From: an uncultured Gammaproteobacteria bacterium
GTDB lineage: Bacteria; Patescibacteriota; Microgenomatia; UBA12405
NCBI GenBank assembly: GCA_964463925.1
Contig: CAYXDV010000002.1
Location: 86,729 to 150,728, forward strand
Length of the DNA: 64,000 nucleotides
Direction: 5' to 3'
This document shows positions 1 through 64,000 of this stretch, in pieces (position 1 is the stretch's first letter; each line of letters begins with the position of its first letter). A program made the position numbers and the translations under genes. Below the pieces are notes generated by a model. That model worked only from the letters and a program-made list of their open reading frames with translations, was not told where the DNA came from and made no database searches.

Positions 1-389
1 GGCAACAAAAATTTGTTCAAATCAGCCACCCCAAATTTTCCCTCAGAAAACAAAACTAAATGGTTAAATGCATTGTAAAAAATTAAAAGCACTCCAATCT
101 GAAAAATTTGTGGCAAACAACCAGCTGTAGGATTCACCCCTTTTTCTCGGTAAAAGTCCATTTGTGCCTGTGCCAATTTTGTTTTATCATCTTTGTATTT
201 TTCCTGTATCTTTTTTAATTCAGGCTGCAGCTCGCGCATCTTTTTTGCCGAGCGCAAAGAGGGGAGCAGAATAGGTAATAAAACTAATCTAATCAATAAA
301 GTTACTGCAATAATTGCCATTCCCAAATTGCCAGTAATTTTATAAAAGGCAAAAAGAGCATTAACAAAAGGCGCTATTAGTACTTCCAT
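1..389 (-). CDS. yidC: YidC/Oxa1-family membrane protein insertase; the coding strand runs out of the window so only the N-terminal part is present
   Basis: Hand translation of the minus strand from ATG at 389..387: MEVLIAPFVNALFAFYKITGNLGMAIIAVTLLIRLVLLPILLPSLRSAKKMRELQPELKKIQEKYKDDKTKLAQAQMDFYREKGVNPTAGCLPQIFQIGVLLIFY. This is the typical YidC core. It sits immediately downstream of yidD-rnpA-rpmH in the classical origin-region synteny. Not present in the supplied ORF track. Confidence 0.8.
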   Translation of the reverse strand, partial: MEVLIAPFVNALFAFYKITGNLGMAIIAVTLLIRLVLLPILLPSLRSAKKMRELQPELKKIQEKYKDDKTKLAQAQMDFYREKGVNPTAGCLPQIFQIGVLLIFYNAFNHLVLFSEGKFGVADLNKFLL

Positions 390-394
390 AAAGG

Positions 395-598
395 CTAGTC
401 TAGCATATCCACTCCGCCTTTATGCCAAAAACCACATTTCAAAACTCTTTTTATTCCCAAAAACAATCCCTTAACAGTTCCATATTTTTCTACTGCCTGA
501 TAAGTATAAACACTACATGTGGGATAAAATCTACAGTTATTACCAAAAGACAGGTATTTTTTATAAAATCTAAGTAACCACAAAATTAGATATTTCAT
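395..598 (-). CDS. yidD: membrane protein insertion efficiency factor YidD
   Basis: 67 aa with the conserved YidD core (RFYKKYLSF...CRFYPTCSVYTYQAVEKYG...LKRVLKCGFWHKGGVD). It lies downstream of rnpA. Confidence 0.85.
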   Translation of the reverse strand: MKYLILWLLRFYKKYLSFGNNCRFYPTCSVYTYQAVEKYGTVKGLFLGIKRVLKCGFWHKGGVDMLD

Positions 599-893
599 TT
601 TTTATTTCTTGTAAACTAATCCCCAAAGCTGACGACTTGGCAATAAAAACTACCCATTTATCTTTTTGTTTATTTACCAGATCTAGCTCACACATAGCTT
701 GGTACACCAATCTCTTAAACCGATTTCTGTCTACTGCTCGGGGCATTACTTTCTTACTAACTACAAATCCATAGGCCAAATTAGCTGCAGACAGCTGAGC
801 CACACCCAAATACTTTCCCCAAACAACTTTCCCTTTTTCTCTAACCAACAAAAAGTCCGATCTTTTTTTTAAACGCAGTTCCTGTCTAAACAC
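570..893 (-). CDS. rnpA: ribonuclease P protein component
   Basis: 107-aa basic protein (RLKKRSDFLLVREKGK..., RNRFKRLVYQAMCEL) in the rpmH-rnpA-yidD arrangement. It overlaps the yidD start. Confidence 0.85.
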   Translation of the reverse strand: MFRQELRLKKRSDFLLVREKGKVVWGKYLGVAQLSAANLAYGFVVSKKVMPRAVDRNRFKRLVYQAMCELDLVNKQKDKWVVFIAKSSALGISLQEIKNEISNFVVT

Positions 894-895
894 TT

Positions 896-1051
896 TTATT
901 TTCGTTTGTAGCCTGCCACCGTAAGCTGTGCGCGGCCTTTATCTCGACGTTGTTTCAAAACTCTTCGTCCCTTTGCGCTCATCATTCTCTTCAAAAATCC
1001 GTGCACTCGCACTCGTCGTTTCTTTTTTGGTTGATAAGTTCTCTTAGTCAT
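896..1051 (-). CDS. rpmH: 50S ribosomal protein L34
   Basis: Hand translation from ATG (1051..1049): [51 protein letters not shown], 51 aa, the canonical L34. It was missed by the ORF track because it is under 60 aa. Confidence 0.9.
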
Positions 1052-1094
1052 AGGGGATATTCTATCATTCTATTTCCTTGTTTCCAAGCCATAA

Positions 1095-1511
1095 GTGTTA
1101 TACACTAAGATCCAGATGGATATTGAAATTTATGCAGCACATTTTGACGATGATGGGGGTTTTCAAAGAGAGCTTGCAAAAGCATTATTACCGCTAGGCA
1201 TAAAGATAGTTTTAAACGCAACTAGTGTAACAGATGCCCAAAGATTAATAAGTGAGTTTTCAAAAAATAAGGTGCGATTGGCTATATTAGATGGTAATAT
1301 GGGTACTGGTAGAGCAGGGTGCGCGGATGGCCTAGAACTTGCTTCTCATATCAAGCAGCAATATCCAGATGTGTTGACAGTGGGGCTTAGTGGTGGTTTA
1401 TTTCCCGTTCAAGATGATATGGACTTTGTAGCAAGCAAAATGGATGTTCCAGGTAAACAAGATAAACTAGCAGGACTTGTTGCCGAAATGAAAGCCAGAA
1501 TTTGTAAATAA
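1095..1511 (+). CDS. stand-alone CheY-like receiver (REC) domain protein
   Basis: 138 aa with REC landmarks: acidic pocket (HFDDDGG), a phospho-acceptor-like Asp in LAILDGNMG, DGLELASHI, TVGLSGG and a C-terminal Lys. No output domain. The true start may be the internal Met (MDIEIY). Confidence 0.5.
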   Translation: MLYTKIQMDIEIYAAHFDDDGGFQRELAKALLPLGIKIVLNATSVTDAQRLISEFSKNKVRLAILDGNMGTGRAGCADGLELASHIKQQYPDVLTVGLSGGLFPVQDDMDFVASKMDVPGKQDKLAGLVAEMKARICK

Positions 1512-1528
1512 TTCTTCTTCTTGCCAAT

Positions 1529-1537
1529 TGTGGAAAA
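1529..1537 (-). promoter_or_regulatory. DnaA-box-like 9-mer (TTTTCCACA on the minus strand) upstream of dnaA
   Basis: TGTGGAAAA is the reverse complement of TTTTCCACA, one mismatch to TTATCCACA. The same 9-mer recurs at 2928..2936 in the dnaA-dnaN spacer. Confidence 0.4.
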
Positions 1538-1560
1538 GTCATCTAAATTAAATTCACTCT

Positions 1561-2904
1561 ATGGATCTTGCAACTATCTGGGGACAAACCCTGGCCCAGA
1601 TAAAAAATCAGCTCGATCCTGCCCAATACCAAACCTTCCTGGCCAAAACCCGCCTATTGTCTGTTGACAATAATCTAGCTCAAGTAGGCTGTCCCAACAA
1701 TTACATCTTGACTATTAACCAATCCCGTTACAAATCTTTACTTACTCAAGAACTAAATAAGTTTGTTCCACAATCCCTAGAAATTAGTTTTCTTTTAGAC
1801 CCTTCCCAGCCAGTAAAAACCAAACCAATAGCCGACACTCCACTTTTTCAACCAGAAACAATTCATAAAACTGAAACTTTCAATCATGGTCTCAATCCAC
1901 GTTATACTTTCGACAATTTAATAGTCGGCAATAGTAACAACTTTGCCTATGCTGCTGCTCAGGCAATTGTTAGTCAGCCGGGGTCTACTTACAACCCTCT
2001 TTTTGTCTGGGGTGGGGTAGGTGTAGGCAAGACTCATCTAATGCAAGCAATTGGTCATCAATTATTGTCAAAAAATAAAAATTACAAATTGCGCTATTTC
2101 CCAGCTGAAACTTTTACCAATGACCTCTATCAGGCGCTGCGTACTAAAACCATCGATCGCTTCAAGGAAATTTATCGCTCACTTGATTGCATGATAGTAG
2201 ACGATATTCAATTTATTGCAGGCAAAGAGTATGCTCAGGAAGAGTTTTTCCATACTTTCAATGCACTCTATTTATCTGGTAAACAGATTATTCTTGCCTC
2301 AGATCGTAAACCATCTGAAATTAGAGATCTAGAAGACCGTTTAATTTCCCGCTTTTCAGGTGGTTTAAATGTTGACATCCAGCTACCAGATTATGAAATG
2401 CGTCTTTCTATTCTCAAACAAAAGTCTGAAGATAAAAACCTAAAAATTTCCCCCCAAGCTCTAAACTATCTTGCTGAAAACAATCCAGGTAATATCCGAG
2501 ATTTAGAGGGCAAATTACAAGAAGCTGCTCTTTTAGCCATCAGTCAACAACAGCCAGAAATTACTTTAGAAATACTAGCTGGCCATCAAACTCCCATATC
2601 TCCACTTATCCACAATCAAAACCCTCGACACATACTTTCTGTTTGTGCCAAAAATTTAAATATAAAAACTGGAGATCTTATTGGCAAAAGTCGCAAAAAA
2701 GATCTTATCTATGCACGCCATCTTACTGCCTATATTTTATTAACAGTTGGTAAACTACCCTTGCAACAAGTTGGGGAAATATTGGGCGGAAGAGATCATA
2801 CTAGCATTATTCACGCCCGGGACAAAATCCACCAAGCTTTATCCACAAACACCCAGCTATCATCTCTTTTCCACCAAATTAGCTCTCAGTTAACAACTAA
2901 TTAA
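1561..2904 (+). CDS. dnaA: chromosomal replication initiator protein DnaA
   Basis: 447 aa. AAA+ Walker A GGVGVGKTHLMQAIGH, sensor and box motifs, and the C-terminal DNA-binding domain (KSRKKDLIYARHLTAYILLTVGKLPLQQVGEILGGRDHTSIIHA). Confidence 0.95.
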   Translation: MDLATIWGQTLAQIKNQLDPAQYQTFLAKTRLLSVDNNLAQVGCPNNYILTINQSRYKSLLTQELNKFVPQSLEISFLLDPSQPVKTKPIADTPLFQPETIHKTETFNHGLNPRYTFDNLIVGNSNNFAYAAAQAIVSQPGSTYNPLFVWGGVGVGKTHLMQAIGHQLLSKNKNYKLRYFPAETFTNDLYQALRTKTIDRFKEIYRSLDCMIVDDIQFIAGKEYAQEEFFHTFNALYLSGKQIILASDRKPSEIRDLEDRLISRFSGGLNVDIQLPDYEMRLSILKQKSEDKNLKISPQALNYLAENNPGNIRDLEGKLQEAALLAISQQQPEITLEILAGHQTPISPLIHNQNPRHILSVCAKNLNIKTGDLIGKSRKKDLIYARHLTAYILLTVGKLPLQQVGEILGGRDHTSIIHARDKIHQALSTNTQLSSLFHQISSQLTTN

Positions 2905-3149
2905 CAATCCAGTAAGTTTGCCAAGCTTTTTCCACACTTAATCCACCAGTATTTCTGCACACTTAATCCACCAAATATTACCCAAAGTCTAGCCATCACT
3001 ATAAGCTATTTTCGGTCTTTTTATCAATATTTATAGTCAAATAACACTTATCCAGTTTACTTTTTTTGATCTTTCAATCTAATAATGCTTATTCCACACC
3101 AGAGCCATCTCCCTAATACTAATTACTTTTAATTAAGATAAAATTAGAT
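2905..3149. other. candidate oriC: dnaA-dnaN spacer carrying DnaA-box-like motifs, a 16-bp direct repeat and an AT-rich unwinding stretch
   Basis: TTTTCCACA at 2928..2936. CACACTTAATCCACCA occurs twice as a direct repeat (2933..2948 and 2958..2973). TTATCCAGT is at 3048..3056 and TTATTCCACA at 3089..3098. AT-rich CTAATACTAATTACTTTTAATTAAGATAAAATTAGAT sits just 5' of the dnaN start. Confidence 0.6.
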
Positions 3150-4268
3150 ATGCAAGTTACTCTCACCAAAGAAGATCTAAATTCCAGCCTTCAAAACCTT
3201 TCTCGTTTTATTGCTAGCAAGGCCCAGCTACCAATTCTAAGTAATATTTTATTAGAAACCACAGAAGATAACTATTTGCAATTATCTGCAACCAATTTAG
3301 AGCTTGGTCTTCAGCAAAAAATACCTGCCACAATTCAATCACCAGGCAAAATTACTGTTCCTGCCACTGAATTAACCGAATTTGTAAGCTATCTTAGTGA
3401 CAACAAAATTCATCTAAAACTAACAGAAAATAACTTATTAGAAATAACTTGCAACAAACAATCTGCCACCTTAACTACTCAATTACCTGATGATTTTCCT
3501 CCACAAAAAATATCTTCTACAACCCACACACTTTCTCTACCTTGGCCAGAGTTGTCATCTAATTTAAACCAAATTTTATTCGCTGCTGCCACTGACGATT
3601 CCAGACCTGTTTTAACAGGGCTTCTTTTAAAGTTTGACAACACACGACTTACTATTGCTGCCACTGATGGTTTTCGTTTGTCCTTGCTCACTAGGGAACT
3701 TGTAAAGCCCATATCCCAAGATATCGAAACTCTGCTGGTACCTGCAAAAACTTTTACAGAACTAATCAAACTAGCCAAAAATGAAAAAGAAATAAAATTA
3801 TCTCTAAATTCTGAATCCGCACAACTCGCTTTTTTTGTAAACGAAAAAACTATTTTATTTAGCCGTCTTCTACAAGGTGATTATCCAGATTATCAGCGTA
3901 TAATACCCCAATCCAGTGGTACTATTTTAACTTTAGATCGAGACGAGTCTTTACAGGCAATCAAAGCAGCTTCTATTTTTGCTCGTCAATCAGCTAATGT
4001 TGTCCGTCTAAAAATTGGAAACAGTAGCTTGATTTTCTCAGCTAATGCTCCACAACTTGGTAAAAATCAAACTGAAGTTGAAGCTAAAGTCGAAGGCAAG
4101 CCACTAGAAATTGCCTTCAATTATAAATTTCTAGTAGATTTTCTTAATTCTTGTAACTCAAATACTTTCTCTATATCTCTAAACGAATCTCTATCGCCAG
4201 CATTATTCAAAGACCCAAACACTTCTGATTTTATCCACATTATTATGCCAGTTAGACTACAGGATTAG
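3150..4268 (+). CDS. dnaN: DNA polymerase III beta sliding clamp
   Basis: 372 aa with a three-domain clamp pattern. N-terminus is MQVTLTKEDLNSSLQNLSRFIASKAQLPILSNILLE. It sits immediately after dnaA. Confidence 0.95.
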   Translation: MQVTLTKEDLNSSLQNLSRFIASKAQLPILSNILLETTEDNYLQLSATNLELGLQQKIPATIQSPGKITVPATELTEFVSYLSDNKIHLKLTENNLLEITCNKQSATLTTQLPDDFPPQKISSTTHTLSLPWPELSSNLNQILFAAATDDSRPVLTGLLLKFDNTRLTIAATDGFRLSLLTRELVKPISQDIETLLVPAKTFTELIKLAKNEKEIKLSLNSESAQLAFFVNEKTILFSRLLQGDYPDYQRIIPQSSGTILTLDRDESLQAIKAASIFARQSANVVRLKIGNSSLIFSANAPQLGKNQTEVEAKVEGKPLEIAFNYKFLVDFLNSCNSNTFSISLNESLSPALFKDPNTSDFIHIIMPVRLQD

Positions 4269-4534
4269 TCCATTTTGTCGATATATAGAGTAGATCCCGA
4301 ATACATTCCTTCTGCTTTAATATCTTTTCCAATATAGTTACTCATTTCATACTTTCGACTGTTAATATTTATTAAGTCTCCATTTTCTAACTGTAGAATA
4401 AATTCTTCCCCAATTTTACCAGTAATCTTTCCAGAAACTATTTTTCTGTTTGTCCCAGTTTCTTCACTAGTAGAGCTATTACATCCCATCATAAACAATA
4501 ATAAAAATACTAAAACAAAATATTGTTTTTTCAT
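4265..4534 (-). CDS. small lipoprotein (signal peptide with lipobox LLFMMGC)
   Basis: 89 aa. Hydrophobic N-terminus ending in a Cys lipobox, then a Ser/Thr-rich linker. It is convergent with dnaN and overlaps its stop by 4 nt. Confidence 0.5.
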   Translation of the reverse strand: MKKQYFVLVFLLLFMMGCNSSTSEETGTNRKIVSGKITGKIGEEFILQLENGDLININSRKYEMSNYIGKDIKAEGMYSGSTLYIDKMD

Positions 4535-4630
4535 TGGTTTTTTAAACGCAAAAATATAATTACTAAAACTAATACAATTAAAACAACTAATAATCTGTAT
4601 TTATATAATTTATCAATCATTGCATCTAGT

Positions 4631-5659
4631 TTACAAAATTAAACTAGTTCCCATCAACAACCTTAATACTGATTTTTTTTCCATGGTTTCTGCTTCAAAA
4701 AAAACATATGGCCATAGTTGTTTTTTTTCTGATATGTATAAATAACCCGGCTGATACATAGAAATTGTTGTATTTTCTGGTTTAAATTCAGCATCAGCAG
4801 CTATCAAACTATCGTTTGGTAATGCGTATAGCGGTTTTATACTCCTGTCATTTGTAAGCATTGCAGCATCTTTCGTTTTTAAATTTTCAGAAACTATCTG
4901 CTGATTAGTCGGAAAATATTCCACTACAAGCTCTTTTAGTTTTCCTAAACTATCATAAGTTATTCTAATTGGATATCCGTAGTTTTGTCCATATATAGGC
5001 CAATTATCAAAACTATAATTATAGTTAAAAACGATTCCGTCTGCATTTTCTCTAGTAGTAAAACCTGCACCTTCTAATTCATTTTTGAAAAATGATTTAG
5101 AACCAAGGATTGTTTTCCATGGGTCTTCAAGTCCCAATTTTGATAGCAAGATTTGATTATTTTTTTCTAAATTTTCTATAAGTTCAGTAGACATCGGAAC
5201 AAAATTATCTGCCACTTCTTTGTCTTTTATATCTATTTTTTGATCCCACCAAATACCAAGAACCGGGGTCTGATTTTGATTAATTATTAGTCTATCAATT
5301 GCTTTATTTCCAACTTGATTATCAAATATATAAACACCATTTGCAGACACCTGATTATCCATATGTTCAAATCCAAATATTTTCGCCATTTCTGTTACTT
5401 GATTATTAGTTAGTCGTTTATAATCCATTGTGTAAATTGCTGCTTGTTTTGGCAACTGATCTATTTTTGTTTGCCACTTAAAATTGCTTGCCATTGGTAT
5501 TTCTGTCTTTACTACTGGCAGAGGTAATTCTTTTGCATCCCGATCTTTTACAGTTTCCACGGTGGCACCTTTCTCAGGTCCCCTGCTTATCCACAAAAGA
5601 AACAAATAAATCAAAAACAAAACAATCCCCACAATTATCGCCAGTTGTAATCTACGCAT
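4631..5659 (-). CDS. membrane-anchored protein, last gene of the T4SS-like operon (possible VirB8/PrgL-like)
   Basis: 342 aa with a single N-terminal TM (LAIIVGIVLFLIYLFLLWI) followed by a soluble extracytoplasmic domain. The position after the hydrolase mirrors prgL/virB8 in Gram-positive T4SS loci. The assignment is by context only. Confidence 0.5.
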   Translation of the reverse strand: MRRLQLAIIVGIVLFLIYLFLLWISRGPEKGATVETVKDRDAKELPLPVVKTEIPMASNFKWQTKIDQLPKQAAIYTMDYKRLTNNQVTEMAKIFGFEHMDNQVSANGVYIFDNQVGNKAIDRLIINQNQTPVLGIWWDQKIDIKDKEVADNFVPMSTELIENLEKNNQILLSKLGLEDPWKTILGSKSFFKNELEGAGFTTRENADGIVFNYNYSFDNWPIYGQNYGYPIRITYDSLGKLKELVVEYFPTNQQIVSENLKTKDAAMLTNDRSIKPLYALPNDSLIAADAEFKPENTTISMYQPGYLYISEKKQLWPYVFFEAETMEKKSVLRLLMGTSLIL

Positions 5660-5670
5660 ATTTAATCATA

Positions 5671-8343
5671 CTAAAAACTAACCCCGCAGGCAGCAAAGCC
5701 GATACAGCCAAAAATACGGGAAAATAAAGAACCAATAATTGGCAAAAACGATAAAATACTACCCATTGAGTCAAGCTGGTAATGCAAATGAGGGCCAGTA
5801 GAATTTCCAGTCGATCCCTCAAGTCCTAACACAGCCCCTCTACTAATTTGGCCAAATACCAAAGGATAGCTCAACATGTGTCCATATAAGGTAGTAAAAT
5901 CTATCTTTTGCTTTGTGTCAGGATTTTCACACTGACCTTCCACAACTACATAATTTCCAAAGATAGGGCTGTACCCAGCTTTTTTTACCAAACCATCGTG
6001 AGTGGCATAAATCGGTGTTCCCGCTATATTTGCCAAATCAACTGCCTGAGCTCCACTATGTGAACTTGTAGTCATTGGACCCTGAGTCATATAAGCGTGA
6101 TCAAGTGGCCAGCCAGAAGGGCACGAAGATGGTATTACTCCTCCAGGATATTTTCTGGCGTCAAACATAACAAAACTGGTTGCCGGTTTTGGTGGAACCA
6201 AAGAGGATATATTTATTGCAATAAACATTTGGTAAACAAACAACCCAATGAATACAGCAACGATAACTGGCATCAAAAAAGCTAAACTAATTCCAGTTAT
6301 CGCAGCCCCAAGTACAACCACAATATCTTCTGCAATTCCAGCCATAAAACCAGGAACTTTTCCAAAATTTTCTTCCACAAATTTTTTCAATCCTATATGT
6401 ATTCCCAAATCAGCCAACAGTCCTTTTATTTTTCCAGAAACTAATCCCAAAACATCTTTAGCAATCAAAACCAAACTAACTATTGTTCCAGCCCCAGGAA
6501 TTGCTACATTAATTCCCAATCTAGTAGCTATCCAAGAGGCAGCCTTGGTCACAACTCCCCCAGACAATTTGCCCAAAGCTACCTGAGTTCCTTTTACCAA
6601 CCCATCAGCTCCCAGCTGACTTATAACTTGTTTTATTAATTGCTCACCGCCCAGTGCTTCTAAAACTTTTTTGCTTATTCCCGAAACAGACAGATTACTC
6701 AGCTGTTCTATTTTTCCCAGCTTGCTAAGCATTTCCGCTTTACCTAATCGTTGTCTTATCTGTTCAAGCATTGCCTTCCCTTTTTCTCCACTAGTAGCCC
6801 TAATTGCATTATCCAAAGCGCCAATTCTATCTCCTAAGCCTCTAATTCCGTATCTAGACAGTATTCGCATATCCTTGTTAAATCTTTCTGAAAGCACATC
6901 CACTTTCTCTTGTGGCATTGCAGCTAATCCAATCAAACTTTCTACACCCAACAAAGCTTGCTTAGTCTCCAGATTTTTTTCCAAACCGAGCTGAATTCTT
7001 GATAACTCCATTATTCTTGCCATAGGACTTTCATGTACTCTTCTTGTTGTTTCAGAAACACTAGCAGCCGCCTCCCAGATTTGCTTTTGAACTTCCGGCT
7101 TTTTTGTCAAAAATTCAGGACTTCTTTTCATAAAAACTAACTCTCGCTTCATTTGTTCTTCCAAAAACCCAGATTGTCTTACTAAAACCAAAGTCTGGTT
7201 TTCAACAATTACTTTTTCTGCAGCTACTACCACTTTTTTGGCCAACATTGGAGCAGATTCTGTTCCGACAATTGTTGCAATCTTTGAAGTTAGCTCTTCA
7301 TTAGTTGTCGAAGAGAGTATTGTTTCTTCCAAAACTTTTGCTAACTGTCTCTGTTGTTTTTCCTCCTTCAAATCAGCTAATCCTTTTGCAGTCTGCAAAA
7401 CTATATTGCCCAGAGATTCTTTGGCAATATAGTTGTTTATCTTCTGTTGCAATTCCTGCAAAACAACTGAACTGGCCTGACTCAGCTTAAGTTCTTCTTG
7501 TCTGGCTACAACCGACATTGCACTTACCAAATCTTGTTCGCTCACCAATCGATTTTCACTTTCTTTTTTTACATAATCTAATATTTTTTGTGCCCCAGTC
7601 TCTGGAATTTTCAAATGCGAAGCTATTTCGACTTCCATTAGAAGTTGATCTTTTGCCGCTTCCCTAATGTCTATTTCTCCAGCAGCTTTTTCAGTTTTTT
7701 TTATTTCAGCAGCAGTTTTTTCTTGCCGTTCCAGCCAAAATCTAACCACTTTTTTGGCTTGATCTGGGTCTAGCCCGCCAACAAATCTGGCAACCAAAGC
7801 TTCCGCCTCCTCCTTATTTTTGCCTTGATCTAAATATTGTTGATATTCCTCCAAAAGTACGGCTAAATCTTGTGAATTAAGTGATCTTGGGTCAAATTCC
7901 CTGGGATTGCTACGTGTTTGGCCAACATTTATCTGGTCTAATTTAGCTTTAAACGAAAACAATAAAGGAATATAAGGGCCAATCTCGTCACTTTCTTTCA
8001 CATAAACATTGACTCCTGGATAATAAATTGGATATACATCTTTAAAAAAGTTACTTACACTTCCGTACAAACCACTTTGCTCCAAAGTCACTGCCCCCTT
8101 GCTACTCGCTTCTTGCAACTTTCCACCTAATTCAATTGCATACTCCGTTAACTTAGGATTATCTACATGGGTAATAGAGGTACTCCCGGCAATCTGTGCC
8201 ATCTTGCCAAACAACCCAACTTTCTTGTCTCCAATTACTTCTGCTTTTGGACCAAACAAACCCTCCACCAAACTTTTAGGTCGTTTTTTTTCATTACCAT
8301 CGATTTCAACGAGGTCCACCCTTATTTTTGTATTATCTGTCAT
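5671..8343 (-). CDS. large T4SS-associated cell-wall hydrolase with a C-terminal M23/LytM peptidase domain (VirB1/PrgK-like role)
   Basis: 890 aa. A long helical N-terminal region, then a TM cluster (GFMAGIAEDIVVVLGAAITGISLAFLMPVIVAVFIGLFVY), then an M23 signature (HDGLVKKAG...GSTGNSTGPHLHYQLD). It is adjacent to the VirB4-like ATPase. Confidence 0.7.
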   Translation of the reverse strand: MTDNTKIRVDLVEIDGNEKKRPKSLVEGLFGPKAEVIGDKKVGLFGKMAQIAGSTSITHVDNPKLTEYAIELGGKLQEASSKGAVTLEQSGLYGSVSNFFKDVYPIYYPGVNVYVKESDEIGPYIPLLFSFKAKLDQINVGQTRSNPREFDPRSLNSQDLAVLLEEYQQYLDQGKNKEEAEALVARFVGGLDPDQAKKVVRFWLERQEKTAAEIKKTEKAAGEIDIREAAKDQLLMEVEIASHLKIPETGAQKILDYVKKESENRLVSEQDLVSAMSVVARQEELKLSQASSVVLQELQQKINNYIAKESLGNIVLQTAKGLADLKEEKQQRQLAKVLEETILSSTTNEELTSKIATIVGTESAPMLAKKVVVAAEKVIVENQTLVLVRQSGFLEEQMKRELVFMKRSPEFLTKKPEVQKQIWEAAASVSETTRRVHESPMARIMELSRIQLGLEKNLETKQALLGVESLIGLAAMPQEKVDVLSERFNKDMRILSRYGIRGLGDRIGALDNAIRATSGEKGKAMLEQIRQRLGKAEMLSKLGKIEQLSNLSVSGISKKVLEALGGEQLIKQVISQLGADGLVKGTQVALGKLSGGVVTKAASWIATRLGINVAIPGAGTIVSLVLIAKDVLGLVSGKIKGLLADLGIHIGLKKFVEENFGKVPGFMAGIAEDIVVVLGAAITGISLAFLMPVIVAVFIGLFVYQMFIAINISSLVPPKPATSFVMFDARKYPGGVIPSSCPSGWPLDHAYMTQGPMTTSSHSGAQAVDLANIAGTPIYATHDGLVKKAGYSPIFGNYVVVEGQCENPDTKQKIDFTTLYGHMLSYPLVFGQISRGAVLGLEGSTGNSTGPHLHYQLDSMGSILSFLPIIGSLFSRIFGCIGFAACGVSF

Positions 8344-8351
8344 TGCCTAAA

Positions 8352-10736
8352 TTATACCGTGCTTCCAAACAAATCCTCATAGCTTAATTTTGGCTTTTCT
8401 TCCGGTTTCTTTGCTTCTTCTTTTTTTACAACTATTGTTTCATTTTTAATCGGTGCTTTAGGTAGTGGTGGTAATGGCGGCAGGGGAGGTAGTGGTGGTA
8501 ACTTTTTTGGTGTTGCTAAGCTTGGTTTTGCTTTAAACAAATCTTGGTATTTTGGCAAGCTGCCAAGCATTCTTTTCCTTTCCTCCTCTTCTTTCAATCT
8601 TTCTTTTTCCTTTTCCTCTTCTTCCTCTTTTTGTTTTTGATTATGAATTTCTATCTCAGCACTTGCCTTTTGTTCTAAATTTGCAATTTTATCCGCCAAA
8701 TCCTGATGAACAGTCGGTTTTTTAGTTTCTTCTACCTCTACTTTTTCTAGCACTCTAGCAGTTTCAGGCTCCTTTTTTAATGCAACTGTCGCTATTTCAA
8801 CCGCTGGTGCCACTATTTCTTTTATCATCGGCAGTTCAACCTTCTTGGTTTCTTCATTTCCAGCTTCATTTGTTTTTTGTTCCAAAACTTCATTCATCAA
8901 TTTCAAATTGGCCTTTTGCATTGCAATTTTTTGCTTCATTTTTAGCACTTCTTCTGGATTAGAAGTTATCAAAGCATGTTCTTCTGGACTGGCAATTACC
9001 CGTAAAGCCACATGATTTGAACCAGCAAAAAATATTCCTTGTCCTTTGTCAGCCGACAAAAGTAATTGTTTTTCTCCCTCAGATAAATAGAATGTTTCGC
9101 CAACTTGGTCAATCGCAGCACTATGTTGTTTTAACAATATTTGAATAGAACTATTTGTCACAATATCTCTACCATAAGGGGCATTCAAAAAATCCCCCAC
9201 ATCTTGAGTGATTGTTGTTACAGCCAAATAATATTTTCGACCCCGTTTTACCACACCTCTTAAAAAGGCCGCAGAATCTGGATATTGCATCATATACCAA
9301 GCCTCATCCACCACCAAAATTCGTTTCTTCAAAGTCTTTTTAACTGTCGTCCATATATAGTCCAAAATAATATGCATGGCCACTGGCCTAAGGCTCTCTT
9401 CTAAGTTTCGAATCCCAAAAACAACAAAATTACTCTTAAGGTTTACTGTTGTTTTTTGGTTAAAAATTCCAGCAAAAGATCCTTTTATATATTTCTCAAA
9501 TCTGGCAGTCAAAATCTTTGCCTTTTCATCTTCCATCCCAAGTAATGATTTGTATAAATCTTCGATCAAAGGAGCCTCTCGTTTTTGAGTTTCCGGATCA
9601 GGAGTTATACCTTTCATTTTATAAGCATCAACAATTGCTCTGTCTAAAATTGATTCTTCTAATGGATCCAAATCACCAATCATTACCTTAAACAACTTAT
9701 GCAAACCTAAAATTTTATCGTTTAGGGCGTTTTCTCCCTCATCTTGAACCAATGACAAATCAAATGGGTTTATTTTACTTTCTTCACCATAACCAAAAGC
9801 CACATATTGACCCCCCACAGACTCACACATCTCCCGATATTCATTTTCAGGATCAATTACTATTACATCAGTGTCAAACATTAAGCTTCGCATAGCCTCA
9901 AGTTTAACCAAATATGATTTTCCAGAACCAGCTGATGCAAAGACCACTGAATTGTAATTTGGCATTGAAAATCGATCAAAAATTACCAAGCTCCCGTTAT
10001 GTTCATTAATCCCATACATAATTCCCTTATCGTCAGATAAATCTGAAGACACAAAAGGAAAAGTTGTTGCTAGACTAGTTGTATCCATATTTCGGGTAAT
10101 TCCGAGACTATCCTTACAAATTGGCAAGGTTGTTGTAAAGCCACCTTCCATTTCCAAAGTAGCTTTTTTTGTTGTGATCATCAAAGCTCCTAATCCGCTC
10201 TCAAGATTTTTTGTTATTTTGTTAAGTTCATCCCTATCTTTGGCCGAAATTGTTATATACAGTCCAAATTGAAAAAATCTTTCTTCACCTTTGACCAAAT
10301 CAGTTTGCAAAGTTAGTGCATCTTCCAATTTTGCTTGAGTTGCCGGGTTTACTATTTTCCCTCTCTGAATATCAGTTGTCAGTTCAGCCTCCATTTCAGC
10401 AATCTTTCGCCTCAAGTCATCTAATATTTCTTTGCCATCTGTGGGATAAATATACATAGAAATTGATAAGCTGGCGTCAAAATTGATCAAACCAGACAAC
10501 CAATTCATTCCTACGAATCTAGGATAACCAGAGACAAAAAGGGTTCGATAATAACGACCATCAATTCGGATAAAATCCCAATCAACTTCAATAGCCCCCG
10601 GAGCAATCACATCTTTAATCGACACCAATCCCTCTACAAAAGGTTTGGCCCCATTCGCCACCGTTTCTGCTTTTGCAGATTCAACTTCAGTAGTTTTCTG
10701 CTTATCTTTCTTAAGTAGGGCAAGTATACTTTTCAT
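8352..10736 (-). CDS. VirB4/TrbE/PrgJ-family type IV secretion ATPase with a C-terminal acidic coiled-coil and proline-repeat extension
   Basis: 794 aa. VirB4 N-domain (YYRTLFVSGYPRFVGMNWLSGLI), Walker A (VVFASAGSGKSY) and Walker B (ILVVDEAWYMM). The C-terminal ~190 aa are atypical: EEEEEKEKERLKEEEERK followed by LPPLPPLPPLPPLPK. Confidence 0.8.
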   Translation of the reverse strand: MKSILALLKKDKQKTTEVESAKAETVANGAKPFVEGLVSIKDVIAPGAIEVDWDFIRIDGRYYRTLFVSGYPRFVGMNWLSGLINFDASLSISMYIYPTDGKEILDDLRRKIAEMEAELTTDIQRGKIVNPATQAKLEDALTLQTDLVKGEERFFQFGLYITISAKDRDELNKITKNLESGLGALMITTKKATLEMEGGFTTTLPICKDSLGITRNMDTTSLATTFPFVSSDLSDDKGIMYGINEHNGSLVIFDRFSMPNYNSVVFASAGSGKSYLVKLEAMRSLMFDTDVIVIDPENEYREMCESVGGQYVAFGYGEESKINPFDLSLVQDEGENALNDKILGLHKLFKVMIGDLDPLEESILDRAIVDAYKMKGITPDPETQKREAPLIEDLYKSLLGMEDEKAKILTARFEKYIKGSFAGIFNQKTTVNLKSNFVVFGIRNLEESLRPVAMHIILDYIWTTVKKTLKKRILVVDEAWYMMQYPDSAAFLRGVVKRGRKYYLAVTTITQDVGDFLNAPYGRDIVTNSSIQILLKQHSAAIDQVGETFYLSEGEKQLLLSADKGQGIFFAGSNHVALRVIASPEEHALITSNPEEVLKMKQKIAMQKANLKLMNEVLEQKTNEAGNEETKKVELPMIKEIVAPAVEIATVALKKEPETARVLEKVEVEETKKPTVHQDLADKIANLEQKASAEIEIHNQKQKEEEEEKEKERLKEEEERKRMLGSLPKYQDLFKAKPSLATPKKLPPLPPLPPLPPLPKAPIKNETIVVKKEEAKKPEEKPKLSYEDLFGSTV
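8461..8502 (-). repeat. imperfect 9-bp tandem repeat (~4.5 units) encoding the (PPL)n tract of the VirB4-like protein
   Basis: ggtagtggt ggtaatggc ggcagggga ggtagtggt ggtaac on the top strand. It is in-frame within the CDS. Confidence 0.7.
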
Positions 10737-10737
10737 A

Positions 10738-11421
10738 TTATTTTAAATTCGATTGAACAAGGGGAGAGGTAAAATCGCCTGCTAACTTCTGGGTGGTAAA
10801 ACTATCCTCATTATAAATCTTAAACAACAAAGCAACCAGCTCTCTTGTGCTCAGTGGTCGGACTTCTAACCCTAACCTAGAAAACAATCGCACTATTTGA
10901 TCTTTTTTGGGCTCTAGCGATAGCTTCGCTTTTTCCAATATATATTCTTTGCTATATGGCAGAGAAGTTTTTTTACCCGTTATCCCACTGCTTCCACCTT
11001 TAATCCCCAGCTCAAAAGCTGAAAAGGGGACGATTACATAAAAAGATTTTGACAACACATCATTTTTTCTAACCAAATCTTCCACAAACATTCGATATGA
11101 TTTGATTCTTTCTCTCAATAGCGAGTTTAGTTGTTTTTCCTCTGCTGTTTTTAGATTTGTCACATAATTTGTAATATCTTTAGTGCTAGTATGTATAACT
11201 ATTTGAACCGGAAAATTAAATGAATTTAAAATTCCACCATAAGCAAATACCAAAGATTGCTGTTCTCTTTCAGACAATAAATCAAAATTTACAGATGACA
11301 ATTGTAAAACCATGGCACAGGATCCATCTTTTAGTAAAACAATATTATTTACTACGTCTTCAACAGGCAAATGTTCCTGAGTAGTTCCTTTTATGGCAAT
11401 TTTGTGTGGGTCTAAGGGCAT
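10738..11421 (-). CDS. hypothetical protein in the T4SS-like operon
   Basis: 227-aa ORF with no obvious TM. It is tightly packed, 2 nt from the VirB4-like gene. I recognise no motif. Confidence 0.55.
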   Translation of the reverse strand: MPLDPHKIAIKGTTQEHLPVEDVVNNIVLLKDGSCAMVLQLSSVNFDLLSEREQQSLVFAYGGILNSFNFPVQIVIHTSTKDITNYVTNLKTAEEKQLNSLLRERIKSYRMFVEDLVRKNDVLSKSFYVIVPFSAFELGIKGGSSGITGKKTSLPYSKEYILEKAKLSLEPKKDQIVRLFSRLGLEVRPLSTRELVALLFKIYNEDSFTTQKLAGDFTSPLVQSNLK

Positions 11422-11446
11422 TAGTTAATCTTATCTCCTTCTTACT

Positions 11447-12385
11447 TTATTTTAAAGCTTGTATTCTAATTGGTTCCAATATAGCTCCAGTCATATTAAC
11501 TGCAACCGTATCAAATTTCATTCCGTCCTTTTCAGTAATTATCATATGTCGCCCGTTTGCCAGTGGGGTTGTTGTTTTAAACTGACCAAGTGAATTTGTT
11601 TGCAAAACTCTTTCCGATCCTCCCAAATCATTCTGAATCTCAACTATGGCTTCTGATATTATCTTGCCCCCTATGTCGATCACCATCCCAACCAATATAT
11701 TTGGTTCGGTTGGTTTACTTGGCATTGGAATGTCTCCGAAATTTGCCAACCCAGTCGCTTGTATTTTGCTGGTTTTCAAATTCAAATCCGTACTATTTTT
11801 CTCAACCTGCTTCAATTCTTCAACTACAACAATAGCTTCTGGTTGCGGCTTTTTTTCTTCAACTATATTGATGCTTTCAGCTACCGTAGGTTTGGGTGCT
11901 TCAGTTTTTGTAGAAGCAGTAATTTCTTCAGTATCATCATCGTCAAAATAAATCTTTCCAGCCTTACTGCTGGGGATCGATTTAATAAACTCGTCTACTT
12001 TGGATATCTCCTTTTTTGGTCTAGATTCCTCTTCTTCAGCCTCAAGATTTAATTTCTTGCTAAAGTCTACCTCTAACCAGTTGGGGTCAACTTTTTTCTT
12101 CCATGTAAATATTGTCGGGGCGTACAAACTACGCACAAAGGCAATGACCCATTTTTCTAAAGGTCGATCTTGAAAAGGAATAAATGCGGTCGCAAGGCCC
12201 CCTAAAGCCAGTATTGCCATTAGTGGCCATTTTATAAAGAAAACCAGGGGAGTTGCGTTTACCATGACCGCCAAAATGATTCCTCCGGCTGCTTTTCCAA
12301 ACTGCTTAATTGTCATGTCTCCCACCAGCTTAAATTCGTAGCTAGTTATTTGTTGTGGTATGGGATGTTGTTCGACTCCGGGCAT
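11447..12385 (-). CDS. membrane protein with a VirB3/PrgI-like N-terminus and a C-terminal beta-rich extension
   Basis: 312 aa. The N-terminus (YEFKLVGDMTIKQFGKAAGGIILAVMVNATPLVFFIKWPLMAILALGGLATAFIPF) is a two-TM hairpin typical of VirB3-like proteins. It is the first gene of the minus-strand operon. Confidence 0.5.
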   Translation of the reverse strand: MPGVEQHPIPQQITSYEFKLVGDMTIKQFGKAAGGIILAVMVNATPLVFFIKWPLMAILALGGLATAFIPFQDRPLEKWVIAFVRSLYAPTIFTWKKKVDPNWLEVDFSKKLNLEAEEEESRPKKEISKVDEFIKSIPSSKAGKIYFDDDDTEEITASTKTEAPKPTVAESINIVEEKKPQPEAIVVVEELKQVEKNSTDLNLKTSKIQATGLANFGDIPMPSKPTEPNILVGMVIDIGGKIISEAIVEIQNDLGGSERVLQTNSLGQFKTTTPLANGRHMIITEKDGMKFDTVAVNMTGAILEPIRIQALK

Positions 12386-12406
12386 TAAGTTATTGTACAG
12401 AAAAAC

Positions 12407-13273
12407 CTAATATGTGTTGAGGGCTACCCCAATCCTCATCTTTACAAATTCGTTCCAAACCACATCAATTCCTGCCTCGTTTTTAAACCAACCCTCTAAA
12501 GTAAAATTACCGCTAGAAGAAATTGCCGATACTGCATAAATCTCTATAGAGTTAGGTACATACTTCCAAATCATTCCAATTGTTCTTCTCATACAAAACC
12601 AACTGGTTACCGCAACTATCTTTTTGTGCTTTATTCCAGTCCTTTGGATCAGATCCACAGAACGGCGTACATTATCTGCCACAGAAATTGAGTCTTCTTC
12701 TAGCACGATGGCTGATTCAGGAACACCGGCTTGTTTTGCAAACTCAGCATAAGCTTCAGCTTCACTAATCGCGGATTCTTCTTTTTGCCATACAGGCCCT
12801 TTTCCACTAAAAATAAGTTTTGAAACTTTGCCAGCTTTGTATAAATCAGCCGCCAAATTGGGTCTAGTGGGATTAGTTTTATTGCCTCCAAAGACTATCG
12901 CAACATCTGCCTTATCAAACGTGTCAGACATATTCAGGTATTCTGTAACTTGTTGTAACGCCGACGTATCTTTTGTTTTAAGGGTCTTTTGTACTACCAA
13001 ATCACGCAATCTTATTCCCTCAGTCAAAACGATGTCCGCTTCTTCAAAATCAATAGCTTTCGGATTGTAAGGTTTACGCATACGATTGCTTAAATCATAT
13101 AAATTTGTTTCTATGCCCAACGATCCTAACCATCTTTTAACGCTTGAAAAATCCGGATAATGAACCAATTTCTTGTCGGGATGCGGTTGTGACCTGAACT
13201 CTAGAGCGCAAGTTTCATGCAATTCTTTTACCGCTGGCAGTTCTTGGTTGCTTATTCTGGTACTTATGCCCAT
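12407..13273 (-). CDS. DUF218 (YdcF/SanA-like) domain protein
   Basis: DUF218-like motifs: VAIVFGG, KLIFSGKGPVWQ and EEDSISVADN. The ORF track extends it to a TTG at 13294. An in-frame ATG at 13273 (MGISTR) is the more likely start. Confidence 0.6.
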   Translation of the reverse strand: MGISTRISNQELPAVKELHETCALEFRSQPHPDKKLVHYPDFSSVKRWLGSLGIETNLYDLSNRMRKPYNPKAIDFEEADIVLTEGIRLRDLVVQKTLKTKDTSALQQVTEYLNMSDTFDKADVAIVFGGNKTNPTRPNLAADLYKAGKVSKLIFSGKGPVWQKEESAISEAEAYAEFAKQAGVPESAIVLEEDSISVADNVRRSVDLIQRTGIKHKKIVAVTSWFCMRRTIGMIWKYVPNSIEIYAVSAISSSGNFTLEGWFKNEAGIDVVWNEFVKMRIGVALNTY

Positions 13274-13308
13274 ACTCGTTTGCGGATTGTACAATGTTAA
13301 ACTATCCC

Positions 13309-14250
13309 ATGTCTACCCTCCTTATCCTAGACGGCAATGCCTTGATTCATCGTGCTTATCATTCTGTTCCTAAAAACCTAACCCACAATGGGATTGCTGT
13401 CAATGCCGTTTATGGTTTTTACTCTATTTTGTTAAATGCTCTCGATATTCTTAAACCCGAATATTTAGCCGTCTGCTTAGATCCTCCTGGTCCAGTTTTT
13501 CGCAATCAGGAATATTTGGCTTATCGCACTCAGCGCAAAGCAGCTGACCCTGATTTAAAAAAACAGTTTCCACTAGTAAAACAATCTCTCCAAGATGCCA
13601 ACCTTCCTATTTTTTCAGTTGGTGGCTACGAAGCTGATGATGCCATTGCTACTTTGGCCCGTCGCAGCCTAGCTCGTCACCATAAACACAAGAAAAAAGC
13701 AATTATTGACCAAATTTTTATCATGACTGGTGACCGTGATCTAATGCAGCTTGTTAATTCAAAGACCAGTTTATTAATGCCCGGACGTGCCCTTTCAGAT
13801 ATGACACCAACAAATTTTTCTGAAGTTAAAGCACGTCTAGGAGTCAGACCAGAACAAGTGGTCGATTACAAAGCTTTGGTCGGGGATAGTAGTGATAACT
13901 ATCCAGGTGTTCCAGGTATTGGTCCAGTTGCTGCCATTGCTCTGCTTGAAGAATTCTCCACCCTAGACAATATCTACAATCAACTTCATAAAATAAAACC
14001 ATCTTTAAAAGAAAAGTTAGAGTTAAATAAAGAAAATGCCTATCTTTCCAAAAAATTAGCCCAACTAGTCTACGACGTACCCCTGCAATTTCAACTAAGA
14101 AAACTTAAATTAACCACTAAAACCTATCAGGATTTAATTAAGGTTTTTGAAACTTATAGTTTTAAATCACTATCCACACGTTTATCAAAAAAAGTCAATC
14201 CAAAAGCTATTTTTCAACTTCCAAAACCGCAACAACCCAGCTTATTTTAA
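13309..14250 (+). CDS. 5'-3' exonuclease (Pol I N-terminal / FEN-like domain)
   Basis: Canonical start MSTLLILDGNALIHRAYH. Also GYEADDAIATLA, GDRDLMQLV, and a helix-hairpin-helix GVPGIGPVAAIALLEEF. The track ORF begins 15 nt earlier at 13294. Confidence 0.9.
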   Translation: MSTLLILDGNALIHRAYHSVPKNLTHNGIAVNAVYGFYSILLNALDILKPEYLAVCLDPPGPVFRNQEYLAYRTQRKAADPDLKKQFPLVKQSLQDANLPIFSVGGYEADDAIATLARRSLARHHKHKKKAIIDQIFIMTGDRDLMQLVNSKTSLLMPGRALSDMTPTNFSEVKARLGVRPEQVVDYKALVGDSSDNYPGVPGIGPVAAIALLEEFSTLDNIYNQLHKIKPSLKEKLELNKENAYLSKKLAQLVYDVPLQFQLRKLKLTTKTYQDLIKVFETYSFKSLSTRLSKKVNPKAIFQLPKPQQPSLF

Positions 14251-14271
14251 AATTACACAGTAAAATACACT

Positions 14272-15387
14272 ATGCGTGTTGCCCTAGTTCATGATTATCT
14301 CAAAGAATTTGGAGGTGCTGAGCGTGTTTTGGAAGTGTTATCAGATATCTTTCCAAATGCCCCAATCTATACAACTCTCTATTGTCCCTCTTATTTTGGC
14401 CCTCACAAGAATCGTGTTCAAAACAAATGGTCTAACCGGATTCATACAAGTTTCTTTCAATTTTTCCCGTTTAAAGAAAAACTACTATCTCCGCTACGTG
14501 TCTTGTCTCCACTTGCTTTTAAACAATTTGATTTTTCTAAATTTGATTTAATTATCAGTTCAGCCACAGGTGCTTATTTTCCCAATTCGTTAAACAAAAA
14601 GAAAGCCAAATTAATTTGTTATTGCCACACGCCACCTCGTTACTTGTATGGCTATCCAACTGCCAGGCGAATAAGCAATCCTATCCTACTTTTTCTAATC
14701 GATAGTCTAAATCATTTTTTGCGATTTCTTGATTTTGAATACGCCCAAAATGTTGATCATTACATTGCCAATTCTCAAACAGTTTCCCAACGTATTTCCA
14801 AATTCTACCGCCGTTCTTCAGTGGTTATTAATCCTCCTATTAATCTACCGAAAATATCAAAAAAAGCCAAAAGATTAGGAAATTATTACCTAGCAGGTGG
14901 TCGTTTAGCTCAAAGTAAAAGATTTGATTTGGCCCTACAAGCCTGTCTCGAACTAGGATTGCCTCTAAAAATTTTTGGCCGAGATTTTGCTAATACCGAA
15001 GCCCAATTAAAGAAAATAGCAAACAATTCTAGCAATGTTGAATTCCTTGGTGAAATTACCGAATCTCAGAAAGAAAACTTATTTACCCAGGCAAAAGCCT
15101 TTGTCAATCCAGGACAAGATGAAGACTTTGGTATGTTGACTGTTGAATCTATGGCCTTTGGCTGTCCGGTAATTGGCCACAACAGTGGTGGTTCTGCTGA
15201 AACTATTGTTGATGGAAAAACTGGAATATTATTTGACGATTTAAATATTACTTGTCTTAAAAAAGCAATCAAAAGATTTCAAAAAACCAATTTCTCTCAT
15301 AATCAAATTTTGTCCCATTCCCAGCAATTTTCTGTTTCCAATTTCCAAAAAAAATTTTTAGCTTTTGTACGCCAAAATTCTATTTGA
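14272..15387 (+). CDS. glycosyltransferase family 4 (GT-B, group 1)
   Basis: MRVALVHDYLKEFGGAERVLEVL at the N-terminus and a C-terminal E-x7-E region (ESMAFGCPVIGHNSGGSAETI). Confidence 0.85.
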   Translation: MRVALVHDYLKEFGGAERVLEVLSDIFPNAPIYTTLYCPSYFGPHKNRVQNKWSNRIHTSFFQFFPFKEKLLSPLRVLSPLAFKQFDFSKFDLIISSATGAYFPNSLNKKKAKLICYCHTPPRYLYGYPTARRISNPILLFLIDSLNHFLRFLDFEYAQNVDHYIANSQTVSQRISKFYRRSSVVINPPINLPKISKKAKRLGNYYLAGGRLAQSKRFDLALQACLELGLPLKIFGRDFANTEAQLKKIANNSSNVEFLGEITESQKENLFTQAKAFVNPGQDEDFGMLTVESMAFGCPVIGHNSGGSAETIVDGKTGILFDDLNITCLKKAIKRFQKTNFSHNQILSHSQQFSVSNFQKKFLAFVRQNSI

Positions 15388-15736
15388 TTTTTGTAAAATA
15401 ACGTCTTTTTCTTGGACGACCAACTTCTAACTCACAAGCTATTGATCCATCACATCTCCATTTGCATTCACTAAAAGGCAAACTCCCTAGCTTGGCATCG
15501 TCCGGATGCAAACGAGTTCGACCATTTTGAGTTATTACAAATGGGGATAAAACATATGCCGAACAAACATCCCCATTTGTTCTTCTTGCACAAGGTCCCA
15601 ATACAATTGCCAAATCTGTAGAACTGCTAACTCCACAGATACCTCTCCAAATTACTTCATTAGTCGGAACTTGTTCACCTATATAAACTCCAATATCCCT
15701 TTTTATCTTTTCTTTATCACGAGTATATTTTTTCAT
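15380..15736 (-). CDS. hypothetical Cys-rich small protein
   Basis: 118-aa ORF. Cys-rich, with no recognisable motif. Confidence 0.4.
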   Translation of the reverse strand: MKKYTRDKEKIKRDIGVYIGEQVPTNEVIWRGICGVSSSTDLAIVLGPCARRTNGDVCSAYVLSPFVITQNGRTRLHPDDAKLGSLPFSECKWRCDGSIACELEVGRPRKRRYFTKIK

Positions 15737-15835
15737 ACTAAATTTTCTCTCGTCAAACTTGATATTGCTTGATAAAATTTCAACAAAAACTTCATTTTTT
15801 AGCCTAAATTCCGAATTGTTATATAATTATGACTA

Positions 15836-16834
15836 GTGATTCAAAAAACAAACACTCTTCGCCACCTTCTAATCAAGCAAATTTACAATCTATCTGCTTC
15901 CGGCAAAAACCTCACCCTGATTGGTCCCGCTGGTAGTGGAGTTAGTGAAATTTTTTCTTATCTCCAAAATCATCCCAGCCCTCAAACTAAATTTATTTAT
16001 TTCGATCTTTTGTTGTGTCTTTCGCAGCCCATCTCTCAGTTGATTGGCTCCCTACAGCAACTTCTTGACTCCAATCCTAAACACACAACTTTAATTCTAG
16101 ATAATTTCGATCATATATCTACCCCAACTTATTCTTCTTTCCATCACTGGTTAGCAGGTTGGTATTTTAGCCATCGATGGCTATTAAATTTAGTCTTTCA
16201 AACGAATAATTTATCTCTGGTAAATGGAAAAGTTCCGGAAGTTGGCACCCTGAAACCACTATTAGTTTCTAATCTCCTAAAACTTTTACCCTTAGATCTT
16301 GCTGATGCCGGTCAATTAGCTGCAGCCTACAACCTAAACCCTTCCGAGGAAACTTTGAAAAAATTATTCTCTCAATCAGGAGGACATGTCCAAACTTTAA
16401 AGCGACTTTTAGAATTACAGTCCGATCCAGAAAAAACTAGATTGCAATTATCTCAGAACTTAAATACTTTATACAGAAACCTATCTCCATTTCTAAAAGA
16501 AAATGATTTGCTAACTGAATTTGGACTTATAGATAAGGGCAGAAAATTTAGAAATATAGAATTTGAAGAATTCTTATCTAAATCTTCCGCCTCCACAAAG
16601 GATTTTACAAAAAATGAACAGAAACTATTCGATTTTCTCAGACAAAATATAAATCAAACAATAACCAAAGAAAATTTAATCCTCCACCTTTATGGAAATC
16701 AGGCATCAGTAGAAATTTCAAATCATGCTTTGGATCAACTAATTTACCGTCTCCGATCAAAGCTCAAAAATACCCATCGCGGACTTGTTCTAAAAACAAA
16801 GTCAGGGCAGGGTCTAGTTCTTTATCCCCTCTAG
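15836..16834 (+). CDS. P-loop ATPase fused to a C-terminal OmpR/PhoB-type winged-helix DNA-binding domain
   Basis: GTG start (the upstream in-frame ATG is followed by a stop). Walker A LIGPAGSGVS. The C-terminus (LTKNEQKLFDFL...ENLILHLYGNQASVEISNHALDQLIYRLRSKL...VLKTKSGQGLVLYP) matches the trans_reg_C pattern. Confidence 0.6.
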   Translation: MIQKTNTLRHLLIKQIYNLSASGKNLTLIGPAGSGVSEIFSYLQNHPSPQTKFIYFDLLLCLSQPISQLIGSLQQLLDSNPKHTTLILDNFDHISTPTYSSFHHWLAGWYFSHRWLLNLVFQTNNLSLVNGKVPEVGTLKPLLVSNLLKLLPLDLADAGQLAAAYNLNPSEETLKKLFSQSGGHVQTLKRLLELQSDPEKTRLQLSQNLNTLYRNLSPFLKENDLLTEFGLIDKGRKFRNIEFEEFLSKSSASTKDFTKNEQKLFDFLRQNINQTITKENLILHLYGNQASVEISNHALDQLIYRLRSKLKNTHRGLVLKTKSGQGLVLYPL

Positions 16835-17926
16835 TATCCTCTCTTTAGTTATCTCTTCAACTCCATCCAGGCTAATGCTTGGATCATACTTTCCAGCCAT
16901 AATTTTTTCCCCACTTTTATAAATTAAAACAGGAACACCGCTTCCGAAAAATCTTCCTCTTCTATCAAGAATATAAGCAATTGTCCAAGATATGTCTCTC
17001 AATTCGTAATCTGTACATATCCTAACATTGCCAGGCATATGTTCTTCAATTAAATTCACCATATTTAGAACCTCCGGTCGACCATTTTTATTAAAAACAA
17101 ATTCTTTGTTTTGTAAAGTCCAAAACCCAAACCAAGCAATAAACAAGTACTTCAAGAATCTGTAGTTTGATAATTCCTTCCAAAACATCCAAACAGACCA
17201 TCCCGCCCAAAAAATTATTATTGGTTGCGACCAAAAAAATTTTTCAGAAGGCAACAATCCAACAGTAAACAACCAAATTACACAAAACAAATAAAATCCA
17301 GAGACAGTCTTTTTTTGCTTTGCCAAGAAAACCAGCATCGATCCTATTAATAGCCATATCACAAAACCTAAAATTTGTTCCCCGGTTAAGAACATACCGA
17401 CATTACCTATTTTTTCTCTCCAAACCATACTTGCAGCTGCAAAAATCACTACCAATAGCCAACTAGCCACTCTCTTTTTCTCTTGCCAAACACTTAAAGC
17501 ATAAAGAACAAAAACTAAAAAAATAAACCAAACTCTCTCCCAACTAAGGGCAAAAGCATTTTTGATTAGTCCACAGGACCAAAGCCCAGTTATTAACAAA
17601 AACCAACCCAAAAGTTTGTCAATTTTGCTCCCGATAAGCCAAAACAATCCCATAGCTAGGCAACTCAAAACCCCAATACCTACCCACGGTGTCCACAGCC
17701 CAGGTAGAAATTCAAAAAATCTAAGCAGAGCAAAATACATAATCTTATTTATCTCAGGCCACCAATGACCCAAACTCACCATTCTCGCCAAAAACAGATC
17801 CCTGGCCCCGTTTGCATTGAGTTCTAATCTACTTAAAAAATTCCACCAATGACCAAAAAAACCAACAAGAATTATCATGCACACGATCAGTTTCCTGCCC
17901 AAATCCAATCTTCTAACCTTCAACAC
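16814..17926 (-). CDS. polytopic integral membrane protein (hypothetical)
   Basis: 370 aa with about 10 hydrophobic segments. No catalytic motif is recognised. Confidence 0.55.
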   Translation of the reverse strand: MLKVRRLDLGRKLIVCMIILVGFFGHWWNFLSRLELNANGARDLFLARMVSLGHWWPEINKIMYFALLRFFEFLPGLWTPWVGIGVLSCLAMGLFWLIGSKIDKLLGWFLLITGLWSCGLIKNAFALSWERVWFIFLVFVLYALSVWQEKKRVASWLLVVIFAAASMVWREKIGNVGMFLTGEQILGFVIWLLIGSMLVFLAKQKKTVSGFYLFCVIWLFTVGLLPSEKFFWSQPIIIFWAGWSVWMFWKELSNYRFLKYLFIAWFGFWTLQNKEFVFNKNGRPEVLNMVNLIEEHMPGNVRICTDYELRDISWTIAYILDRRGRFFGSGVPVLIYKSGEKIMAGKYDPSISLDGVEEITKERILEGIKN

Positions 17927-18869
17927 TATTTTCCTCCAGCCACTTTTGCGAGTCTAGTGCAGCCCTACATCCATCGCCAGCACTAGTTATTGCCTGTTTA
18001 TACACTGAATCTACACAATCCCCAGCAGCAAAGACACCAGGGACATTGGTCATTGTTGGACATTCCAAATTGCTTCCAACTACAATATGTCCAGTTTCCT
18101 TCAGTTCTAACAAATCTTTTACAAAAGATGTCGCTGGATCACCACCAATTGCCACGAACAAACCATCTATTGGCAAATCCTTTTCTTCACTGTTTATCGA
18201 TTTTATTTTTAAACCTTCCAATTTGCTTTGGCCATAAACAGCAACTACTTGCGTATTCCAGATTATTTCAATTTTGGGATTCGACATTAACCTTTCCTGT
18301 TCTTTTGCTTTTGCTCGCAAACTATCTCTTCTATGGATTAAATATACTTTTTTTGCAAATCTGGTCAAAAAAACCGCCTCTTCCACAGCACTATCGCCCC
18401 CACCCACCACGGCTACTAATTTATCTTTAAAAAAAGCTCCATCACAAGTCGCACATCCAGAAACTCCATTTCCCATCAATCTTTCTTCACCTACCCCAAG
18501 CCACCTGGTATTGGCTCCTGTTGCAATTATCACCACTTTCGATCTTAGTTTTTCTCCTGACTGTAATTTTGTTTCCCAAACGCCGCGAGGGTTCATCTTA
18601 ATATTTTCAACCAAATCGTAAATTATTTTTGTTCCCAATTTTTCAGTCTGTTTTTGCATCTCCATCATCAGATCAAGACCATTAACCCCATCAGCAAAAC
18701 CTGGCCAATTCTCAACCTTGGTTGTTATTGTCAACTGCCCTCCAGGCCTATTGCCTGCAATTAATACTGTTTTTAGATTTGCCCTAACTTGATAAATTGC
18801 AGCTGTTAATCCAGCAGGGCCCGAGCCGACTATTAGGCAGTCAAAATCTACAGAGCTTAAATTTTCCAT
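17913..18869 (-). CDS. trxB: thioredoxin-disulfide reductase
   Basis: FAD motif DCLIVGSGPAGLTAAIY, redox CATCDG, and NADPH motif VVGGGDSAVEEA. Confidence 0.9.
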   Translation of the reverse strand: MENLSSVDFDCLIVGSGPAGLTAAIYQVRANLKTVLIAGNRPGGQLTITTKVENWPGFADGVNGLDLMMEMQKQTEKLGTKIIYDLVENIKMNPRGVWETKLQSGEKLRSKVVIIATGANTRWLGVGEERLMGNGVSGCATCDGAFFKDKLVAVVGGGDSAVEEAVFLTRFAKKVYLIHRRDSLRAKAKEQERLMSNPKIEIIWNTQVVAVYGQSKLEGLKIKSINSEEKDLPIDGLFVAIGGDPATSFVKDLLELKETGHIVVGSNLECPTMTNVPGVFAAGDCVDSVYKQAITSAGDGCRAALDSQKWLEENSVEG

Positions 18870-18872
18870 CCA

Positions 18873-20552
18873 CTATTTTAGCCTATTTAGCAAATGGTTT
18901 AAATGTATTTTTTTAAGTTTCTCGAATTTTCTGGGATCATTTTTTAACTTTTTTATTAACCCACTTGCATGTTTTGCCCCTAAATAGTGAGGCATTATTA
19001 CATAACCAGCTCCTGCCTCATATAATTTCTTTGCTTCTATTGTTGTGTGTGCCAAGCCAATAAACAATACCTTTTTTTTATTTTTGGATAAAAATTTACA
19101 CAGTAACTGATTCGTTTTTAAATCGGGAATTGTCGATACTACCAATTCTAGATTACTAGTTGGCAAGCTATCTAAAAATTCAATATCATCTGCATCTCCA
19201 TATCTTGCATCGATCTTTTTTTGCTTCAATCTAGTCACTGCCTGCGGATTAAAATCCACCACAAAGAATCTTTTCTCTAGATATTCAAACGATTTTACAA
19301 AATCTAATCCCACACGATCATAACCAAACAGGGCTGCCTGATATTTTATTCGGCTTCTAACATTATCCTTTTCTTCTGCTGGCCACAACTTGTTCAAAAA
19401 TGGTCGAATCCAGCCAAACAGACTCTCACTATAGTGCATTATGTAGCTGGAAATGCTAATTGTAACCAAAGCTACCAAAGCTACCAATCCAGTTTCTTCC
19501 CTCCCAACCTGACCCACTTGCCTACCTAAAGCCATCAAAATTAAAGAAAATTCACTAATTTGAGCCATACTAAATCCAGCAAAAACTCCAACTCGGTTTC
19601 CTTGTCCTGTAGCTCGTAAAACTAACCAAGTGATAACTGGACCACCTACTAATACAAACATTGACAAAACTAGCGCCAATGGCAGCCTGTGCTCCAAACC
19701 ACTTATTTCAATTTGTGTTCCTAATAAGACAAAAAATATGGCCAAAAACAAATCTCTCACCGGTTTTAGCCTGGAACTAATTTCCTCATTAAAATTACTT
19801 CCAGATACAGCTACGCCAGCCAATAAAGCCCCGATTTCCATCGAAAGTCCCAAAGCTGAAAACAAGCTGGCAACCCCAAGTCCCCAGCCAACCGCAAGTA
19901 AAAACAGTACCTCACCCCACCCCGCAGCCAATTTAAAAACAAGTGGAATTATCCAGTTAGATGCTATCAACAAAAACATTGCTAACCCGCAAATTTTTAC
20001 AATCATTAAAGCAAGTTGCCAATTGGTGTCTAAACCATTTTGCATGCTTCCGCTCATCGAAATTGCCAATAACACAATTGTGGCTACCAAATCCTGGACT
20101 AGTAAAATTCCAATTGCAATTTTCGCATAAAGTTTGTCCATGTCTTTTCTGTCAGAAAACGATTTAACAGCTACGATTGTGCTGCTAAAGGTCAAAGCCA
20201 AAGCCACATACAATGCTGGTATTGTTTTCATTCCCAAACCAAGCAACAATAGCCACCCAAAAGCTAAAGTAACAATAATCTGGCCACCTCCAGCAATTAC
20301 TGCCACCAGTCCTGTTTCTTTTAACAACTTAGGCTCCAAATGTAAACCAACCGCAAATAATAGAAAAGCAACTCCAATTTTTGAATATAGCTCTAATTCA
20401 TCGCCACGACCTACAACTTGTAACCAAGCAGGGCCAAGTAACATTCCAGACAATAAATATCCCACTAATGCTGGTTGTTTTAGCCAAGACACAATCAAAC
20501 CCATAATCCCAGCCACTAAAAAAATTACAGATAGCTGATAAAAAATTAGCAT
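18873..20552 (-). CDS. CPA2-family cation:proton antiporter with a C-terminal TrkA-N (KTN) domain (Kef-type)
   Basis: 559 aa. The N-terminus has about 12 TMs typical of Na+/H+ exchanger-type CPA2. The C-terminal Rossmann KTN domain has GYDRVGLDFVKSF. Confidence 0.85.
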   Translation of the reverse strand: MLIFYQLSVIFLVAGIMGLIVSWLKQPALVGYLLSGMLLGPAWLQVVGRGDELELYSKIGVAFLLFAVGLHLEPKLLKETGLVAVIAGGGQIIVTLAFGWLLLLGLGMKTIPALYVALALTFSSTIVAVKSFSDRKDMDKLYAKIAIGILLVQDLVATIVLLAISMSGSMQNGLDTNWQLALMIVKICGLAMFLLIASNWIIPLVFKLAAGWGEVLFLLAVGWGLGVASLFSALGLSMEIGALLAGVAVSGSNFNEEISSRLKPVRDLFLAIFFVLLGTQIEISGLEHRLPLALVLSMFVLVGGPVITWLVLRATGQGNRVGVFAGFSMAQISEFSLILMALGRQVGQVGREETGLVALVALVTISISSYIMHYSESLFGWIRPFLNKLWPAEEKDNVRSRIKYQAALFGYDRVGLDFVKSFEYLEKRFFVVDFNPQAVTRLKQKKIDARYGDADDIEFLDSLPTSNLELVVSTIPDLKTNQLLCKFLSKNKKKVLFIGLAHTTIEAKKLYEAGAGYVIMPHYLGAKHASGLIKKLKNDPRKFEKLKKIHLNHLLNRLK

Positions 20553-20557
20553 ATTCT

Positions 20558-21178
20558 ATGCTAACATGTCATATGGATCTGCCCATATCCTTCAATCAAA
20601 TTGGACTTAAAATCCTTTTTAATTTGTTGGGACATTTTTTAATCTTCATACACATCACAATTCTTATTGTGGCATTTCGCCAGTCATTTCAAACGGCTGA
20701 TTTTTTTGTATTTTTTTCATATTTACCAGTTTTGTCACTAACTTTAGTCTTCAGTTTGGTAATCATTAAACTATTTCCATTAGAAAATAGCGCTCATTTT
20801 GGTTTAATCTCTCTGATTTTTCTATCATTATTTCGTGATTTTCAATTTGGGGTTTTACTTTTGGCCTTTAGTCTAACCTTCTTTTTTCTAAAGACTTTTT
20901 TTGTTGAAAATCTTGAGCTAATTCAGCTCCAAATAGACTCTGCAAAGAAAACGCTAGAAAAAAAACAACTACAAACTTATTTTCAGAATCTTCTTGGTAT
21001 AAAATACTGGTCTTTTGTTTCCACTTTTAGTTTATTTTGGCTTTTATCCCTACTCTTTTTGGTTCACAGTTTACTACTTGGAGAAAAAGATTTTTATACA
21101 TTTCTTTTCGGACTCCTATCTGTTTTTCAGTTCTTGGTATTGTTGTTTTTTGTCCAGGAAAGAAAATTTAAAATTTAG
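20558..21178 (+). CDS. hypothetical membrane protein
   Basis: 206 aa with several hydrophobic helices, Phe/Leu-rich. Confidence 0.45.
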   Translation: MLTCHMDLPISFNQIGLKILFNLLGHFLIFIHITILIVAFRQSFQTADFFVFFSYLPVLSLTLVFSLVIIKLFPLENSAHFGLISLIFLSLFRDFQFGVLLLAFSLTFFFLKTFFVENLELIQLQIDSAKKTLEKKQLQTYFQNLLGIKYWSFVSTFSLFWLLSLLFLVHSLLLGEKDFYTFLFGLLSVFQFLVLLFFVQERKFKI

Positions 21179-21191
21179 TCGTAATATTATT

Positions 21192-21611
21192 ATGTTGGTT
21201 AGATATTTTTCTTTTTGTTTATTAATTTTAGCCATCTTCTCTTTATTGTCCCCACCAAAGACTTTTGCAACTTCAAACCCTATTCAAAAAATCATTTTAA
21301 AAAACCTTGAGAATCGTTACTCCCAACTGGAAAACAACGAACAAAAATTACTTTATAAGTTAAATCAAAGCACTGAACCAAGTCAGTTTGGCCAGATAAT
21401 CAGGCAAAAATTACAAGAAAATCAAGACCTAAAGCAAGGGTTCCAAGTGATCTTAAAACAATATTCCGAAGCTCCTAGTCTTTCCATTTATATTCAACTC
21501 CAATCGGACCTGAAGCAGTTACGGCAAAATCAACTTGATCTAATAAAAGTACTTTCAAATAAACAACAACCATCTGTCAAGCAGAGCAAAAAAACAGGCC
21601 AAAAAGATTGA
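21192..21611 (+). CDS. hypothetical secreted protein
   Basis: Internal Met start MLVRYFSFCLLILAIFSLLSPPKTFATS gives a signal peptide. The upstream extension in the ORF track overlaps the previous gene. TGA stop. Confidence 0.5.
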   Translation: MLVRYFSFCLLILAIFSLLSPPKTFATSNPIQKIILKNLENRYSQLENNEQKLLYKLNQSTEPSQFGQIIRQKLQENQDLKQGFQVILKQYSEAPSLSIYIQLQSDLKQLRQNQLDLIKVLSNKQQPSVKQSKKTGQKD

Positions 21612-21974
21612 TAAACCAATAACAACTATCCAGCGCTTTACCCAGATTTGTCTATAGTTATGTCCAACATGTTCATATCCAATCAGTCCTCCGATTATTC
21701 CAAGTAGTGCAAATCCAACCCACAGCCAGGAAAAATCCGCCCACAGCAACTCGCCATATTCATTCCATAGTCCATTCGTGCTTCTCGCTCTAATTATCCA
21801 ACTCTCGATCAATATTAACCCCAAACCCGATAGCAGAGAACAAAACAATACTAATCCCAGGACCATCGAGTGTTCTAACTTAAAAATATACACAGGTCTC
21901 ATATTTAGCCTCCCTGTTTCGATTTGCTCCATCACCTTCCTTTTAATATTATTCGACCTTCTTTCTTTATTCAT
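21555..21974 (-). CDS. membrane protein, probable anti-sigma factor (by position)
   Basis: 139 aa with an N-terminal cytoplasmic segment and several TMs. Its start overlaps the stop of the ECF sigma gene by 8 nt. Confidence 0.5.
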   Translation of the reverse strand: MNKERRSNNIKRKVMEQIETGRLNMRPVYIFKLEHSMVLGLVLFCSLLSGLGLILIESWIIRARSTNGLWNEYGELLWADFSWLWVGFALLGIIGGLIGYEHVGHNYRQIWVKRWIVVIGLSIFLACFFALLDRWLLFI

Positions 21975-22503
21975 TTTTTGTTAGTAATTCTTTTAATTTT
22001 TTCTTAGCTCTCATTAAAAGTACACCAGCTGTAGATACGGGAATCTGCAGAATATCAGATATTTCCTCATAACTTCTTTCTTCTAAATAATACAACAATA
22101 TGACTTCTCTATATTTCCAATCCATTTTTTTCAAGGCATTTTTTAATAAATCTTTTTCCACTTCTGCAATTGCTAAATCTTCCACACTCGTTTGTTTGCT
22201 AGCAAGCACTTCTTCTAAGTCATCAATATTTGCAGTCTTTTTCTGTGTTTTTAAAAAATCGACTCCAACATTATGAGCAATCCGATAAATCCAAGAAGAA
22301 AATTTCAACTTCAGATCAAAGCTAGCCAAATTTTTATATACTTTTATAAAAGTATCCTGAACCATATCTTCTATGGAAAGCTGGTCCCATCCAGTTAGTC
22401 TTCTTAGATAAAAATATATTTTTTTCTCGTATCTGTCCAATATCTCCCCATACAATCTTTTATCTCCTTTAATTATTTTGGCAACTATTTCTTCATCAGT
22501 CAC
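21967..22503 (-). CDS. RNA polymerase sigma-70 family, ECF subfamily
   Basis: Region 2 (YEKKIYFYLRRLTGWDQLSIEDMVQDTFIKVYKNLASFD...FSSWIYRIAHNVGVDFL) and region 4 (REVILLYYLEERSYEEISDILQIPVSTAGVLLMRAKKKL). Confidence 0.85.
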   Translation of the reverse strand: MTDEEIVAKIIKGDKRLYGEILDRYEKKIYFYLRRLTGWDQLSIEDMVQDTFIKVYKNLASFDLKLKFSSWIYRIAHNVGVDFLKTQKKTANIDDLEEVLASKQTSVEDLAIAEVEKDLLKNALKKMDWKYREVILLYYLEERSYEEISDILQIPVSTAGVLLMRAKKKLKELLTKNE

Positions 22504-22536
22504 TATCTATTATATCTATTAAAAACAGTTTTCCTG

Positions 22537-22608
22537 TGCCCCTAGCTGGAGTCGAACCAGCCTCAGTGGTTTCGGAAACCACTATTCTATCCACTAAACT
22601 ATAGGGGC
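22537..22608 (-). tRNA. tRNA-Arg (anticodon CCG)
   Basis: Hand-folded cloverleaf: acceptor GCCCCTA/TAGGGGC, anticodon stem GTGGT/ACCAC with loop TTCCGAA, T-arm GCTGG-TTCGACT-CCAGC, discriminator A. No encoded CCA. Confidence 0.8.
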
Positions 22609-22613
22609 CACGC

Positions 22614-23249
22614 CTATTTCACCTCAATCACGAGATCTTTCTCCAAAAACCTCACTTTAGAGTTTGTCGCAGATTGATCCTCGGCACTCCTATATCCCAA
22701 CGTAGCCACTACCGTACTGGCAACACCAAACTCAGACAGGCCCAATATTTCATCGAACTTCTCTTTGGCAAAACCTTCCATTGGACAGGCATCAATCTCA
22801 AGTAAAGCAGCAGACTCAAGTAGAAAACCTAAAGAAATGTATACTTGCTTATCCATCCAGGACTGAAGTTCAAATTCGCTTCTACCAAGTAAACCTAACA
22901 ACATTTGCTTATACCCAGCCAAACTTTCCACATTAGTTTTTCTAGTACTTGCAGTATTTTCTATATGCTTATCAATTACTGCCTCATCTAGTTTTTTAAG
23001 TCGACACAATACTACCAACTTATCTGCAGATACTATTTGTTCTTGGCCCCAGGCAGCCTCTTTTAGTTTTTCTCGAACTTCTTGATTCTCTACCACCACA
23101 AATTTCCATGGCTGTAGACCATAAGACGATGGCGCCAATCTGAGGCTATCCAACAAAGTCTGCCAGTTCTCTGTAGAAATTTTTCTATCTTTGTCAAATT
23201 TTTTGGTTGCGTAACGCCAATTTAAAGCGGTTGTGATTTGTTGGTTCAT
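22614..23249 (-). CDS. NAD(P)H nitroreductase family protein
   Basis: MNQQITTALNWRYATKKFD...LAPSSYGLQPWKFVVV is the typical nitroreductase N-terminus. Confidence 0.85.
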   Translation of the reverse strand: MNQQITTALNWRYATKKFDKDRKISTENWQTLLDSLRLAPSSYGLQPWKFVVVENQEVREKLKEAAWGQEQIVSADKLVVLCRLKKLDEAVIDKHIENTASTRKTNVESLAGYKQMLLGLLGRSEFELQSWMDKQVYISLGFLLESAALLEIDACPMEGFAKEKFDEILGLSEFGVASTVVATLGYRSAEDQSATNSKVRFLEKDLVIEVK

Positions 23250-23264
23250 ATGAAGAGAGTATAT

Positions 23265-24101
23265 CTAACCAACCCAAAAACTACCACTTGGTATTTTTTT
23301 AAGCGCTATTACCAACAACCACGACAAACCCAGTGTAAATAAAAAAAGAATTGGTGGTGTAAAAACAAGTAATCTTTCCAAAAATAACAAATGTATCAAA
23401 TAAATAGCATAACTATTTGCAGCCAAGCTGTTCACTAGATTGTTTTTGGGCCAACTTATGTTTCTAAAAAATGAAAATATTGCCGCACTAAAGACAATTA
23501 TCAACGGATTCAAATAATCCCAATACTGTTCAACCAACACACCTTTTTCTTTGCTACTAACAATAGTAATCACATAAAGCAGGATTATTGCGATTACTGC
23601 GACCCCCAGACTTTGCCTTTGTTTAAACTTCCATTGAGTTAAAAAATATCCAGCTAAAAAATACCCCCCATATCCGCCGATTTTACTTACGAATAAAACC
23701 AGAATTAACACTCCTAGAATCATGGTATTTGTTTTCCGAACAAACCATACAAATATTGGTGTCAAAAGATATAAAGGAATAATCATATACACAAACCAAA
23801 AATGATAATCATATGACTTGCTAAGTCTATATACGACCCACCACACTACAAAAGGCACAATCACCCTTAATATTTTTTTACCATAAAAATCTCGCCAGTT
23901 TTTATATTTTAAAATTGCCAGATATCCAGATATCATTACAAAGATTGGAACACAATTCCTAGCAATTGACATTACACCAAGCAATATCGCCCAACTAACA
24001 GGAGAGTCAAACATCTGACTCCTTAAAAAATTATGACTTGAGTGAACGGCTATCACCTCTAATATAGCTAAGCCTCTAAGCCAACTAATCCATTCAAGCA
24101 T
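23265..24101 (-). CDS. acyltransferase-3 family membrane protein
   Basis: 278 aa. Polytopic, with the AT3-like N-terminal pattern (AILEVIAVHSSHNF). Confidence 0.65.
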   Translation of the reverse strand: MLEWISWLRGLAILEVIAVHSSHNFLRSQMFDSPVSWAILLGVMSIARNCVPIFVMISGYLAILKYKNWRDFYGKKILRVIVPFVVWWVVYRLSKSYDYHFWFVYMIIPLYLLTPIFVWFVRKTNTMILGVLILVLFVSKIGGYGGYFLAGYFLTQWKFKQRQSLGVAVIAIILLYVITIVSSKEKGVLVEQYWDYLNPLIIVFSAAIFSFFRNISWPKNNLVNSLAANSYAIYLIHLLFLERLLVFTPPILFLFTLGLSWLLVIALKKIPSGSFWVG

Positions 24102-24461
24102 TTATTTTAAATATTCCCATGGCAGTTTAACCCAGCCAATTTTTATCAAAATAATCATTAGTAAAGTGTATAAAAATGTCATCGGGAAGTTTTCTTTTAT
24201 CATTTCACCCATTGTTTTTTCATTCACACCTTTCCACTGTAAAACTCCAAGATGCATCAATATAAACCCAAGTAAATTTGTAAGCCAATAAAAGATAACC
24301 AAAGATACTGTAAACCAGGACTTGTTTATACTTGCCATCAGGCTCGCAAAAAAATAAGCAATCGGGATATTTACAAACAGATCATTCCACCAAGATAATG
24401 GGGAAAGTACAAACCCAAGCGCAGCAACCACAGCTCCAACAATTTTCTTTTTTTTAAGCAT
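24102..24461 (-). CDS. small membrane protein (hypothetical)
   Basis: 119-aa ORF with 3-4 TMs. It abuts the previous gene. Confidence 0.45.
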   Translation of the reverse strand: MLKKKKIVGAVVAALGFVLSPLSWWNDLFVNIPIAYFFASLMASINKSWFTVSLVIFYWLTNLLGFILMHLGVLQWKGVNEKTMGEMIKENFPMTFLYTLLMIILIKIGWVKLPWEYLK

Positions 24462-24520
24462 GAATCAATTTTATCATCAACATATCCAAATAAAACCCGA
24501 AAACAGTATATACTTTTCCT

Positions 24521-25069
24521 ATGCCAAGCCCTGCTCTCTTATTTGTTGACACTGAAACTACCGGTACTTGCAGTAGGTATTCTCGGATCATCGAAATTGG
24601 CCTGATTCGTGTAGAAAAAAATCGTATTGTTGACACCTATTCTTCTTTAATTGACCCAGAAATAGATTTACCCCCATTCATCACTAAAATTACAGGTATA
24701 AATGATTATGAGTTAACCAGGGCACCTCAATTTGCGCAATCTTATCGTGACTTCAAATCATTGTTTTTCAATGCCATATTTGTTGCCCACAATGCTAGTT
24801 TTGATTATTCTTTTTTCTCTTCTGAATTGTCCCACTTAGAAGTTCCATTTTCCCTGCCCAAACTTTGTACAGTTCGTCTTTCCAGAAAACTTTATCCGCA
24901 GCACAAAAGCCACAGTCTAGATAGTTTAATTACTAGGCACAATTTAGAGGTAAACATCCGCCATCGAGCTCTGGCCGACGCCCATCTTTTGTGGCAGTGG
25001 TGGCAAATTGCCAAACAAGAACATGGTCCAAAAAAGTTCAATTCAGCTTGGCAAAAACTGGTATCATAG
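24521..25069 (+). CDS. DEDDh 3'-5' exonuclease (DNA polymerase III epsilon-like)
   Basis: Exo I LFVDTETTG, Exo II VAHNASFDYSF, Exo III RHRALADAHL. Confidence 0.85.
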   Translation: MPSPALLFVDTETTGTCSRYSRIIEIGLIRVEKNRIVDTYSSLIDPEIDLPPFITKITGINDYELTRAPQFAQSYRDFKSLFFNAIFVAHNASFDYSFFSSELSHLEVPFSLPKLCTVRLSRKLYPQHKSHSLDSLITRHNLEVNIRHRALADAHLLWQWWQIAKQEHGPKKFNSAWQKLVS

Positions 25070-25072
25070 GGG

Positions 25073-25552
25073 ATGAATATATCCCTCAAAAACGATCATT
25101 CCGGTTTTTTAGTTAAACTTGATTCTTTTTTCCAAACCTATCTAGTAGACAAAAGCCCCATCTCTCTTCCAGAATCATTCAAAGATTTTTTAGTACAGAT
25201 TTTACCAATCTTATCGCTAATCTTTGCAATTGTTTTGGTTCCCATCTTGTGTGCCAGTTTAGGTCTCAGTGCACTTTTTTCTCCACTGCGTTTTCTTTTC
25301 AATCTCAATCGACCAATTAGTAATATTTTTAGCCTACTCTCTTGGTTTTTATCTGCTATAAGTCTTTTTTTTGGCATTTTATCTATTTCCGGACTATTTC
25401 AACAAACCAAAAAGGGTTGGACCTATACCTATTACAACTTACTTCTCAATTTCCTAAATAGCTTTTTATTAGGGAATCTAACCAATGGCCTCTTTTCTAC
25501 CTTTTTGGGTCTCTACATCTTATATCAAATCAAAAATAGATATCAAAACTAG
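25073..25552 (+). CDS. hypothetical membrane protein
   Basis: 159-aa ORF with 4 hydrophobic helices. Confidence 0.45.
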   Translation: MNISLKNDHSGFLVKLDSFFQTYLVDKSPISLPESFKDFLVQILPILSLIFAIVLVPILCASLGLSALFSPLRFLFNLNRPISNIFSLLSWFLSAISLFFGILSISGLFQQTKKGWTYTYYNLLLNFLNSFLLGNLTNGLFSTFLGLYILYQIKNRYQN

Positions 25553-25577
25553 CACCAAAAATACTATACAATAACTC

Positions 25578-26090
25578 ATGTCTAAAATTATCTTATATGT
25601 TGCCAGCTCCTTAGATGGTTTTATCTCAGGTCCCAACGATGATGTGTCTTGGCAGGATACTTATAGTCAAGTAGATTATGGTTATAATGACTTTGTTTCT
25701 ACCGTAGGAGCTATAATTCTTGGGCGCCGTACTTTTGATTTAATTACCTCCAAATCTTCTTGGTCTTACCCCATACCCACCTTTGTTCTTACTAGCCGGG
25801 TTCTCAAGAATTCAAACAAGGATCTAAGTATTACTGCCGTTTCCAGTCCCCAAGAGGCCGCTAATCTAGCTCAAAAATCTACCAACCAAAACATCTGGCT
25901 AGTAGGAGGCCAAGACACTATTAAACAATTTCTAGACGCCAATCTGGTTGATGAGCTGGTGATTACCATAACTCCAGATCTCTTGGGCAGTGGCACCAAA
26001 CTTTTTGATTCTACCACCCAAAAGCTTCAGCTTATTCAAAGCATTACTTTAAATCAAGGGCTCGTCCAACTTACTTACCGTCCTGTCTAA
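25578..26090 (+). CDS. dihydrofolate reductase-like (RibD C-terminal domain family) protein
   Basis: MSKIILYVASSLDGFISGPNDDVSWQ...LGRRTF...VGGQDTIKQFLDANLVDEL matches the RibD_C/DHFR-like pattern. Confidence 0.75.
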   Translation: MSKIILYVASSLDGFISGPNDDVSWQDTYSQVDYGYNDFVSTVGAIILGRRTFDLITSKSSWSYPIPTFVLTSRVLKNSNKDLSITAVSSPQEAANLAQKSTNQNIWLVGGQDTIKQFLDANLVDELVITITPDLLGSGTKLFDSTTQKLQLIQSITLNQGLVQLTYRPV

Positions 26091-26510
26091 CTATTCTGTG
26101 GTTGTCCCATCAAAATGCTCGGGTTGGGATGTAGCCTCTACTTTAGTTTTTCTAACTGTCTGATCTTTATGTTCAGGTGGGGAATAAATTGTATATAGTT
26201 TTAAATCCCTGTCCCCAGTATTTATAACATTGTGTAAAGCTCCCGCTGGCACAATTACAGCTAAACCGTCAGTTACAGCGTGTTCTACGCCATCGATTTT
26301 TACAACTCCCTTTCCCGATTCAAATCTAAAAAATTGATCTACATCTTCGTGGATCTCTTCTCCAATTTCTTCGCCTGGATTTAAGCTAATTAAAACTAAT
26401 TGACTATATTTTCCAGTATACAAAACCTGTCTGAAATTATTATTAGCTTTTGTAAGTTCTTCTATATTAGAGATATATCCTTTCATAAATATAAAAATGT
26501 TAACAATCAA
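26091..26510 (-). CDS. cupin domain protein
   Basis: 139 aa. Cupin motifs around EIHEDVDQFFRFESGKG and GALHNVINTGDRDLKLYTIYSPP. Confidence 0.65.
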   Translation of the reverse strand: MIVNIFIFMKGYISNIEELTKANNNFRQVLYTGKYSQLVLISLNPGEEIGEEIHEDVDQFFRFESGKGVVKIDGVEHAVTDGLAVIVPAGALHNVINTGDRDLKLYTIYSPPEHKDQTVRKTKVEATSQPEHFDGTTTE

Positions 26511-26569
26511 TTATACACCTAACTTTTAGCAGTCATTGACACTATCTGCTAAAAGTTTTATACTTTGCC

Positions 26570-28945
26570 ATGAACTTACCACTGTCTACAGCTACTCAAG
26601 AACTGATTCAGCGAGCCATCAATCTAGCCAAAACCAGAGGCGACCAACAGCTTACCTCTAGGCATTTAGCTGAAGTAATGAATCTCAAACTAAACTCCAT
26701 TGACCAAAACGTAACCATTGAATTACTTCTGGAAAAGGCTTCAGAAATTGCTCAGAATCAATCAGAACCAGAGATAAATCCAGAAATCTTGCGCCTTGCT
26801 CTTACCAATGAACCTTATGAACAAAAGTCTATTTTAGACAAATACACCACAAATCTAACTTCGCAAGCGAGTCTTGGAAAACTAGATCCAGTAATTGGTC
26901 GAGATGATGAAATCAGGCGAGTCATGCAAGTTCTTTCCCGTCGAACTAAAAACAATCCTGTTTTGATTGGTGATCCAGGAGTAGGTAAAACAGCAATTGT
27001 TGAAGGCCTTGCTTCAAGGGTCATCTCTGGCGACGTTCCAGAATCACTAAAAAATAAAAAAATATTATCTCTCCAAATGAGCTCCCTGCTGGCTGGAGCT
27101 AAATTTCGTGGTGAATTCGAAGAAAGGTTAAAAAATGTTATTGACGAAGTTATCAAAAGTGATGGCCAAATCATCCTTTTTATTGATGAGCTACACACCA
27201 TTGTCAAAGCAGGAGGTGGCGAAGGGGCAGTTGATGCTGGCAATATGTTAAAACCAGCACTTGCTCGTGGTGTTTTGCGTTTAATCGGCGCAACTACCAC
27301 CTCTGAATACAAAAAATATATTGAAACAGATCCTGCTCTAGAACGGCGTTTTCAGCCAGTTTTAGTCAATGAACCAACAGCAGATGACACCATCTCAATT
27401 CTCCGTGGCTTAAAAGAACGATATGAATTACATCATGGTTTAAAAATTACTGACTCGGCTTTAGTTGCTGCTAGCCAGTTATCTTCTCGCTATATCAAAG
27501 ACCGCTTTTTACCTGATAAGGCTATTGATTTAATGGATGAAGCTGCTTCGGGATTACGCATTCAACTAGAAAGTAGTCCCGCAGAAATTGATTCTCTAAA
27601 TCACCAAGTGCGCCAATTGGAAATTGAGCAAAAGGCTCTACAAAAGGAATCAGCAGACAGCTCAAAACTTCGCCTTTCTGAAGTTGAAAAACAACTTCAA
27701 ACAAAACAGAAATTGCTACAAGAGCTAACAGCTGCCTGGCAGAAGCAAAAAACACTCCTTGCCAATATTCAGAACAATAGAAGTCAAATTGACATCCTAA
27801 AAGCCGAATTAGACAAAGCCGAAAGGTTGGTTCAACTGGATCGGGCTGCCGAAATAAAATATGGTCAATTACCCAAAGCTCAAGCTGATTTAGAAAAAGC
27901 TGAATCAGCTTGGCTTAATCTCCCAGAAAATGAACGGCTAATGGCTCAGCAGGTAGACGATGAAGCAGTTGCCAAGGTGGTAGAACGTTGGACTAGCATA
28001 CCTGTGGCTAAACTTCTAAAGACTGATACTGAAAAATTGAAAAATCTGGAAAACCTTTTGGCTCAAAAGGTTATTGGCCAGGCGGAAGCTGTGTCTGCCG
28101 TAGCTCGGGCCATCCGGCGTTCCCGGCTGCATTTATCACCAGCACAAAAGCCTATTGCCACTTTTCTATTTCTCGGTCCAACAGGCGTTGGTAAAACCGA
28201 AACCGCCAAGGCTATTGCTTCCGAATTGTTTAACAATCCAAAAGCACTAATACGTCTCGACATGAGTGAGTATTCAGAAAGCCATTCAGTTTCTAAATTA
28301 ATCGGTTCTCCTCCTGGTTATATTGGTTATGATCAAGGTGGTCAATTAACCGAGGCAGTTCGTAGACACCCCTATAGTGTAGTTCTTCTAGACGAAATTG
28401 AAAAAGCGCATCCCCAAATTTTCAACGCATTTCTGCAGGTTTTTGACGAGGGACGTCTTACTGATGGTCAAGGCCGAACCGTAGATTTTACTAACACTGT
28501 TTTTATCATGACAAGTAATCTTGGTGCCGAATTAATTTCTAATTTTACGGGCAAGGATTTAGGCAAATTAAATGAACAGGTTTTGTCTTTAGTCCGCTCC
28601 ACTCTAAAACCAGAATTTTATAATCGTCTGGATCAGGTCATTGTTTTCAACAAACTAAGTCCCCAAAATTTAGAAAACATCGTCGATCTGCAGCTTGCCG
28701 AGGTCAAAATTCGTCTTTCTCAACAACAGCTAGTTCTCCAGGTCACACCCCAAGCCAAAAAATATTTTTCCCAACAAGGCTATGATCCGATTTTTGGAGC
28801 AAGGCCCTTAAAACGTCTTTTGGAAAGAGAACTTTTAGATCGCCTGGCTTTAACCTTACTTGATGCGGATGGACAAACAAGGCAAGTAGTTAAGGTTGAT
28901 GTTAAAAGAGGAGAGTTGTCTATCTCTCTTCAGCCTTTTGACTAA
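26570..28945 (+). CDS. clpB: ATP-dependent chaperone ClpB
   Basis: Two AAA+ modules (GDPGVGKTAIVEGLA; GPTGVGKTETAKAIA), a long coiled-coil middle domain between them, and sensor-2 GARPLKR. Confidence 0.9.
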   Translation: MNLPLSTATQELIQRAINLAKTRGDQQLTSRHLAEVMNLKLNSIDQNVTIELLLEKASEIAQNQSEPEINPEILRLALTNEPYEQKSILDKYTTNLTSQASLGKLDPVIGRDDEIRRVMQVLSRRTKNNPVLIGDPGVGKTAIVEGLASRVISGDVPESLKNKKILSLQMSSLLAGAKFRGEFEERLKNVIDEVIKSDGQIILFIDELHTIVKAGGGEGAVDAGNMLKPALARGVLRLIGATTTSEYKKYIETDPALERRFQPVLVNEPTADDTISILRGLKERYELHHGLKITDSALVAASQLSSRYIKDRFLPDKAIDLMDEAASGLRIQLESSPAEIDSLNHQVRQLEIEQKALQKESADSSKLRLSEVEKQLQTKQKLLQELTAAWQKQKTLLANIQNNRSQIDILKAELDKAERLVQLDRAAEIKYGQLPKAQADLEKAESAWLNLPENERLMAQQVDDEAVAKVVERWTSIPVAKLLKTDTEKLKNLENLLAQKVIGQAEAVSAVARAIRRSRLHLSPAQKPIATFLFLGPTGVGKTETAKAIASELFNNPKALIRLDMSEYSESHSVSKLIGSPPGYIGYDQGGQLTEAVRRHPYSVVLLDEIEKAHPQIFNAFLQVFDEGRLTDGQGRTVDFTNTVFIMTSNLGAELISNFTGKDLGKLNEQVLSLVRSTLKPEFYNRLDQVIVFNKLSPQNLENIVDLQLAEVKIRLSQQQLVLQVTPQAKKYFSQQGYDPIFGARPLKRLLERELLDRLALTLLDADGQTRQVVKVDVKRGELSISLQPFD

Positions 28946-28965
28946 TTAGTGCGGTATAATAGGTA

Positions 28966-29472
28966 ATGTATCAACCCAATCAGTCTGGTTTGGGTCGGAC
29001 CTACGACGAGAGGTCAGCAGGGGGAATTGTTTTTAAACGTGATGGACAACGCCTATTATGGCTTACCATCAAAACACTTGCTCTACGTTCTCAGTCACGA
29101 CACAAACTATTTTTAAAACCACCAAAACTACTTTACAAGTTTCCAAAGGGCCATGTTAATCCTGGAGAATTTCTCAAAGCGGCTGCTCTTCGGGAAGTCG
29201 AGGAAGAAGCCTGGATCAAAGCCAAGATCATTACCAAACTTGGCAGCAATGATTATCTAATCTATGACAAACTTCAAAGCAAAAAGATTGTCAAAAAAGT
29301 CACTTTCTTTTTAATGGAATTTGTCGCTACAAGTGACAAAAAATACAAAGATGCCGAAGGGGTTGTTGGAAAAGATTGGTTATTACACAAGGATGCATAC
29401 AAGCTTTTAGCCTATGATTCGGAAAAAGAATTGCTACTAAAAGCCGTAGACTATGTCCAAAACGCCCTGTGA
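28966..29472 (+). CDS. NUDIX hydrolase
   Basis: Nudix box GHVNPGEFLKAAALREVEEEAWI. Confidence 0.75.
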   Translation: MYQPNQSGLGRTYDERSAGGIVFKRDGQRLLWLTIKTLALRSQSRHKLFLKPPKLLYKFPKGHVNPGEFLKAAALREVEEEAWIKAKIITKLGSNDYLIYDKLQSKKIVKKVTFFLMEFVATSDKKYKDAEGVVGKDWLLHKDAYKLLAYDSEKELLLKAVDYVQNAL

Positions 29473-29547
29473 ACAGGAAACTTTTTTTTTGCATCTTTTT
29501 TCACTACATAGTATATTGTCCACAGATAAGCTATAGAGGAGCCACCC

Positions 29548-29577
29548 AGAAAAGGTAACAGCAATGTTACCTTTTTT
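29548..29577 (+). terminator. putative rho-independent terminator after the NUDIX gene
   Basis: Stem AAAAGGTAAC / GTTACCTTTT (GC core GGTAAC/GTTACC), loop AGCAAT, then TTTTTT. It lies 77 nt after the stop. Confidence 0.5.
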
Positions 29578-29672
29578 AATCTTTGCAAAACATTTAATTT
29601 TCTCCAAGTATCACAAAAAGTGGCTATATTTTGATTACAAATTTCCTGCCTATCGGGTATAATTCAGCCACT

Positions 29673-29755
29673 AGGAAGGGTCGGATAGTGGTTTATTCCA
29701 CACGCTTGGAAAGCGTGCACCGCAAGGTATCGTGGGTTCGAATCCCACCCCTTCC
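29673..29755 (+). tRNA. tRNA-Ser (anticodon GGA), class II with a long variable arm
   Basis: Acceptor GGAAGGG/CCCTTCC, anticodon stem CACGC/GCGTG with loop TTGGAAA, long variable arm, T-arm GTGGG-TTCGAAT-CCCAC, discriminator G. No CCA. Confidence 0.85.
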
Positions 29756-29796
29756 GCACTTCGTGTAATGTTCGAGTAATTTGGTAGAATTGATTT

Positions 29797-30834
29797 ATGA
29801 ATTTTGTGAAATTACCTAAACTCAAAAGAGGTAATAAAGTTGCTATTTTATCTCCATCTTTTGCGGCTCCAGGTAAATGGCCTTTGGTTTATGAATTGGG
29901 ATGTCAAAGATTGAGAGATATTTTTGGGTTGGAACCGATTGAATTTTCAACTACCAAAAAAATTGGAGCTAGCGGTGAAGAAAGGAGTAGGGATTTGATT
30001 GATGCTTTTGAAAATAAAGAAATTAAAGCTGTAATTGCTTCACTTGGTGGAGATGATCAAATAACTTATATTAAAAACCTTCCTCAAAGACCTTTTGTCG
30101 AAAATCCAAAACCATTTTTTGGTTATAGTGATAACACTCATTTTATTAACCATCTTTGGTTGTGTGGTATCCCTTCCTTTTATGGTGGACATTTATTTAC
30201 TGAATTTGCCATGCAAAAAGAAATGGATGAATTTACTATCAAATATTTAAAACACGCTTTATTTGATAACGGCAGTTTTGAGTTAGAGTCAAGTCCTATT
30301 TTTAACGATATTGGTTTGAATTGGAATGATGAATCAACTCTAAATCAAAAACGAAGATATCAATCAAATGACGGTTGGCATTGGGATGGATTAAAAAATA
30401 CCCAAGGCATTACTTGGGGTGGTTGTCTTGAATCAGTCGATGAATTACTTAGACACGGAATTACAATTCCAACTCTTGATGAGTTTAAAAATATTATTTT
30501 ATTTTTAGAAACTTCAGAAGAAATTCCCAGCCATGATTATTTTCGTCGAGTTTTGAGAGCTTTGGGCGAAAAGGGAATCTTAAGAAACATCAAAGGACTT
30601 TTGGTTGGTCGACCGAAAGCTTGGGAGTTTAATAAACAAAATTCTGACGAAGAAAAAGAAATTTACAAAAAAGGGCAAAGAGAAATGGTATTAGAAATTG
30701 TCAGAAAATATAATCAAGAAATCCCAATCATTCAAAATTTGGATTTCGGTCATACTGCACCACAAATTTGTTTACCGACTGGTAAAAAAGTAGTTATTGA
30801 CTCTAATAGCAAATTAGTAGAAGCAGAATTCTAG
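29797..30834 (+). CDS. LD-carboxypeptidase (peptidase S66 family)
   Basis: Ser nucleophile motif FFGYSDNTHF, and KVAILSPS at the N-terminus. Confidence 0.8.
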   Translation: MNFVKLPKLKRGNKVAILSPSFAAPGKWPLVYELGCQRLRDIFGLEPIEFSTTKKIGASGEERSRDLIDAFENKEIKAVIASLGGDDQITYIKNLPQRPFVENPKPFFGYSDNTHFINHLWLCGIPSFYGGHLFTEFAMQKEMDEFTIKYLKHALFDNGSFELESSPIFNDIGLNWNDESTLNQKRRYQSNDGWHWDGLKNTQGITWGGCLESVDELLRHGITIPTLDEFKNIILFLETSEEIPSHDYFRRVLRALGEKGILRNIKGLLVGRPKAWEFNKQNSDEEKEIYKKGQREMVLEIVRKYNQEIPIIQNLDFGHTAPQICLPTGKKVVIDSNSKLVEAEF

Positions 30835-30840
30835 TTATAA

Positions 30841-30880
30841 GGATAGAAAGGTTCCAAACTCATATGCTCCGCCAATGTCG
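30841..30880. repeat. degenerate copy of the 37-bp intergenic repeat
   Basis: AGAAAGGTTCCAAACTCATATGCTCCGCCAATG compared with AAAATAGGTTCTAACAGCGTCAATGATTCGCCGCCAA. They share AGGTTCyAA...TCCGCCAA. Confidence 0.5.
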
Positions 30881-30897
30881 TGACAATTAAATATTGT

Positions 30898-31279
30898 CTA
30901 TTGTTTCAGCCGTTTTCCTGACCATAGGTGAAAGTGAATTTGACCAATTTTTTGACGTTCACCACCATTCACTAGAATGGTGTAACCGCTGTTGTTCCAC
31001 CCTAATTCTTTAACAATTTCTTTGGCTACTAGATAAACTTCGCTGATAAAGACACTGTCTTCTTGCGATAAAGTGGTTATAGATTTAATAGCTTTTTTAG
31101 GAACTAAGACAATATGCTTTTCCCAAAAAAGGTTTGGGGTGCCAAAAAGCGATAATTTTGTCGGTTTCTTTAATTCTGGTGACAGGCAATAATTGACTAA
31201 ATTTTCCAAAAGCTAAACCGACAATTAAATCTCCAAGCGGTGATTTAGCTAATTCAAAAACTTTTTTCGAAATGCTCAT
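30898..31279 (-). pseudogene. HIT-family hydrolase disrupted by a 1-nt frameshift in a T6/A6 homopolymer
   Basis: The N-terminal frame (31279..31097) reads ...TDKIIAFWHPKPF. The C-terminal frame (31209..30898) reads ...LFWEKHIVLVPKK...GYTILVNGGERQKIGQIHFHLWSGKRL, a HIT triad region. Removing one base from the A6 run at 31125..31130 yields the continuous ...IIAFWHPKPFWEKHIVLVPKK..., matching AF.DI.P.AP.HILViPK. Confidence 0.7.
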
Positions 31280-31304
31280 TAAGTAAATTATAGTTCATAG
31301 CTAT

Positions 31305-31341
31305 AAAATAGGTTCTAACAGCGTCAATGATTCGCCGCCAA
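31305..31341. repeat. 37-bp intergenic direct repeat, copy 1 (AAAATAGGTTCTAACAGCGTCAATGATTCGCCGCCAA)
   Basis: Identical 37-mer to 32106..32142. It lies 43 nt upstream of the epimerase start. Confidence 0.85.
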
Positions 31342-31383
31342 GATATGATTACCCTATTCTACTGATGTTTTTTGTTGTTATAA

Positions 31384-32091
31384 TTGATTATGAAGATGTT
31401 TGTAACTGGTTCGAGTGGATTTATTGGATCTGAATTAATTAAAAAAATATTACATGAAAATGAAATTGTGACTTTTGATTTGAAAAATAGTCAAAATATT
31501 CTTGATTTTGAAAGGTTAAAAGAATCTATGAAAGGTTGTAAAGTAGTAATTCATTTAGCGGCTTTAAGAAAACCTTATGAAGATAAAACTTTTGAAGATT
31601 ACTTCAGAACTAATGTGGAGGGAACTTTTAATGTAGCTCAAGCTTGTCTAGAAAATGGAGTCAAAAAGATGATTTATTCTAGTTCAACATCGTATTATGG
31701 AGTAGAAGAAGGTATCCCTTTTCAAAAACCAATTAAAGAAAATAATTTGACCGTGGCTCAAAATGTTAAAGAAAATGAATTAAAATGTAGAGATTGTGAC
31801 ATGGCTTATTCGACGAGTAAAGTCATAGCTGAACAGGTCTTAGCGAATTATGGCTTAAGGAAAAAGTTTCAAGTGATTATTTTAAGATTGGGACCAACAA
31901 GGGAAACAGGAGAATATCGTCCTTTTGGCGAATTAAAACTTCATTTGAAGATAGAAAATGCAATTCAGTCAATCGAAAAATCAATAAATAATAAAAGGGA
32001 GATATGGTATGAGGCTTTTACTATTACTGATAAAGTTGATGAAGTTGATATTTCAAAAGCCGAAAGATTACTAGGTTACAAACCAGAGTAG
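31384..32091 (+). CDS. NAD-dependent epimerase/dehydratase family protein (short SDR)
   Basis: Rossmann motif VTGSSGFIGSEL and catalytic YSTSK. Confidence 0.75.
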   Translation: MIMKMFVTGSSGFIGSELIKKILHENEIVTFDLKNSQNILDFERLKESMKGCKVVIHLAALRKPYEDKTFEDYFRTNVEGTFNVAQACLENGVKKMIYSSSTSYYGVEEGIPFQKPIKENNLTVAQNVKENELKCRDCDMAYSTSKVIAEQVLANYGLRKKFQVIILRLGPTRETGEYRPFGELKLHLKIENAIQSIEKSINNKREIWYEAFTITDKVDEVDISKAERLLGYKPE

Positions 32092-32105
32092 GTATTTGTT
32101 TTCAC

Positions 32106-32142
32106 AAAATAGGTTCTAACAGCGTCAATGATTCGCCGCCAA
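32106..32142. repeat. 37-bp intergenic direct repeat, copy 2
   Basis: Identical to copy 1. It lies 28 nt upstream of the DMT transporter start. Confidence 0.85.
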
Positions 32143-32169
32143 TTTTAAAAAATAAGATATACTCTGCTC

Positions 32170-33017
32170 ATGACTTGGTATACATACGCGTTGATTCCGA
32201 TGGTTTTGTATACCGTGTTTAATATCCTCACAAGAGTGGTTTTAAAAGATACAGAAGACACCAAATCATTCGCAGTTTTATTCTATGGCTTGACAGCCAT
32301 ATTTAACTTATGTATCGGATTCTTTGAATCAATCAAAATTGGAAACATCACCCCGCTTATTGCCATTTTGACTGCAATAGTATTCGTGAATTGGGGCGTG
32401 TTTGGTTTTTTGGAAACAAATGCAAAAAAACATACTGAAATTTCGACTTTTATGGTCTTGGTAAAAACTGGAACCGTGTTGTCGTTTATTCTTTCAGTGA
32501 TTTTCCTAAAAGAGTTAGTTACGGTTCGAAAGATTATAGCTTTAGTATTGATGGTGGGGACAATGGTGGTACTTATATTTAGAATTTATGGAATAAAATT
32601 AAAAGTGGACAAAGGCTTTGTCTATTCGGCGCTATTGGGAATAATTTTGGGAATAGGTTGGACAATTGATAAGATTGTGGCGGTGGCTTGGGGAGCAGTA
32701 TTGTACTCCGCGATCTCAAGCTTTAGCTCTTGTGCTTTTGCCATAGCAGTACCTCCAGTAAAAGTTGGTGCCTTAAAAAACAGTTTAAACTAATAACTTC
32801 GACGTTTATATTTCTGGTGCTAATCAATGCCGTGGCATATTATTTTTTTATGAAAGCCATGACAATAGGGGAAGTTTCGAGAGTAGTCTTGGTGGTGACT
32901 TTGAATGAGATATTAACGATAATTGCGGGAATATTTTTTCTTGGAGAAAAATCGCATTGGGTAGAAAAAATTGTCGCAGGGGTAGTAATAGTATCGGCTT
33001 CGTTTTTATTGTTATAA
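32170..33017 (+). pseudogene. DMT/EamA-family transporter split by a 1-nt frameshift in an A6 homopolymer
   Basis: Two overlapping ORFs (32170..32793 and 32730..33017). The second carries the EamA C-terminal helices (VAYYFFMKAMTIGEVSRVVLVVTLNEILTIIAGIFFLGEK). Adding one A to the run at 32775..32780 fuses them as ...VGALKKQFKLITSTFIFLVLINAVAYY.... Confidence 0.6.
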
Positions 33018-33072
33018 CGACAGAAAGGTTCTAATCCCTTATCCTTAAGGGGATGCGAATATATAATTTGTT

Positions 33073-33459
33073 ATGAAAACAATTCTCGTTGATGCAGCTG
33101 GAACTTTTGTAATTGAGGGTGAAGGGATTTATCAACCACTATATGAATTGCTGAAAAGATATCCGAATAAGAAGATTATCCTGACGAATGCCAGTGATGA
33201 CCAAATAATTGAATTTGGTTTAACAAATCTACCTTATCCACTTTTTACTCTTAAACACAATCCTGACAAGACTGACCCCAAGTATTTCAAGAAAATGTTG
33301 ATCAAATTTAATCTAAAATCTAAAGACGTAATATATTTCGAGCACAATTTGGATGCAGTAAAAAGTGCTGAATCGGTTGGAATTAAATCATTCTTCTACG
33401 ATGCTGAGAAAAAGGATCAGATGGCTTTAAAAGAATTTCTAGATACAAACCTAAATTAA
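33073..33459 (+). CDS. HAD-like hydrolase (degenerate motif I)
   Basis: 128 aa with ILVDAAGT at the N-terminus and a HAD motif III-like YFEHNLDAVKSAESVGI. The second Asp of DxD is replaced. Confidence 0.5.
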   Translation: MKTILVDAAGTFVIEGEGIYQPLYELLKRYPNKKIILTNASDDQIIEFGLTNLPYPLFTLKHNPDKTDPKYFKKMLIKFNLKSKDVIYFEHNLDAVKSAESVGIKSFFYDAEKKDQMALKEFLDTNLN

Positions 33460-33669
33460 GTTGAGACTTTTTCAATTTGTTTATCATTTAGAATGAATCT
33501 GATCTCGAGTAATGCCAATATTTCTTACTTTTCTTCTATCGAGTTTTCTCTGATAAATGGACAGTCAACAACCTCCATTAAATATTCAAATCAAATAGAC
33601 AGGAAAGACGTGGCACATTCTACTAGTTTCTAATCCTGAATGTTAATATATGGTACACAAATTATATAT

Positions 33670-34362
33670 ATGAAAATCAAAATCTTATCTTGGAATATCT
33701 GGATAGATGGCTTTCTAGAAAAATGGGAAACATATCTACGATCTGCTGACGCAGATGTTATTGGTTTGCAAGAAGTCAAAAACAGTGACCCAAATCGAGA
33801 CATTATCGGAATGCTAACAAAACTTGGATATAACTACACATTTGCAGAAACCGAGCAAGTCTGGAATGGAAAAACATATCGGCATGGGCCAGCAATCTTC
33901 ACTAAGTTTCCTATTATAAAATCCGAGAAAATTCAACTCGAAATTGGAGAAGGAGAACGGGCAGCTGCCTATGCAAAATTAGATATTGGGGGAACTCCAC
34001 TCCATGTTTATAATACTCACTTGATTCATACGCACCAACAAGAATCCACCCAGCAAGAACAGCAAACCAATAATTTAATAGCCAAATTGCCAGATAATCA
34101 TGTGGTCGTGATGGGGGATTTCAACGCCACATCCAAAAGTAAATCCATCCAAGCAATGAATAAAATACTTGTAGATACAGACCCTTCAGCCCTTCCTACA
34201 TGGAGTGTGTATCCAGAAGGATGTATCAAATGTAATCCACAAAGAGTCGACACAAAACTAGACTATATTTTCATAAGCAAGGACTTAAAGAAACATTCCT
34301 TTGAAGTTGGGAAATCTGATGGCTCTGACCATCTACCCATTTTGGCCGTTATAGAAACGTAG
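33670..34362 (+). CDS. endonuclease/exonuclease/phosphatase (EEP) family protein
   Basis: Start MKIKILSWNIW. Motifs GLQEV, GDFNA and a C-terminal SDHLPILAVIE. Confidence 0.8.
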   Translation: MKIKILSWNIWIDGFLEKWETYLRSADADVIGLQEVKNSDPNRDIIGMLTKLGYNYTFAETEQVWNGKTYRHGPAIFTKFPIIKSEKIQLEIGEGERAAAYAKLDIGGTPLHVYNTHLIHTHQQESTQQEQQTNNLIAKLPDNHVVVMGDFNATSKSKSIQAMNKILVDTDPSALPTWSVYPEGCIKCNPQRVDTKLDYIFISKDLKKHSFEVGKSDGSDHLPILAVIET

Positions 34363-34416
34363 ACTCTAGATATCTTCAGATCATTTCACCTTATTCGAAT
34401 CCCATTATAATCAATT

Positions 34417-35124
34417 ATGTCCTTCAATTCGGTCACTAGCCTAAAGGCTGACCCTTACTTTCTAAAAGATGATTTCCAATCAAAGCCTAGTACCAAGATT
34501 TGGGGACTAAAACGTCAACCACTAATGATCAATAGTCACTCGTTGTCACAAGGTAAAAATATTGGCAGCCAGGAACCTAGAAATTGTCTGAAAGTAACTT
34601 GTTGTCCTGGAGATATTACCATAGTAGGGCAGAGTGGACGTATTACTGAACGAGCAGAACTGGTGGAAAACAAGGAATTGTGGTTACTACACGGAGTTAA
34701 TATTTGGTACACTTTTTCTTTATTGATACCCAAAGATTATCAACAGAATTCAAATCGTTTAGTTTTTGCCCAATGGAAACAATTTGGCAATACCCATTCC
34801 CCATTTTTATCTCTCCGTTACATAAGTAGAAGTTTTGAATCAAAATTGAGCAACTCAAATGAACAGATAAAAACCAATTTTGGCCAATTAGCAACAGACA
34901 TTTGGCACACTTTTCTAATTAATTACCAATTGAACAATAACGAAACAGGACAGTTTTCTATTTGGTTAGACAAAAGGCTAGTTCAAACCTACACAGGTCG
35001 CTTAGGTTTCAAACCAAATGGTGATTTTATCCATTTTCATTTAGGCATATATCGGGACCATCTTCCTTTTGCACAGACTCTTTATTTCTCCAACTTCCTT
35101 CGCTCTTCCTATGATTTACAATAA
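34417..35124 (+). CDS. hypothetical protein, possibly a PL7-like (alginate-lyase fold) jelly-roll protein
   Basis: Weak resemblance to PL7 motifs (RITERAELVE, AQWKQ, IHFHLGIYRDH). Low confidence. Confidence 0.45.
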   Translation: MSFNSVTSLKADPYFLKDDFQSKPSTKIWGLKRQPLMINSHSLSQGKNIGSQEPRNCLKVTCCPGDITIVGQSGRITERAELVENKELWLLHGVNIWYTFSLLIPKDYQQNSNRLVFAQWKQFGNTHSPFLSLRYISRSFESKLSNSNEQIKTNFGQLATDIWHTFLINYQLNNNETGQFSIWLDKRLVQTYTGRLGFKPNGDFIHFHLGIYRDHLPFAQTLYFSNFLRSSYDLQ

Positions 35125-35168
35125 CACCACGTTGGAGGAGTTCTGGCTAATACTGATGTTAATTTCCG

Positions 35169-35423
35169 TTAATGTATAATTCTGCCTACTGCAATCAAAA
35201 CACAGGCACCGATTACAGACACCACTAAACTGTATAAATTAAACCCAGTTACTCCAGCCTGACCAAAAAAGTTCATCACAAAGCCACCCACCAAACCTCC
35301 TACTATGCCCAAGATAATATCCATTATCATTCCTTGATTAGCATCATTCTTCATAACCATAGAGGCGATCCAGCCGGCAGCACCACCCAAAATCAAAGAC
35401 AGAACCAAATTATTTAAGTTCAT
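35169..35423 (-). CDS. GlsB/YeaQ/YmgE-family transglycosylase-associated membrane protein
   Basis: 84 aa with the family's GxxxG-rich pattern (LILGGAAGWIASMVM...IILGIVGGLVGGFVMNFF). Confidence 0.85.
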   Translation of the reverse strand: MNLNNLVLSLILGGAAGWIASMVMKNDANQGMIMDIILGIVGGLVGGFVMNFFGQAGVTGFNLYSLVVSVIGACVLIAVGRIIH

Positions 35424-35472
35424 TTTTATATAAACAAACTAGTAATTACTAAATTATACAACTTTATCTCCA

Positions 35473-36354
35473 CTAAAGTATTCTCGCGCCTCTGAATTGC
35501 CAATCATGGTAAATTTCTCCATTTGGAAAAAAAATTATCTGCCTTGCCTTTGTCGGGTCTGGGCTGTGGGTAAGGGCATTGGTCAAACATACATTTTGTC
35601 CAGCTACGTCATAGATAATTGATCCATGCCCACCTTCAAGCACAGGGACACCATTTAGGTCCAAATATCTTTTTACCTCTCTAATTTGCATATCATTTAG
35701 AAAATGTTCCTCTGTCCACCGTCCTATTTCAGTGTTTTCGCTAGTCCCTGGCTTTGCAACTCTTCGCAAAGTCAATTGGGCTACCCCCAACTGTCTGGTC
35801 CAATCTATCATTTCTCCTACTTTTTCAAAACTATCCACCCCGCCATTAAACATAGTTACCGAAAAACGAGTAGAGAAGCCAATTCGGTGCAAGTCCTCTA
35901 TTACTGCAGGCAAATTTATATATTCTTTGTCCCTGGGGGTATATACTCCACGATTCAAATCCGACCTATGGCCTACTACAGAAACTGCTACAAACCCCAA
36001 GCCCAAGTCGTACCATTTCTTTAAATATTCTTTATATTCATTTGGCTTTTTCTCAAACATTATGGCATTAGTTTGCAAATCAATTAAAGGAAATTGGTGT
36101 GGTTTCAAGTGTTCCAAATATTCTGTAATTTGATTTGGAAATAATGTCGGTTCACCTTTTCCAGTGATTACCACGCTACCAACCCTTAAATCTCGCGCCA
36201 TCCTTGCAGCAATTTCAAAATTTCTCCAATTGATTGGTTGTGGTTTCATACCCAAATGTTCAATCCCTGTCATCTTTGATACGCAAAATGGACAACTGGC
36301 GTTACAGGCAGCCGTACCACAAACAATACTAAAATTCTCAGCTTTCTCTATCAT
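35473..36354 (-). CDS. radical SAM protein (paralog of 57257..58009)
   Basis: N-terminal cluster CNASCPFC (CxxxCxxC) and SAM motif ITGKGEPTLFP. It shares CNA[SK]C[PF]FCV[ST]K[ML]T and ITG.G.P.L.P with the second radical SAM ORF. Confidence 0.8.
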   Translation of the reverse strand: MIEKAENFSIVCGTAACNASCPFCVSKMTGIEHLGMKPQPINWRNFEIAARMARDLRVGSVVITGKGEPTLFPNQITEYLEHLKPHQFPLIDLQTNAIMFEKKPNEYKEYLKKWYDLGLGFVAVSVVGHRSDLNRGVYTPRDKEYINLPAVIEDLHRIGFSTRFSVTMFNGGVDSFEKVGEMIDWTRQLGVAQLTLRRVAKPGTSENTEIGRWTEEHFLNDMQIREVKRYLDLNGVPVLEGGHGSIIYDVAGQNVCLTNALTHSPDPTKARQIIFFPNGEIYHDWQFRGARIL

Positions 36355-37291
36355 TTTTTTCCTCCTCTAAAAAATAAGGGGTCAAACAAAATCTATAAGT
36401 ATCTCCACGGGCATATTTAGTTAAATCCATCTCACCATCACCTATCTCTATCTTCTCCTTTGGCATATTTGCCAGTAAAACAACTTCACTCGGTTTTGCT
36501 TTCAATCCAAAATTGCGATTAAGTCTAGAAACCGCCTTCTGTTGCTTTTGTCGATATTTTTGTACTAAATCCAGGCTATTAACATTGGCCAAAACCCGAC
36601 TCGCTACCATTATCGAATAAACATTTTTAAACCATTTGTTTACTTCCAAAGTTGGCAGGGGATAACGGGCAAATATGGCCCCTATTCGCAGGTAGTACAG
36701 GCCAAAGGGCTTGCTCATGGAAGCTACTACAGCTTCAATTGCCGGATGATTTACATTAACTTTTAATTCATCAGTTAGCCCTATGTAAGTGGCATCGTAA
36801 AAAATCCTGTGCCCAGAATTCAGAATATTTTTCCAGTCTGACTCGTTAAAGCTGTTACCATCTTTTGCCTTTGGATTAGATACAAACAAAATTCCTGGTA
36901 ATTGTTGTCCGAGGTCTTTAGTCGACTCAACCGTTATACAATTTATTCCTAAATTCTTAGCATACCCTGCATAGCCTTCGTATTCACCATTCAAAGTATA
37001 CAGTTTTACCGCAGAATTTATAGATTTTTCTCTAGCCAATAAATGGAAAATTGCTTCCGATGCTCCACCAGTTATATATGACTCGGGATATTTATCTAGT
37101 CCTGCCAGCTGTTTTGCCAAATATCGACGATACTCATCCAAAAAGGGTTTATGAAAGTCATCTAATCCAGGGTCAACCGATCTTAATAAAACGCGGTTTA
37201 GTTCTGTTGGTTTTACAGATTCAATAACCTCTCTTACTTCCGGAAACAAATAGCTATAAACTGGCTTTAATGGCTGTATTTTCTCTCTCAT
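36338..37291 (-). CDS. PLP-dependent class I/II aminotransferase-fold protein (short)
   Basis: GGASEAIFHLL, YDATYIG and the PLP-lysine motif SMSKPFGLYYLRIG. The start overlaps the stop of the radical SAM gene. Confidence 0.55.
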   Translation of the reverse strand: MREKIQPLKPVYSYLFPEVREVIESVKPTELNRVLLRSVDPGLDDFHKPFLDEYRRYLAKQLAGLDKYPESYITGGASEAIFHLLAREKSINSAVKLYTLNGEYEGYAGYAKNLGINCITVESTKDLGQQLPGILFVSNPKAKDGNSFNESDWKNILNSGHRIFYDATYIGLTDELKVNVNHPAIEAVVASMSKPFGLYYLRIGAIFARYPLPTLEVNKWFKNVYSIMVASRVLANVNSLDLVQKYRQKQQKAVSRLNRNFGLKAKPSEVVLLANMPKEKIEIGDGEMDLTKYARGDTYRFCLTPYFLEEEKNDRES

Positions 37292-37349
37292 AAAGAAAGT
37301 GTAATATGGACACTATCTAAAGTCAAGAGATATTAACGCTACACAAAAA

Positions 37350-38012
37350 TCAGGCGAAATATTGAATACTTCTTTTTACAAAACGGTACATTCTTGCAGG
37401 TCTAAAAGCACCTTCTTTTATCTTATCTACCTTTTCTACCAAGCCCAACTGCAACATTTTTTTTCTAAAATTTCTTTTATCAAGTGGTCTACCCCAAATA
37501 ATTTCATAAATATGTTGCAATTCGGTCAAAGTAAATTCTGTGGGTAGTAGGGCATAGGCCACATTGGAGTAAGCTATTTTATCTTGTAACCTAGCTGTTG
37601 CCGTTTTTATAATTTTTTCATGGTCAAAAGCCATTTTTGGTAATTTATTGACGTCAAACCAAGCCATATCTTGGTAATAATCTGGCTTCCTTATTTCTAA
37701 CTTTTCAGCCATATTTAGTAATAAAAAATAAGCCACAGAGATTGCTCTACTTCGCAAATCACGGTTCAGTTCTCCAAAAGTATATAGCTGTTCCAAATGT
37801 TTAATTTTAAGATTGGTCTTTTGTTCCATTACTCTTTCTGCCGCTAAATCCAAGGTTTCCCCGGATTGAACCAAACCACCGGGAACTGCCCATTTTTTAG
37901 CGTACATACCTTCTTTAATTTGCAGCAAGAGAACTTTTAATCTGTCATCCAAAATACTTAAAACCACAGTATCAACAGCAACCTTTGGTGACAACAAATT
38001 TGTTTTTGTCAT
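37350..38012 (-). CDS. NUDIX hydrolase with a C-terminal extension
   Basis: Nudix box VPGGLVQSGETLDLAAERVMEQKTNL, plus ~90 extra C-terminal residues. Confidence 0.75.
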   Translation of the reverse strand: MTKTNLLSPKVAVDTVVLSILDDRLKVLLLQIKEGMYAKKWAVPGGLVQSGETLDLAAERVMEQKTNLKIKHLEQLYTFGELNRDLRSRAISVAYFLLLNMAEKLEIRKPDYYQDMAWFDVNKLPKMAFDHEKIIKTATARLQDKIAYSNVAYALLPTEFTLTELQHIYEIIWGRPLDKRNFRKKMLQLGLVEKVDKIKEGAFRPARMYRFVKRSIQYFA

Positions 38013-38030
38013 ATGCTATTTTAGCAGTCT

Positions 38031-39440
38031 CTAAAAACCTGGAAAATAGTCAGTCACTATCTTTTTGACGCCCATTTTTGTCAAACTGTTTTTATATCTA
38101 GCAACCATCCCTCCAGGACCAGAAACAAAAAACACTCTTTCTTTGAAGTCAGGCACTAATTCTTTGATTTTTTCATCTTCTAGATAACCATATTTATCAG
38201 TATTATGTCTTACCACAGTAACCCCAGAATTTTCAATTTCCGTAGCCATTGGAAAATTGTCTCCTTTATTCACATACAAAAGCACTGGCCTTACTATACT
38301 AGAAATCTTATCCAAATCTTTGGCCATACTTGCAAACGGTGTTATTCCAATGCCTCCAGCCAGCCAAGCCATTTTTTCTTCTTTCTTGGCCACAAAATCA
38401 CCGGCAACCAGTGATACTTTTACTTCTTCTCCTGGCCTAATTTGCAGCAGGCGTTTTTTATATTGACTACAATCCGATTCAGGTACTCTTATTATAAGTT
38501 CAATATGTTCATTTCCCGGTCCGTTTGCTAAGGTAAAATATCTGCGATTTCCACGCATGTCAATTTTTACTCCTGGCAATGTCCACTCAATATATTGTCC
38601 GGCTTTAAAAGCTATCTTTTCTGTTGCCGTGAAAACAAATTTCCACACCCCATCACCCAGTTCTTGCTTTTCTACAAACTCAATCAGATAAAACCTTTTT
38701 TTTGCAAGTATATAAACTACCAGATTTCCCAATAGGAGCGCCTGCTCAGGGCCCTTATAATATGCCAAACCAACAATCAACCCCATAATTATCTCTGTTT
38801 TCAAGTTAGTAGCTCCCGTAATTGGTTCAGTCAGCATAATAGTAGCAAAAAATACCAGTGGTCCAGATAACCATAAATATTGCGCTTGACCACCGCTAAA
38901 CCATGTCATTATCGAGGCCTCCAACATTACAATTAACACTAATTTTTCGCGCTTAACTTTTCTTACTACCAAAAAACCGACAATCGCCACTGTCGGAAGC
39001 ATGCTTCGGCTACCAACCCACCACGAAGCCATACCGCTTCCGGCGAGTCCCCCAAAGTATGTAGCCATGGCTGCTGGATTGAAAACATGTAGCTTTTTCC
39101 ATTGCAAAATAAATTTACCAAACTGGGCTAAAGCCAAAATCGCCACTACTTGCCACCACTCACTATTTGTTCTTGGCAAATCTACTATTAAAAACAAGAT
39201 CACGGCGGTAATCAGCCAAGATTCTTGACCCAAAGTTGCCCTAAAAACTTTTGCCAATATCCAAGCCATCAGTCCCGAAACCGTTATACACACGACAAAA
39301 TGTTCAGCTAAGGATAGTGGGGAAAATTTAAGCCATCCAAATACACTTTCCACAAATGCCACCAAGCATAAAACCAAAAGACCATATAAAACAGTTTTAT
39401 ACATAGTTATCCCATTTAGTAGTTGATCAATTTTGTGCAT
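38031..39440 (-). CDS. membrane oxidoreductase: polytopic N-domain with a TGAT flavinylation-like motif, fused to an FNR-like FAD/NAD(P)-binding domain
   Basis: The N-terminal ~250 aa are multi-TM and contain EPITGATNLK, which compares with the S/TGAT FMN-attachment motif of RnfD/NqrB. The C-terminus has an FAD-binding RRYFTLANGP and an NAD-binding WLAGGIGITPFASM. Confidence 0.65.
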   Translation of the reverse strand: MHKIDQLLNGITMYKTVLYGLLVLCLVAFVESVFGWLKFSPLSLAEHFVVCITVSGLMAWILAKVFRATLGQESWLITAVILFLIVDLPRTNSEWWQVVAILALAQFGKFILQWKKLHVFNPAAMATYFGGLAGSGMASWWVGSRSMLPTVAIVGFLVVRKVKREKLVLIVMLEASIMTWFSGGQAQYLWLSGPLVFFATIMLTEPITGATNLKTEIIMGLIVGLAYYKGPEQALLLGNLVVYILAKKRFYLIEFVEKQELGDGVWKFVFTATEKIAFKAGQYIEWTLPGVKIDMRGNRRYFTLANGPGNEHIELIIRVPESDCSQYKKRLLQIRPGEEVKVSLVAGDFVAKKEEKMAWLAGGIGITPFASMAKDLDKISSIVRPVLLYVNKGDNFPMATEIENSGVTVVRHNTDKYGYLEDEKIKELVPDFKERVFFVSGPGGMVARYKNSLTKMGVKKIVTDYFPGF

Positions 39441-40284
39441 AGAACAATTCCACTGGCATATTTAAGGATTTTTTAATCTTCATTTCTTGATTCAAAATTA
39501 AATACTCAAAATCTATTTTATCAACCAATATCTCTACGGGTACTAAGAATAAACAAGTTGCCAAAGTGTCAGCAATCATTGCATTTTTCGCTACCACCCA
39601 TGTTGCAATTATTTCTTGAGGTGATTCTTGTTTTGATGGGTCAAATATATGATGATATTTTCCCCATTTTCGCCGATTTGAAGCCGAGCCGCAAATACTT
39701 CCCTGACTAACCATAGCAATCCCAATAGCTTCTTTTGTGTCTACTGGATTTTCCAGAGCAATCTTTTCACTTTTTGATTTTGATAGAAAAATGTCACCAC
39801 CAGCATTTACCACAAAATCACTCACTAGATTATTCCTGAGTAAGTCTGCCACTTGGTCAACCGCCCACCCTTTGCCAGCAGCCCCCAAATCAAGTTGTAT
39901 TTGTTGCTTTGTAACCACATTATCCATCTCAAGTCTTAGTGCTTCATCCCATTTTGGCAAAAAACTCAAGAGTTTTTCTTTGTTAAAAGAATATTCCTTA
40001 TCATATCCAATTTCTTCCAAATTTTTACCTATCATTGGGGTAAATTTACCACCAGTCCAATCATACATTTTTTCATACCAAGACCATAGCTCCATCATTT
40101 TTCTCTCCTGTCTATAAATCCCAGGCCGTTTTGACATCTGATTTAAATAAGAGTTTGGTATAAACCGTGAATACTCCATCTCAAAATTAGAAAGCCAATG
40201 AAGTATCTTTTCTCTAGCTCTAGTGTTAACCTCTCCCTGGACTAGCCAAGAAGTTCCCAAAGCATTAAATTTCCAATTGGTCAC
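39427..40284 (-). CDS. apbE: FAD:protein FMN transferase (ApbE family)
   Basis: ApbE motifs LDLGAAGKGWAVDQVADLL and VNAGGDIF. Confidence 0.8.
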   Translation of the reverse strand: MTNWKFNALGTSWLVQGEVNTRAREKILHWLSNFEMEYSRFIPNSYLNQMSKRPGIYRQERKMMELWSWYEKMYDWTGGKFTPMIGKNLEEIGYDKEYSFNKEKLLSFLPKWDEALRLEMDNVVTKQQIQLDLGAAGKGWAVDQVADLLRNNLVSDFVVNAGGDIFLSKSKSEKIALENPVDTKEAIGIAMVSQGSICGSASNRRKWGKYHHIFDPSKQESPQEIIATWVVAKNAMIADTLATCLFLVPVEILVDKIDFEYLILNQEMKIKKSLNMPVELFYAQN

Positions 40285-40766
40285 ACACCGGCTTGTTGCT
40301 TAATCTTGCCCAAGGCATCTAAAAATCCTTGGGGGGTCAATGACCCACCTGAAATATTTACTGTGTCAAGTTGACTCAATTTTTTACCAACTACAGCTGG
40401 ACCAAAGTTGCTAGCAAATTCTTGCTGAAATCTCACTGACTGCCTATCTCTTCCCATGACTGTAGCCACTCCATTGCTAACTATTCCATTCCTTATGCTA
40501 AGTTCTATCCCAATTTGTTCGGGCCCTTCTGGAGTCATATAATTACCAATTGCTTGATAAGATTTCTCGCCATTTGCTGGCAAATTAGATCCAGTTGTTG
40601 GAGTATTTGTTACAACGATTCCAGTTTCTGTACTAGTAACTTTTGCCACAAGCCCATTGTTTGACTGATTCAAACTACCTTCCTGATTTTTAGCGCCACA
40701 ACCAGCCAATAATATAGTTGCCAAGGCGACAGTTGAAATTATTTTTTTATTTTGCATAAGTTTCAT
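40281..40766 (-). CDS. FMN-binding-domain lipoprotein (candidate ApbE substrate)
   Basis: Lipobox LLAGCGA. The C-terminal TVNISGGSLTPQGFLDAL resembles the FMN_bind flavinylation motif D.vSGATiTS. Confidence 0.55.
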   Translation of the reverse strand: MKLMQNKKIISTVALATILLAGCGAKNQEGSLNQSNNGLVAKVTSTETGIVVTNTPTTGSNLPANGEKSYQAIGNYMTPEGPEQIGIELSIRNGIVSNGVATVMGRDRQSVRFQQEFASNFGPAVVGKKLSQLDTVNISGGSLTPQGFLDALGKIKQQAGV

Positions 40767-40786
40767 TGTATCAGGGCTTTTAAAAA

Positions 40787-41248
40787 TTAATTTGTTTTAT
40801 TTAAAGCAGGACTAGGATTTCTAATCATTGGATTAAGCTGCACATCTTGAGCTGTAACGCTACCATCTGTATTTTCCGTTCCAAGTATTCTAACGGTCTT
40901 GCCAATTGCCATATCAGAATTTGATCCAACTTCTGTCTTCTCAATTGCTGTATTAGTAGTTAACAAAATAATTTTACTGCTCCCATCTTGACTCTTGATA
41001 GTAATTGAAGAATCATCTCGGGCACTTATCTCTCCTACAATTGGCCTAAATCTGTTTTGTCCATTCGATCCAAATCCATTTCTAACGCCAGCAGGATTAC
41101 TACCCATCATCCCTCCAAACTGACCATTTCTCCCAGAAGAACCCAAGGCCTTAGACTTGCCATATTGCCATCCACCCAAAAAACCAACAATACTTCCAGC
41201 AAAAGCAATTACTAACATTAACCACATAGCATTATTTTTTTGTTTCAT
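40787..41248 (-). CDS. hypothetical secreted Gly/Asn/Ser-rich protein
   Basis: 153 aa with an N-terminal signal/TM and a low-complexity middle. Confidence 0.45.
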   Translation of the reverse strand: MKQKNNAMWLMLVIAFAGSIVGFLGGWQYGKSKALGSSGRNGQFGGMMGSNPAGVRNGFGSNGQNRFRPIVGEISARDDSSITIKSQDGSSKIILLTTNTAIEKTEVGSNSDMAIGKTVRILGTENTDGSVTAQDVQLNPMIRNPSPALNKTN

Positions 41249-41290
41249 ATTGTATGTATACTAAAAATTTAATCTGAAAGTTTACTGAAT

Positions 41291-42514
41291 TTATTCATAA
41301 CGCAAAGCTTCAATTGGTTGCAAATTGGCGGCCCTCTTGGCAGGATAATACCCAAAAACTAGGCCAATTATCACCGAGACTGCAAAAGCCAATAAAACTG
41401 AGGTAGGTGATACCACAAATATTGACCCAGTTAACTTGGCATAAACAAAAGAAGCTAGAATTCCAAAAGCTATTCCAATCATTCCTCCTGTGAATGTCAG
41501 CAAAATTGACTCAACCAAGAATTGTGTCGTAATAATAACTTTTTTTGCACCCAACGCCTTTCGTAGACCAATCTCTCTTGTACGTTCGGTCACCGTGACC
41601 AACATGATATTCATAATACCAATTCCTCCCACAACTAAAGAAATTGCTGCCACCCCAGAAAGCAGAGTAGTAAATGTCTGCGTTGTACTTCCTGCTGTAT
41701 TCAAAATATCTTGCTGGGAAAAAATAGAAAAATCAGCCTGAGAAGGATCGTTGAATTTGTGTCTTGCTAGCAACAAATATCCAACTTCATTTTGAGCCGT
41801 GGTCATTAAGTCAGCACTTTTTGCTTCAAGAGCAATTGATGACAAGTTATTTGACCCAAACAGTAGTTTCATTGCAGTTGTAAGAGGTACATACACTACA
41901 TCATCTTGATTTTGAAACCCAGTTCCACCTTTTGCCCTAGTAACCCCGATTATCACAAGTGATTGTCCATTTATTCGTATATTTTGACCCAATGCACTGG
42001 TCACATCACCAAACAGATTAATAGCTGTCGTTGGTCCTACTATTGCAACCCTGCCCATGTTCTGGACTTCACTTTGTCCAAAAAAATTACCAACATCTAT
42101 ATTAACTTTATGGACTTCCAAATAATTTTGAGTACAGCCCACAATTTGACTGTTGCTGTTGTTTTTTCCAGTACTGATTTGAGCACGTCGGTTATATTCT
42201 GGTGAAACTAGTTGAACGCTTGTGACATCAGTCGAATTGCTTATGGCTTGTGCATCTTCAAATGTTAATGTGGTAGCCCCGCCAAGTGCTCCGCGCACAG
42301 CTCCTTGTCTGGTAGAACCAGGCATCACAGTCAATAAATTCGAACCCAAAGATTGAATCTGCGACTGTATGGCTTTTTGGCTGGACTGCCCCAAGGAAAT
42401 TAAAGTAATTACACTGGCAATCCCAATTACGATTCCTAAAATTGCCAGGCCTGTTCTGGTTTTGTTCAAAGTCAACATTCCTAAACTTTCTTGTAATAAT
42501 TCCCAAAAACTCAT
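41291..42514 (-). CDS. ABC transporter permease, MacB/FtsX family
   Basis: Single N-terminal TM, a large periplasmic MacB-like domain, and a C-terminal FtsX 3-TM bundle. Confidence 0.85.
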   Translation of the reverse strand: MSFWELLQESLGMLTLNKTRTGLAILGIVIGIASVITLISLGQSSQKAIQSQIQSLGSNLLTVMPGSTRQGAVRGALGGATTLTFEDAQAISNSTDVTSVQLVSPEYNRRAQISTGKNNSNSQIVGCTQNYLEVHKVNIDVGNFFGQSEVQNMGRVAIVGPTTAINLFGDVTSALGQNIRINGQSLVIIGVTRAKGGTGFQNQDDVVYVPLTTAMKLLFGSNNLSSIALEAKSADLMTTAQNEVGYLLLARHKFNDPSQADFSIFSQQDILNTAGSTTQTFTTLLSGVAAISLVVGGIGIMNIMLVTVTERTREIGLRKALGAKKVIITTQFLVESILLTFTGGMIGIAFGILASFVYAKLTGSIFVVSPTSVLLAFAVSVIIGLVFGYYPAKRAANLQPIEALRYE

Positions 42515-42515
42515 C

Positions 42516-43196
42516 TCAATTCTGGCTCAAATGGCCATCACGTATATGAATAACTCTTTGGGCATAAGCAGCAATATCTGGTTCATGGGTAATCATCACT
42601 ATTGTGTGTCCCTCTTTATGTAATTTACTGAAAATAGACATAATTTCTTCTGCTTGGGCACTGGCAATATTCCCAGTAGGCTCATCAGCCAAAATTAAGG
42701 CAGGATTTAAACCAAGAGCCCTGGCTACTGCCACTCTTTGTTGTTGCCCTCCCGAGAGTTGATTACTTGTATGTAGCATTCGATCACCCAAGCCAACCAT
42801 TTTTAACAGTTCTCTTGATCTTTTCTCTCTTTCTTCCAGTTCAATTCCGGCGTATACCATTGGCAACATGACATTTTTAAGTGCAGTAATTCTTGGTAAT
42901 AAATTAAATGCCTGAAACACAAAGCCAATCTTTTTGTTTCTTACTTCTGATAGTTCATCATCATTCATCTGACTAATTTCTACTCCGTCCAAAAAATATT
43001 TACCTCCCGTTGGCTTGTCCAAAGCCCCAAGTATGTGCATCAAAGTAGACTTTCCCGAACCAGATGGCCCCATTATGGCTACAAATTCTCCCTTTTTTAT
43101 CTCGATGTTTATATCTTCCAAAGCCACAGTCTCTATCAAATCAGTTTTGTATACTTTACTTATCCCTGTTGTTTTTATTACTACGCTACTCTTCAT
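42516..43196 (-). CDS. ABC transporter ATP-binding protein (MacB/LolD-like)
   Basis: Walker A GPSGSGKST, signature LSGGQQQRVA, and Walker B LILADEPTG. The preferred start is MKSSVVIKT. The track ORF extends to 43241 and overlaps the adaptor gene. Confidence 0.9.
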   Translation of the reverse strand: MKSSVVIKTTGISKVYKTDLIETVALEDINIEIKKGEFVAIMGPSGSGKSTLMHILGALDKPTGGKYFLDGVEISQMNDDELSEVRNKKIGFVFQAFNLLPRITALKNVMLPMVYAGIELEEREKRSRELLKMVGLGDRMLHTSNQLSGGQQQRVAVARALGLNPALILADEPTGNIASAQAEEIMSIFSKLHKEGHTIVMITHEPDIAAYAQRVIHIRDGHLSQN

Positions 43197-43203
43197 TTGC
43201 CAA

Positions 43204-44403
43204 CTAACGTAAATTTCTAAATTGGCCACCGCCACCACCAATCCCTACTCCTCCAAAAGGAGAGCTAGTGTTCGTACTGGTTGTCGTATTTGTGCTCGAA
43301 GTACTAGTAATTACGCTTTGCCCTTCCGAAATCCCACTGATAATCTGAGTCTGAGTATCGTTGTTTATGCCAACTTCAACCGTCTGATTCTGAACTTGAT
43401 TATTTTGCAGTATTTTGACAGTACTTGTGCCAGTGCTCGTATTCGTTGTCACTGCTTTGTTTGGCACCAACAATGCATCAGCAACTACATTTGTAATAAT
43501 TTTTGCTGTCACCGCCATGTTGGCATATATACCATCTGGCGTATCATCAAATACCAATATGCAGGGATAAGAAACTACACCAGAACTCGATGTCCCAGTG
43601 GTATCTATTGCTAATACTTTGCCAGTAAACGTTTTATTTGCGATAGCATCTAAACTAAAAGTAACTTTCTCTCCTGGCAAAACTTTGCCAACATCTGACT
43701 CTGATAAGTTTACAGTTGCCTGAATTTTGCTCAACGTATTTTTTATGGCTCCAATTTTTTGCCCAGAAGTAGAAATTGTAATTCCTGGTTCAAGGGCAAA
43801 ATTAACCAAGGTACCACTACCAGGGGACAGAATATTGCTCGAAACAGATTGGTAATCCAAATAATTACTTTGCAAACTAGTCTGAGATTGGGCAATTGCA
43901 CTTGACTGATTTTTATAGTCAGCTTCTGCCTGAAGCCAATCAGCCTTTTCTTGGATATATGTCGGATCCAAATCACTCAAATTTCTTGCAACTGCATCAT
44001 TTATAAATTTCTGATTAGCCTTAAAAGCAGCAGACTGAAGAGAGTTTAGCCTATCTTTGTTATTCTGCAATTGATTTTTCGCTGCCAAATAAGCTGCATA
44101 TGAACTTATCTGTTTTTGTTTGGAAGCTAAATCAGGCTGTAGTCTGGCCAAGATTTGACCAGCATATATTTTTTGCCCATCTTTTACATATACTTTGTCC
44201 ACAATGCCAGTAGTCGTAGTGGTGATCGGACTAATATTAGTCCCACTAATCAATCCAGACGCAGAGACATAAGCAACCAATGTTCCACGCTCAACCACAG
44301 ATGTTTGATAACTTATTTGATTTGTTTTATTACTTAGTTTCCAGCGGTAGCCAGCATAAATTAACCCTGCAAGTAAACAGCCAATTAATATTTTTTTCCA
44401 CAT
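43204..44403 (-). CDS. HlyD/MacA-family periplasmic adaptor subunit with a Gly-rich C-terminus
   Basis: N-terminal TM, a coiled-coil region, lipoyl/beta-barrel-like segments, and a tail of GGVGIGGGGGQ. Confidence 0.7.
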   Translation of the reverse strand: MWKKILIGCLLAGLIYAGYRWKLSNKTNQISYQTSVVERGTLVAYVSASGLISGTNISPITTTTTGIVDKVYVKDGQKIYAGQILARLQPDLASKQKQISSYAAYLAAKNQLQNNKDRLNSLQSAAFKANQKFINDAVARNLSDLDPTYIQEKADWLQAEADYKNQSSAIAQSQTSLQSNYLDYQSVSSNILSPGSGTLVNFALEPGITISTSGQKIGAIKNTLSKIQATVNLSESDVGKVLPGEKVTFSLDAIANKTFTGKVLAIDTTGTSSSGVVSYPCILVFDDTPDGIYANMAVTAKIITNVVADALLVPNKAVTTNTSTGTSTVKILQNNQVQNQTVEVGINNDTQTQIISGISEGQSVITSTSSTNTTTSTNTSSPFGGVGIGGGGGQFRNLR

Positions 44404-44443
44404 AGCCTTATCTTACTCCCAATCCTGAACCATAGCTGAAGGA

Positions 44444-45451
44444 TTAACCCTTTGGTAATTGCATATAAAAAGTTGACCCTTCCCCTAACTTGCTTTCAAG
44501 CCAAATTTTGCCATTGGCGCTTTCAATTAATCTTTTTGCAATTGGCAACCCTAAACCAAAGCCATTATTGCCAGATCTGGAACCATCAATTCGATAAAAT
44601 CTTTCAAATATTTTCTCAATTTGATCTTTTGCAATACCCATCCCTTGGTCTGCAATCGCAATCACCACCGAATTTGTTCTATTCTTTATTTTTATCCGAA
44701 TCCTAGACTTTTTTTGGCTATATTTAATAGCGTTATCTAAAAGAATTGTCAAAGCCCTTCCCATATCATCTGAATTCCACCAAACTTTACTTGAAATTTT
44801 AGTGCGAGAAATCGTAATCAGTTTCTTTTTAGCTAATGGGGCGATACTCTCCATAACCACATCAATATTTCTTGCTACTAAAATCGCTTTGTTTTCGACA
44901 ACATTTCTACCGTTTTCTAATTTTCCAAGAAACAATAAGCTTTCAACTAGTTTCTGAAGTCGGTCAACATCAGAAAGACTACCATCAAGCATTTCTTTAA
45001 TTTCTTCTTTACTATTCATTTTCCAACCACGAAGATATACCTCCAAATTTGTCTTAAGGGCGGTTAGAGGAGTTTTTAACTCATGTCCTGCGTCATTAAT
45101 AAATCTTCTCTGTTCTTCCAGGCTTTCTTCGATCGGACCCAAAGTCTTTCCAGCTAAAAAATATCCTCCTCCAGCACCAAGTAGCCAAAGTAAACCATTG
45201 ATTACCATCAAACTTAGAAAAGCTCTTTTTTTTGCTTCTTCCATTACATCATCATCAATGATCACGGGAACCATCATTCTCCTTTCCAATCGAACTTTCT
45301 GTGCCGTAGCAAAACGTTCCATCTCTATACTCCAAGAACGATAAATTACTACACTGAAGCTAGTGCTTACAAGCATAATTGCAAGCACATACCAGGCTGT
45401 TAATCTTAATCTGGCTTCCTTAAACATGAACCACATCCAACAAATATCCAA
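44444..45451 (-). CDS. sensor histidine kinase
   Basis: Two TMs, an H-box DAGHELKTPLTAL, and HATPase_c N/G boxes (LDNAIKYS; DQGMGI; GFGLGL). Confidence 0.85.
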   Translation of the reverse strand: MDICWMWFMFKEARLRLTAWYVLAIMLVSTSFSVVIYRSWSIEMERFATAQKVRLERRMMVPVIIDDDVMEEAKKRAFLSLMVINGLLWLLGAGGGYFLAGKTLGPIEESLEEQRRFINDAGHELKTPLTALKTNLEVYLRGWKMNSKEEIKEMLDGSLSDVDRLQKLVESLLFLGKLENGRNVVENKAILVARNIDVVMESIAPLAKKKLITISRTKISSKVWWNSDDMGRALTILLDNAIKYSQKKSRIRIKIKNRTNSVVIAIADQGMGIAKDQIEKIFERFYRIDGSRSGNNGFGLGLPIAKRLIESANGKIWLESKLGEGSTFYMQLPKG

Positions 45452-46088
45452 AGCCGCGACGAGTATGAATTAGCTCAGGTAAACCAAGTTTTCTCCTTAA
45501 ATTTTTGATATTAACCTCAATAGTATTTGGTAATACTTCAGCTCCAAAACTCCAGATTCGTGAGATTATTTGTTCTTTACTAATAACTTTTTTTTGATTT
45601 CTTAAGAAATATTCTAATAGCGCAAACTCCTTTTGTGATAACTCGATAGTTTTTTTACTACGCTTAACAATCAGAGCAGTCAAATCCATTTCTATATCTT
45701 CAAATTTTAAAATATTTTCAATCATGTTTATTGGTCTCCTGACCAAAGCCCGCATTCTTGACAGCAACTCCTCAAAAGCAAATGGTTTAGCTAAATAGTC
45801 ATCAGCACCACTGTCTAAACCAACCACTTTGTCTCTTACTTGGTCTTTTGCAGTAAGCATTAGAATAGGAGTCTTTATTTTATCTGCACGCAACTTTTTA
45901 CACACTGTAATTCCATCCATTTTAGGCAACATTAAATCTAAAATCACCAAATCATATTCACCACCACCAGCCAAATCATAACCCTCTTCACCATCACTCG
46001 CAATATCCACCACATAATTTTCCTGTCTCAAACCTTTAGCCAAGCCACGGGCTATCCGTTCTTCATCTTCTATAATTAACACTTTCAT
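45420..46088 (-). CDS. OmpR-family response regulator
   Basis: Receiver domain (MKVLIIEDEERI...DLVILDLMLPKMDG...LMLTAKD) and a winged-helix output domain. Confidence 0.9.
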   Translation of the reverse strand: MKVLIIEDEERIARGLAKGLRQENYVVDIASDGEEGYDLAGGGEYDLVILDLMLPKMDGITVCKKLRADKIKTPILMLTAKDQVRDKVVGLDSGADDYLAKPFAFEELLSRMRALVRRPINMIENILKFEDIEMDLTALIVKRSKKTIELSQKEFALLEYFLRNQKKVISKEQIISRIWSFGAEVLPNTIEVNIKNLRRKLGLPELIHTRRGFGYLLDVVHV

Positions 46089-46137
46089 ACTATATTTTAG
46101 TCCTTATTTCCTGAAAAACAGCTGAAACATTTAAATT

Positions 46138-46170
46138 AAACACCCGGCGATATTTATCTACCGGGTGTTT
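46138..46170 (-). terminator. putative rho-independent terminator after the CpxP-like gene
   Basis: Perfect 10-bp stem AAACACCCGG / CCGGGTGTTT with a 13-nt loop. It lies 8 nt beyond the stop. The minus-strand downstream sequence is TTTAATTTAAATGTTT. Confidence 0.5.
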
Positions 46171-46177
46171 AATTTAT

Positions 46178-46645
46178 CTACCATCTCATGCCACGACCCA
46201 TCATCCCCATGCCTCCGCCAAACCCACCACCATTCATCATTCCACCTCGTCCACCACCTAAATAGCTCACGTCAATATTATTACTGGTTACCCAGTCAGA
46301 CACGCCCTGCATGTATGTCTTTCTTTCTAGATCCCAGGAATTCAGTTTTGTTAGCATTTCTTTGTGCTTTTCCAAAATTAAATTTTTCTGACTAGCAGTT
46401 ATTTTTCCATCGGTCACCAAGCTACTCAACCGATCCTCATAATTTTTTTCAGCTTGAGATTGGCGATCTTTTTGTAGCTCATCTACTGCTGTTTGCATTT
46501 TTGACTGAGGCAAGCCCAACTTAGTAGCCAGTTGTTGCCAGATATTTTGAAAAACTGGCGCTGCACCAGTATCAGCAGCCAACGCGGGTTTAGTTGCAAC
46601 TCCTACCGCTAAGGCAGCCATAAATATGATTTGTTTTTTGTTCAT
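46178..46645 (-). CDS. periplasmic CpxP/Spy/ZraP-like protein with a Gly/Met-rich C-terminal tail
   Basis: Signal peptide, helical body with an LTxxQ-like ITASQ, and a tail GGGRGGMMNGGGFGGGMGMMGRGMRW. Confidence 0.45.
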   Translation of the reverse strand: MNKKQIIFMAALAVGVATKPALAADTGAAPVFQNIWQQLATKLGLPQSKMQTAVDELQKDRQSQAEKNYEDRLSSLVTDGKITASQKNLILEKHKEMLTKLNSWDLERKTYMQGVSDWVTSNNIDVSYLGGGRGGMMNGGGFGGGMGMMGRGMRW

Positions 46646-46712
46646 ATTGTTTATTTACATTAACTGTTAATGGGATATTTTGACTATCAAATCTGAAATG
46701 TTTCTGAAACAT

Positions 46713-49700
46713 CTAGACTAGTTTTACTTTGCCACTGCGTCCGAATTTATTCCACCCCACCAGTTTTCCCTCTATAATTGCCAAAAAAGATTTGAAACTA
46801 ATTACATACATAATTTGACGAAAAAATAAACGTTGTACAAAAAGCCATCCTAAATCCCACAATCTTTCTTCACCTTCTAGTATCAAAGCCAAAACTCCTG
46901 CTACCAAATCCAATACTAAAAATAGTAAATAGAAGCGCAGCTGTATGACTGCATTGGTCCAAGAAAAAACCTCGGAATGTAAGTGGCTATTTATCCAACC
47001 AGTCGATAAAGTCACCAGTGCAGTTAAATCTAATAAAGGAGCCAAAATAGGAAATATAATTTGAAATATTATTACTTGGGGTATTGCTATCCAGCCCAAT
47101 CCTGGTTGCCTGAAACTAAAGCATATATCGATATGTTTGTATATTACTTGGATAGTTCCAAACATCCATCTAAATCTTTGTTTGATAAAATTATTTAAAG
47201 TCTCTGGAGCTTCTGTAAAAGCCAGTGCTTCATCTTCATATACCACCCTTTTTCCAGCCTCTAGAATTGCATATGTTAGATCTGCATCTTCTGCCAAAGT
47301 GTCGGTAGCAAACCCTCCCAACCTTAAAACTAAATCTTTTCTCCATGCACCAATCGCTCCGGGAACTACCGTAATCGCATTAATCAAACCAAAGGCTCGT
47401 CTATCTAAATTTTGCGAAGTGATATATTCAACGCTTTGAATTTTTGTCAGCCAATTAATCCGATTTCCCACTTTTACATTCCCAGCCACTGCTCCAATTT
47501 CATCATTACTAAAATGGCTAACTAACTTAGTAATTGTCTTTCTAGTAAATATTGTATCCGCATCAATAATAACCACTATTTCACCTTTGGCTTTTTGTAA
47601 CCCAAGATTAATACTGGCGGCCTTTCCAGAGTTCGGTTTATCAACTACCTTTGCTCGGGAATCCTTATTTTTACAAAGTTCTAGTACATGCAAAGTATTG
47701 TCTGTAGATCCGTCATTCACTGCTACTACTTCCAGTTTTTTATAATCAGAATTCAAAACACTATTAATGGTTCTTTCTACTACTACAGCTTCATTAAAAG
47801 CAGGAATAATCACGCTTACCAAGCCCGTAAATGTGCCTACGTCTTTCCCAAGACTTTGCTTAAGCCGAGCAATTACAGCTAATATGGATACTAATAAAAA
47901 TCTACCAAGACCTAATACAATTCCTCCAAAAAACATATAATAAAGGCAAAATCTAAACAAATCCAATAACCAAAATCCCAGCATATCCACTCTCAACATA
48001 TTCTTTTCTTCCGAGGAAACCATAGGCATAATTTGCTGCGGTGAGACACCAATTAGTGTAGACACAGGAACAATCTTCCAGCCACTATTTTGTAAAGCTT
48101 CAATCAGTTTTGGAAGTGCTAGCACAGTTTGACTTCTGTCGCCTCCACTATCATGTAGCAGGATAACCCTACCTCTATTTTCTGAAAGTTGTTTCAAACT
48201 TTCTTCAATTATTTGAGTAGAACTAGTTTTGTCCCAATCTTTTGGATCTATGCCTATGCCAACAGTATAGTAACCTAACTGACTTGATTCCATTAAGGGT
48301 TTTACTTGCTCAGGTGTTTCCGGTTCTATATCCTCGGCATAAGGCGGTCTAAATAGTAGAGTACTTATGCCCAGTCTACTCTGCAACAATCTATCAGTCG
48401 TGTTTAACTCCAATTTTAACTGGCCATAGCCAATTGCACTAATGTCTGGATGACTAAATGTATGATTCCCTAGTTCGTGCCCTTCTTTATATGTCCGCTG
48501 TAAAATATTTGTATTCTTATCAGCATTGTCGCCTGTTACAAAGAAAGTCGCTTTTATTCCATATTTCTTCAGAATATCTAATATTTTTGGGGTATAAACC
48601 GCATCAGGACCGTCGTCAAAAGTCAGAGCAACTTCTTTCTCCTTTGGTAGTCCGTGTCTGTCAATTACATAACCGCTAGGAAAAGAAAGCACTTCTTCAC
48701 CATTAATCAACCCTGATTCTGGATCAAAAGTTATTTTTCGCTGCCCCTCTTTGGGTGCCGCCACAACTTTTAAAATTTCACCGCTGCCTTCATAATCTAT
48801 GTCAAAACCATATTCCATTTTTTCTAAGTCCTGGCTTTTTGTCCTATCCAAGTCAATCTGCAAACTCCACAAATTCCACACCGCTGGGTCTTCGGACCCT
48901 AGACGCCACAAAGCGATACCCCCTATTTTTACTTTTTTTAATTCGTGGATTTGGTTAAAAACAGTAATCGAATCAGTAAAAAAAACCTTTCTTAAATTGT
49001 TGTTCTCATCGTAATATTCATAGGTAGGATTTAAATTTGTCGCATCAAGTTTAATTTTAGCTTGACTCTCTTTTGCAATCCTTATAGCCTCTTGAAAAGA
49101 TATGTCGTTGGCATTTCCTGTCTGTGGCCAATCATAGCCATAATTAGCCAATGCTACTATCATTTTTTCAGCTGGAATTCTGTCTAAATTTTTATTTATC
49201 ACTTGCACAAACCAATTTTGTGAGGCGACAGGACCACTCGGCCCCCCTGGCCAATGTTCATCATAAGCCATCACGATTACCCAATCTGCAGTTAATCCTA
49301 TCTGATGATATTCTGTCTCCGGATTATCTGCTGGTACTGATACTGCTAATTGCCAGCTATGTAGCTGCATAACTTGTTTCAATTGGCTCAAAAAAGTTGG
49401 TAGTTTCTTTTGAGAGTTAGACGATAAGTTTTCCCAATCTATTGCCAATCCCTGATAATTGTTTGACATCATATATTTGGTTAAATCTTCAATTAGTGCT
49501 TTTTGCTTGGCTGGATCATCTAATAACTTATCAATCCAATCAGTCTGCCAATCTCCAGAATTTGCTTCATAGTTATTTATCAACGGCCAAATTTCTGTTT
49601 TAGAGGAATTTTGCCTGATAAAATCAGTTATTAATTTCTCTTTTTTGGGATTATCTATCTCTATATTGCCTAATCTATTTAGATGCAGATTCTCTGGAAT

Positions 49701-50081
49701 AATCACATCTAATTTCCCAAGATTTTGTCGCAATGATGTAAAGCTAGTATCGTCCCAATTCACCACAAAACCAACTCTCTTTTCTTGGCCTGATGTCACT
49801 GGTACGTTTTGCAATGAGACTGTCGTAGGACGCGGTTTCAAGCTAAGTAGCCTGCTTTTGGCCCGACTGTACTTTGCCTCTTTATCGTTGACTACCGATC
49901 TGAGTTTCGGAAGTTTAGGAGCTTGCAAGCTTATTTCTGGTAAATGTGGTATTTCCAATATGGTTAGTCCTGTGGCTATTCCAACCAGCCCCAGCAAAGT
50001 CAATATAAAAGTTAAACTAATCCAAAAGATTTTTTTACGTCTTCCTCCTGGATCAAAAAATACAAAGTTATGGTTCTCCAT
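46713..50081 (-). CDS. trifunctional exopolysaccharide enzyme: GH18-like domain + NodB polysaccharide deacetylase + processive family-2 glycosyltransferase
   Basis: 1122 aa with an N-terminal TM. GH18-like YQGLAIDWENL. NodB motifs ALTFDDGPD and HTFSHP. GT2 motifs IIPAFNE, NDGSTDNT, IDADT and QRFRW (Q-x-x-R-W of processive beta-GTs). C-terminal TM helices. Confidence 0.8.
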   Translation of the reverse strand: MENHNFVFFDPGGRRKKIFWISLTFILTLLGLVGIATGLTILEIPHLPEISLQAPKLPKLRSVVNDKEAKYSRAKSRLLSLKPRPTTVSLQNVPVTSGQEKRVGFVVNWDDTSFTSLRQNLGKLDVIIPENLHLNRLGNIEIDNPKKEKLITDFIRQNSSKTEIWPLINNYEANSGDWQTDWIDKLLDDPAKQKALIEDLTKYMMSNNYQGLAIDWENLSSNSQKKLPTFLSQLKQVMQLHSWQLAVSVPADNPETEYHQIGLTADWVIVMAYDEHWPGGPSGPVASQNWFVQVINKNLDRIPAEKMIVALANYGYDWPQTGNANDISFQEAIRIAKESQAKIKLDATNLNPTYEYYDENNNLRKVFFTDSITVFNQIHELKKVKIGGIALWRLGSEDPAVWNLWSLQIDLDRTKSQDLEKMEYGFDIDYEGSGEILKVVAAPKEGQRKITFDPESGLINGEEVLSFPSGYVIDRHGLPKEKEVALTFDDGPDAVYTPKILDILKKYGIKATFFVTGDNADKNTNILQRTYKEGHELGNHTFSHPDISAIGYGQLKLELNTTDRLLQSRLGISTLLFRPPYAEDIEPETPEQVKPLMESSQLGYYTVGIGIDPKDWDKTSSTQIIEESLKQLSENRGRVILLHDSGGDRSQTVLALPKLIEALQNSGWKIVPVSTLIGVSPQQIMPMVSSEEKNMLRVDMLGFWLLDLFRFCLYYMFFGGIVLGLGRFLLVSILAVIARLKQSLGKDVGTFTGLVSVIIPAFNEAVVVERTINSVLNSDYKKLEVVAVNDGSTDNTLHVLELCKNKDSRAKVVDKPNSGKAASINLGLQKAKGEIVVIIDADTIFTRKTITKLVSHFSNDEIGAVAGNVKVGNRINWLTKIQSVEYITSQNLDRRAFGLINAITVVPGAIGAWRKDLVLRLGGFATDTLAEDADLTYAILEAGKRVVYEDEALAFTEAPETLNNFIKQRFRWMFGTIQVIYKHIDICFSFRQPGLGWIAIPQVIIFQIIFPILAPLLDLTALVTLSTGWINSHLHSEVFSWTNAVIQLRFYLLFLVLDLVAGVLALILEGEERLWDLGWLFVQRLFFRQIMYVISFKSFLAIIEGKLVGWNKFGRSGKVKLV

Positions 50082-50104
50082 TTTTAGCTAGTATAACCCC
50101 ACCC

Positions 50105-50731
50105 CTAATAACAAAAAAAATTCTCTACTTTTTTTAACAAATTAGCTTGACTTTCAATTACCTTCCTTTGGCTCTCAAAACAACTCAACAAATTTCTTTT
50201 TTGATTCCAAACCTGCCCTATTTCTACTCTGCAGTTGGTAGCTTTCGAATTGTATAAAAAAAGTTTTGGTCTTCCACGGTGTTTTCCTCCCAAACTTGGC
50301 AAGGTAGCATCTATCAAAATCACGTCGAGACTAGCCTCAGCTATTACCCTATGATCAGGATGATAGTCTTCATGCAGACTATGCTGTTTTTCTGGGTCAA
50401 AGGTATATATCAAATCTGGTTCGAAACTATTAATAATCTCAAGTAACCTTTGTTTATATTCGCGAATTTTATATTCCAATCTCGAATCTTCAAACCCCAT
50501 ATGAATTATCTTTTTTGCTCCCAAAATTTCTGCTGCCTTTTGCTGTTCCTGCTTCCTCTCCTCAATAATCAGTGTTCCTTTTTTACTTCCATCATGTCCA
50601 TGTCTACCATCTGTAGCAATCACCATTACCAATTCAATTTTGTCCCTATTCAAAAGCAAACTGCCGCCGGCGTAAAACTCAATATCGTCAGCGTGGGCTC
50701 CAATCGCTAGTACTTTATTTTTTTTATGCAT
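50105..50731 (-). CDS. PIG-L/LmbE-family N-acetylglucosaminyl deacetylase
   Basis: LAIGAHADDIEFYAGGS at the N-terminus, and an HPDH motif. Confidence 0.8.
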   Translation of the reverse strand: MHKKNKVLAIGAHADDIEFYAGGSLLLNRDKIELVMVIATDGRHGHDGSKKGTLIIEERKQEQQKAAEILGAKKIIHMGFEDSRLEYKIREYKQRLLEIINSFEPDLIYTFDPEKQHSLHEDYHPDHRVIAEASLDVILIDATLPSLGGKHRGRPKLFLYNSKATNCRVEIGQVWNQKRNLLSCFESQRKVIESQANLLKKVENFFCY

Positions 50732-50871
50732 AAAAAATCCCCCAAGCTGGGGGATAAGTATTTGCTGTTTTTACAACTACTCAGTTCCCCAGCCAAGCAG
50801 GGGACAACAGCAAATGCAATTTACAATCATTAACATACTGGCATTATACCTTACTTGATCTAAAATTCAGT

Positions 50872-51936
50872 ATGTTTTATTCTTTTCAAAATTTTATCTA
50901 TCAATCTCTTCTCAAGCCGGTTTTTTTTCTACTTGATGCCGAGTTTATTCACGACATGCTTACTAGCACAGGTCTATTCTTAGGCAAATTCAGCCCCAGT
51001 CGTTTTCTAACTCGGCTGGTTTTGCGCCCTTCTCTAGAAACACATACAAAAATTATTGATGGCATAAGGTTTCCCGGCTTAGTCGGCCTACCAGCTGGTT
51101 TTGACTACAATGCCAACCTCACCCAGATTTTGCCAGAAGTTGGCTTTGGTTTCATTACTATTGGTACAATCACCTTAGAACCCTACGCTGGCAATCCCAA
51201 GCCACGCTTAGGACGTTTTCCCAAATCTAAAGCCTTGCTGGTCAATAAAGGACTCAAAACTATTGGTGCCCGTGCCGTTATCTCAAAATTAAAAAATCTA
51301 ACTTTTACCGTACCTATTGGGATTAGTATCGGCGCCACCAATCGAGCCTACAAAAACTCCCAAGAGCAAATAGACAACTATTACCAATGTTTTCAACTCT
51401 TTGAAGAATCCAAAGTCTCCCATTCCTATTATGAATTAAACATTAGCTGCCCCAACACTTTTGGTGGCGAGCCCTTCACTACTATTTCTCGGCTAGATAA
51501 ATTGTTAACCACTCTCAATAAATTAAAAATTTCTCGTCCGGTTTACATAAAAATGCCCATCGATTTATCAGAAGAGGATATTCTGAATCTGTTAAATGCT
51601 TCTCAAAAATATAGATTTATTTCTGGTGTTATTTTTGGCAACTTGACCAAAGATCACAATAATCCACATGTGCATCCAGACGACTCTAAGCTTTGGGCCA
51701 AATCAATTGGCAATCTTTCTGGCGCCCCTACTTTTCATAGATCCAATCAGCTAATTGCTCTAACCAAAAAACATTTTGCCAAACGTTTTACTATTATTGG
51801 CTGTGGCGGTATTTTTTCCACTCAAGATGCTCAAACCAAACTAGATCTTGGAGCTGATTTGGTCCAACTAATTACCGGAATGATTTACCAGGGTCCCCAG
51901 TTAATAGGGGAAATCAACCGATCTCTAAGACCATGA
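50872..51936 (+). CDS. pyrD: dihydroorotate dehydrogenase (quinone), class 2
   Basis: N-terminal membrane-association helix, GLPAGFDYN, NISCPNT, GNLSGAP, and IGCGGIFSTQDAQTKLDLGADLVQLITGMIYQGP. Confidence 0.9.
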   Translation: MFYSFQNFIYQSLLKPVFFLLDAEFIHDMLTSTGLFLGKFSPSRFLTRLVLRPSLETHTKIIDGIRFPGLVGLPAGFDYNANLTQILPEVGFGFITIGTITLEPYAGNPKPRLGRFPKSKALLVNKGLKTIGARAVISKLKNLTFTVPIGISIGATNRAYKNSQEQIDNYYQCFQLFEESKVSHSYYELNISCPNTFGGEPFTTISRLDKLLTTLNKLKISRPVYIKMPIDLSEEDILNLLNASQKYRFISGVIFGNLTKDHNNPHVHPDDSKLWAKSIGNLSGAPTFHRSNQLIALTKKHFAKRFTIIGCGGIFSTQDAQTKLDLGADLVQLITGMIYQGPQLIGEINRSLRP

Positions 51937-52619
51937 TTACCCTTTTTTTGTTTGTTCTAAATTTTCTAAGCCATCCTACATTTGCCCAGAGCAAAAAAGT
52001 TGCTCTGACTTTTGATGCCGATTTAACACCCTACATGCTTTCAGAACTAAAGACTGGTAAAGTAAAATCTTGGTATAACTCCAAAGTAATTGGCCTTTTA
52101 CAAAAAACTAACACCCCGGCCACTTTATTTCTCACTGGTATGTGGGCCGAACAATATCCTGAAATTACCAAAAGCCTTAGTCAAGACTCTCTGTTTGAAA
52201 TTGGCAACCACTCTTACTCTCATCCCGGTTTTCACCAACCCTGCTATGGTTTAAGCCAAGTTTCTGAAGTAGACAAAAAATTGGAAATCCAAAAAACCCA
52301 AAACATTTTACAAAAGTTAACCAACCAGCAACCAAAACTATTTCGCTTTCCTGGTGGTTGCGGGGATTCTTCTGACATCCAGTTAGTTGAAAAAATGGGA
52401 TTAAAAGTAATTGGCTGGGACATATCTTCAGGTGATGCCTTTAATCCTTATCCCAAAAAAATTATCCATCAAGTTTTAAATAATCTAAAAGATAATGCCA
52501 TTATTGTTTTTCATCTAAATGGTAGCCCCAATGCGCCTGCCACTGCCTCTGTCCTAAAAACTCTCCTGCCTATCCTACATCAAAAAGGGTACATGGCTGT
52601 TAAAGTAACTGATTTGTAA
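51933..52619 (+). CDS. secreted NodB-type polysaccharide deacetylase
   Basis: Signal peptide, then NodB motifs LTFDADL and HSYSHP. Confidence 0.75.
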   Translation: MITLFLFVLNFLSHPTFAQSKKVALTFDADLTPYMLSELKTGKVKSWYNSKVIGLLQKTNTPATLFLTGMWAEQYPEITKSLSQDSLFEIGNHSYSHPGFHQPCYGLSQVSEVDKKLEIQKTQNILQKLTNQQPKLFRFPGGCGDSSDIQLVEKMGLKVIGWDISSGDAFNPYPKKIIHQVLNNLKDNAIIVFHLNGSPNAPATASVLKTLLPILHQKGYMAVKVTDL

Positions 52620-52757
52620 GCCTTTACTTTGGCCAGCTTATCTACTTTTGACAAAACTCCAGACCGTTGATTAGCTTCACTTTGGTGTCAGTTAAATTGC
52701 ACACAGATGTTTAAGAGTTCTTCTTTGATAAATCCCATAATCATATTACAATAAGCC

Positions 52758-54134
52758 ATGTCAAAAATAAGATTGATAATTGCGGCCTGCTTAGTTTTAT
52801 TGTTTGTTCAACTCACCAAGGTTGTCCTTGCCGGCAGCGGTGGTCCAGACCATGCTCGTTTTTTCTTTCTAGATCCCCAGAACTATGCTGCTGGCGGGTC
52901 AGTCATAATCCTAAAAAAGGATAGTCAGACGGGAATTATTAGCGATGTTACTACCGATCAAACCTTAGTAACCTTAAAAACCGGAAACTATTATTTTGGC
53001 AAATTAGCCCCAGATTGCTCAGGTGTATTGGAGTTCGATTATCCTCCAGCTAATAGTTATTATTCTTACGACTTGCGTTGGGTCAAAGAAAACAATCTAT
53101 ATCAAAATAATGTTCAGATTTTAGATACTAACTTTTTTAAATTTGGAGAAAATTTTTTGACTGATCATAATCCCGCTTCTGTTCATTATGTCTCTCTGCA
53201 AGTAAACGGCTTTGACTTTAATGGAGATGGTATAGTTACCCCAGAAGAGCTAAGTCAGACACGATTACTGCAAAATCAAAATTGTGGTTCTGGATCGGTT
53301 TATTACTATGGTAACGGCGGTTCTCCCACCCCTACCCTTTGGCCTACCACTACCCCGACCGCAACTCCCACCACTTCTCCTACAGTTACTCCAATTCCAA
53401 CTCTAGTTCCCACATCCACGCCTACTCCTACGCCAACACCAATTAGTATGAATAGCCTTGGTTTTCAAGATCCTGGGGCAATTACAGTCACTGTTTCTCC
53501 TGGCAATATTCAATTTGCCTTTAATCTAACTTCTATTTCTGCAACCCAATTTAGCTTCTATAGTTATCCTACCTCTTATGGTCCTGGCATCAACACCAAT
53601 CCATCTAGCGGGGGAATAACGCCTGGTCAAACTATATCTATTTCAATCTCAATCAACTCTAATGTTCCACTCGGTGTCTATACTGGTTATCAAAAAGTAG
53701 TTTCCTCACAGGGTCCAAATATTTACGCCCAGATACCTTTTACTGTCAATGTTGTGCAGGCAGTTCCCACATCTACCCCCAACCCTCTCCCAACCTTCAC
53801 TCCCACCCCTACGCTCATGCCAACTTTGATACCTACCCCGACCGCTATGCCCGCTCTTTCTTTTACCAATGTCTATGTTTCTTCTCTAACTAAAACTTCG
53901 GCTAACATCAACTGGACCACAAATTTGGCTTCTACTTCTCTAGTAAAATACGGCCCATCTGCAACCAGATTAGACCAATCAACCGCTGAACTTCTGTCCA
54001 ACCAGCAGAATCATTTAATTTCCCTCTCTGGATTGACCAAACAAAAAACTTATTACTACCAAATATATAGTCGGGATTATACAGGGCTGCTCAAAACAGA
54101 CGGTAAAACCTATTCCTTTACTACTACAAAATAA
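52758..54134 (+). CDS. secreted Pro/Thr-rich surface protein with a C-terminal fibronectin-III-like domain
   Basis: Signal peptide, PT-linkers (TPTATPTTSPTVTPIPTLVPTSTPTPTPTP), and a C-terminal Fn3-like region (VSSLTKTSANINWTT...VKYGPS). Confidence 0.55.
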   Translation: MSKIRLIIAACLVLLFVQLTKVVLAGSGGPDHARFFFLDPQNYAAGGSVIILKKDSQTGIISDVTTDQTLVTLKTGNYYFGKLAPDCSGVLEFDYPPANSYYSYDLRWVKENNLYQNNVQILDTNFFKFGENFLTDHNPASVHYVSLQVNGFDFNGDGIVTPEELSQTRLLQNQNCGSGSVYYYGNGGSPTPTLWPTTTPTATPTTSPTVTPIPTLVPTSTPTPTPTPISMNSLGFQDPGAITVTVSPGNIQFAFNLTSISATQFSFYSYPTSYGPGINTNPSSGGITPGQTISISISINSNVPLGVYTGYQKVVSSQGPNIYAQIPFTVNVVQAVPTSTPNPLPTFTPTPTLMPTLIPTPTAMPALSFTNVYVSSLTKTSANINWTTNLASTSLVKYGPSATRLDQSTAELLSNQQNHLISLSGLTKQKTYYYQIYSRDYTGLLKTDGKTYSFTTTK

Positions 54135-54229
54135 CAACTATCTAAAGACAAATGCGAGTTTTCTGAAAGTTTTCTGAAAGTGAATACAGATTCTAGTTCT
54201 TGATCGAGTCACATAGAACTTTGACCCTT

Positions 54230-54320
54230 TGGCGGTAGGAGAGGGAGTCGAACCCTCATGCCGCTTTTTACACGACGCAGGTTTAGCAAACCTGTGGCTT
54301 ACCATTCGCCGCATCCTACC
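54230..54320 (-). tRNA. tRNA-Ser (anticodon GCU), class II, CCA encoded
   Basis: Acceptor GGTAGGA/TCCTACC, anticodon stem CAGGT/ACCTG with loop TTGCTAA, long variable arm, T-arm GAGGG-TTCGACT-CCCTC, discriminator G, and 3' CCA. Confidence 0.85.
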
Positions 54321-54380
54321 TTAGCCAATTCTAGGCTTCGCAAGTATACCAAAGTAAGCCAAAATCGCGTATATTAAGAT

Positions 54381-54962
54381 ATGGTAGAAGCTAAAAAAGA
54401 AATAAAGGATGAAACAACTTCCACAGAAAAAAACCAGCAAGATCTAAACGAGGAAAAAGTCTGGTATTCGTGGCAGGCTCCAGTGCGAGCATTCAGACGG
54501 CAAGATACTCAATTTTGGACTACAATTCTTTCAATATTGGCCTTAGTGGCCATAATCTTCTTTTTTGCCAAAGACTTTCTGGTGATTATTCCGGCAGCTT
54601 CGGCTATTTTTTTATATTACGTCTTGTCAAGTGTTCCTCCTGAAACAGGGGAGAACAAGATCACCAATCGTGGTGTTTATTTCGGTCCAAATTTCTTTCC
54701 TTGGTCGCAAATCAGTCATTTTTGGCTCAATAAAACTGGCGACGATCATGCACTTTATTTAGAAACTTTTAGTCCCAACCTTTTTAATCGACAAGTAGTA
54801 CTTTTAGTCCCTTCCTCCGAAGTGGATCAAATAAAAGAACTTTGCCTACGCAACATACCATTAGTTGAGAATCCGCCTCGTTTTATAGACAGATTTACCG
54901 AGTCTTTGGGAAAATTACTCCCATTTGAAGACAAAGAATCCAAACCTACTCACAAATCTTAG
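54381..54962 (+). CDS. hypothetical membrane protein
   Basis: 193 aa with two central TMs (TTILSILALVAIIFFFAKDFLVIIPAASAIFLYYVL). Confidence 0.5.
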   Translation: MVEAKKEIKDETTSTEKNQQDLNEEKVWYSWQAPVRAFRRQDTQFWTTILSILALVAIIFFFAKDFLVIIPAASAIFLYYVLSSVPPETGENKITNRGVYFGPNFFPWSQISHFWLNKTGDDHALYLETFSPNLFNRQVVLLVPSSEVDQIKELCLRNIPLVENPPRFIDRFTESLGKLLPFEDKESKPTHKS

Positions 54963-54991
54963 CCGTAAGATAAGGTATAATATGCAACTTC

Positions 54992-55065
54992 GCGCCCGTA
55001 GCTTAATTGGATAGAGCATTGGTTTGCGGAACCAAAGGTTGCTGGTTCAAGTCCAGCCGGGCGCA
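54992..55065 (+). tRNA. tRNA-Arg (anticodon read as GCG)
   Basis: Acceptor GCGCCCG/CGGGCGC, D-loop with A20, anticodon stem TTGGT/ACCAA with loop TTGCGGA, T-arm GCTGG-TTCAAGT-CCAGC, discriminator A. A GCG anticodon is unusual for Bacteria. Confidence 0.7.
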
Positions 55066-55075
55066 CACATAAATT

Positions 55076-55163
55076 GGAGGGTTGGCCCAGTGGTTTAAGG
55101 CACTGGTTTCGAAAACCAGCGGGAGCAATTCCATCGCAGGTTCGAATCCTGCACCCTCCGCCA
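55076..55163 (+). tRNA. tRNA-Ser (anticodon CGA), class II, CCA encoded
   Basis: Acceptor GGAGGGT/ACCCTCC, anticodon stem CTGGT/ACCAG with loop TTCGAAA, long variable arm, T-arm GCAGG-TTCGAAT-CCTGC, discriminator G, and CCA. Confidence 0.85.
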
Positions 55164-55170
55164 TGAAAAT

Positions 55171-55626
55171 ATGACAGAGATTGTTCAACTCGAAAGATCA
55201 CAAAAACTAAGCGAAGACCTCATTAACTATGTAGAAGCAAAATGGCCAGAGGTTGTGAACGTGGTCGTGCCAGTTATCAAAGAGAGCCAAAGAGTTACTT
55301 CTGGACTACCATTTGTTTTTGTATTATTAAAAAATAAAAAAATTATTGGCTTTTACCAGATAATTAAACAAGAAATAGTTCTCAGAAAAGATATTTCGCC
55401 TTGGATATCACCAATATTTGTTGATGAACAAGAAAGAGGAAATTCTTATGGTAAATTAATGCTTAACCATGCCAGGAAGGTAATTGGAGATCTTGGATAT
55501 CAAACAGTTTATCTAGCTACTGATCATATTGGGTATTATGAAAAATACGGATTTCGAGAAATTGGACTAAGCAACTTTGAATGGGGAAGACCAACTAAAA
55601 TTTATAAGGCTGATGCGATTAAATAA
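55171..55626 (+). CDS. GNAT-family N-acetyltransferase
   Basis: 151 aa with the acetyl-CoA motif region (VDEQERGNSYGKLMLNHARKV) and YLATDHIGYYEKYGF. Confidence 0.65.
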   Translation: MTEIVQLERSQKLSEDLINYVEAKWPEVVNVVVPVIKESQRVTSGLPFVFVLLKNKKIIGFYQIIKQEIVLRKDISPWISPIFVDEQERGNSYGKLMLNHARKVIGDLGYQTVYLATDHIGYYEKYGFREIGLSNFEWGRPTKIYKADAIK

Positions 55627-55632
55627 TTATTG

Positions 55633-55665
55633 GGACAGAAAGGTTTCAGACCCATCCGCTCTGCC
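55633..55665. repeat. short relative of the AGAAAGGTTC intergenic motif
   Basis: GACAGAAAGGTTTCAGACCC...GCCAAAC. It shares GACAGAAAGGTT with 33011..33025 and AGGTTC...GCCAA with the 37-bp repeats. It sits ~55 nt upstream of the 55720 gene. Confidence 0.35.
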
Positions 55666-55719
55666 AAACTTCTCATATTTGCCTTTTTACACTTCGTCTG
55701 TAAAACTAGCAAATAGTTT

Positions 55720-56316
55720 ATGACGCAATATCTGGTGTTCGTTGGTGCAATTGTCCAACTAATTGGTATAGCCTCTTACATAAAAGACATAATCAAAGGC
55801 GATACCAAACCAAACAGAGTCACTTGGCTTTTATGGTCCATAGCTCCATTAATCGCAACTTTTGCCGCTATGTCAAATGGAGTAAAGTGGTCTGTCATTC
55901 CGGTTTTCATGACAGGCCTTGGACCACTATTAGTTCTATTTGTGTCTTTTGCAAACAAAAATTCCTATTGGAAATTAGAAAAACTTGACTATTTATGCGG
56001 TCTATTTTCTATTTTAGCCTTGGTGTTATGGGGGATTACTAAACAACCAAATATTGCCATTATCTTTTCCATTATAGGTGACGGTCTGGCAGCCATCCCA
56101 ACTTTAATTAAGTCTTGGAAACATCCAGAAACTGAAACAGTAGATGCTTATACAACTAGTCTATTTAACTCCCTAACCAGCTTTGCGGCAATAAAGATGT
56201 GGACCTTTGCAGAAATAGCTTTTCCTGTTTATTTGGTATTTGTAAACTCGGTATTAATTATTTCTATTTTGAGAAAAAAAATTTTCAAGTATGTACAAAG
56301 ATCTAATCACCTATAA
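55720..56316 (+). CDS. hypothetical membrane protein
   Basis: 198 aa with 6 predicted TMs. Confidence 0.5.
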   Translation: MTQYLVFVGAIVQLIGIASYIKDIIKGDTKPNRVTWLLWSIAPLIATFAAMSNGVKWSVIPVFMTGLGPLLVLFVSFANKNSYWKLEKLDYLCGLFSILALVLWGITKQPNIAIIFSIIGDGLAAIPTLIKSWKHPETETVDAYTTSLFNSLTSFAAIKMWTFAEIAFPVYLVFVNSVLIISILRKKIFKYVQRSNHL

Positions 56317-56614
56317 ATTAGCAGATGGGATAACCCAAAAACATTTACTAAAAATTGCAGAAAAAATTATTGAAACTTGGATGAGTAAACAAGCTGGTTT
56401 CATTGCCTGGGAAATTCATAAAAACAATGACGGCACTTATACCGATATAGTTTATTGGCAATCAAAAGAAGATGCCAAAAAGTCTGAATCCGATATGGTC
56501 AATATTCCCAACGCCAGTGCTTGGTATTCCTGCTACCAAGAAGGATCAATTTCTAGTAAGAACCTTAATCTAATTTGTACTTTTACCAATGACAACAGCT
56601 TGTCATCAAAATAA
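56291..56614 (+). CDS. hypothetical small protein
   Basis: 107-aa ORF that overlaps the previous gene's end. No motif recognised. Confidence 0.4.
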   Translation: MYKDLITYKLADGITQKHLLKIAEKIIETWMSKQAGFIAWEIHKNNDGTYTDIVYWQSKEDAKKSESDMVNIPNASAWYSCYQEGSISSKNLNLICTFTNDNSLSSK

Positions 56615-56714
56615 AAAAATCCTCGTTCAAATCTTAATCTAGCTACAAAGTTGAGTTTATAGAACATATAGTCCTTGCCATACTACGGCTATCAGAATTT
56701 ATTTAAAATCAAGC

Positions 56715-57260
56715 ATGAGTTGGCTTACAGGCAATCAAATTATCCAAGAAGTTAAAAACAATAAAATATCTATCACTCCGTTTTCTCAATCCCAAGTCAA
56801 TCCCAACAGTTATGACTATCGACTTGGCCCGGTTTTAAAACGACTAAAAACTAACAGTGTCCGTATGGGCCGTAGCTGTGTTGATCCCTGCCTAGAAACA
56901 GCTATTGAAGAACTTGTAATTCCCAAAACAGGGTTGTTATTAGAGCCAGGTCAAGCTTACCTTGGCCATACCGAAGAAATTTTTGGATCCAATTATTTTG
57001 CTAGTTTAGTTACTGGGAAAAGCTCAGTAGGACGTTTGTTTATCAATAACCACCACTGTGCCGGTTTAATCGATCAGGGATTTTTAGGTCCGATAACTTT
57101 AGAAATTACTTGTCAGTTACCAACTATTGTCTATGCAGGAATGCGTCTTGGTCAAATTTTCTGGTTTAAAACTATGGGCAAAGCCAAACTATATCATGGC
57201 AAATATCAAACCAATAATTATGCCCAAATTAGTAAAATTTTTTTGGATTTAAAACAATGA
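56715..57260 (+). CDS. dcd: dCTP deaminase (dUTPase-superfamily)
   Basis: MSWLTGNQIIQEV...ITPFSQSQVNPNSYDYRLG...LLLEPGQAYLGHTEE matches the Dcd pattern. Confidence 0.8.
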   Translation: MSWLTGNQIIQEVKNNKISITPFSQSQVNPNSYDYRLGPVLKRLKTNSVRMGRSCVDPCLETAIEELVIPKTGLLLEPGQAYLGHTEEIFGSNYFASLVTGKSSVGRLFINNHHCAGLIDQGFLGPITLEITCQLPTIVYAGMRLGQIFWFKTMGKAKLYHGKYQTNNYAQISKIFLDLKQ

Positions 57261-58009
57261 AACTATACGTTATCCCAGTCGGCGCTTACTGTAATGCCAA
57301 ATGTTTCTTTTGCGTGACCAAGCTGACCCCGCAACTTAAAATGGCTGAATTTTTGTCTCTGGATTATCTTTCTCAGTTGCAAACTTTTAAGTTTGAAAAA
57401 ATCGAAATAACTGGCGGTGGTGATCCTTTACTTCATCCCAAAATCAATCAAATTATTCATAAGCTATCCTCATTTGCCCCCACTCAACTTTATACCAATG
57501 GCCTAGCTTTAGAGAAACTTAGCTCAGCAAGTCTACGGCAGCTATGCAGATTATGTATTTCCAGATCTCATTATAATCCTGCTGTTAATTGCAAATTAAT
57601 GGGTGTTCTCATAAACAATGACGATTATCTCAAACAAATTAACACCCAGGTTAATTTAAAAATGTCTGCAGTTCTTTGCCATTCAGGACTCAACTCTGAA
57701 GCAGAAATCACTAACTACATTAAGTGGGCTATTTCCCTAGGTGCCAAAGAAGTGGTTTTTCGCAAACTTTTTGACATAAAATATTCTTCAAAATATAAGA
57801 ACGAAGCCAATGTAGATCTAAATCAGATCATATCTGATCTGAAAAAACACCATCGATTAGTTGCAAGCAGCCAGGAAAAAGTTAATTTTGTAATTCTGGG
57901 TTTGCCTGTAGAAATTGAGTTGAGAAGCTGTGCTTGTGAGCTAGTCAATCCTGTTTTAAGGCCCAATGGAAAACTTTATTCAGGCTGGGGACAACATGAA
58001 TTCCATTAA
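57257..58009 (+). CDS. radical SAM protein (paralog of 35473..36354), translationally coupled to dcd
   Basis: CNAKCFFC at residues 12-19 and ITGGGDPLLHP. The start overlaps the dcd stop (ATGA). There is a C-terminal CAC. Confidence 0.75.
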   Translation: MKLYVIPVGAYCNAKCFFCVTKLTPQLKMAEFLSLDYLSQLQTFKFEKIEITGGGDPLLHPKINQIIHKLSSFAPTQLYTNGLALEKLSSASLRQLCRLCISRSHYNPAVNCKLMGVLINNDDYLKQINTQVNLKMSAVLCHSGLNSEAEITNYIKWAISLGAKEVVFRKLFDIKYSSKYKNEANVDLNQIISDLKKHHRLVASSQEKVNFVILGLPVEIELRSCACELVNPVLRPNGKLYSGWGQHEFH

Positions 58010-58583
58010 TATCTGTTTTTTTGGCCCCTCAGGTTCTGGCAAATCTATTTGTGCCAAATTTTCCCTGAACTATTTTAAAAAGAAAAATCTTCGTGCCAAA
58101 CAACTGAATATTGCTAAACCTCTACATAATATTCAAAAGTATGCCTATTCCAAATTTTTTATAAATTGCCAAGGTCAAGATGGTATATTGCTTCAGTTTC
58201 TAGCCAAACATTTTGAACCAAACTTAGGACCCAGTTATCAAAAGCAGATCGTCAAACTACAAGCCAATTACCAAGGCCAAAATTTGATAATTATAAATAG
58301 CGACTGCCGCAATAACGCTTATATTTATCTTCAGCAGCTTAATTTTATTTTTATCAAAGTGTCAACCAAATTAGAAATTATTTCCAAGCGATTAGATAAA
58401 AGGGGGGACATTAGCTTAGCTAGCAAAAGTCATTGGGTAGAACAAACTAATCTTATTCAGCCAGATTTTGTTATACACAATAATGGCACCAAACATGATC
58501 TAAAATATAGCTTGGAAAAATTATTTGATTCCAATCTGCTCCGAATCTGTCCCCAGCTTAACACTGCCGCCGCTAGCAATTAA
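57996..58583 (+). CDS. P-loop NTPase, nucleotide/nucleoside-kinase-like
   Basis: Start MNSINICFFGPSGSGKS (Walker A) overlaps the radical SAM stop by 14 nt. It has a small-kinase fold size of 195 aa. The family is unresolved. Confidence 0.6.
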   Translation: MNSINICFFGPSGSGKSICAKFSLNYFKKKNLRAKQLNIAKPLHNIQKYAYSKFFINCQGQDGILLQFLAKHFEPNLGPSYQKQIVKLQANYQGQNLIIINSDCRNNAYIYLQQLNFIFIKVSTKLEIISKRLDKRGDISLASKSHWVEQTNLIQPDFVIHNNGTKHDLKYSLEKLFDSNLLRICPQLNTAAASN

Positions 58584-58609
58584 CTTTTTGACTTTGTATA
58601 CTGGTTACC

Positions 58610-59809
58610 ATGAGTAATGATAGTGCACCGGAAAAGGGACCAGATCTAGCTGTATATGAATGTCTCCCTAAAGATATTCTAGAAGCTTTTTTCAGTAGAG
58701 CAAGAGAATTTATGCACAAAGATCCTCGAAGTATTCTGTTTGAAGTTTTAAAAATATTTGATCCACCAAAGCCACAATTATCAAAAGAAGAATTAGACAA
58801 AAAGTATACTGATCTGCCCTCTGGAGAAACAGATATCCCCAAGCACAATCCAGAAGTTCTTAATAGAGCAAAGCCACTAGACGAATCAGACTGGAAAGCC
58901 AAAAACGAGCTCAGTTCCAATCCAGAGTACGTCGTTAATGGCATTCTTTATGAGCACCTAAACCCAAAATCATACATAGATTTAGAAACTTATCACCCAG
59001 ACCAAGCTCAAGATCATGCCGTGCTCCATATTTCTGGGCACAACGCTGCTGGGGATGGTATGACTAGTATTAGCAGAAAACTAATTAAACAGAGTTTAGA
59101 GGATAACGACAAATGGAAAAATGCTGTTCATCTTGAACTACTTATGCCAGGACAGGGATCTCCTCTACCTGATGGAGTTAGCGGTGAAGACTTATCTCTT
59201 GGCACTACTTACGAGCCTGCCTATATTCTCCAAACCCTGCGCCAGCTAAAAGTTCGTGGTATTACTTCGGTTGTAATTTGTGCCGAAAGCGCGGGTGGAC
59301 AAGCTGTTTTAAATGCCCTTGCGGCTGCCTGTTTAATAGATGATGGTTCAATGTTAGATGAGCTGCCTAGAATCGAAGGTATCTTTGGCAACGCCCCCTT
59401 AGTCAATCCATCAATTGGCCCCATGAACTATGTCAAGGGGCACACAGAACTTCTCAATCCAACAGAAATAGATGATTTTCTAATGGATAGATATGCAAAA
59501 TTTAACATACCAAGTTGTACAAGATTTACTCTTAAAGATAGAAACCGTGCAGTTGCCAATTTTCTGACCCAATTTTCTACCCATTTTCTGGCCTTTATGC
59601 ACAAAACAGATAATAGTCTTGACTCTCAACAAACCGAGCAAGCTTTCGACGCTATAAAAAACCTAGATTCCACCCTGGCAGATCTTATGACTTTTGAATT
59701 ACACGAGGCGCCAGCAAGCAGAAAAATAGTACATGTGCTTGATGTAGTTTTAAACCCAGCAGCCTATATGTTAAGAGTCCAGAAGTTCTTTACCCAACTT
59801 TCCAAATAA
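58610..59809 (+). CDS. hypothetical protein, possibly alpha/beta-hydrolase-like
   Basis: 399 aa. Candidate nucleophile elbow VVICAESAGGQAV. Weak evidence. Confidence 0.45.
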   Translation: MSNDSAPEKGPDLAVYECLPKDILEAFFSRAREFMHKDPRSILFEVLKIFDPPKPQLSKEELDKKYTDLPSGETDIPKHNPEVLNRAKPLDESDWKAKNELSSNPEYVVNGILYEHLNPKSYIDLETYHPDQAQDHAVLHISGHNAAGDGMTSISRKLIKQSLEDNDKWKNAVHLELLMPGQGSPLPDGVSGEDLSLGTTYEPAYILQTLRQLKVRGITSVVICAESAGGQAVLNALAAACLIDDGSMLDELPRIEGIFGNAPLVNPSIGPMNYVKGHTELLNPTEIDDFLMDRYAKFNIPSCTRFTLKDRNRAVANFLTQFSTHFLAFMHKTDNSLDSQQTEQAFDAIKNLDSTLADLMTFELHEAPASRKIVHVLDVVLNPAAYMLRVQKFFTQLSK

Positions 59810-59811
59810 TA

Positions 59812-60336
59812 TTGAAAGTTAACATAAACTATAAATCCTTCTTGCGACCCGGCAACGGGGCCACAGATATCACCCCCTTATTCGGGAACTCCCAAGCTTT
59901 TAATTCTCTAATCGACGAACTTTTTACTCTTTTTGCCAATTTAAAACCCGAAAAAATCGCTTGTATCGAGGGTAGAGGATTTCTGCTTGGTAGCGCTCTG
60001 GCTTACAAGTTCAAGGCCGGTCTTGTTCCCATTCGTACTTTAGGAAAATTAAAAAACAAAACGTATTCCCAAGCCTATACTGACTATTCCAACAAAGAAA
60101 AAACTCTACAGATCCACCAAGATGCTCTCATCAAAGGGGAAAAAGTCATTTTAATTGACGACTGGCTAGAAACAGGAGCCACGATTAAAGCTTCAATAAA
60201 TTTGTTAGAGTCATGCGGTGCCCAAGTTGTTGGTATTGCTGTCTTTATGGATGATTCCAATGCTAGCCTAAAAAAAGACCTGCAAAAGTATAACTATCGC
60301 TATTTACTGCAAATTAAACCCGAAGATAAATTTTAA
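59812..60336 (+). CDS. apt: adenine phosphoribosyltransferase
   Basis: PRTase type I motif VILIDDWLETGATIKA, IEGRGFLLGSALAYK and DITPLF. Confidence 0.8.
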   Translation: MKVNINYKSFLRPGNGATDITPLFGNSQAFNSLIDELFTLFANLKPEKIACIEGRGFLLGSALAYKFKAGLVPIRTLGKLKNKTYSQAYTDYSNKEKTLQIHQDALIKGEKVILIDDWLETGATIKASINLLESCGAQVVGIAVFMDDSNASLKKDLQKYNYRYLLQIKPEDKF

Positions 60337-60383
60337 GTCTAAACATTGACACAGCCATCTACTAAATCTTACAATCAATCATC

Positions 60384-60719
60384 ATGATTAACAAAAATTC
60401 CACAACTCCAGATCAGTCCAAAGAAATGTCTACAGATACGAAAACTATTATCACAATTTTGCTTTTAATTTTTATTTATCCAATTGGATTAATATTGATG
60501 TGGGTCTGGACTGGTTGGAAAACTTGGGTAAAAGTTTTGGTCTCTTTGCCAGTAATTTTAGTTGCCTGCATTCCTCTCTTTGTTGGCCTGTTGGCAGCAC
60601 TGAATCCGGGTCAAAGTATAAGAAAAGCTGAATGTGTAAGACAGTGTCAAAATTCAACTAATTCGCAATGTGTTTCATCCTGTCTAAACAACGGTCCAAC
60701 ATCTCCAGCCATAAAATAG
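60384..60719 (+). CDS. small membrane protein with a Cys-rich C-terminus
   Basis: 111 aa with two TMs, then ECVRQCQNSTNSQCVSSCLNN. Confidence 0.45.
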   Translation: MINKNSTTPDQSKEMSTDTKTIITILLLIFIYPIGLILMWVWTGWKTWVKVLVSLPVILVACIPLFVGLLAALNPGQSIRKAECVRQCQNSTNSQCVSSCLNNGPTSPAIK

Positions 60720-60752
60720 CTTTTATAAATTAGGTCTATGTTAAACTGATTT

Positions 60753-61145
60753 ATGGATCAGTTTTCCTGGTATTCGTCTTTAAATAAACCCTCTTGGGCC
60801 CCGCCACCTTGGTTATTCGGACCAGTCTGGAGCATACTTTACCTAATTATTTTTTATTCTTTTGGACAGGTTTTTTTGGCTTTCTTTCATAAAAAAATAA
60901 ATTTATTAGTAGTTCTACCTTTTTTTCTAAATCTAATTTTTAATCTAGCTTTTACGCCCATTCAATTTGGCCTAAAAAATAATTTACTCGCCGGTTTAGA
61001 TATCCTTTTGGTTCTTTTTAGCTTACTTTGGGCAATCTACCAGATTTATCCATACTCCCGATTACTCGCTTATCTGCAAATACCTTATTTACTTTGGGTT
61101 TCTTTTGCCACTTTTCTTCAGTTAAATATTATTTACCTAAACTAA
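60753..61145 (+). CDS. TspO/MBR-family (tryptophan-rich sensory) membrane protein, short form
   Basis: N-terminal LNKPSWAPPPWLFGPVWSILYLII is the TspO signature. Confidence 0.7.
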   Translation: MDQFSWYSSLNKPSWAPPPWLFGPVWSILYLIIFYSFGQVFLAFFHKKINLLVVLPFFLNLIFNLAFTPIQFGLKNNLLAGLDILLVLFSLLWAIYQIYPYSRLLAYLQIPYLLWVSFATFLQLNIIYLN

Positions 61146-61148
61146 AAA

Positions 61149-61733
61149 TTGGCTGGTTCTAAAATTCAACAAATAGAATTCTCCAGTGTACTTTTCGACA
61201 CCTTATTTGGCTTGGTCCTTTTCTACAGCATGGATTCCTTTTTGGAAATAAAAGATCCTCTGCATTTTTTATTTTACTTATTCAGTGTAGTCATCTTGGT
61301 TCACTGGTGGTTAATTTATAAGTCAGTAGACGATGCTTTTGGAGAAGAAGTGGCTAACTCGGGTCTAGATTTGATAATAGGTATTATTCAAATAATATTT
61401 ATAGAGTATATAGCCCTAACCTCTCGCGATTTCAGCTATTTACAAACCACCTGGTTTGTTGTTTGTCTATTGGCTTCGGATCTTCTTTGGACTGCAATTT
61501 GGCGTTTTGTGGGTCGTTGGCACACTCATCACCCCTCAAAAGTAAAAGTTATGGAAAGTGAGCTAAAAAACAATTTTTTGACCACCATTCCGGTCTTAAT
61601 AATTTTTTTACTGCTAATTGTCTGCCATAGTCTACTGTCGAATCAGATTTATGTTTTTTGTTACATTGCCTCTTATATCTTATTTATTGTTTTAACCCTT
61701 AAATTAAAAATTATTGATGTTAGTCTGTTCTAA
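61149..61733 (+). CDS. hypothetical membrane protein
   Basis: 194 aa with 5-6 TMs. Confidence 0.5.
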   Translation: MAGSKIQQIEFSSVLFDTLFGLVLFYSMDSFLEIKDPLHFLFYLFSVVILVHWWLIYKSVDDAFGEEVANSGLDLIIGIIQIIFIEYIALTSRDFSYLQTTWFVVCLLASDLLWTAIWRFVGRWHTHHPSKVKVMESELKNNFLTTIPVLIIFLLLIVCHSLLSNQIYVFCYIASYILFIVLTLKLKIIDVSLF

Positions 61734-61756
61734 TTATAAATTTATACAAATCATCT

Positions 61757-62152
61757 ATGTTTCTAAAACTATATTTTCTATCCCTTCCTTTATTTTTAGG
61801 CCTAGATTTTGCCTGGCTAACCTTTGTGGCCAGGAAATTTTATGCTGACAATCTGGGCTCACTCATGAAACCGACCCCAAATCTGCCAGCAGCCATTATT
61901 TTTTATCTAATTTATTTAGCTGGTTTCGTCTACTTTGTCATGCTTCCCAACTTTTCATCCAAAAATTTATTAACCACAGTTTTATCCGGAGCTGCTTTTG
62001 GTTTTATTGCCTATGCTACTTATGATTTAACCAATCTAGCCACTCTAAAAAATTGGCCTCTATCGGTGACTATTGTTGACATTCTTTGGGGTGCCTTCGC
62101 TTCTGGTCTAACTAGCGCAATAGTTTTCTCATTAATCCAAAAAATTAAATAA
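61757..62152 (+). CDS. DUF2177-like small membrane protein
   Basis: 131 aa. The pattern LGLDFAWLTFVARKFY with 4 TMs is recalled for DUF2177. Confidence 0.5.
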   Translation: MFLKLYFLSLPLFLGLDFAWLTFVARKFYADNLGSLMKPTPNLPAAIIFYLIYLAGFVYFVMLPNFSSKNLLTTVLSGAAFGFIAYATYDLTNLATLKNWPLSVTIVDILWGAFASGLTSAIVFSLIQKIK

Positions 62153-62658
62153 TGCAGCCAGTCCCAATTTTCGATTTGTCCTGTTTGGACGAACTATATG
62201 GGAAGAAAGTTCTTTTTCACGGAAGTCAAAAATTTAACGACATCTTGAAGCCACAGAAGCCAATTTGTGGTGAACAACAGTTAAATAAAAGAGGGGTCTA
62301 TGCTACAGACCAAATACAAATTGCCCTTTTTAAAGCAATCTTAAAAAAGAAACATGCAATTCCTTCAGTGCCTTTGATATATTCTTGGTACCTAAATAAA
62401 GGCACGTGGAAATTCGGAGTTAATCTAGAATATTTAAACCAAGTACCTTTTTATAATGGGTTTTTGTATGTCCTAAGCCCAAGCAATTTTAAACCACTTC
62501 CCTTTCCAAACGAATGGGTTTCGACTTTAAATGAACTTCCATTCAAAACATACCAAGTCAAGCCGGAAACAGTGTTACCATTGTTAAATATCCAAGCACT
62601 ACCAAATAAATATCTATCGATCATCTATTCAAATTTAAAATCAACTATCGCCATTTAA
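62152..62658 (+). CDS. hypothetical protein
   Basis: 168-aa ORF with start/stop overlap (TAATG) with the previous gene. Confidence 0.5.
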   Translation: MQPVPIFDLSCLDELYGKKVLFHGSQKFNDILKPQKPICGEQQLNKRGVYATDQIQIALFKAILKKKHAIPSVPLIYSWYLNKGTWKFGVNLEYLNQVPFYNGFLYVLSPSNFKPLPFPNEWVSTLNELPFKTYQVKPETVLPLLNIQALPNKYLSIIYSNLKSTIAI

Positions 62659-63168
62659 ATGCTCACAAAAACACTAATTTCTGTCTCTGATCTAATGCAG
62701 GCTGATTACTCCTATATTTTGTCGCAGCCAACAGGTAAAAACTTTTCTCCAGACTTTAAGCCAGAACTGACTCCGCAACAAATGCTCGAGCTAGGAGTTT
62801 TTGGTGGTAAATATATGACCGATTGTAAGGATGAATTTCCTTCTTCTTGGTTTAAAAAAGCCAAATTTTGTCATGACTATCACAATCCAAAACTTAACTT
62901 TTTCCAAACAAATGCTAGTCAGCCTTTATCAGTTTGGCGGCAAAAAGGCTGGATTCACCCCGATGATCCTCGTGGCTGGTTTCAATGGTATTGTCGCTAT
63001 TATCTAGGACGTCGACATCCAGATGATCATCGTCAAATCCGTCGTTGGCAAGCCATGAAACGGCATTTGTTCCAACTGGCCTTACATTGTCCTAATCTAA
63101 ACCTTTCCTGTCGCCGCAAACAACGTCAGGCGTTGTTACATTGGGCCTATGATACTCGTAAATACTAA
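62659..63168 (+). CDS. hypothetical protein (Trp/Arg/His-rich C-terminus)
   Basis: 169-aa ORF. C-terminus is GWIHPDDPRGWFQWYCRYYLGRRHPDDHRQIRRWQAMKRH. The family is not recognised. Confidence 0.5.
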   Translation: MLTKTLISVSDLMQADYSYILSQPTGKNFSPDFKPELTPQQMLELGVFGGKYMTDCKDEFPSSWFKKAKFCHDYHNPKLNFFQTNASQPLSVWRQKGWIHPDDPRGWFQWYCRYYLGRRHPDDHRQIRRWQAMKRHLFQLALHCPNLNLSCRRKQRQALLHWAYDTRKY

Positions 63169-63171
63169 TAT

Positions 63172-63780
63172 ATGACACGCAAAATACTAATTTTAATCAT
63201 CGTTCTTCTACCACTACCTTATATTTTTTTTAAAATTAGGCTGCATTTTTCTTCTATAAACCAAAATCCACCTCTGGCACTTGTTTTTGGAGCCGGTATC
63301 TTGCCAAATCATCAACCTTCTTTGGTTCTCCAGTCAAGATTAGATATGGCCCTGAATCTATATAAGGATAAAAAGATCAAGGCAATTTTAGTCTCTGGAG
63401 ATAATAGGGTAGAAGATTACAACGAACCTGATGTCATGGGAGATTATTTGGTCGCCAAAGGTGTTCCTAGTCAAAACGTAATTAGGGATTATGGTGGTAG
63501 ACGAACAGTCGACTCTTGTTGGCGTGCCCGTCACGTTTTTAATGCCAAAAGTGTTTACTTGATAACTCAAGCCTTTCATTTGCCAAGGGCTAACTTTTTA
63601 TGCGAACAAGAGGGGTTGTTGACCCAAATAGTCGTTGCTCCAACGCCAACCAAGTCTCTTTGGTTTTACCAAGAGGCTAGGGAAATTCTAGCCTCTTGGC
63701 GCTCGCTTCTTGAGCTTTATAACTATCAGCCACCCATCAGGTCCAATGGCACAGAACCAGACTTGGGAGTCTTTAATTGA
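63172..63780 (+). CDS. SanA/YdcF (DUF218) family protein
   Basis: N-terminal TM, then ALVFGAGILPNHQPSLVLQSRLDMALNLYKDKKIKAILVSGDN...YNEPDVMGDYLVAKGVP...DYGGRRTVDSCWRA...YLITQAFHLPRANFL, a close match to the SanA pattern. Confidence 0.75.
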   Translation: MTRKILILIIVLLPLPYIFFKIRLHFSSINQNPPLALVFGAGILPNHQPSLVLQSRLDMALNLYKDKKIKAILVSGDNRVEDYNEPDVMGDYLVAKGVPSQNVIRDYGGRRTVDSCWRARHVFNAKSVYLITQAFHLPRANFLCEQEGLLTQIVVAPTPTKSLWFYQEAREILASWRSLLELYNYQPPIRSNGTEPDLGVFN

Positions 63781-63787
63781 CAGAATC

Positions 63788-64000
63788 CTAGATTACAATA
63801 GGTTTTTTCCTACCAATATCTCTTGGCGGATCTGCAGTGACCAGAATTTTCTTATTGGGACTCACTGTCAAAACACCCGTACCTCTCCTCGGCGATACAC
63901 GCACAATTTCCTTATATTCATCTCCATTTGTAATCCTCAGCCCATTGGCCCTTCCGTGAACTAAGCCATCTCTATCTGTACTTGGTAATCTCCCTAAATC
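63788..64000 (-). CDS. C-terminal end of an unidentified gene (partial; the coding strand enters from beyond the window)
   Basis: Hand translation of the minus strand gives an open frame ...DLGRLPSTDRDGLVHGRANGLRITNGDEYKEIVRVSPRRGTGVLTVSPNKKILVTADPPRDIGRKKPIVI* ending at the TAG at 63790..63788. It is preferred over the overlapping plus ORF 63710..63964. Confidence 0.4.
   Translation of the reverse strand, partial: DLGRLPSTDRDGLVHGRANGLRITNGDEYKEIVRVSPRRGTGVLTVSPNKKILVTADPPRDIGRKKPIVI

Follow-up and report, generated by a model that had tools for sequence, protein, structure and literature searches.

A coupled dCTP deaminase, radical SAM enzyme and kinase as a candidate pyrimidine deoxynucleotide module of Patescibacteria, DPANN archaea and phages

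INTRODUCTION

What does a radical SAM enzyme do when its gene overlaps that of a dCTP deaminase on one side and that of a P-loop kinase on the other? The question was raised by a stretch of patescibacterial DNA of 64,000 nucleotides (the window), in which the original prediction described the three genes as a candidate nucleotide-modifying or antiviral module. We examined the three proteins, their relatives, and their gene neighborhoods computationally. The most likely role of the module is to make or remodel a pyrimidine precursor of DNA, and it is probably not an anti-phage defense system. The features concerned, in window coordinates, are as follows.

56715..57260, plus strand: DCD, a dCTP deaminase-family gene; 181 aa; probably of the bifunctional dUMP-forming type
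57257..58009, plus strand: rSAM, a radical SAM gene of a small unclassified family; 250 aa; MoaA/viperin-like core with its own C-terminal beta domain
57996..58583, plus strand: kinase gene with a P-loop nucleoside-monophosphate-kinase fold, type K2; 195 aa; alternative start at 57966
57257..57260, plus strand: ATGA stop/start overlap of DCD and rSAM; 4 nt; read from the sequence
57996..58009, plus strand: overlap of the rSAM and kinase genes; 14 nt
37350..38012, minus strand: NrtR-type Nudix/winged-helix regulator (Pfam NrtR_WHD at 91 bits plus a NUDIX domain), a putative regulator of the module

RESULTS

The three ORFs overlap start-on-stop at the positions originally claimed, and the operon-style co-expression proposed for them is supported. 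The same overlap lengths, 4 nt and 14 nt, were found in another family locus (L008, the 14-nt overlap at 6743-6756), and the junction seen most often across the family loci is a 4-nt overlap of rSAM and DCD (14 loci); thus, the pattern in the window is not due to chance. An alternative ATG at 57966 would lengthen the kinase to 205 aa, an extension kept in the closest relative only. Scanning the surroundings of the triad for promoters and terminators gave results no better than those for shuffled sequence. The identification of the genes as a genuine DCD, a genuine radical SAM enzyme, and a kinase-fold protein was borne out in each case.

The window DCD exceeded the threshold for the DCD/dUTPase fold by a wide margin (Pfam PF22769, 108.9 bits against a cut-off of 27) and matched the PHROG 1663 dCTP deaminase family at 122 bits, while its score against the TIGR02274 equivalog, 87.2 bits, was slightly under the cut-off of 92.8. 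Its best solved relatives are the bifunctional dCTP deaminase-dUTPases of Mycobacterium tuberculosis (Rv0321; E value of 1e-18) and Methanocaldococcus jannaschii (MJ0430; 5.5e-17), and Escherichia coli Dcd was matched at an E value of 7e-4 only. The catalytic residues S103/S104, R107, D120, and E130 are at least 90% conserved among 41 module DCDs, in which the GKSSVGRL and AGLIDQGFLGPITLE motifs of the window protein are also conserved. By sequence, the window DCD probably resembles the dUMP-forming enzymes Rv0321 and MJ0430, with which it shares the catalytic Ser, Arg, Asp, and Glu; it differs from them in its score against TIGR02274 and in the translational coupling of its gene to rSAM, and its bifunctionality is a prediction. 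A cluster with two DCDs (L026) was polysaccharide-related and was set aside.

The rSAM protein carries the predicted CNAKCFFC cluster motif near its N terminus (C12-x3-C16-x2-C19, residues 12 to 19) and GGGDP downstream (residues 53 to 57). With its CxxxCxxC motif, a GGE-type SAM motif, and a partial TIM-barrel fold, it belongs to the radical SAM superfamily. Its family is tiny, with approximately 45 clusters among 1.84 billion representatives, and it reached no threshold in Pfam, NCBIfam, PADLOC, PHROGs, or the PDB, by sequence or by fold. The profile-HMM comparison suggested with the original prediction was carried out, and all cut-offs were failed: 49.8 bits against 284 for the MoaA equivalog TIGR02666, 25.7 against 180 for viperin (NF038283), and 19.5 against 131 for NrdG (TIGR02495). 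The score was also below the QueE family threshold, which together with a queC/queD context would mark a QueE, and the protein could not be assigned to that family. No large glycyl-radical enzyme gene of the NrdD type adjoins rSAM. Structurally, rSAM falls between MoaA, viperin, and BlsE. However, it is shorter than MoaA (250 aa versus approximately 330) and lacks the CX2CX13C auxiliary-cluster motif, no molybdenum cofactor genes lie near the module, and no MoaC-type neighbor was recurrent in 47 loci, in which neighbors were clustered by mutual similarity and recurrent clusters alone were annotated. The family profile matches viperin-like chains over residues 9 to 126 only, in the generic N-terminal half, which indicates that the substrate-binding C-terminal half is unrelated. 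Outside the SAM cluster, the only conserved cysteines are C100, which is invariant, and C225/C227 (at least 90%).

In two family members (P0036 and P0085), the rSAM domain is fused to a zinc cytidine/dCMP deaminase (PF00383) in place of a DCD neighbor. These fusions tie the chemistry of the family to C-to-U deamination of a nucleotide. Enzymes of the zinc "dCMP deaminase" family can act on dCTP, dCDP, or dCMP (PMC12697855). The identity of the substrate therefore does not follow from the fusions, and the argument that both deaminases converge on dUMP is weakened, since CDA-fold enzymes can take dCTP.

The kinase has a Walker A P-loop, the NMP-kinase fold, and the conserved catalytic Arg and Asp. 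It has the dNMP-kinase fold of the T4 gp1 type, matching the phage dNMP kinase family phrog_139 and the T4 gp1 structure 1dek; no Pfam or NCBIfam model assigned it to a curated family at cut-off. Across the loci, the kinase position is filled by two distantly related NMP-kinase-fold families, K2 and the thymidylate-kinase-like K3 (EGPDCSGKST and FDRSH motifs), which align with each other at an hhalign probability of 72%.

Among non-redundant loci with enough sequence on either side, 30 of 33 contained all three genes, in the orders K3-rSAM-DCD, DCD-rSAM-K2, and rSAM-DCD-K2. The trio occurs in Patescibacteria, in DPANN archaea, and on T4-like phage contigs, and it has stayed together although its gene order was shuffled, its kinase was replaced, and it was transferred among bacteria, archaea, and phages. 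The family is present in, among others, GCA_964442385.1, GCA_023473595.1, JBBSXA01, JAUYMA01, CAYPFA01, and the 737-kb contig Ga0598292_0000001. The phage carriers are known from metagenome contigs only: one combines the module with rIIA and rIIB (L061) and another with rIIB and NAD salvage genes (L133). IMG/VR contained no true rSAM family member and no K2 kinase, and INPHARED gave only 25%-identity matches in unrelated contexts. Partial forms also occur. In L001, the family member adjoins no DCD and no recognizable kinase. L135 has DCD and K2 without rSAM; a 331-kb T4-like jumbo phage carries DCD and K2, likewise without rSAM, beside a Mom-like gene. A literature search returned no paper describing a DCD-rSAM-kinase module, which agrees with the claim that a nucleotide-modifying module of this kind had not been described before.

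The neighbors of the module are housekeeping or phage replication genes. The regulators among them are NrdR, NrtR-like, and wHTH proteins. The NrtR-like protein of the window scored 195 bits against the regulator encoded immediately upstream of kinase-rSAM-DCD in two loci (L013 and L016), and related regulators lie upstream (L024) or downstream (L027) of the module in sister loci. L007, L008, and the sister locus L025 have an NrdR gene upstream in divergent orientation, and the NrdR link comprises these three loci. Conserved short motifs are present in their spacers, but none of them matches the canonical NrdR box, and the search gave nothing in the window spacer. In archaeal loci, AAA_28 nucleoside-kinase-like proteins, CYTH triphosphatases, and CTP synthase are encoded near the module, and phosphatase and HD genes lie close to some loci. 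No ThyA or ThyX was found in the window and the fetched loci, which cover a fraction of each genome and were searched with approximate reference sequences. A 399-aa ORF had no family match in Pfam or NCBIfam.

Two other genes had been linked to the triad. The second radical SAM gene (35473-36354, minus strand), described as a clear paralog, proved to be a distant relative only, with 25% identity over 187 aa (E value of 4e-10 by pairwise BLASTP), mostly in the generic N-terminal core. Together with a PLP enzyme it makes up a widespread pair of its own, and it adjoins the triad in L018 and L021 only; we rejected a role for it in the triad pathway. The apt gene downstream, cited in favor of a salvage pathway, encodes a bona fide adenine phosphoribosyltransferase (132.8 bits, cut-off 125); however, its position beside the triad is not conserved. 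We also considered Ophion, a three-gene defense system of a radical SAM enzyme, a PHP protein, and a phosphoribosyltransferase (bioRxiv 10.1101/2025.09.30.679545), and rejected it because there is no PHP domain and the Apt is bona fide and not conserved beside the triad.

DISCUSSION

We lean towards reading the triad as a self-contained pyrimidine deoxynucleotide pathway, running from deaminase through radical modification to a dedicated kinase, and not as a defense system. The reading is based on the retention of the trio in shuffled orders, the swap of DCD for a nonhomologous deaminase in P0036 and P0085 and of K2 for K3, the proximity of DCD to dUMP-forming bifunctional enzymes with the catalytic residues kept, and the fact that the nearest relatives of rSAM (MoaA, viperin, and BlsE) all act on nucleotides or nucleosides. 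Nucleotide enzymes and regulators as accessory neighbors, carriage by T4-like phages, and the match of the kinase to the phage dNMP kinase family and T4 gp1 point the same way.

We infer the following scheme, from the substrate and the sequence of reactions to where the radical attacks and what becomes of the product. DCD would deaminate dCTP and probably also remove pyrophosphate, as in its closest solved relatives, to yield dUMP or dUTP. The rSAM enzyme would cleave SAM at its N-terminal [4Fe-4S] cluster, and the resulting 5'-deoxyadenosyl radical, aided by C100 and C225/C227, would transform the deoxyuridine nucleotide on the base or the sugar. The dNMP-kinase-fold protein would then rephosphorylate the product monophosphate into the dNTP pool, as thymidylate or a thymidylate-like noncanonical nucleotide for DNA synthesis.

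Such logic would parallel phage modified-base pathways, such as T4 gp56 dCTPase, gp42 dCMP hydroxymethylase, and gp1 dNMP kinase or the 5-hydroxymethyl-dUMP routes of thymidine-hypermodifying phages (PMC5889632, PMC8989533), in which a dNTP is converted to a dNMP, modified as the monophosphate, and passed to a dedicated kinase. T4-like phages themselves carry the module, and its kinase matches phrog_139 and 1dek. In contrast to those pathways, the module starts with a DCD-fold deaminase and has a radical SAM protein in the middle position in place of a ThyA-fold hydroxymethylase, and its carriers are mostly cellular Patescibacteria and DPANN. The phage dU-DNA pathway of dCTP deaminase, dUMP kinase, and dTMP/dTTP hydrolase (PMC12697855) likewise pairs a deaminase with a dedicated dNMP kinase, and the DCD-K2 pair of L135 and the phosphatase and HD genes near some loci recall it. 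However, its deaminases have the zinc CDA fold, it has no radical SAM enzyme, and dU-DNA is unlikely in the cellular carriers of the module.

Some observations count against the pyrimidine pathway. Radical chemistry at uracil C5 is not an obvious way to reach thymidylate, L001 lacks a DCD and a recognizable kinase, and the NrdR link is confined to three loci in which no canonical NrdR box was found. In addition, Patescibacteria are reported to keep thyA in their minimal gene repertoire (PMC12455944), which leaves no evident need for a substitute thymidylate synthase.

The antiviral interpretation, whether viperin-like or through dNTP depletion, was not supported. In its viperin-like form, the kinase would feed an NTP to rSAM for conversion to a chain-terminating ddh-nucleotide, and DCD would convert or diversify the product (for example, ddhCTP to ddhUTP) or deplete dCTP. 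We regard this as very unlikely, because rSAM falls far below the viperin cut-off and aligns in the generic N-terminal half alone. The PADLOC search suggested earlier detected no defense system; it gave only weak pVip matches for rSAM (33 and 31 bits) and none for DCD, including to its models of defensive dCTP deaminases, or for the kinase. As far as we know, the dCTP deaminases established in defense have the zinc CDA fold and not the DCD fold, which also speaks against the antiviral interpretation. Unlike pVips, which are associated with nucleotide kinases, the module has an obligatory DCD partner and a nondefense context of housekeeping or phage genes with NrdR and NrtR-like nucleotide regulators. 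Local GC content is native, and a factory for chain terminators would be difficult to square with carriage by T4-like phages. The original prediction had named outcomes that would count against it, namely housekeeping families for rSAM and the kinase, or a triad universally conserved in a housekeeping context; the triad does occur in nondefense contexts, but rSAM is not QueE, MoaA, or NrdG, and the triad is rare rather than universal.

Alternatively, rSAM could act before the deaminase, with the ribose of CTP or CDP as its target, by an RNR-like 2'-deoxygenation with C100 and C225/C227 as the reducing pair or by another sugar rearrangement, with the kinase or kinases supplying CTP from salvaged CMP or cytidine and DCD channeling the deoxy product to dUMP for thymidylate synthesis. 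MoaA and viperin, to which rSAM is computationally closest, abstract H3' or H4' of the ribose from NTPs, and the extra cysteines, the divergent NrdR, a repressor of ribonucleotide reductase genes, in three loci, and the AAA_28, CYTH, and CTP synthase genes of the archaeal loci are consistent with such a role, as is the salvage dependence of hosts with reduced genomes (PMC12455944). However, only pyrimidines would be supplied, a conserved reductase partner is absent, no canonical NrdR box was recognized, and phage dCTP-deaminase-plus-dNMP-kinase pathways fit the trio equally well. These points, together with the fact that we know of no radical SAM enzyme that reduces ribonucleotides directly, make this explanation unlikely. 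We consider it more doubtful still that the linkage is regulatory only, with a housekeeping DCD and a thymidylate-type kinase sharing an operon with an rSAM that acts on something other than a free nucleotide, as in RNA or protein modification or cofactor maturation. Such an arrangement would suit an rSAM with no assignable family, L001 without partners, and the jumbo phage with DCD and K2 alone, but the rSAM-deaminase fusions in two lineages, the conserved translational overlaps, and the persistence of the trio through shuffling, kinase replacement, and transfer argue against it.

A more speculative reading, which we consider less likely than not, is that rSAM catalyzes a kind of reaction new to the metabolism of deoxynucleotides. 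It could provide a radical-SAM route leading to thymidylate, or to a noncanonical pyrimidine dNTP that is incorporated into the genomic DNA of Patescibacteria and DPANN cells and of their phages. Alternatively, it could reduce a cytidine ribonucleotide by radical-SAM chemistry that needs no glycyl radical. If so, the enzyme would represent a new class in DNA-precursor synthesis, in organisms with minimal genomes.

Overall, the module consists of three soluble, tightly conserved enzymes that have moved between two domains of life and their viruses, and its central enzyme stands outside every characterized family. Since Patescibacteria and DPANN live on salvaged nucleotides, an extra pyrimidine pathway would bear directly on how they build their DNA. 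A noncanonical product would mean a modified DNA precursor pathway common to cells and phages, and a canonical product would mean a third way to thymidylate or a new way to deoxycytidine nucleotides.

Organization of the triad and its surroundings

The ORF coordinates of the original prediction held, with the dCTP deaminase-family (DCD), radical SAM (rSAM), and P-loop genes overlapping start on stop by 4 nt (ATGA; DCD/rSAM) and 14 nt (rSAM/P-loop). The relevant window genes are as follows:

56715-57260, +, DCD-like ORF
57257-58009, +, rSAM ORF; protein N-terminus MKLYVIPVGAYCNAKCFFC, GGGDP at residues 53-57
57996-58583, +, P-loop ORF (family K2); alternative ATG at 57966
35473-36354, -, second radical SAM ORF
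37350-38012, -, NrtR-type Nudix/winged-helix regulator; 195-bit homolog of the regulator at the head of the L013 and L016 operons

Around the triad, transcription signals did not exceed the chance level. The second radical SAM protein, previously called a clear paralog, is a distant superfamily relative that shared only 25% identity with the triad protein over 187 residues. With an adjacent PLP aminotransferase-like gene, it forms its own conserved two-gene module (35473-37291, -; L136-L140), which was found in more than 560 clusters from Patescibacteria and Pacearchaeota and often lies between rpsG and fusA; homologs directly follow DCD in L018 and L021.

The window is a bacterial chromosome encoding DnaA, ClpB, PyrD, and tRNAs, with a gene content resembling that of a reduced Patescibacteria-type genome. 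The triad had the GC content of its surroundings, and its flanks were not phage-like. Three tRNA genes (54233-55160) lie about 1.5 kb upstream, with no integrase or phage genes nearby. A 399-aa ORF between the kinase gene and apt (58610-59809, +) carries an AESAGG (GxSxG-like) motif; it had no family match, and its position next to the triad is not kept at other loci. Elsewhere, GH18, polysaccharide deacetylase, and GT2 (chitin-synthase-like) domains occur together in a 1122-aa protein (46713-50081, -), and a TraG/VirB4-like P-loop ATPase (794 aa) adjoins an 890-aa protein whose C-terminal domain is an M23 peptidase (5671-10736, -), a pair suggestive of type IV secretion or conjugation-like machinery.

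Properties of the three proteins

DCD was a solid dCTP-deaminase-family member (PF22769, 109 bits) that narrowly missed the TIGR02274 equivalog cut-off. Among solved structures, its best matches were two bifunctional enzymes that form dUMP, from M. tuberculosis (E 1e-18) and M. jannaschii (E 5.5e-17), whereas E. coli Dcd matched far more weakly (E 7e-4). The window protein retains intact catalytic motifs, which are conserved to at least 90% across 41 DCDs of related loci.

The rSAM protein reached no threshold among curated family models, scoring 49.8 bits for MoaA (cut-off, 284), 25.7 for viperin (180), 26.4 for QueE (260), and 19.5 for NrdG (131), with 33 bits for the PADLOC pVip model, which has no curated cut-off. 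Membership in the viperin, MoaA, QueE, or NrdG family was rejected on these scores and on the lack, in each case, of the defining C-terminal or context features. The family profile aligned with viperin-like chains only over residues 9 to 126 and with MoaA over residues 7 to 170; judging from these alignments, the protein has a substrate-specific C-terminal part of its own. Additional cysteines, C100 (invariant) and C225/C227 (at least 90% conserved), may be catalytic or ligate a small auxiliary cluster. The family is tiny: 5.8 billion proteins yielded 43 clusters, and 1.84 billion representatives yielded about 45 at 50% identity, with scores in the latter set then falling steeply to a sister group. 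A sister radical SAM group of about 400 aa (rSAM') has the arrangement NrtR-K2-rSAM'-DCD-DCD in Bacilli and Lachnospiraceae MAGs.

The window kinase is an NMP-kinase-fold protein for which curated family models offered no family. Its Walker A motif and Asp and Arg residues are invariant, and it matched a phage dNMP-kinase PHROG (E 1e-7). Across loci, the kinase slot is occupied either by K2 or by the distantly related, thymidylate-kinase-like K3 (hhalign probability, 72%), which carries the motifs EGPDCSGKST and FDRSH and has the SPbeta prophage protein YorR as its best solved relative (E 4e-11). Directly upstream of K3 in several bacterial loci (L017, L019, L077, and L080; e.g., L019 4739-5428) lies a cysteine-rich 218- to 229-aa protein with CPFC...C.C and GCYVC..PCEC motifs and no Pfam match.

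Conservation and distribution of the module

Family loci were drawn from species genomes, metagenome contigs, and single look-ups, and 47 were left after dereplication at 90% identity. The triad is a conserved module: of 33 loci flanked by 600 bp or more to each side, DCD directly adjoined the rSAM gene in 31, and all three genes were present in 30. Most archaea and Patescibacteria have the order kinase-rSAM-DCD, and the window's clade has DCD-rSAM-kinase or rSAM-DCD-kinase. The family representatives P0036 and P0085 lack a DCD neighbor and instead carry a zinc cytidine/dCMP deaminase domain fused to rSAM. This exchange of one deaminase for another of unrelated fold is the strongest evidence linking the rSAM chemistry to the C-to-U deamination of nucleotides. 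CDA-fold deaminases accept dCTP, dCDP, or dCMP (PMC12697855), and the fusions therefore leave the substrate unfixed.

Recurrent accessory genes encoded an AAA_28 kinase, a CYTH triphosphatase, and an NrtR-type Nudix regulator, with CTP synthase or phosphatases occasionally nearby. In other Patescibacteria (L013 and L016), close homologs of the window NrtR-type regulator immediately precede kinase-rSAM-DCD operons, and more distant ones lie upstream (L024) or downstream (L027) in sister-group loci, which hints at a shared regulon. NrdR was encoded divergently upstream of the module in L007 and L008, as well as in sister locus L025; no canonical NrdR box was found. A divergent winged-helix protein accompanied the module in 20 of the 47 loci. 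A 280-aa protein is transcribed divergently from the archaeal version of the operon (L010 4030-4872, -, and 19 other archaeal loci); it has a winged-helix-like signature at its N-terminus, matched no Pfam family, and is probably a local regulator.

The module occurs amid housekeeping genes on large archaeal contigs (737 kb and 98 kb) and also on T4-like phage contigs (L055, L061, and L133). Besides a homing endonuclease, L061 encodes rIIA (271 bits) and rIIB (217 bits); L133 encodes rIIB, a sigma factor, and a GIY-YIG protein, together with genes for NAD salvage. The gene order was DCD-167-aa ORF-rSAM-K2 in L133, L134, and L055 and DCD-rSAM-135-aa ORF-K2 in L061. The NAD salvage set, accompanied by a sigma factor (L133 11024-19139; L134 4679-12794), comprises NAPRTase, NAD synthase, and isochorismatase/nicotinamidase. 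In L057, the module lies amid a phage-type NAD ligase, Dam methylase, and dCMP deaminase. A 331-kb T4-like jumbo phage (L135; Gp23, T4 portal, and terminase) carries DCD-228-aa ORF-K2 and lacks the rSAM gene, the middle ORF encoding no radical SAM protein; genes for a Mom-like DNA-modification protein and a PglD-like acetyltransferase lie upstream (L135 4451-10492). In a rough NJ tree, K2-linked rSAMs formed one clade, which divides into a phage subclade and another of cellular origin that includes the window. No true family members were found in IMG/VR or INPHARED, from which we conclude that phages with the module are either rare or unclassified.

Proposed role of the module

We lean toward a pyrimidine deoxynucleotide pathway rather than defense, because the trio outlasts order shuffling, replacement of both kinase and deaminase, and transfer among bacteria, archaea, and phages, and because nucleotide-metabolism regulators lie nearby, the third enzyme is of the dNMP-kinase type, and phages carry the module. 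Regulator proximity and phage carriage, together with the subthreshold viperin score, speak against the viperin-like antiviral role initially proposed, which we consider very improbable. The CDA-type dCTP-deaminase defense system (PADLOC) and Ophion were ruled out as identities of the module. Purely regulatory linkage of genes that stay together through such reshuffling seems quite improbable. An unlikely alternative places rSAM upstream of the deaminase, in a ribose-directed, RNR-like reaction on CTP; it is suggested by the kinship with MoaA/viperin, the conserved cysteines, and the nearby NrdR. As a caveat to the favored pathway, thyA reportedly belongs to the minimal repertoire of Patescibacteria (PMC12455944).

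The closest analogy is with phage modified-nucleotide routes, in which a canonical dNTP is converted to a dNMP, modified, and rephosphorylated by a dedicated kinase, as in the T4 gp56/gp42/gp1 and 5-hmdUMP routes; dU-DNA phages likewise combine Dcd with dUMP kinase (PMC12697855). By this analogy, DCD would yield a dU nucleotide, rSAM would transform it, and the kinase would phosphorylate the product, an order that we propose with less confidence than the class of pathway. As originally suspected, we found no literature description of a dCTP deaminase-radical SAM-kinase module. Overall, we rate the module as belonging among nucleotide-level pyrimidine remodeling pathways, a kind already known, although new chemistry in its central step is a real possibility.
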